In this document: positions 1 through 33,130 of the stretch, in pieces
Position numbering within the stretch: position 1 is the first letter of the stretch
Layout of the letters: the number at the start of each line of letters is the position of its first letter
From: Dirinaria sp. TL-2023a
Lineage: Eukaryota
Length of the DNA stretch: 33,130 bases
Assembly: GCA_051941275.1 (NCBI GenBank)
Contig: JAVEBF010000076.1
Coordinates: 1-33,130 of the forward strand
Reading direction: 5' to 3'
Position numbers and translations under genes: made by a program
The notes under the pieces: generated by a model
Database searches by the model: none
Told to the model about the DNA's origin: nothing
Seen by the model: only the letters and a program-made list of their open reading frames with translations

Positions 1-355
1 CTCCTCCTCCTCCTCCTCCACCACCACCCCGACGATCGCCACCAAGAAACGCCCGGCTCCGCTCCGAAAACCGGTCGCCGCCAAAGACTTCTTCCATTTC
101 ACAGGCAACGGGGACGACGCCGGCGAGGCGTACACGATGCGCGGGAACGTCCACGCCGTCGCGCCCGTCGAAGACATCCCCGGCTGGCAACGCATCACCT
201 TCATGCAGCGGTTCACGGACACGGGCGAGCTCTTCTGCTACGAGGGCGTCGTCCTGCCCGGCAACCAGATCATCCTGGGCCGCTTCTGGCGCGTCATGGA
301 CAACGAGAGCCGGACCATCTTTGGGCCGTTCATGTTCTGGAATGTGGACCATTAG
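1..355 (+). CDS. 3' end of an uncharacterised conserved fungal protein (5' truncated by window edge)
   Basis: Frame is open from base 2 to TAG at 353-355 (SSSSSSTTTPTIATKKRPAPLRKPVAAKDFFHFTGNGDD...IPGWQRITFMQ...CYEGVVLPGNQIILGRFW...GPFMFWNVDH). Strong C/G third-position bias. The GWQRITFM / YEGVVLPG..IILGR.W / GPF.FW pattern resembles a C-terminal domain I recall from fungal hypothetical proteins. Function not assigned. Confidence 0.75.
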   Translation, partial: SSSSSSTTTPTIATKKRPAPLRKPVAAKDFFHFTGNGDDAGEAYTMRGNVHAVAPVEDIPGWQRITFMQRFTDTGELFCYEGVVLPGNQIILGRFWRVMDNESRTIFGPFMFWNVDH

Positions 356-441
356 TGGAGAGGGGCTTCGTTTTCGTCTTTTTTTTTTTTGTGATGGTGG
401 TTGTTGTGGCATGGATTACTATTGTGATCGATCTACATCAA

Positions 442-524
442 ATTCACCACTACTATCATTAAGCTTTTCTGGATTCGTCATCCTATCTACGCACACAGCA
501 TTCACCACCACTATCATTAAGCTT
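442..524 (+). repeat. Two 25-bp direct repeats, 58 bp apart
   Basis: ATTCACCACTACTATCATTAAGCTT (442-466) and ATTCACCACCACTATCATTAAGCTT (500-524), 1 mismatch; ATCTAC occurs shortly upstream of each copy. Confidence 0.85.
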
Positions 525-1030
525 GGAATCTTTCATCTACATACGGCTGTCACATCACGCTCCTTTGGAATGGAAATGGAATGGAAATGATCAGATACCC
601 AGAACTACTGTTTTGTTTTTCTACGGCGCATAGGATTTTATCAGTCTCGGTATCCCAGAGTATGAGACCGTGCCAAAAGAAGGCACTGCATTGAGCGCAT
701 CATCACGCTCATCCAAAAAACAGCCTCCATGTATTTAGGACACCCTTAGCTAGCTAAAATCACACTCCTTTTTTTTCCCATCAAAAACATGCAAACTACC
801 ACGAAAGTGAGAAGAAAACACGTTTGCTCCTAGATCTACCTGAAACGGTGGTTTGGGACGAGGCCCCTGTAAATACCTACTACCATCCTCGACTTTGGGA
901 GAACGGAAGGGCAAGGGCAAGAAGTTCGAGGTATTAAGGACAAAAATTTTTCCCTTCACTCTCCGCGATCCCGGTTCCCCATGTTCATACCTCCCACACG
1001 TCTACTATCAGTGACAGCGAGAAGAGAAGA

Positions 1031-1058
1031 AAACAAGAAACAAGAAACAAGAAACAAG
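1031..1058 (+). repeat. (AAACAAG)x4 simple repeat
   Basis: aaacaagaaacaagaaacaagaaacaag read directly, in the A-rich region between two convergent genes. Confidence 0.85.
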
Positions 1059-1522
1059 ACAAGAAGCCCACTTCCCCCTCCCTGGAATCACGATGCAAGC
1101 ACATTCGAAAGCGCCCCCCCCAAAAAAAAAATAGAAAATAAAAAAGGTAAGATAAATTGGTGATGATAAGCTCTCTCTTTTTTCTACTTTCACTTTCACC
1201 TTCGATTTCTCCAGAGATAATACCTATCTGTCTGTACTCTGTAGGTCCATGGATATAGAAATAGATATCCGTCAAGATGGATGTTTAAGGGAGGGGAGAA
1301 GGTCTCAATAATGTGGTGGATACTTAAAAAAAGGTTTTTTGAATTCTGTTAGTTTTGATTATACTGTAATGCAGGCGCGGGGAGGGTATTTACGGTCCTG
1401 TGAACAATACACGCTTGCTTTTTTTTCTGTCTTGCTTTCTTTCTTATGCGCCTCGACCCATCATCATAATGAGGGATACGTCATAATGCTTCGCTCTGCT
1501 CGCCGCTCTGCGGGCCCGATCA

Positions 1523-2732
1523 TCATCGAAGTCCAATTACGCTCTGTATAATGTTACACGTCAGAATTTGCACTTCGCACTCTCGTAAAAGCCCGGATGG
1601 AGGAGGGAAGACTTTACCATTTCTAGCGTCCAAACTCTTCTTATCCAAATCTTCAGCTTGCCTTCAACGCCGTCTACGTTGTCCAGCTCTACGCCTTCCC
1701 ACCAACATCTCCGGGCCGGTTTCCTCCAAAATAGCAGCAGCTTCTGCGCCATGCCTACCACGTTGTTGTTGTTGGCAAGGTCGTTACCTTTGATATCCGT
1801 TCTGAGACGAGCAAGGGCCAGACTGCAAATGACGGCCTTGTTGGGTTCAGGCGCTCGATGGCCCCAACGGTCGTCGTTGTGGAAGCCTCTGCTGGGAAAT
1901 CAGCAACTATACCAGAGTGACAGGCGAGCCATAAATAAATCAATGGACAAGTAAAAAGTTAGCTTACCCAGCTGTGAGCATCTCAATCAGATGCTGCTCG
2001 GTCGTGCCTGCTTCTTCACTCCGCTTCAACCCGGAAAAGATGCCGTTTTGTTCTAGTAACGCCCTTCCAGCGGCTCGTTTTACCTCGATCATTTCCGGTT
2101 GATCTATCTCGGCTTTTGGAGGTATCGCGTAGAAATCGAGATCTTCTCGGAGTACAATTATACCTGCCCGGTCTTGAAGCATATCGCGCGCAGAATTCGA
2201 TGCGTCTTGTGATGTGCTTGGTGTCTCTGCGGTCGGCGAGGGTGATGAAGAGGGGATGGTTTGGGCGACGTTGCGGAAGAACTCGAGCATGTACTGAAGA
2301 GATGCAGGATCATACTATACACTTCGTGAGCAACAAACTCACAATGTTTTGTTAAAATAGAAGTACATCTACGGGGTACACATCCCCTTCGTGAAAGGAG
2401 TTCATATGCCCATCCGGAAGTAGCCCGTTCGGGAAGAGTGATAGGAGGACAAATTCAGGCAGAGTGAGGAGCTCATCACGTGAAAGCGTAAATCGGGTGC
2501 CTCTGCACGTGAATTAGAACAGGCCACAGGACACTCAATGGACTCTGCTTACCTTAAGTCGAGCGTGATATGCTCGTCTGCACCAACATCTAAAGCAATT
2601 GCATGAGCAAGTGGCATTGTGGGACCAGACAGGCACTTTCCCTTCACACATACCTGCTAATGTTGCTGTGGGCGCACCACCGCCCTGCTGCACCTGGGTG
2701 ATCAAGCTGGCAGGCCCACCGGCAGCAGCCAT
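1523..2732 (-). CDS. WHI2: Whi2 growth-regulation / stress-response protein (BTB/POZ-like, Psr1/2 phosphatase partner), AUG-initiated form of 296 aa; may extend N-terminally to about 3164
   Basis: Exons (minus) 2732-2654, 2589-2553, 2502-2367, 2314-1968, 1888-1618, 1543-1523, all GT-AG, total 891 nt. Translation: MAAAGGPASLITQVQQGG...DVGADEHITLDLRGTRFTLSRDELLTLPEFVLLSLFPNGL...YDPASLQYMLEFF...GIIVLREDLDFYAIPP...EQHLIEMLTAGGF...KLLLFWRKPARRCWW...IWIRRVWTLEMSVIGLR*. IIVLREDLDFY, LLLFWRKPARxCWW and RRVWTLE are Whi2 hallmarks. Confidence 0.92.
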
Positions 2733-3205
2733 CACGTAAGTAAACGAGTCAAGAGGACTGGGGCCCTCGGTATATGGCGGCGGTGGCTCTCCGTCTTCCG
2801 CAGCCTTGCCCGATGGCTCTCCCTTGCTATCCGGCGGAAGGGCAGCCTTAGTCTCTGCCTCTGTGCTTGTTGTTGTTGATGCAGAGACAGCTTCGAGCGG
2901 CGGCGGCGGCGGACAGAAAGCAGGAGGGGGAGAGGAATCTGGCTCGGTGACGGTGCTTTCTACCCGATCGGGAGGGTTTGCTGGGGGAAAGTATAGAGAG
3001 GAGAAGGCTGGCGGAGGGGGGGAGTTGGCGGCTGGTGCAGTGAGGGAGGTTTCGCGCTCTGTGTAAGGCGGTTCCTCTTCGTCGACGGGCACAGCGCTCG
3101 TTCGAAAGGGGAACTTATCAGACACGGACGAGCCGTCGCTGGAATCTCGCGTAGCCGACAACGTGATGGCGGTGTTCTTGTCCCTCTGGTGGTGATTTGG
3201 TGATA

Positions 3206-3321
3206 CTAGCGAATTGGAGTAGTCACGACCCTCCTCATAGGGAAGTCGCGGGTAAGGATTGGGTCTTGTGAGACTGATCAATATCAATTTGCTCAGATGG
3301 TCCAAAATCGCCCAGAGTCAT
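3206..3321 (-). promoter_or_regulatory. Two overlapping candidate uORFs in the WHI2 leader
   Basis: uORF1 3321-3235 (MTLGDFGPSEQIDIDQSHKTQSLPATSL*) and uORF2 3238-3206 (MRRVVTTPIR*) overlap as ATGA. Whether they lie within the transcript is unknown. Confidence 0.4.
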
Positions 3322-4052
3322 TGAATGTTTTCGTGCTCAGATGTCTCTATGATGCAGTGCGTTACGGAGGCGGATGAGGTAGCTTAGACAGTCATACAGC
3401 AACAAAGTACTCGTACCGTGGCTCGCGTGGGTTTAGGCTTGAGACTTTGAGAGGCTCTACTACCTTAAGGTATTTACTGTAATAATGATAAACTTTCCCA
3501 CCAGGGGATGCGGGAAGCTTGCTTTGATTGGTATCTGCCAAGCCCTGCCAACTGTACTGTACATAAGGTAATCTTATCTTGACTCTTTCATGAGCCTCGT
3601 CAATTTTCTACTTTCAATCACTTTATTAGTAGTCACTTTGCACTTCGCCACAGAAGTATCTCAAATTATGGGATCATGGCGCTGGTGGAATACGTCCTAG
3701 TCATCTATCGAAATCAACCTCAGGACGATATGGTTGATTGCGGTCAGTGCTGATTTAATCAATTGTGGGCAGGTTCTTCTTGTGGAACATGAGTTGTCAA
3801 GCGATCAGTCGTCTTCTATGACGCTTCAACCTTTGCTACTTCTTTGATCTCTATGGCGCTTCTCTTATGCCTCTTCCCTCCACAGACAGCACGTTCGTCG
3901 AGTGCAGCGCGCCTTGTACACGCAACTCAAAGCATGTCAACCCCTGAGCGTGAAGCACGACTGAATTTTAGATCCCTGTTCAATCAGCTCGGAGAGCCAA
4001 TATTGGGGCGGTTCACGTTTATGCGAGGTCTCCGTATAATGTGCTCGTCATG

Positions 4053-5213
4053 CTAGCCCAACTTCATCGAGCTCAAACCCTCGTCAGCATAGTCAACCAC
4101 GTGATAGCTTGAATTGGTAGTGTCATTGGGGTAGGAATGACCACCGGGGTGCAAAGGCTGCGGTGTCTATGCTTAATTAGCGGTTCCCGCGTTCTACGCA
4201 GCCTGTCAACGAGACTTCACGCAACACCCACCAACCACTCATACGAGTAGTTTAGGTGTGAGAGTGGGAGAGACTGACATCGACCAGCTTATCCCCTTCA
4301 ACGTGGACTTCTCGATCACGTATCTGCCGCATCAACGAGAGGAAGCTGCTTTGCTGGAACTTCTCGCTCCGGTCATGCTTGACATTATCGAGAAGCTGGC
4401 CAGCAGTTCTCGCTAGTTCATCTGCTTCATTTCTTTCCTTTCCTTCTTCTCTCTGGCTCTCGTCTGATATTCTGTCGGATCCTATTCGATCCTGTTCGAA
4501 TGGGTACATTTCTTGCAGGTCCTCAGCCATGTTAATGGGCGTTTGAGGTCCCTGTTGCGCGGACTGCTCGGCACATAGAGTCTCAAAAGCCCGTTCCATT
4601 GCCTCTTGATCTACATTTTCCTCGACTTGGTGTTCCTCTTGGCGCTCTTGCTGCGCTATTGGAGGTGATACGTGCTGATGGTGGGCAACATTAGAATTGA
4701 AGGGAACAAATGCGCTATAGCCACGCTGCTGCGACTTGAAAGGCGTTTGCGGCTGCTGTTGCTGGCGCATGAACTCCTGATGCCATCCTCCGGGTGCCGT
4801 GTGCTGGATGGGTGCTTCCCGCCGAAATTGGGCTTGGGGGACCGGTGAAGCCCGTGTTTGGTTCAAATTGAGGTTTTGGAAATCAGTGGCCCAACTCGGC
4901 GCACGAATATCCGAATGCGATAAAGTATCCGGGCTTTGGAAAGCAAACGGTTTAGGAGGAACAAATCCACCATCAAAACGACCGGCCTGAAAAGCCTCGA
5001 ACTCTGCGTCTAGAATGCCTGCATTAGGCCCTGGCGACGATCTGAAACCCTGCAAAATAGGCTGTCAGTGGCGGATCCACGAATGATACGGTGTCCTACC
5101 TCTTCAAGTGGTCGGTGAGGGGCAGAGCAGTCCTGTTGTAGTGTTCTATCCGCTGTAGTATGCTTCTGAAAATTTTGCAGAGCATTTGAGGGACCACAGA
5201 GCGTTTCAGCCAT
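4053..5213 (-). CDS. PEX20: Peroxin 20, PTS2 co-receptor (332 aa)
   Basis: Exons 5213-5100, 5049-4279, 4166-4053 (999 nt). N-terminus MAETLCGPSNALQNFQKH carries the conserved Cys. WxxxF motifs (SWATDF, GWHQEF). Pex7-binding segment KFQQSSFLSLMRQIRDREV. No TPR domain, so not Pex5. Confidence 0.88.
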
Positions 5214-5483
5214 GGCGAATCCTTTGATGAAAGATCTGATTTGGAGAAAGATCGCAAGTGGGCACGAGGAAACGTAGATTGCAGGAATAGGTGCCTGTGG
5301 AATCAAAGACTGGTGGGCCAAAAAGCATATGATGCAGCCGGTATCGTGAACCGAGGCTTTTTCGGACAGAAGTAAACCCGAGCCCCAGCCCTATCAATCG
5401 CATTTCAAGATCACAGTAGCTTCCCAGAACGCGGCTTGCTGTCCTCAAGCTCTCAACCTAGGCAATACAAGAGGGCCTCAAAG
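5214..5483. promoter_or_regulatory. Compact divergent (bidirectional) promoter region PEX20/SEC13
   Basis: Only 270 bp separate the two head-to-head start codons. Confidence 0.55.
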
Positions 5484-6601
5484 ATGGTGTGTTACCTGGT
5501 TCATAAGGCCTATGGTAAATGCTAATCGTTTCAGGCGCAAGTTATCAGTAATTCCGGGCATGATGATATGATTGTATGCCGAAACACTCCAGAAAACCCA
5601 CCCTTGACGCAAGGTTCCTCGAAGCTCACACAAAGGCTCTCTCTAGCACGACGCAGTCCTCGACTACTATGGCAGACGGCTAGCAACCTGCTCATCGGAC
5701 AAGACAATCAAGATCTTCGAAGTCGAAGGCGAGTCGCATAGACTGACAGAAACACTACGAGGGTACTTATTTTTTTTTTTAAAGCAAATCGCTCTAGTTT
5801 CCCTCAAATTCCCTTCCCCTTCCTTCTTTACTGAGCCTTTTTTCCCCCTTCAGGCACGAAGGCGCCGTCTGGTGCGTCTCATGGGCCCATCCCAAATACG
5901 GCACCATCCTCGCATCCTCGTCCTACGACTCTCGCGTCCTCATCTGGCGCGAAGCCTCCTCCCAATGGTCCTGCATCTCCACATTCACGCTGCACACCGC
6001 ATCCGTGAACCTCATCGCCTGGTCCCCTCACGAACTCGGCTGCCTGCTCGCGTGCGCCTCCTCCGACGGCCAAGTCTCGATCCTCGAGTTCCGCGAAGGC
6101 AACTGGAGCTCGAAGATCTTCCCCGCGCACGGCCAGGGCGTCAACGCCGTCAGCTGGGCGCCCGCCGTCACGCCGGGCAGCCTGGTCAGGCGGGATGCGG
6201 GGGGCGAAGGAGCGGTTCAGCGGAAATTCGTCACGGGCGGCAGCGATAACAAGCTTCGGATTTGGGCCTTTAATCCCAAGACCGGGGAATACCCCTGCAC
6301 GCAGGAACTCCTGGGCCATACTGGCTGGGTGCGCGACGTGGCTTGGGCGCCCACCGTGCTTTCGAAATCGTACATTGCGTCCGCGTCGCAGGATAAGACT
6401 GTCAGGATCTGGACGAGCGAGCCGAGAGGGGATGGGGAGTGGAAGTGCACTGTCTTGCCTGAGTTCGAGGCCGTGGTGTGGAGGGTTAGCTGGAGCTTGA
6501 GTGGGAACGTGTTGGCGGTCAGCGGAGGCGATAATAAAGTCAGCCTGTGGAAAGAAAATTTGAGTGGGGAGTGGGAATGCGTGAAATGGATCGAGGAATA
6601 G
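5484..6601 (+). CDS. SEC13: Protein transport protein Sec13 (WD40; COPII, nuclear pore, SEA/GATOR2), 301 aa
   Basis: Exons 5484-5486 (ATG only), 5535-5573, 5647-5762, 5854-6601 (906 nt). [40 protein letters not shown]...[26 protein letters not shown]...WVRDVAWAP...[27 protein letters not shown]. The first exon is the least certain part. Confidence 0.96.
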
Positions 6602-6860
6602 TACTGTTTTTACAAGAGGAAAAGTTGTGGTAACCTTGATATCCCAAAAGATCGAAATGGAGTTTAAGTCAGAGCATTATATTAGCTATTCAAATTCTCG
6701 GCTTCAGCAGGAAACCACGAGAGATATCACAAAATATGTCCTCTTTGGTGGCCTAACGCATGCCAGTTCAATTTTGACACTGTCAAAAGTATTCATGCTT
6801 CCGTAGTGTATGAGAGACGAGAGGGAAGTATTTATAAGGCTCAGCAGATATGATGGATCC

Positions 6861-9166
6861 TCAATCTTCCTCGCTATCGCTACCAAAGACAGCTTTGAAA
6901 ATTTCTTCGCCGGGTCTTTCTCTTTCCAAAGCGTCATTGCGCTCGGGGTCTACCATCACAGGTTCTTCCCGTTGGGCTGCACTGACCTGGCCTTGATACG
7001 CCTCGGATGGACTATCGCCTGTGTCAGGAACCTTGAAAGTCTGCCTCGTGCCAATCCGGCCAAAATTCGCCTCTTTCATCATAGCGCTGATCTCCTGTTT
7101 CCCAACCAACTCCAATCGCTTTTGTGGAAGCGCACTTGAGTGGGTCTGTGGCATAGAGGCTGATGCACCTTCGAAACCAGGTGGCTCGCCTCCTGGATCT
7201 ACATGCGTTGGTGGCTTCACGTTGAATCTCTTGCACAACAAGCGCGTGGGATGCCACTCCTTTACAGATCTCGTCAACGGCCCGAACATGCCTAAACTAG
7301 CAGCCTCTTCTGCTTCGTCTTTCTTTTTCTCCGCAGGTTTGCTGATCAGGGCATCCGTCCCCTCGACACTAGCAGAAGGGTCAGAAGCCTTATCAGGCCT
7401 ATCACTTGCTAGTTTCGGCGCTGACGATGAAGAAGTGAAGCGACTAGCCATCAGTCCTGTCATCGGCTTGAAAATCTGTGCCGCGTGGGCGAACTCTTGC
7501 ATTTCCTTCACCCAGTCATCGGTAGTGTGTCCCGCGGCTCTCTCTGGTACCTCGGAGTCAGCACCTCGAAGACCGGCACGGATTTCGAGATAGCTACGAT
7601 AACGGGAGCGTTTGGCTGTGTCCTCAGCATAGGGCATCCAGCCTGCAGTACCCCTTCCAAGGGCGGTTAGAGCGGTTTGAGAATCAAGCTGAGGGATCAA
7701 AGACTGAACGGACTTGGTCGAAGAAGGCTTATTAGAGAAAGTCGAGGCTTCATTGAGCGCCGGGGGAAGATTTGAATTATTAGTGGCAGAGGCTATTCGG
7801 GAGCGGGCGGCGGTGGAGAGATAGTCGAAGACTGATTTTCCAGGCAGTGCTGCTTCATCGAGAAGAGCAGCTCGAGACTTAGGAGAGAGCTTGGAAGCTT
7901 TGGCAACGTCGGCAGCAGAGACATAATTCTTAGCAACGCCATCCGGCGCTGAAGTGGAGAGTGCTTTGGAGGACTTCCAATCAGTCGGAATTTTTGGAGG
8001 GGGATATTGATTGTCTGAGGAAATAATCGACGCGAGCGGATCTAAACTGCTCGAGAGTATAAATCCATCAAGCGGTAGACGGCCATCGTGACAACGGCAA
8101 AAAGTAGAAGCCATTTTACCCGCAGTGGTCTTTTTGGAGACGAAAACGGGCTTGGAGTTCAAGAGAGGGTTTGCTGCAGTCCGACTGCTTGAAAGGGGTT
8201 TTTTCTTCTTCTTATCAGCGCCAATGGTCCTGTTGAACGATATTTTGGGGCCCATGTGGTAGGGATCCTCATCGTCAGAGCCATTGTCGTTCAGGATACC
8301 AACCCCAAAGCCACTACGGGCCGATGGTTTCTTTTTTGTCTTGCCATCTTTAGCTACAGTCCCGATCCCAAGTTCATCCTCCTCAGCATATGCTATGTTC
8401 GTCTTGGGGTTCGTGTGTTGACCGGCGAGCAGGCTCTGCCCTAGGTGGCCTTCGCCTTCAAAGCCCAACCCTTTTTTATCGTTCTTCTCAACGAACACTA
8501 TCATTTCCGAGTTCTTTGGAGCGAATAGATGAGTTTCTTGATTTTCTCCGGCATTATGCTGCTCATCTTCACCAAGCCTGGCTTTCCGCCTGACTTTCGG
8601 CCCAATACCTTGCCCTTCCCGCCAGCCCATCTTCCTCAGCAGTTTGACGCCCATGGTTTCACCAGAGGTACGCAGAATGTCTATTATTGGCGCTTTGCGA
8701 GCTGCCTCCCCCGCAGTGGATCCCAAACCAGAAAAGGCATCGGTGGTCTGGACTTTGCGTGCTTCCTCAGCGTCGGCGATGTCTTCGTCATCCATGAAGT
8801 CCTCCGCTTTTTGTTGCTTTGGCGCGCCATCCTTGTGTCTATTTGATCTGGAGGAAATAAAAGTTGTTGGTGTCCATCCTTCCTTCGACCCCACGGTGTT
8901 GAAGTAGCTGTACAGGCGCCAGTCAGTGCCTGCTCCGTGCAGATGAAGCCTTCAACTTACCCAGCGCTGAAACCACCCGTGAAAGCGCCATGCAAGCGCT
9001 TCCTTCCTTGCTCATCAGTGACCTCCTGCTTCCATACTGGGACATATGAGCCATCATCGTGGGTTTTGGGGTCCAACGGCGGCAGTGGAGTGCCATATAC
9101 GACGTAGGGCGCGGATTGAGCAGGCAGGTCTGCTTCGAATGTTGCACGCGATCGTTTGGAGGCCAT
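6861..9166 (-). CDS. GPATCH1: G-patch domain protein, GPATCH1/DUF1604 family (spliceosome-associated), 750 aa
   Basis: Exons 9166-8961 and 8907-6861 (2253 nt). DUF1604-type N-terminus [42 protein letters not shown]-patch [17 protein letters not shown]...KKGLGF. Also [24 protein letters not shown] and C-terminal [18 protein letters not shown]. Confidence 0.88.
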
Positions 9167-9984
9167 AATTCGACATGGTTCTGACTTCACATCGAGAAGC
9201 TGCTTCAGGTCGAAGACAGTAGTACCTATGGGAGTACCTCCGTTAGATGTGAGGCTAATTCTCAGGCCTCCGATTGGTTTTGCACATTGAAACCTTGATT
9301 ACCTTATTAGCATCTGAACCGAGGTTTGAGACGGAGAGACGGTCGATGTCCCTGGGTGGCTGATGACTAAGCGGATAAGGCTGAACCCTGATCTACTACT
9401 GTTTTGGATTGCGCTGAAACACGAATGGGTGACACGAAGTCAGCTGGTAAAATACCTCATGATAGGGAAGACGATGGAAATGGTAGAGAGCAAATCCTTA
9501 ACAATGCTTGATTGCAGGCTATCAGCTGGCAATATTGTCATGAGTGACTCTGAGACTGAGTTCTGCCAGCACCATCCACCGTGTAGACTGTAGACGCGCC
9601 TTATGCATATCGGCGATTTCATCGTTCCCCCTTGCCAACCCGAGCTCCCCCAACCTGCTGCATCCTCTACCTTACGCGACTCGACTGCAATATGGCCTAT
9701 CAGAGTCATCAAATCATGTGAAGTATTCTACAGCCAATCCAACGGAAGCGCAGACGCACGAGATTGTGGTAGTACACGCTTTGGTAGCCGCGCCAGAACT
9801 TGCAAGCCGCAGTCATCGCTGTGGCACTGTAGGTGACTGAAGAGACTCAATAATATCTATCGGCTTGCGCATTATTTGCATCACTAGAGCTTTCTTCGGA
9901 TTCGAGATACGGACTGGCTCACCATTTCGAAAATCGGATTCCAAAATCTACAGCTTTCTAGGCCGATCGTCCTCGTAAGGCATC

Positions 9985-12900
9985 ATGTCTGCTGCGTCCA
10001 CGACAACGCCAGCTGTAGTCTCGTCACGACGGCAACCTTCCTATAACGCCCCTTCCACAGATCGCCCGCAACGGACCACATCTACGACTACGAGACCGCC
10101 AACGACGCCTGTTGCTCTCAACCGGTCGAATTCGCAATCTCAGTCTAATAATGCTCGGCCACTCTCATCCTCGCAGCAAGCGTCGCTGGCTGGAGTAGCT
10201 CGTAGGGATTACGAAACGACCAATGTAGCTCGATCTTCCTCTCACCGCCGGAGCTCCTCCCATGATCGTTCACACGGCGCTCCTCCAAAACGTACCGAGT
10301 CGACCAGGGACGCCCGCAGAACATCGGCGAGGCCCGGCAGCCGCTCTCGAAACAGTTCGCACATGTCGGCAGCAGGAAATGCTGGTCCAACCGGGCCATC
10401 AGGGGCTGCACAAACCCCCAGCGGTGCGAGACCACTTCCAGATGCCGCTGTTCAGGGGAATCTAGGCTCCTCGACCAGGAAACGTACGGAGATAGATGCA
10501 CAGACAGGAAAATGGTCGCTGGGGAAAACTATCGGAGCAGGAAGCATGGGTAAAGTCAAACTGGCCAAAAACTTAGAGTCAGGGGAGCAAGTATGCCTCA
10601 ACCAAGCCATCTTGTCCTGTAAAATCATAAGGCGCAATCACCGGTACTAATATTCCTACAGGTTGCGGTTAAGATCGTGCCTAGACAGTCGACGGATGAG
10701 CATCATAACAATCGAGAGAGAGAGCGAGCAGACCACTCAAAAGAAATCAGGACTGCCCGTGAGGCCGCCATCGTGACTCTACTCAATCACCCTTATATCT
10801 GTGCCATGCGTGATGTTGTCCGTACTAATTATCATTGGTACATGTTATTCGAATACGTCAATGGAGGGCAGATGCTCGATTACATTATCTCCCACGGTAG
10901 GCTGAAAGAGAAGCAAGCGAGGAAGTTTGGCCGGCAGATCGCGAGTGCGCTCGATTATTGCCACAGAAACAGCATCGTACACCGAGATCTAAAAATCGAG
11001 AACATATTGATCAGCAAGACTGGGGACATCAAGATTATCGACTTCGGTCTTAGCAACCTTTTCTCTCCAAGAGCTCATCTAAAGACGTTCTGCGGCAGTC
11101 TGTATTTTGCCGCGCCAGAATTGCTACAGGCAAGGCAATACACCGGTCCTGAAGTAGATATATGGAGTTTTGGCATCGTGCTGTATGTGCTTGTGTGCGG
11201 AAAAGTCCCATTCGATGACCAGAGCATGCCTCAGCTACACGCAAAGATTAAGAAGGGTCTGGTAGATTATCCCTCTTGGCTTTCAATAGGTAAACTATCC
11301 ATAGAGCCTACTTGGGGGACATCGTGGTTAATTGTTTCACAGAGTGCAAAAACCTCATCTCGCGCATGCTCGTCACCGATCCCAAATCGCGAGCTAGCTT
11401 GAGCGAGATTATGAATCATCCGTGGATAACGAAAGGTTTCAACACTGTACCCGAGAACTACCTACCACATCGAGAACCGCTTCAATTACCGCTCGATCCG
11501 GCCATCGTAGATAAAATGACAGGGTTCGACTTTGGCTCCGCTGAATTCATCACACGAGAGCTGACGAAAGTCATTAATTCCGACGAATATCAAGCAGCAG
11601 TTCGACTTAACACTCGTGAGCAGTCTTCGCAAGCTCAATTCGGAGAGAAGAAACGTGGAGTATTTGACTTCTATAAGCGACGAAGCTCTACTACCAGCAG
11701 GGACACCCTACCTAATGCATCTGTCGAAGCCGTACAGTTAGGTTCGGATCCAGTCAATGCGTTCAGTCCTTTGATATCAATCTATTACTTGGTCAAAGAG
11801 AAACAAGAGAGAGAACGGGCAGAAACCAATCCAGGCGCATTGAGCATTCCCATTTCTCCGGGTGAAAAGCCTCTGAAACTTCCGGACTTACCAGCACCAG
11901 AAGCAGCCTATACCAACTCAGCCGCATACGAGATGCCGGGAGAAAAGACGACTGGCGGTCGTTCGAGACCTAGATCTCGAACGCATGGAGAAGACGATGT
12001 TTCTGAACCGATGAAAAAAGGAGCTCTGAATACAACCGGTGGCCAAAGAACACCAGCTATTATGACTCCGCCAATGGATCAACAACCAGCAAGGAAGGAG
12101 AGTACAGCAGCTGGTCTTCTACGGAGATTTAGTACGAGGCGAAATAAAGATTCGCCACGTGAGAGGTCTGAGGCGAATCCTCCGTCGGTGCAACTGCAGC
12201 CTCCAACGGACTCGCCAACGCCTCGAAAGAGTCTCAGCGTTCGAATATCTCGCAATAGGGAGAACCCACCCACGCCACTACTCCATCCTGGTGGAAGCAC
12301 CCCACATCACAATGAATTGTTGACACCACCAACGTCCGTAGATGCAAAAAATAGGAACAGTAAGATCCTTGATCGATCAACAAGTGTCAACTCTGCCGAC
12401 TTCAGACGAAGATACTCTCGAAGGGGCGTTTCCGAGGGACAAGCCGTGAGTGCACCACCTGACCCTCCTCGGACGAGCGGGTCCGACCGATCGAGCATGA
12501 GTGGGCAACGCTCCAAAACGAGTGAGCCAGCATCTACTGAGCCCAAGACTACCGGTCAAGACCGTGCACCAAGCTCACGCACGAAATCGTTAGGCCACGC
12601 ACGACGCGAGAGTATACAAGCCCGACGTGCGAGGCGAGAGGAGGCCCGAGAATCTAATGTACCTGAAGAGACTGATCAGGAGGTAGCGATCGATGAACAA
12701 GCAGGCAAAGCCGGGAGTATGGAGAACATGAAACCAGTATACCTGAAAGGGCTATTTAGTGTCTCCACAACATCGAACAAGCCATTGGCTGTGATTAGAG
12801 CCGATATCATAAGGGTTCTGAGGCAACTTGGTGTCGAGTATACAGATATCAAAGGAGGGTTCAGCTGCCGGCATGCCCCCAGTATTGATCTTAACCGAGT

Positions 12901-13309
12901 CATGGACCCAGGTGCACCCAGTCCGGATCCACCAGGAATAACGGAGTCGAGTCAAAAGCGTCGCATCAGTTTCGGAGGCTTGAGAGGAAGCGAGCGCGAC
13001 AGAGACTCCCATGAGAAGCCTCCGCAGCTCCACCGAGGCAGTTCACGAAAGCAAGCGCCAAATACGAGCTTCACTAACTCGGAGGATTCGGAAGAGAGCG
13101 TGGGACGGCAGGACACCGACCCGCCTGCCGGAGAAACCACGACGCATGTCCAGAGCGAGCTCGGTGGAAGTATGGTTTTACGGTTTGAGATCTTCGTGGT
13201 CAAGGTACCTCTGTTTTCTCTCCACGGAATCCAGTTCAAGAAGGTCTCTGGTGGCACATGGCAGTATAAGAACATGGCGCAGAAGATACTCGATGCCCTA
13301 AGGTTATGA
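9985..13309 (+). CDS. KIN1: Kin1/Par-1/MARK-family Ser/Thr kinase with C-terminal KA1 domain, 1066 aa
   Basis: Exons 9985-10590, 10662-11289, 11343-13309 (3201 nt). [48 protein letters not shown]1 domain [11 protein letters not shown]...[42 protein letters not shown]. Confidence 0.95.
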
Positions 13310-14147
13310 TGGGCTTATATTGCTAGTAATTTGGGGTAGGATGCGATCGCAGGGCGGGATTGGTGTTGCCTTTGCTTACGGCCCTGGACCAAGTACCTTA
13401 TTCCAAGGGGCAGAAGGTTACGTTGGCTGAACCCGAGTCCCTTTTGTGCAACACTCAGGTAGTGAAGGACGAGCACATTACGTAGCTACATAACTAGAAT
13501 TATTGTTCAACGTATGTCTCGAATCATTTTCCAAACACCATCTCGACACAACCCCCCCATTGTTTCAACACTGTACAGTACCTACCTTATGGAGGCCGAA
13601 ATGAGCGCGAGTAACTCTTTTGTCTTACACACAATGCATACCCATTCAGCCCTCGAAGAACAATTCGTGTCAAGGAAGCTTTTCAAAGGCCCAGCAACTA
13701 GGTCTGATGCTGAAGCTTTGAGCAATATAGCACCTATCCCACACTTTGCTTTCATCCAGCTCCACCCAGCACCGGGGCAACCCACCCTCTTGAAGAAGCA
13801 TTGTTCTGCATCGCTTTCTCTCTGTTTTTCTTACTGTTGATGTGCCAAAACAAAAACACTTTCATACTCATCGATTCCTTTGCAAAGAGATTAATCTTGT
13901 AACCAACATTTTTCTTTTCTTTTTTTTATTTACACAAGATTGTGAAGGCTTCCTGCGAGACCTTCCCAGATACGAGTACCAGCGCATTCATCCAATATAA
14001 CACTCGATGCACTATTCAGAGATTCTGCGTTTTTTGACAAGCTTTGGATGTTTGAGGTGAGCGAAAGATTTTAATTTTTTATTTTTTTTTTTTCTTTAAG
14101 ACTTCTCGATTTTCAGCTTCGCCGGCTGTCTGCTGGAGCCCCTCGAA

Positions 14148-14236
14148 GCCAAGCCGAGAAGCCAAGCCCAAAGGCCAAGCCAGCAGCCAAGCCGGGCGAT
14201 CTCTGATCTCTGCAGAAGCACGGCCCAACGCTTGGC
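14148..14236 (+). promoter_or_regulatory. Cluster of GCCAAG hexamers (PacC/Rim101 consensus GCCARG) upstream of RCD1
   Basis: GCCAAG at 14148, 14161, 14174 and 14186 (each within GCCAAGCC; spacing 13/13/12), plus inverted CTTGGC at 14231. Confidence 0.45.
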
Positions 14237-14657
14237 GGGCGTTTTGTCTATTCCCTGTTGAGAAGACCGGCAGTCCGGGTACCAGTGCCCGAGTATGTAC
14301 ACGGAGCTGCTCAAGCTGGCGGGGGCCTATTGGATCTGCCACTGTTGCTGATTATGCTTCTCTCACCATTCACTGCTTTGGATATTAGCACTGTTTGATG
14401 ACCATTCCCTACTGTATTCCCTCCTGCATCACTTGTTTGAGCTTCCTCATAGTCTATAAGGTGCTGTCAGAGACTTATCATTTTCTAAAACGCTCCAACC
14501 CACCTCGCATCCCTCATTCATACCTCCTTCAAGCTTCAATTCCTGCTACATATTTCAAGGATGTGGATACTGAGCAGTCTTTTTGGGCATCTCGTTAGAT
14601 AGGAGTCGAAGTGACCACGAAGCCTACGCCGCAGCGTCGCCTTTGAGACATAAGTCA

Positions 14658-15914
14658 ATGACCTCCACGATGCTACCCTCTCAGCACGTCTTTTCACACC
14701 AACATCAATATCCTCAGGCGGAACCATCATGGCTTCATCAGCCCCAGGGACATCATCAACAGCAGCCGCATCATACCGGGACTCATCAACATGCTCCATC
14801 CCAAAGTCAAGCTATTGCTCAGCAGCAGCACTATGGTCGGATCGCTGCGAACAACGGTCATAACGCCCATGCGGACCATAGTATAGCTGGTAACTCAATC
14901 GATGGAAATTGGAGTGAAGAGAATAGAAGAGTCTTGGGGTGGGTAGCAGAATTATTGAACGGAAGCTCGAGAGAAACAGCCCTTATGGAATTAAGCAAGA
15001 AGAGAGAGCAAGTGCCGGAACTGGCATTGATCTTATGGCATTCTTTCGGTAAGCCAATTCGGAAAATGACTTCGAGGGAAAACATACTGACAAATTTTCA
15101 AGGCGTCATGACATCTCTACTGCAGGAAATTATCTCCGTTTATCCGCTATTAAACCCTTCGCAACTTACCGCAGCAGCTTCGAATCGTGTCTGCAATGCC
15201 TTAGCTCTATTGCAATGTGTTGCTTCTCATAATGAGACTCGAGGATTATTCCTCAACGGTAAACTGTCCCTTTGGTTGACGTGTAGGCTCGACTGACCCC
15301 TTTCTCAGCCCACATTCCTCTCTTCTTGTATCCATTCCTGAATACTACTTCAAAGTCAAGGCCATTCGAGTATCTGCGCTTGACGTCTCTTGGTGTTATC
15401 GGTGCCTTGGTGAAGAACGACTCGTCCGAGGTCATCAATTTTCTCCTGACGACTGAGATCATACCACTCTGCTTGCGAATCATGGAGACGGGCTCGGAGC
15501 TTAGCAAAACCGTAGCAATCTTCATTGTGCAGAAGATCCTCCTCGACGACACTGGCCTGGGTTATATATGCCATTCCTACGAACGATTCTATGCCGTTGG
15601 TACAGTCCTTAGCAATATGGTTACTCAGCTGGTTGAGCAGCAAACCGTCCGCCTACTCAAGCATGTCGTCCGTTGCTTCCTTCGGTAAGGGTTTGGTCCA
15701 TATATTCAAAGGCTTCCAGCAGCTGATATGTTTCAGACTCAGCGACAATGCCCGAGCTAGAGAGGCTCTTCGCCAGTGCTTGCCAGAACCACTACGCGAT
15801 GCCACCTTCTCCTCGGTTCTCCGGGACGACGCAGCCACGAAGCGTTGTCTCGCGCAGCTCTTAATCAACCTCTCCGACAATGTTGTCGACGCCTCGAACA
15901 ACCAAGGCATGTAA
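14658..15914 (+). CDS. RCD1: Rcd1/Caf40/CNOT9, CCR4-NOT subunit, about 366 aa
   Basis: Exons 14658-15048 (alternative ATG 14670), 15103-15258, 15309-15684, 15737-15914 (1101 nt). [115 protein letters not shown]. Confidence 0.96.
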
Positions 15915-16848
15915 CGGAAGACGAACCCTAATATGCGCATGACGGTCCATGAATGCTTTCAACATACGAAGATACCCCCACCTGATTTCTAGCGGTGTAG
16001 CATACGCGTGGCATAGGGGAGGTCGGTTTCTTGTGTTTTAGATCTTGGTGTCTGCCATCTTGCCTCGGGAAAGGCAACGCATTTCTTTTACCAAGGCGTT
16101 TTCGGCAACGGTTGGAAAAACGACTAGCATGATACTCACAGATGCATATGCGAAGCCCCGGTAACATCAGTCTGGGCGTTTTTGTTTCATTGGAGGCATG
16201 AGACCTGGAGCCTTCTGTGTTCTCGATCCCGCCGCGTGTAAAATAAATGTATCGTCGCAATGTTCAGTATCAATTAAATGTCACATGCGTTTTACCCAAC
16301 TCACCTTCATTTTACATCGCTTAGTAGAAGTGGGCTTGATTGGCTACAGTGGTGGTAGAGAATAACTGGTGCGTGTTTCAGTGTCGGTCGAGCAGTAAGC
16401 AGTGTTGTTTCTTGTACAAGAACAGGACTCTAGAGCTTCACCCACATATCTCACCCACATGATCAACACCACCTTACCTAAGGTAACTTAAGCTGAGCCC
16501 TAAGGGACATCACCTTATGATGCCTCGGATGCAGATGCGGGATGCATAGCCCTAAAAGGAAATCGCGCTAAAAGCTCTTAGCGCCGGCTACTGCAGATCT
16601 CAGAGCGCTACCTACATTAGGTACTTTTACTTTACTGAGTTACTTTACTCAACGCGACTCATCAATCAACCGAGCACGTTTGCTGCAATACACACTTTCT
16701 ATGCGCTTTCCGCGCCTCACTACTTGAATGACATACAGTACCTTTGGCTTTAACCTCTAACCTGGCTTAACTCACTGCTATTGAGCAAAGTCCTTGCCTT
16801 TGCCGAGTCCTGAATCTCGGGCCCGTCTTACGACGTGAATCGCTCAGC

Positions 16849-19832
16849 ATGGCTTCTCGGAAGCGTGGAAGAGAGGAGATGGAGTCGTCTGAGCCAGCCC
16901 CAGAAACCAGCATGTTAACAAAACTTCGTAACACGTGGGAATTTGCGAATATCATGCAATACATCTACATCTTCGGTCGGGCTGTCAAGATTGACGACGA
17001 CCTTACCATCGAGGTACTTCATACCCCAGAATGAAACCATGTCTAAGCCTTGCGGCCTGGGTCTTTGACGCGGTTCTATGAATCCATAAACTGATACTGT
17101 TCTTTCAGGATCTGGAAGCAGAATGCTTGAAACCGGAATCCTCAGAAAAGCTACTGGAGATCGGACTTGCTCTTCTGAAATGTGTTTCGTCGCACCGAGG
17201 ACTAAGGTAAAGCTCACTCTGGCGCTTTGACTTCACATTCTAAGTGCCATAACAGTGCAGAAATATTTGATGAATATACCCGCCGCCAATACATGGCCAA
17301 AGCCCCGAACCGAAATCCCTTCGGTGATGAGGAGGATCCTAAGAAATTCGCCGAGTTCGACGTCTTCACCAAGCTTCGAATCCTCGTACAACTTTCACAG
17401 TGGACTCTGATAAACCCCGATCGAATGAGAGAACGAATGTCAGAAACCAAGGACATCGACCAAATACAATGGGTATGGTCTACGCAGAGAGAGGAGACCT
17501 AGGAGAATATCTGCTAATAGAATCTGATGTAGCGCATTGAGGAGATCGGATACGATAAGCAAGAGCGACTGTATTTTGTTCTAGACGACAACCGGCTCTA
17601 CCGCCGCACTGATCCTGGCCTTCCGCCCCCTCCACCACCCAAGCCCAAAGCGAACTCTAAGAAGGCACGAGCTGCTGCTCGAGCTAACAAGCGGAGAAAG
17701 CTGGCGGAAGCCGAAGAGACAGCGAATGATGCCGATGGAGAAGGAGCTACGACCGAAGTAGAACAAGAAGCTTCTGAAGAAGATACGTTTGGTGGTCGAA
17801 AGTGGGAGTGTATAGCGGTTACACTCACCGAGTACAAAGACTTCCTGGAGAGTATACGAAAGAGCAGAGATGTCGACGAGAAGGCTCTCTTCAAATATCT
17901 TACCGAAGACGTCCTACCTATTATCGAGAAGGCGGAAGAAGATCAGCAGAAGAAAAAGGCTCGAAGGGAAAAGGAAATGATGAATTTACAGAAGCTAGCA
18001 ACTGCGAAAAGGTCTAGCAGACTAGCCGGCAAGCAGGAGAGGGAGCGAGAAGAGCAAGAAGCGGCAGAAGCCGAGCGTAAGAGGAAGGCTGATCTTGCTG
18101 CAGCGAAACAAAATCAAGAGCGGCAAAAGCAGATGGATGAGGCCCGGCAATCGCGCATGATAACGCGCGAACAACGTCTCAAGGAGCGAGAATACAAGCG
18201 AATATTGCACGAGGAAGAATTGACAAACATGTCCGAAGACAGCAAGAAGCTAGATGCTGGTGAGGCCCGGATGTCAGAACGAAACCTGAAGAAGGAGATG
18301 GACAAGAGAAGAAAGGAGCTCGCCGCGCTTGAACAGGAGGACGAATGGACTTTCGATTGTGCTGTCTGTGGCGTACATGGCGAGAATCTGGTAAAGCAGC
18401 CAAACTCATTGCATGGCGATTCCGTACTGATCTCGTATGCTAGGATGACGGTACCCACAGCATAGCTTGCGAGAAATGCAATGTCTGGCAGCACAGTGCA
18501 TGCCACGGAATCTCTCAAGAAGCGGCTGAGAAGGACGACTTCCACTTTATCTGCCATGACTGTAAACGTCGTGCCGAGGACGCGCTCAAGCCGAAGATAC
18601 CAAGCCTCAAATTTCGCCTGGGCTCGTCATCTTCACCACCATCTCAGAAGGTTGAAGTGCGAGTCCCCATGGATTCGAAGAAGCGTAAATCTAACGAAAA
18701 TGCAAAACTCCCTCCCATGAAGAAATTCAAGCCAGCTAGCGAAGCCAAGCCCCATATTACTCCCGGCGCAAGGACTTACTCCAACGGATTGTACGGTGGC
18801 CAGAACGGTATGCATCAGAGCATGATGAGTGGGCCAACGCTGTCTCCCCAAGGACAGCCGCCTCAGCCACCGGATCAAGCTAGCAATAATGGTCAAGCTA
18901 CTTCACCGCCTCCGGGACTGCGGTCCCCACCCGGGCCACCCGCGCACGCCAATGGCTACACTCACCATGTCAATTATCAGAATGGCTATACGCCTCGACC
19001 TCATTACACTTTCGAGAATACTCATCCCTCTACCTCCAGTGGCAAGGGGCAGACTCATAAAAGCCCCAACACAGCTTGGTCCGCAACATATCAACCAGCG
19101 CAGCACACCCACACGCCGCAGCAAGCGACACCCGTTCCGCCATCTGCGAATCCCTTTCATAACTCTTTCGACCGTCAGCGTCCAACCTCGTCTGGTTCAC
19201 CAGTGATGAACGGTCCTACATTGTCGCCTGCGCCCAGTGCTTATAGTCCAGCTACCAACGGGTATCATCAGAATGCCAACACCAACGGCTTACCATCCCA
19301 AACATACTCTCTTCCACCACCTCTACCTCCACCTGTGAAGCATCAATCTTCACCTCCTGCACCCGCCCCACAACAACTGCCGTCTTCAAGCCCAGCCATG
19401 GGCCCCAATCTGCAGCGACGAGCCCCACCATCCCCAGGCTTGTCACCCACAAAGCATCCTTCACCGAAACCAGCTGCATTCGATTCCAATTCTGTTGATG
19501 CAACACCGAGCCCGATGACGGGTCTCAAAGCGCAACAGCAAAACCAGTATTCACCCTCCAGCGTCGACCCCATGAAACAATCGTCTCCACCACGTCCACC
19601 ACCAAACTCATCTTCAAGCCCAGTCATGGCACCAGCTCTCCCAACCCAAGCTTCTATTAGTCCGGGCTTCTCGCCCACGAAACAAAGCTCGCCCAAGCAG
19701 CTTCCAGCCGTCGGCAATAGTGTAGAGAAGGTCATGCCGCCTGTAGAGAACTTATCACCAAGTCCGCAACAAACATCAGGTCGTGTACAGCAGCACCACA
19801 GAACGAGCAATGGAGAAATCCACGGGTTCTAG
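16849..19832 (+). CDS. DDT/WHIM(WSD)-like plus PHD finger chromatin protein, likely ISWI accessory (RSF1-like architecture), 908 aa
   Basis: Exons 16849-17013, 17109-17206, 17256-17472, 17533-18390, 18444-19832 (2727 nt). N-terminal WEFANIMQYIYIFG (DDT-like). FAEFDVFTKLRILVQL (WHIM1-like). WRIEEIGYDKQERLYFVLDDNRLYR (WSD-like). Coiled coil follows. PHD FDCAVCG...DDGTHSIACEKCNVWQHSACH...FHFICHDC is split by intron 4. Pro/Ser/Gln-rich tail. Confidence 0.8.
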
Positions 19833-19852
19833 CCCGTTCCTAACCAGCTTTC

Positions 19853-19869
19853 AAAAAAAAAAAAAAAAA
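19853..19869 (+). repeat. Poly(A)17 tract
   Basis: Begins 21 bp after the PHD-gene stop codon. Confidence 0.8.
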
Positions 19870-21165
19870 TTTCACTTCAAAAAATACATGCGTGGCGTGT
19901 CCGATCATCTCAGTTTCTTCTGAAACAAAAACCACTTTGTCTACTTAGATGCTTTCGGCGTTGATGGCGTTCTTCTTAGAAAACTCCACCCTGTGCGCCC
20001 CTTCCTCCGTGAAGGGATTTTCAAAGGAAATGAGGAAGGAGGCTCCGATGGTTTTTTTTTCCCACAAATTTCCAAGTTCGGGGACCACCTCACAACTTTG
20101 TTTCCAAAAACAGCATGCAGGAAATCCCCGGGTGGGGGGCCGGGGGGGTAGAACTAAGCGTACCCACTACACCATGAACGCTTTTCCATGTGGGTTATCA
20201 GGTCCGCTTGTTTTTGTTTTTTTGTTTTTTTGTTTTTTTTTTTTCCTTCTTCTAAAGGGAGGAAATGCGATGGGAAATTCAAACGGGCATAGCGAAGCGA
20301 AGCCACGCATGTGCTTGCTTTACATGCAACATGCGGTCATCAGTATCATTATGTATGTATTGTTTACTCTCACAATAGAGAAAATGCGGCTCTTTTTTTT
20401 CCCTTCACCATAAGCTACGAGTACCTTAGGCACATGGTGAAAGGAAAGGAAAGCCGAGCGTGGGCATACTAGCATAAGTATGTAGGTTTTAATAGAAATT
20501 CAAGGATGGTTTAAGATTTTTTTGTTTTGGTGTGGGATGGGATGGGATATGGATATGGATGTGTTTCTATGGTAAAGGGTACCTGGGATGGGTAGTAGGT
20601 AGGTATATGGACATGTAGATTGAGGTTGGGATAGATTGCTGCCTGCCTGCGTTACGTTATGCCTTCCTGATATGCCCCCCTTTTTTGGGGGGTTGCGCCT
20701 TGATCTCTCTCCTGAATGGGCTTGGCGCATCCCATTCTACATACATGGACGTAAAGTAAAAAGATTTATGTTTTCTAAGGTAATAATAATAATCACCAGC
20801 CCAAGAAATAATGGCAACAAAAGTCACCGGGGCCCTTTGTCTTTTTTTTTTTTTTTGCTAAGGTATTAAAAGAACTTGATCTGTGCGAAAATTTTTGGGG
20901 GTTCGATATCGGATTTTTTCCTTTGTTCCTGTATGCCCAGATTAAAAGGCTCTACCTACATCATCGACTCCTCCCTCTTGGCGCCCCATCGGCCGCTCCA
21001 CAAACTCCATCGCTACGGCCTCAAGTAAGAAAAACTCCGCTACGCTTCCGAGCCCCAATGTTTTCATGGGTATGCGTGAAAAGGAAAGAGAAGAATTGGG
21101 GGGTCATCTCCATCGTGCTCGCTGTTTCTTCGTTCGTTGGTTCGTTCGCTCGCTCGCTCGCTCGT

Positions 21166-22492
21166 TCAACGGAACTCGATTGCGCCGAAGCAGCCATTGT
21201 CCCGGACGTGGGTGAGCTCGAGCTGTTGGAATCTGCGCCGAGGATCTGGATTAAAATCGTCTCTGCCAGGGCGGTGGAGGAGTGGATTTGCATCTGTTTT
21301 TTGGGCAATACAAAAAGGAAATGTGTTAGAAGATCGGGGTCCGGATGAAAAAAACAGTAGCTTACTTCTCACTTTTTGCATGGAAGTAGATCCCGCTCAC
21401 GGTTCCGTTGACCTGGTTGAAGCAGATGTAGTAGAAGCCCTCGAAGCTGGCGCCGATGATGTCGCGCACCCGGTGGTCGGGGACCAGGAACGCCTCTTTC
21501 CAGCGCATGAAGATGTTTTCGCGTTGGTGGAAGTTCGTGTAGTGGAATTCGGAGTTCTGGGCTTGCTGGCGGAGAGGCCGGAAGGCGGGGAAGCGCGCCC
21601 AGTGCTGCATGTCGGTTCGGTGCGTGGCGCCCCATTCTTCGTGGTGAGTGCGGAAGGTGTATTTGGGGCCGATGATCTCGCCTTCGAAGTAGGTGGTCAG
21701 AGTGGGGTGGTCCTCGGTGAGCCCTTGAGCTGGGTCAGCAATTCGGGCTACGATCAACAGTGATCTAGCTTGTACCTTCGATACGCAAGTAGCCACACAA
21801 AAACGAAGCGCCCATGTCCACGTGTTTCAACTCAACCTCAACCTTGTAGTTCTGGCGGTCCGACTGCTGGGTGCCAACGAACTTGCTGCCGGGTCGTAGA
21901 AAGGAGGAAGTGTACGTGGGCCGAAGCTGTGGGAGGCATCAGGGGATATTGCACTCAGGTGTTTCAAAATTTTACTTACGCGGGCATTGGACAGGAAGCC
22001 GTCAGAGGTAATGGTGTCGCCGTTGAAGTAGCCAGACATAGGCGGGACATGGTTCTCTCCACCATCTGGAGTGCTGATACCATCCGAGGTCCACGAACCC
22101 AACACGGTTCCATTGCTCACACCACCGTCACTTCGCGCATCTGCTTGACTGGGACTGAGCCCGGAGATGGTAGAGATATCTGACAAACCAGAGGTTAGCT
22201 CCGATTCCGTATCCATGGCGGCGGCTGTTGGTTGTGTGGAAGGTGTTTCTGGTGGGTTCGAAGCAGAAGCGTGCGTTGGCTGTTGTTGTGGTTGTTGTGG
22301 TTGTTCAGGCGCCGGACTGGCGCGTCCATGAAGGAGGGCATCATTAAATGGAGGATCTGCCGAAGTTTCGACGCGCTGAGAGGGCAATTCGGGTCTTTCA
22401 GGCTCTGGAGGGCATGATGCTGAAGTCGACCACACACTCTGCGGGTCCAAGCTACGCTGGAGCGAAGCAGTACTGGTCCTAGGAGTCGGCAT
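21166..22492 (-). CDS. GID4: Gid4/Vid24, Pro/N-degron substrate receptor of the GID/CTLH E3 ligase, 362 aa
   Basis: Exons 22492-21980, 21926-21776, 21723-21366, 21232-21166 (1089 nt). SSFLRPGSKFVGTQQSDRQNYKVEVELKHVD...[27 protein letters not shown]...WGA...DMQHWARF...IFMRWKEAFLVPD...GASFEGFYYICF...GIYFHAKSEKFQQLEL...AIEFR*. Confidence 0.93.
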
Positions 22493-22934
22493 GGAGAACG
22501 GAGATTATTTAAAAGATATAACAACAAGAGAAGAGAAGAGGGTCAGGCAGAAAGCAAAGGAGATCACAGGGACTGGATCCCCTCTCAGAGAACGGCATAC
22601 ATCGTGGAGATGGTGATCACTTGGCGACGAAGATTGAATGATAGGAATAACATTCAGAAGGATGGATTAAATGTACGCGGGGAAGGCTAAATAAGAAGCT
22701 CTTCAACTCGAAGCGAGGCAGTAGCGTGGGCGCTAGCCGTCGATCATTCCGGCCATGCGCTGATTGGTTACAAGATTCCACACTCAGGAAAGACATCTTT
22801 GAAGAAGTCTCAAGTGGTGGACTACCGAACTAAGATATATAATGGAATTTCAGACTCCCATGCCTGACGCCAGCTTGGAGCAGCTTTCATGCCCATCCTC
22901 CACCCCGTAGAACTAGACTTATGACTCAGACCGA

Positions 22935-23702
22935 CTAGATAGGCTTGATCTGGATACAATGTCAGTGGACAAATGCCAGCGAGGGCACGAAGCTCACCTT
23001 AAAATGGAGCGAGATCAGAGAAAACACAAGCGCTTTGAGATCCTGGACCAGATAGTAGAACACCCGCAAGCCTTCCGGATCTGCGGATTCGGTGACATCT
23101 ACCAGCGACCCGATCTTGGCTGTCTGTTGCATGATCCTTTAGTGCAATCACCCTCAACGTCAAGCCGCAAAGCAAACCTCGAAGGAGATATGCTCGTTCC
23201 CAAGCCGGATCTCGAGTTCTTGTCGCCCATCTTTGTTCTTCTCCGGCCACTTGGAATCATCCTCCCTTCGATCCGTCAGTAGCTGTAGACCTCCAGAATC
23301 ATTCTGCCTACTTCATGATTTCACTCTCCTTGATAATCCGCTTGATCTCGGAGATCAGAAGTGAACTAACACACACTGCGGAAATTAGCGTATTGGGTGG
23401 GCAGCCGTCATCTAGGACACACACTTTCTTTACGGATCAAAGAGTCATTGCGGTAGTTCGAATTGTTCGCATAGCGTGCTGATGCACTCCGACCGTCTCC
23501 AAGGGTACGGAAGTCGAACTCTGAGATCCATTAGCAGCTGCGCAAGGTACCGGTTCGAGCGCGGCTACCGCACCTAAGAATTCATGACCAAACCGCCCAG
23601 AGTGCCCTGAGCTGCGTGCGTCACGGTCAGCGGCTGCAGGGACCTGGGCAACATATTTTCTTACTAGTAGCGCACGTAGAATGGATCGTTAGAGGCAGAC
23701 AT
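22935..23702 (-). CDS. MAGO: Mago nashi, exon junction complex core protein, 154 aa
   Basis: Seven exons 23702-23665, 23611-23574, 23520-23425, 23375-23312, 23265-23178, 23123-22998, 22949-22935 (465 nt). [154 protein letters not shown]. Confidence 0.97.
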
Positions 23703-24106
23703 GTTGCGATAGTCCAGAAGAAGCTAAGTATGCACATGGAGCTTCAGAAGTATGATGGTTCCGGTTGGGGTTTCGGGGCCCGCCAGCTAGCGCCAAATTT
23801 ATTCGGCTGCTGAGTCGACCACAAATACCAACTTGAACAGCTCGCTCTAGGGATTGAGCCTTCCAGCAGCAAAGACCACAACGTCTAACCCTGAGAAAGA
23901 GTGAAAAGTTTCCCCGAGGCTGCTCTGCTCGTGACGCTCTTTGAGATACGCAGTCATCGTCACTCGCTTATCCCATCCTACCGTTCAATTGATGGGGTCT
24001 GTCCTGTTTCGAACGCCTGAACCCTCACGCAGTTACCTCTAGGAGTCTCGACGTCTCTGTCTACAGCTGTCTGGATCGCGAGCTGTACCGGAGGCAAGAC
24101 GCCACA

Positions 24107-27100
24107 ATGACGACTTTTCTGGAGCACGCCTACAGCGTGGTCCACCAGGACAATACCGCTGATCAACCTACACTACAGGAGCTTAAGGCACAGCTGGAAA
24201 AGGGCAACGATGAGACCAAGGTCGACACCATGAAGAGAATCCTCACCATAATGCTCAATGGTGATGCCATGCCCCAGCTCCTCATGCACATTATACGATT
24301 CATCATGCCTTCGAGGAGCAAGCCTCTGAAGAAGCTGCTATATTTCTACTACGAGATTTGTCCAAAGCTTGACGCTGGAGGGAAATTGAAGCAGGAGATG
24401 ATTCTTGTCTGGTAATATACTCAGCTCATTGAATTGTGCAGCGAAGACTAACTATGTGAGAAGTAACGGTATCCGGAATGACCTGCAACATCCGAACGAG
24501 TACATTCGAGGAAACACACTCCGTTTTCTATGCAAGCTTCGCGAGCCTGAACTGATCGAACCGCTTCTTACACCCGCTCGGTCTTGCTTAGAGCATCGAC
24601 ATGCGTACGTGCGGAAGAATGCAGTCTTCGCCGTGTCGTCTATATACCATCATTCAGAGTCCTTAATTCCTGATGCACCTGAATTATTACAAGCCTTCCT
24701 CGAGACCGAGAGCGACCACACATGCAAACGTAATGCGTTCGCTGCGCTGGCTGCTATGAGTCACGATAAAGCTTTGGAATACCTGAGCGGCGCGTTTGAT
24801 GGCATCCCAAACGCCGATGAGCTTCTCCAGCTTGTTGAGTTGGAATTTATCCGCAAAGATGCAGTGCAAAATACACAAAACAAGGTAAATTCCTATCAGC
24901 CTTTGCCTCCGACTGTGCCTTAATCTGTTACAGGCTCGATATCTACGACTCATCTTCGATCTGCTGGAGGCTGGCGCCACTACTGTTGTGTACGAAGCAG
25001 CCTCCTCGCTCACTTCTCTCACAAATAACCCTGTAGCCGTGAAAGCAGCCGCTACTAAATTCATAGAGATCAGTATTAAGGAAGCGGATAACAATGTCAA
25101 GCTCATTGTACTTGACCGTGTTGATCAGTTGCGCCAAAGGAATGAAGGCGTCTTGGATGACCTTACGATGGAAATTCTCCGAGTTCTGTCCAGCACCGAC
25201 ATTGATGTTCGCAAAAAGGCGCTCAATCTTGCGTTGGCAATGGTATCGAGCAAAAATGTCGAGGAGGTTGTGATGCTCCTAAAGAAAGAGCTTTCCAAAA
25301 CCCTGGACGAACAATACGAAAAGGTTTGATATTCAGCTGCTTAATAAGAATACCCATGTGCTAACAGATCTGTGTAGAATAATGAGTACAGACAATTACT
25401 CATACACTCGATTCATCAGTGCGCCATTAAATTCTCCGAAGTAGCAGCGTCAGTTGTGGAGCTTCTTATGGACTTCATTGCCGATTTCAATGCAACGTCA
25501 GCTGTAGACGTAATTTCGTTTGTGAAAGAAGTCGTTGAGAAGTTTCCTAAATTACGACCACCGATTGTCGAACGCCTTGTTTCCACGCTAAGCGAGGTTC
25601 GTGCAGGCAAAGTTTACAGAGGAGCCCTTTGGATAGTTGGCGAGTACTCATTAGAAGCCAATGATATTCGTGAGGCTTGGAAGAGAATTCGCGCAAGTCT
25701 TGGGGAGATTCCTATACTTTCTTCAGAGCAGAGGTTGTTAGACGAGGTTCCGGAAGAGAAGCAGGAGCTTCCTTCAGACCAGGTCAACGGTCACGCAACC
25801 AAATCGTCAAAACCCACCGGCTCCAGAAAAGTCCTCGCTGACGGCACGTATGCTACTGAGAGTGCTTTCACAAGCAACTCCAGCGCTGCTGCGAAATTAG
25901 AGGCGGTGAAGGCAGCCCAGAAGCCTCCTCTACGCCAGCTCATCTTGGACGGCGACTTCTACCTAGCATCAGTGCTTTCGTCGACATTAACAAAGCTTGT
26001 TATGCGCCACGCCGAGATATCTCAAGACGCAGCTCGAACAAACGCATTGCGAGCTGAAGCCATGTTGATAATGATTTCAATCATCCGTGTTGGCCAGTCA
26101 CAATTCGTCAAAGCCCCTATAGATGAGGACTCAGTTGACAGGATCATGTCCTGCGTAAGGTCCCTCGCGGAATTTGCTCAAAAGAGAGACCTTGAGACTG
26201 TTTTTCTCAATGATACGAGGAAAGCTTTCCGTGCTATGGTGCAGGTCCAAGAAAAGGAACGTGCTGCAAAAGAAGCAGATGAAAAGGCAAAGTCTGCAGT
26301 TCAAGTAGACGACGTTGTGTCCATCCGGCAATTGGCCAAGAAGACAACAGATGGATCAGACGAGTTTGACATGGACATTGAGAAAGCAACGGGTGGCGAC
26401 GCTGCATCCGAGAATTTGACTTCAAAGCTGAGCAGAGTGGTACAGCTCACTGGATTCTCCGATCCTGTTTACGCCGAAGCATACGTGCAGGTGCATCAAT
26501 TCGACATTGTGCTCGATGTTCTACTCGTCAATCAAACCTCAGAGACATTGCAGAATCTCTCTGTAGAGTTTGCTACTTTGGGAGATCTTAAAGTGGTCGA
26601 GCGCCCGACTACTCAGAACCTCGGCGCCCACGACTTCCAAAATGTGCAGAGCACGATCAAAGTCTCTTCCACCGATACAGGCGTTATTTTTGGCAATGTC
26701 GTGTACGATGGCCCTAGTTCAACAGAAAGCAATGTAGTCATTCTCAACGACGTCCATGTCGATATTATGGACTATATTCAACCAGCACACTGCACCGAGA
26801 CCCAATTCAGGACAATGTGGACCGAGTTTGAGTGGGAAAACAAAGTCAACATCAATTCGAAGGCCAAGTCACTGAGAGAGTTCTTGTCACAACTGACGGC
26901 TTGCACGAATATGACTTGTCTGACACCTGAAGCTTCAATGAAGGGCGACTGCCAATTCCTCAGCGCTAATCTGTACGCACGCAGTGTCTTCGGTAGGTCA
27001 GGAAACATCATGTCTCGGGTTCCTATGCTAATTTCTCCCAGGCGAAGACGCACTCGCAAATCTCAGTATCGAGAAAGAAGGTGAAGACGGGCCTGTGACA

Positions 27101-27193
27101 GGCTTTGTTCGGATACGGAGTCGATCACAAGGTCTTGCCCTAAGTCTTGGATCGCTGAAGGGTCTGAACAAAGTCGGGGCATCCAATGGATGA
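24107..27193 (+). CDS. SEC26: Coatomer subunit beta (beta-COP), 960 aa
   Basis: Exons 24107-24411, 24464-24884, 24934-25323, 25378-26992, 27042-27193 (2883 nt). [121 protein letters not shown]. Confidence 0.97.
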
Positions 27194-27747
27194 TAAAGAT
27201 TTGGCTTCGATGGTCTCTACGATCATCATGGATCTGACGAGATTTCTGCATTGACGTATCACGCAGTAGCGTTACGCTTACATTGCACCGCCGATAAAGC
27301 CATCTGCATGCCTCACGTTGGGATGCTTTGAGAGGTGACGTAAAGGTATACCAGGCGCTGAGGCGCAACGAACGGTTGCTGGCGAACAAAGGAAACGGAT
27401 GAGCCATCAATGTTCCGAGCAAGGTCTATGTATCTAGTTCCGCTCCAGCTTCTTGCCTAGCATAGCATGATACCGGGAGCATGAAAAGCGATAGCGGGTT
27501 CAAATTATTCCAATTAGATAGTCCATGTCAAAATTCCGTAAGCGAATTGAAACGTTACCTGGTGCTTTCCCTTGCATGTGTAGCCATTGTACCTGCATAC
27601 GATCGCTGCAGCAGCTAAGACAGGTACTCCAGTTGCGATGAGGGCAACCGTGGAATCAATCACAGCCTCAGCCGCATTCCGCATCCTTCGCCCGACATTT
27701 TCAACGTCCACTTCGCGTGGATAGCTTCACTATGATTTCGACTTCTA

Positions 27748-29390
27748 ATGGCTCCTCCTTCCATTGCTGATAGCGATCCATTCAAGGATCCTATCGCTCC
27801 GCTGGAAGAGGATGACGCTCTTACCGGCTCGACTCTTGTGGTCGGTCGGGATGCTTCTCTCACCCTGGCCACCGATTCCTTGATTGTTCTAGGTAAGATG
27901 CCACACAAACTCTCACAACGCATACGAGAGCTGACCGTAGAGCAGATGAGAACCTGCGAGGCAGAACCGTTAACTGCTGTGGTCTACTTCCCACCGGTAC
28001 CTACCCACATTCAGGCCAAGCGAGGCAACAATTGACATGACACACGCCTACAGACTCCAAAACCACGCAAGCAATACCATTCTTCAACATACTCTGGGCC
28101 GAAATTTCGGAGTTTGAGCTCATCATCACCTACGCGAAGCCTACGTCAAAAAAGGTGGTGCGCGTGGCATCAATCAACTACTTGACTGAGAAGACAGACC
28201 GGCGCCAATTAACCGCTTGGACAGCGAGACTGCTTGATCGAGCATACGGCAAGTCGCAGAGGAAGAAGAGGATCAAAGTCCTGATCAACCCTTTCAGTGG
28301 CAAGGGCAAAGCCCCGAAATGGTACCTTCGCGACATCGCGCCTATTTTTGCAGCAGCTCGTTGCGAAATCGATGTTGAGCGGACGAGGCTCAGCGGACAC
28401 GCAGTCGAGATCGCGGAGAAGCTCAATCTCAATGACTACGATGTCATCGCTTCGTGCTCAGGCGACGGGCTGCCCCATGAGGTTTTCAACGGCTTGGGCA
28501 AAAGGAAGGATGCGAGAAGGGCACTGTCGAAGGTCGCTGTGGTGCAACTACCCTGTGGATCAGGCAATGCCATGAGCTGCAATCTGAATGGAACAGACAG
28601 CACCAGCTTGGCCGCATTATGCGTCGTGAAGGGCATCCGGACGCCGCTCGATCTTGTCTCAATTACCCAAGGCGACACGCGCACATTGTCATTTTTGTCC
28701 CAGTCTCTTGGCATAGTCGCGGAAGTGGATTTAGGCACAGAACATATCCGCTGGATGGGCAGCGCAAGATTCACCTATGGGTTTCTGGCCCGCTTTTTGG
28801 CACAAAAGGTATACCCCTGCGATGTCGCTGTAAAGGTAGATATACCTACAAAAGCATCGGTAAGGGAACATTACAGGAAGGAAGTAGGTAACCAGGCGGA
28901 CAATGATGAGCGCCGGGAAAACATGTCCGAGGACAATGACTATGCCCTCCCAGAACTGGAGTATGGATCCATCAAAGATCCGCTTCCTTCGGATTGGTCC
29001 ATGGTCTCCTATGACCAGATGGGCAACTTCTTCGCCGGCAACATGGCTTTCATGGCGCCCGACGCCAACTTTTTCCCGGCCTCTCTACCCAATGATGGGC
29101 ATCTTGACCTCGTCACTGTTGACGGCGACATCAGCCGAGTCGCCGCCATCCAGTCTCTCTTGGCGGTCGAAAACGGGAAGTTCTTCGACATGCCTCACGT
29201 TACTTACCGGAAAATAAGCGGGTACCGGATCCGACCAAAAGATCAGAAGCAGGGGTATATAAGCATTGACGGCGAAAGGTTCCCGTTTGAGCCTTTTCAA
29301 GCAGAGGTACATAGAGGTCTGGGTACGGTTTTGAGTAAGACGGGGCATGTTTATGAAGCGCCAGGAGTTGCTCCCATTACAGGAGCTTAG
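27748..29390 (+). CDS. LCB4: Sphingoid long-chain base kinase (sphingosine kinase, Lcb4/Lcb5 family), 510 aa
   Basis: Exons 27748-27892, 27946-27996, 28054-29390 (1533 nt). VLINPFSGKGKA, SGDGLPHEVFNGL, LPCGSGNAM, TPLDL, AEVDLGTEHIRWMGSARF, PNDGHLDL, YISIDGE. Confidence 0.92.
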
Positions 29391-29595
29391 GCGTCAGCTG
29401 GCTGCCTTAAGGCGTTTTCGTAACATTTGGACCATTCAAAAGTGTGAAGGCTGCAATATCACCTTCAGTGGGTCATTGCAAGATTTATATAACATGAGAC
29501 GGTTTTCTGGAACCAATTCAAACGATTTATTGGGTATCTTCTCCTCTCCTAAACGCCCAGTGACGCCCTGCCAATAAACATACAATGGGAAAACC

Positions 29596-30363
29596 TCAGT
29601 CCTCGAAACCTCCCCAGCCGTCGTCATCACTTGACACAGCATCCTCGTCATCCAGCCGTACCACCTGCCCTTCTCCACCTTCCTTCCCCTCCCCGTCCAT
29701 CCATCCCTTCAATCTCTCGTCGCCCAAAGTATCCTTGGCCCTTAGCCTTAAAACCTTACTCCACCCTTCCCTTCCCAACCTCTCAATAGGCAGCATCAGC
29801 CTCTGCAAAACACCGTCCCCCATATCCTCAACCACACCCTCCAACCCATCAACCCAAACATCAAGAATATGATACCTCAACCCATCCGGCCACCCCTTGC
29901 GCCGCCCTTCCGTCCCCGGACCTGTACTCAACATCCCCTCATCCACAACCTCCAAATATTGCCCAACCAACCGCTCGTCCCACCCATTGGCGGCCAAATA
30001 CTCAAACCCAGCACTCACATACCCCCTCATCACCAACAAATATTTATCTAACCGCAGCCCCGGGATCGAAGACCATTGCTCCGACATCGTAGTCCAGAAG
30101 GCGCGCACGAAGGCCACGAAAGTCTCGGGCGGCAAGGGCGGGAGCAAGGAGCACAGTGAGCGGCAGAGAGATTGTTGAGGCAGTGGCCGGTCCGTGTGGA
30201 AGAGGGTGTAGAACAGCCCTTTCCAGATTTTCAGGTGGTCAAGGGGGGTGAGTGCGCGGGAGGGCGTGGAGAGGTAGAGGCGTAGAGAGGAGAGAGCTTT
30301 TTCGCGCGTGGGCCGGGAGGAGGAGGCGAGGGAGCGGAGGAAAGGCGGGGGTGGAGCAGACAT
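29596..30363 (-). CDS. RRP1: Ribosomal RNA-processing protein Rrp1 (Nop52 family), 255 aa
   Basis: Single-exon ORF. FLRSLASSSRPTREKAL, LKIWKGLFYTLFHTDRPLPQQ, FWTTMSEQWSSIPGLRLDKYLLVMR, GLRYHILDVWVD; acidic tail DDGWGGFED. Confidence 0.9.
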   Translation of the reverse strand: MSAPPPPFLRSLASSSRPTREKALSSLRLYLSTPSRALTPLDHLKIWKGLFYTLFHTDRPLPQQSLCRSLCSLLPPLPPETFVAFVRAFWTTMSEQWSSIPGLRLDKYLLVMRGYVSAGFEYLAANGWDERLVGQYLEVVDEGMLSTGPGTEGRRKGWPDGLRYHILDVWVDGLEGVVEDMGDGVLQRLMLPIERLGREGWSKVLRLRAKDTLGDERLKGWMDGEGKEGGEGQVVRLDDEDAVSSDDDGWGGFED

Positions 30364-31363
30364 TTTTGGTGGTCGTCGTAGTATGGTCGAGGGGCCCTTG
30401 TGGGAATATAGGAGCTGAAGGTGGTTCAGACTTCGGAGATCTGGTTAGCTAGCGGAGCTGGCTTTGGCTGCATGGTATAGCAGAAAGGAAAGGAAAAAAC
30501 TGGGGCCAAGGGTAGAGTGTTTTCACGTCCTCACGACAAAGCGATGGGATTATTAAACCAAGATAGGAGAGGACCCACATCTATTGTTTTGAGCAAAACA
30601 TTAACATAGGCGTTCCGGACCGTGCACCGGGTGGAGAATGGAAAGTATTAGCGCCCGACGCCTTACCCTTTCAAGCCTCGCGGACCGAGGCGAATCCGCT
30701 AAGAATATATAGATGAATAGCTAATCCATTAGAAAAGCTATTTCGAAACCTGGAGAAGTAGTTCCACTTACCTCTGCAACCTCAACTTTGACCGGCTCTG
30801 CGTTGTATACCACACATCCTGCTATCACACTTACTTCTCTCTATAATGAATCTACCGAATCGGGCCGAAAATTAAGCTATACACTAGTAAATTCAATTTT
30901 AGGCAGCAATATACTAAAAAAAATGAATTTACAATCATCAGAGTGAGTACGACCCCGCCGAGATGAAGACTTCTCATCTTTGCAACTTACTTCTCGTCTG
31001 CAACTCTCACATCTTGCAATCTGCTACCGATTTCCGTCTCGCCGAAACGATCGATTTCTACTGTCAGTAATTGACTAGTTGCAGAGCTAAAGAAGAGACA
31101 GTCTACCTCACTATCCGCTCTCCAAATCCTCACCTGCCCATTCAGCTCAATCTGGATGCGTGCTAATACTTCAATTTTTCACTTCTTTACTTCTCTCCGA
31201 TATTGCTAGGCTTTGCAGAAACAGTTGATTCTCTAGTAGAGTCAACTTAAATTCTCACTGCTCTAGTGTAGAGTCTACTGGTGTTTGAAGGTCGAAGCAA
31301 GAAGTGTATAGTCACGATCAAGGAGCATCACAGCTATCTAGTGATTTCAATAGGTCTGCAGCA

Positions 31364-32730
31364 ATGTCTTCGTAAGTCGTGGTCGAAATCTCCCCGAGTC
31401 CTACTTTACTAGTATTTCTCAGTTCTCACTTACTAATAGCTTTGGAAATAGCTCTAGTGCCGCGGCAAACAATAGCTCTGCTCGACCAGAATACGTCGAT
31501 CTCACAACAGTGAGCGACAGTGAGCACAGTGATGCAGCTACCAGCATCGGAGACCAGTCCCGGGGGCGCTCGACAACCACCAGCTCCAGGAAGAGACAGT
31601 CTTCAGATCACAGCTCAGACTCAGACATCGTGATCAAACGGCCGCGAAGGGCCGCGACAACACAAACTTCTGCTCCGACCACCAGCACCACCACTCTCAC
31701 TGCTCCCGTCATCCGAGTAGCCTCTCCCCGCCCCAGCTTCATCGACGCACCTGCTCTGCGAAAGCAGGTCGTCAGAAACCTCAAGGAGCTCACGGGCCCG
31801 AAAGTCAAGGTCGTCAACGACATCGACGACTCCTCCCCTCCCGTCAACTTCCGCTTCGTCAACGACAACGTGCTCGCCGCCGGCGTTCAGAAAGCGGACG
31901 AGCAATTCATGACCGGATGCAACTGCCATCCGGAGAACGGGAGGAACATCGGCTGCGAGTACCTCTACTGCGAATGTGTCGAAGAGTCCGAGCCCAACGC
32001 ACAAGGACAGCGGCACTTCGCCTACTCGGCTGCCAAGCGCAGCTTTGGTTGTCTCCGCGACGTACACCTGCGGACCCGCGATCACATCTACGAGTGCAAC
32101 AAGATGTGCAACTGCGGGGACAACTGCAAGAACCGGGTAGTGCAATGGGGTCGGAAGGTGCCGTTGGAGATTTTCAAGACCACGAACCGTGGCTGGGGTA
32201 AGCAATCACTTCCTCTCACTTCAGTAAGGTACATCATGCTAACCACTGCTCTTTCCTTAGGCCTGCGATGCCCCAAGGCTCTTCAAAAGGGCCAATTTAT
32301 CGACACGTACCGCGGTGAGATCATCACCAACGAGGAGTCGGACCGGCGCGGGTTCGCGCGGCAGGAGAACGAGGACAACTACCTCTTCGGGCTGGACAAG
32401 TTCTGCGAGGCTGGTGAGCAGGAGCCGACGTACGTGATCGACGGCATGCACATGGGCGCCCCGACGCGCTTCATCAACCACTGCTGCCAGCCCAACTGCG
32501 CGATCTACACGGTCTCGTACAATCATAACGATAAGAACATGTACGAGCTGGCCTTCTTCGCGATGCGCGACATCCCCGCCCTCGACGAGCTCACCTTCGA
32601 CTACAAGGACAACGACGAGACGTTCGTCATCACCGATGCCATGGCCGATGAGATGGAGAAGGAGAACGGCGAGAGGCCCACCAAGTGCCTCTGCGGCGCC
32701 CAGGAGTGCCGCGGCTATTTCTTCCACTGA
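31364..32730 (+). CDS. DIM-5: Histone H3K9 methyltransferase DIM-5/Clr4 (pre-SET, SET, post-SET; no chromodomain seen), about 407 aa
   Basis: Exons 31364-31371, 31452-32197, 32261-32730 (1224 nt; 5' end less certain). Pre-SET GCNC...GC...CEC...IYECNKMCNCGDNCKNRVV. SET LEIFKTTNRGWGLRC...FIDTYRGEII...YLFGLD...TRFINHCCQPN...ELTFDY. Post-SET CLCGAQECRG. Confidence 0.93.
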
Positions 32731-32814
32731 GCAGGAGAGCAGGAGCAGAGCTGGCGAGCAGCCAAGGTGTGGTTTCTTTATTCTGGAGGTCTTTTTTTTT
32801 TATTTGCATGGCAT

Positions 32815-32837
32815 TAGCATAGCATAGCATAGCATAG
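32815..32837 (+). repeat. (TAGCA)x4+ pentanucleotide microsatellite, followed by a poly-C tract
   Basis: tagcatagcatagcatagcatag read directly in the DIM-5 3' region. Confidence 0.8.
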
Positions 32838-33130
32838 ATACCCCCCCCCCCCCTGGGGCTCTCACAAAAGCGAGCGAGAGAAATATTATGATTTCTACTT
32901 TTTCTATCCAAATTCTATGTCCCGGTCCCGATGTAATCACGTGTTCACGAAGTCACGCTGGTGAGTTCTACCAACTTCTCACCACGAGCATATCATCACA
33001 TCGTCAGCCCGTGGATCTATTCTCAGCTTCGCAGTCCCCCAAAACAAGGAATAGAAAAACACGCATGGACGAAGCGACATATTTACATTCTCCCAATCCA
33101 TCACCAACATCTAACCATGAGTATATCATC

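Follow-up and report, generated by a model that had tools for sequence, protein, structure and literature searches.

Where does the Whi2 protein of Pezizomycotina begin? According to the available portions of the published reports, Whi2 (WHI-2) regulates TORC1, cell fusion, circadian output and appressorium formation (PMC6126876, PMC6987382, PMC5800702, PMC8295519). The question is raised by a 33,130-nucleotide stretch of DNA from Dirinaria sp. TL-2023a (assembly GCA_051941275.1, contig JAVEBF010000076.1, positions 1 to 33,130), here called the window, which carries WHI2 on its minus strand with a reading frame that remains open far upstream of the first AUG. Our main finding is that WHI2 most likely has a long form, with about 143 conserved extra residues, that starts at a weak TTG or ACG codon.

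The initial annotation had noted that the frame is open from the ATG at 2732 to at least 3305, and that 2733-3235 is free of ATG in any frame. Indeed, an open-reading-frame check places the WHI2 frame, stop to stop, at 2535..3317, closed upstream by an in-frame TGA at 3318..3320 of the minus strand, and the minus-strand ATGs lie at 2730-2732, 3236-3238, 3319-3321 and 3393-3395, with nothing but ATG-free sequence between them. These 503 nt (2733-3235) would be expected to hold between 2.4 ATGs under a first-order model and 4.6 from base frequencies. They form the second-longest ATG-free run on the window minus strand, after one of 618 nt (17538-18155), and the plus strand also has runs of 794 and 511 nt; seen in isolation, the run is no more than moderately unusual. 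What carries weight is the comparison of orthologues, rather than the single sequence of the window. As a minor observation, two other ATG-free runs that were examined are antisense to long ORFs.

The codons proposed as starts are found where the initial annotation placed them: a near-cognate cluster at 3159..3167 (minus strand), in frame with ATG 2732 and made of ATC (3167-3165), ACG (3164-3162) and TTG (3161-3159). It reads AACACCGCC ATC ACG TTG, and position -3 holds G for ATC but A for both ACG and TTG; the purines at ATC and ACG are those that had been claimed. From the TTG, the N-terminal extension covers 143 codons (2733..3161, minus strand), without a Met codon or an ATG in any of the three frames. 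It leads into the conserved internal AUG at 2730..2732, which is flanked by G at both -3 and +4 (GTG ATG G) and begins the short form. Joining the exons at RNA-supported junctions, down to the stop codon at 1525-1523, yields 439 amino acids from the TTG and 296 from ATG 2732; the earlier estimate of 296 for the short form stands, and those of about 144 for the extension and about 440 for the long form become 143 and 439 when counted from the TTG.

Of 3207 candidates, 347 proteins matched a 171-residue query at E<=1e-3; they come from Lecanoromycetes, Dothideomycetes and Eurotiomycetes. Some bear the uncurated names 'General stress response protein Whi2' and 'WHI2-like protein P4H10.16c' given by their sources, and the spliced window product is identical to the transcript-derived protein P0002 at 406 of 425 residues in the match. 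Further searches found the extension in Leotiomycetes (Botrytis, Sclerotinia) and in Sordariomycetes (Podospora, Chaetomium, Sordaria, Trichoderma, Cordyceps, Colletotrichum); judged from these comparisons, the arrangement is common to all five sampled Pezizomycotina classes. Conservation is concentrated in the blocks PPPFSSLYF, ETKAALPxDTKGE and EPPPxYxEGSSPLxSFTY(V/L)MAAAGG.

The orthologue set comprised 81 sequences (80 loci and the window), of which 6 run off their own contig and 75 have an upstream in-frame stop; the loci are mutually related, and counts of loci are therefore counts of non-independent events. Not one of the 81 carries a stop within the conserved extension, and length differences among extensions preserve the frame. 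No in-frame ATG precedes the conserved Met in 71 of the 75 sequences with an upstream stop, and this stop lies just 4-9 codons from the cluster in several loci (L018, L030, L054, L065, L036, L008, L077 and L006/7/12/17). Between the extension of the window and those of 20 other loci, dN/dS is 0.13-0.38 (in 8 further loci dS was saturated), and the median is 0.23 over the 168 usable pairs of 406. Estimated in this way, the extension is under purifying selection at the protein level, and the early impression that it reads like real protein is borne out by both its frame conservation and its dN/dS below 1; stops and frameshifts in orthologues, which would have spoken against it, were not seen in this set.

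The conservation of the cluster itself depends on the codon considered. When the proteins of 51 unique loci are aligned by MAFFT without anchoring, the column of the window's TTG holds TTG in 33, all with a purine at -3 (29 A, 4 G), and lacks it in 18, the alignment being automatic. A second alignment, A2, shows an invariant TTG partly by construction, its windows having been anchored on a TTG; at the nucleotide level, conservation in A2 ends about 10 nt upstream of the cluster. Other lineages replace TTG by GTG, CTG or ACG in strong context, the ACG and GTG variants having been assigned to the TTG column by eye. Eurotiomycetes keep CC-A(C/T)C-ACG-GCG, with A at -3 and G at +4, followed by TTG, CTG, TTC or CGY. 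Some Dothideomycetes have A(T/C)(C/G) GTG GAT or AAG GTG GAT where their relatives have AAA TTG GAT, so that the amino acid is altered and the codon is still near-cognate. The Leu position is TTC in L067 and L074 and CTT in L073, and the Cordyceps sp. model P0203 starts MSGTRDPG, its Met aligned to the Leu of TTG. The initial annotation had pointed to a conserved AUC/ACG position: a near-cognate site is indeed conserved, with ACG kept in Eurotiomycetes and Leotiomycetes, but TTG is the most widespread and ATC the least conserved of the three. By this comparison the most conserved start is TTG 3161-3159, rather than ATC.

We consider it probable that, as a whole, these features are best explained by a 439-residue form started at a near-cognate codon together with a 296-residue form started at AUG 2732. 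The WHI2 transcript would carry, ahead of the cluster, a leader no shorter than about 280-300 nt, and a fraction of scanning ribosomes would initiate within ATC-ACG-TTG, with UUG 3161-3159 (A at -3) as first choice and ACG 3164-3162 as second. The product would be 439 residues long, the first 143 being Met-free, rich in Pro, Ser and Ala, and endowed with a conserved PPxY motif. The majority of ribosomes would bypass this weak start and reach AUG 2732, because the next 429 nt are AUG-free in any frame, and so make the 296-residue form. Initiation at UUG is weak and should be leaky. Since three upstream AUGs also precede it in the leader, the long form may be rare. Initiation at the cluster, the production of both forms and the setting of their ratio by start-codon stringency are what we infer from sequences.

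The count of ATGs bears directly on whether the short form exists. Across the final 125 extension codons of 51 unique loci there is no in-frame ATG, and the out-of-frame ones number 8 where shuffles of codon order predict 85, whereas a control exon of WHI2 in 41 loci has 91 out-of-frame ATGs against 97.9 expected. The AUG depletion that had been predicted is thus present, and it fits leaky scanning to the downstream AUG. The strongest competing view is that only the long form matters: translation would start at the near-cognate codon, and AUG 2732 would encode a conserved internal Met, with neither a short isoform nor a leaky-scanning switch. This Met does sit in a block conserved on both sides (SPLDSFTYVMAAAGGAASIITQVQQ), where it could have a structural or binding role, and Pro/Ser-rich segments are usually poor in Met. 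However, out-of-frame ATGs would cost nothing in a plain coding region, yet they are strongly depleted here and near expectation in the control exon; AUG 2732 moreover has G at both -3 and +4, and the UUG itself should be leaky on general grounds. We therefore hold a long form alone to be unlikely.

A second alternative is that an upstream exon or another promoter supplies an AUG, which would make the long form conventional. The RNA at hand consists of assembled contigs from a close relative, about 97% identical to the window (some 3% divergent), with all runs from one sample; such contigs are unable to reveal the transcription start or rare splice forms. Their 5' ends fall at 3439..3460 on the minus strand (X1 record 1 at 3439, X2 record 4 at 3456, X3 record 8 at 3460), which is a minimum extent of the WHI2 mRNA leader rather than a mapped transcription start, and RNA cover is absent from 3461 to 3680. 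The transcript's start therefore precedes the candidate start codons instead of lying downstream of about 3100. Two contigs of 1720 and 1751 nt have five GT..AG introns spliced out. After the AUG, their RNA joints define the remainder of exon 1 (2654..2732, joint 2589/2654), exon 2 (2553..2589), exon 3 (2367..2502), exon 4 (1968..2314), exon 5 (1618..1888) and, together with the spliced translation, the coding part of exon 6 (1523..1543, ending with the stop codon 1525-1523), all on the minus strand. The same contigs are unspliced from 2654 to 3439 and 3456, past the in-frame stop, so that in the assembled form no spliced exon supplies an AUG.

Several observations nevertheless favor an upstream AUG. 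Contigs drop rare isoforms, and all come from a single sample. In one lichen lineage (L009, L013, L014, L015 and protein P0008) an in-frame ATG lies 101 codons above the TTG, the frame between the two being open and apparently similar among the members of the lineage; an AUG-started, even longer form may exist in this lineage. Two Chaetothyriales models (P0081, P0083) have in common an additional N-terminal block that begins with Met, and the models of Alectoria (P0006), Sclerotinia borealis (P0129) and Botrytis (P0125) take an ATG 5-7 codons upstream as their start. Against this, the exon of the window's relative is continuous up to 3456 across the in-frame stop. The same holds for L060, an mRNA-like, intron-less contig of 1733 nt from a Botrytis-like fungus, which has 576 nt ahead of the Met with no in-frame ATG, an in-frame stop 189 codons upstream of the Met and the TTG 150 codons upstream. 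Moreover, conservation ceases within about 10 nt upstream of the cluster, annotated N-termini above the cluster share nothing across orders, and JGI models have been left 'partial' and without Met. A conventional upstream start for the long form is thus quite improbable.

It is also conceivable that the extension is untranslated, that it is a 5' leader conserved at the RNA level, and that the 296-residue protein alone exists. In the accessible parts of the reports, the WHI-2 of Neurospora crassa is given as 297/298 residues, which agrees with the short form, and an HA-tagged WHI-2 under its native promoter complemented the deletion (PMC6987382, PMC4184795); in addition, neither structure nor Pfam domain is predicted in the extension. 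The complementation is in our view non-discriminating, because the native promoter, and presumably the native leader, was kept and the tag would be in frame in the long form too. The available text of the CSP-6 study places WHI-2 'one band below' the 70-kDa CSP-6 cluster and states no size. The low dN/dS, the frame free of stops in 81 of 81 sequences and the in-frame length changes argue against a purely untranslated leader, as does the outcome of the RNA folding: RNAalifold predicted no consensus structure near the start. An untranslated extension is accordingly very hard to credit.

A hairpin downstream of the start that would boost initiation was considered separately. A 4-bp stem (ACGG-N5-CCGT), 26-39 nt past the T of TTG, is conserved. 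The single-sequence fold has a z-score of 0.05, and pair counting gave 70.6% paired cells against 67% in shuffles, with a compensatory change in one lineage only. Given the z-score, the missing consensus fold and the overlap of the stem with the conserved peptide SDGSSV, this element was rejected.

The leader of the window contains three uORFs on the minus strand: one of 3 codons (ATG ACT GTC TAA) in the WHI2 frame at 3384..3395 (position -234 relative to TTG); one of 28 codons, out of frame, at 3235..3321 (position -160), whose TGA overlaps the next ATG; and one of 10 codons at 3206..3238, whose ATG is GTG in the RNA of the close relative (3238 T>C, plus strand, among the tabulated differences). 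All three end 44-222 nt ahead of the cluster, with no overlap into the conserved coding part. Upstream ATGs are common among loci over the 400 nt next to the cluster, and a search for a shared uORF found no positions, frames or peptides in common; a conserved uORF was rejected. Frameshifting or reinitiation from an AUG-started uORF, suggested by the presence of these uORFs and raised as an alternative for cpc-1 in the available text of Ivanov et al. (PMC5487733), is the least probable route into the extension, given that the uORFs stop short of the cluster, that the nearest upstream AUG is missing in the close relative and that no uORF peptide is common to the loci. We also noticed that a short uORF frequently ends some 75-125 nt ahead of the TTG, the number of ATGs being about what chance predicts.

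The proposed near-cognate start would account for the state of the public annotation. Among the 120 models listed of the 347 matches, 23 are fusions of 1201-1318 residues with ABC-ATPase domains; others are named dipeptidyl peptidase 3 or fatty acid hydroxylase. A further search adds models named peroxin 20, and the JGI models flagged 'partial' begin without Met. WHI2 models appear to have been fused to their ABC-ATPase, dipeptidyl-peptidase-3 and peroxin-20 neighbours, or left partial, because an AUG is missing. The extension is present in Sordaria, the sister genus of Neurospora, and in other Sordariales. If it is shared by N. crassa NCU10518, the sequence upstream of the published protein should hold the motifs PPPQYP, PPPFSSLF and EPPPAYSEGSSPL, with a near-cognate codon at I-T-(L/V)-S. 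In the available portions of the literature on Whi2 combined with non-AUG or near-cognate starts, and on NCU10518, we found no longer form of WHI-2, and that on near-cognate N-terminal extensions in Pezizomycotina yielded cpc-1 and no Whi2 case. Non-AUG extensions as such are known; we found no paper describing the Whi2 extension, which is apparently new.

The closest known system is the N. crassa CPC1 and its Pezizomycotina homologues, which carry an N-terminal extension initiated at near-cognate codons, as documented in the accessible text of Ivanov et al. 2017 (PMC5487733). As in Whi2, the main frame extends well beyond the annotated AUG on its 5' side and lacks an in-frame AUG there, the added N-terminal part is preserved at the protein level, near-cognates have A at -3, the leader holds uORFs, and annotators could not place the start. 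The two differ in that CPC1 is a transcription factor and Whi2 a BTB-type signalling protein, and in that several near-cognates of cpc-1 function in extracts and reporters, whereas those of Whi2 are candidate starts. Unlike cpc-1, Whi2 has one short cluster at a sharp 5' edge of conservation, and its extension is depleted of AUG in all frames. WHI2 would be the second well-supported non-AUG extension found across Pezizomycotina, here in a nutrient-signalling gene.

Two start codons of this type are known from yeast: GRS1 (UUG) and ALA1 (ACG) use upstream starts to produce a second isoform. As in our model of Whi2, leaky scanning past a weak upstream near-cognate to an AUG lets a single mRNA yield two proteoforms that differ at the N-terminus; however, the GRS1 and ALA1 extensions are short mitochondrial targeting signals, whereas that of Whi2 is 143 residues long and has a PPxY motif. 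Human KCTD11, which acts like yeast Whi2, has an upstream AUU start that adds 39 residues, according to the accessible part of PMC6566181. It belongs to a BTB family that has been compared with Whi2, was long annotated too short and also has an in-frame part above its first ATG. The KCTD11 extension completes the BTB domain, whereas all of the Whi2 extension precedes the folded part and seems disordered in a low-confidence model; the start codons also differ (AUU in KCTD11, UUG/ACG in Whi2), and nothing suggests a common origin of the two extensions.

Two proline-tyrosine motifs are present in the extension. The first, E-P-P-Y at 3063..3071 (minus strand), is non-canonical in the window and has the canonical forms PPRY/PPQY in Leotiomycetes and Sordariomycetes. 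The second, P-P-P-P-Y at 2772..2786 (minus strand), is a canonical PPxY inside EPPPPYTEG; it is PPPPY in the window and PPAY in Leotiomycetes and Sordariomycetes, and residues E112, P113, P114, P115, Y117 and E119 (P0002 numbering) are invariant in 26 aligned long forms. A conserved segment of some 140 to 280 residues that carries an invariant PPxY points to an isoform as yet unstudied, which may differ in its partners or stability. WW domains of Rsp5 interact with PPXY proteins (PMC2171029, available in part), and through its motif Whi2 resembles, in sequence, the PY-motif partners of Nedd4/Rsp5 ubiquitin ligases. The motif might recruit a ligase of this type to the long form only. No link between Whi2 and Rsp5 through a PY motif was found in the available literature, in which PMC5482819 names Rsp5 only in passing.

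The accessible text of several reports gives N. crassa WHI-2 two BTB/POZ domains (PMC6987382) and describes binding of Whi2 to the Psr1/CSP-6 phosphatase in N. crassa and M. oryzae (PMC5800702, PMC8295519). We can imagine, tentatively and with more doubt than confidence, that Whi2 of Pezizomycotina is an ancient two-isoform switch: the PY-bearing long form would couple Psr1/CSP-6 to a Nedd4/Rsp5 ligase, the AUG-started short form would lack this link, and start-codon stringency and the uORFs would set their ratio. Were this so, TORC1 restraint, cell fusion and clock output would depend directly on the condition of the initiation machinery during nutrient stress, and work on the 297-residue N. 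crassa protein and on its homologues in plant pathogens would have covered part of the gene's output.

Searches for known domains and folds gave little: Pfam returned no family, BTB/POZ included, at E<=0.01 for P0002, P0006 or the exon-1 product P0001, and the best match of an extension query in the ESM Atlas scored 0.76, below the meaningful level. The AlphaFold model of P0002, built with 26 aligned sequences, has a mean pLDDT of 47 and a pTM of 0.31, a quality insufficient for comparing folds; in this low-confidence model residues 1-161 form no secondary structure (pLDDT 25-46), which is compatible with a disordered extension.

The WHI2 frame on the minus strand is open from stop to stop (3317 down to 2535) and is closed upstream by an in-frame TGA at 3320-3318. 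ATGs are found on this strand at 2730-2732, 3236-3238, 3319-3321 and 3393-3395, leaving 503 nt (2733-3235) devoid of ATG in all frames. Three consecutive near-cognate codons, ATC (3167-3165), ACG (3164-3162) and TTG (3161-3159), lie in frame with the ATG at 2732. The sequence features from which the initial annotation had proposed a non-AUG-started N-terminal extension of Whi2 all proved correct on re-reading of the DNA. By itself, the ATG-free run is not extraordinary: composition predicts 2.4 to 4.6 ATGs in such a stretch, and three further ATG-free runs, between 511 and 794 nt long, occur in the window, at 7430-8223 (plus strand), 17538-18155 (minus strand) and 29872-30382 (plus strand), the first two being antisense to long ORFs. 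The case for a Whi2 extension therefore rests on the comparison of orthologues.

With the 171-residue product of 3167-2655 (minus strand) as query, 347 proteins were matched at E<=1e-3 among 3207 candidates, the best 120 of them from Lecanoromycetes, Dothideomycetes and Eurotiomycetes. Helotiales and Sordariales queries added two further classes, Leotiomycetes (Botrytis, Sclerotinia, Monilinia) and Sordariomycetes (Podospora, Cercophora, Chaetomium, Sordaria macrospora, S. brevicollis, Trichoderma, Cordyceps, Xylaria, Colletotrichum). The common blocks of the extension are PPPFSSLYF, ETKAALPxDTKGE and EPPPxYxEGSSPLxSFTY(V/L)MAAAGG. In the source databases the gene goes by 'General stress response protein Whi2' or by 'WHI2-like protein P4H10.16c', and a Pfam search of the Whi2 proteins recognized no family. 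In codon alignments built from 80 metagenome loci, dN/dS between the window's extension and 20 loci was 0.13-0.38 (dS was saturated against 8 more), and the median for the extension was 0.23 over the 168 usable pairs of 406. The extension is thus under protein-level constraint, with the ratio below 1 that a coding extension calls for, and its frame is conserved: none of 81 sequences (the 80 loci and the window) has a stop inside its conserved part.

Two more conventional origins of such an extension, a spliced upstream exon and an in-frame AUG, were confronted with RNA and with the orthologues. RNA evidence came from four RNA-seq runs of one lichen-metagenome sample; the contigs share about 97% identity with the window and therefore come from a close relative or strain. 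In contigs of 1720 and 1751 nt, five introns are spliced out (1544-1617, 1889-1967, 2315-2366, 2503-2552 and 2590-2653, minus strand), each reading CT..AC on the plus strand, that is, GT..AG on the strand of the gene. From 2654 onward both contigs are uninterrupted by joints, reaching 3439 and 3456, and a third contig spans 3168-3460; the whole extension is therefore part of the mRNA, as are the candidate start codons and the in-frame stop. A spliced upstream exon is absent from the WHI2 mRNA in its assembled form, as given by contigs of a single sample in which the true 5' end is invisible and rare isoforms are lost. Joining the exons yields 439 amino acids from TTG and 296 from ATG 2732, both ending at the stop codon 1525-1523, and the spliced product agrees at 406 of 425 residues with P0002, a transcript-derived protein. 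The RNA of the close relative also carries a 3-nt deletion at 2897, in the proline-codon run of the extension, which preserves the frame.

As for an in-frame AUG, 6 of the 81 sequences run off their contig before any upstream stop, and 71 of the remaining 75 are free of in-frame ATGs from that stop to the conserved Met. The other four (loci L009, L013, L014 and L015) all belong to a single lichen lineage, in which an ATG precedes the Met by 244 codons. In this lineage, which includes protein P0008, the distance from the ATG to the conserved TTG is 101 codons (about 300 nt), the intervening frame is open, and P0008 and L009 look alike there (for example, KIKPARQ); these lichens may have a still longer Whi2 that starts at AUG. 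Elsewhere the upstream stop can be very near: it precedes the near-cognate cluster by just 4 to 9 codons in L018, L030, L054, L065, L036, L008, L077 and in the window's closest relatives among the loci (L006, L007, L012 and L017), and the start is therefore pinned to a few codons in those loci. Translation of the extension from a near-cognate codon of this cluster is, in our view, quite likely.

Conservation begins abruptly, in Lecanoromycetes, at the motif (T/A)-I-(T/K/A)-L-S-x-T-R-D-S-S, with recognizable variants in the other classes. At the DNA level the Leu codon of this motif is TTG: in an unanchored protein alignment, 33 of 51 unique loci have TTG in the same column as the window, all 33 with a purine at -3 (29 A, 4 G). 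The neighboring Ser and Thr codons vary synonymously. The other 18 loci, which the aligner left unplaced, are mostly Eurotiomycetes and Capnodiales-like Dothideomycetes. Inspected by eye, the former keep CC-A(C/T)C-ACG-GCG, in which ACG has A at -3 and G at +4, and then have TTG, CTG, TTC or CGY; the latter have ACG GTG GAT, ATC GTG GAT or AAG GTG GAT, and their relatives AAA TTG GAT. The codon at this position alternates between TTG, GTG and CTG, its near-cognate character being kept despite the change of amino acid, which is the behavior expected of a start codon. An annotated Cordyceps sp. protein model (P0203) starts with MSGTRDPG, its Met aligned to this Leu. ACG is invariant in the 9 unique Leotiomycete loci and in Eurotiomycetes, and its position is variable in Lecanoromycetes (GCA, ACA, AAA, AAG or ACC). 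The start cluster singled out by the initial annotation is a conserved site at the edge of the extension, with TTG as its most conserved codon and ATC as its least. Because of this conservation across loci, we rank TTG (3161-3159) as the first candidate start in the window and ACG (3164-3162) as the second; more than one codon of the cluster may be in use. In an alignment of 28 sequence segments the T of TTG was the sole invariant column, a result that is partly circular as the segments were anchored on TTG, and no conservation was seen upstream of about -10. A small stem, ACGG-N5-CCGT (3123-3136, minus strand), lies 26-39 nt downstream of the T of TTG. It is shared by Lecanoromycetes, Leotiomycetes and some of the Dothideomycetes, and a single compensatory change (A-U to G-C) occurs in L038/L066; as a start-side RNA structure it was not significant in tests, and it overlaps the conserved peptide SDGSSV.

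A second, AUG-started form is indicated by the Met at 2732, present in 81 of 81 sequences and having G at both -3 and +4 in the window. Depletion of ATG in every frame is the stronger indication. Over the last 125 codons of the extension, the 51 unique loci contain no in-frame and 8 out-of-frame ATGs, against 85 predicted from codon-order shuffles; a conserved exon of the same gene, taken as a control in 41 loci, has 91 against 97.9 expected. As the loci are related, these totals exaggerate how many independent events took place; the exceptions to the depletion are confined to three lineages. Selection against out-of-frame AUGs would be understandable only if scanning ribosomes had to cross the extension to reach the AUG. 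Depletion in all frames is the signature of leaky scanning, by which both isoforms are probably made, a claim we hold with some reserve. In yeast, isoform pairs arise from leaky scanning, and the proposed Whi2 pair is of the same kind. Further upstream, the leader has three AUGs within 3206-3395 (minus strand), opening uORFs of 3, 28 and 10 codons; the close relative's RNA lacks the 10-codon uORF, its ATG at 3238 being GTG there (3238 T>C). Upstream AUGs exist in other species as well, and a conserved position or peptide was found for none. By a count made by eye, few ATGs fall within roughly 75 nt 5' of TTG (7 in 28 loci).

A possible role for the long form is suggested by an invariant PPxY motif, PPPPY at 2786-2772 (minus strand), which reads PPAY in Leotiomycetes and Sordariomycetes. 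A second proline-tyrosine motif is EPPY in the window and PPRY or PPQY in other classes. Since PPxY is bound by the WW domains of Nedd4/Rsp5-type ligases (PMC2171029), it is reasonable to infer a putative recruitment of such a ligase by the long form alone; the literature accessible to us yielded no Whi2-Rsp5 link through PPxY. A structure model (mean pLDDT 47, poor) predicts residues 1-161 to be without secondary structure.

Non-AUG extensions are themselves a known phenomenon, and what is new here is Whi2. CPC1 of Pezizomycotina likewise has a near-cognate-initiated extension (PMC5487733), and human KCTD11, reported to be capable of acting as Whi2 does in yeast, begins at an upstream AUU that annotation overlooked for a long time (PMC6566181). 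For Neurospora crassa WHI-2 the published lengths are 297 aa (PMC6987382) and 298 aa (PMC4184795), and a near-cognate or longer Whi2 form was not described in the literature texts at our disposal. In practice this matters because work on the gene in model and pathogenic fungi has dealt with the short form alone. The comparison of orthologues supports a non-AUG-started extension, its start being refined to TTG/ACG.

Gene-finder troubles are the same missing-AUG problem seen from another angle. Among the 120 best-listed models, 23 are 1201-1318-aa fusions with an ABC-ATPase gene; other extension-bearing models are named dipeptidyl peptidase 3, fatty acid hydroxylase or peroxin 20, JGI models flagged 'partial' lack an initial Met, and the N-termini chosen by annotators have nothing in common across orders. 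Upstream of WHI2, on the minus strand, the window carries a probable PEX20-type peroxin gene (4255-5064; PEX18/PEX21 C-terminal domain at 18.3 bits, below the cut-off of 25) and a DUF1604/G-patch protein gene (6864-8951). Because extension-bearing models elsewhere bear the names of these neighbors ('Peroxin 20', Metarhizium; 'G patch domain-containing protein', JGI, Colletotrichum), a conserved gene order with fused or misnamed gene models around WHI2 is suggested. In Chaetothyriales, the models from Rhinocladiella (P0081) and Fonsecaea (P0083) share a Met-started block far upstream of the extension, SHSxLFGLxGQKRxSxxAGAGAGSGIIGTSGHxGAANKS, which represents either a genuine upstream exon of these fungi or a small neighboring gene fused into the models.
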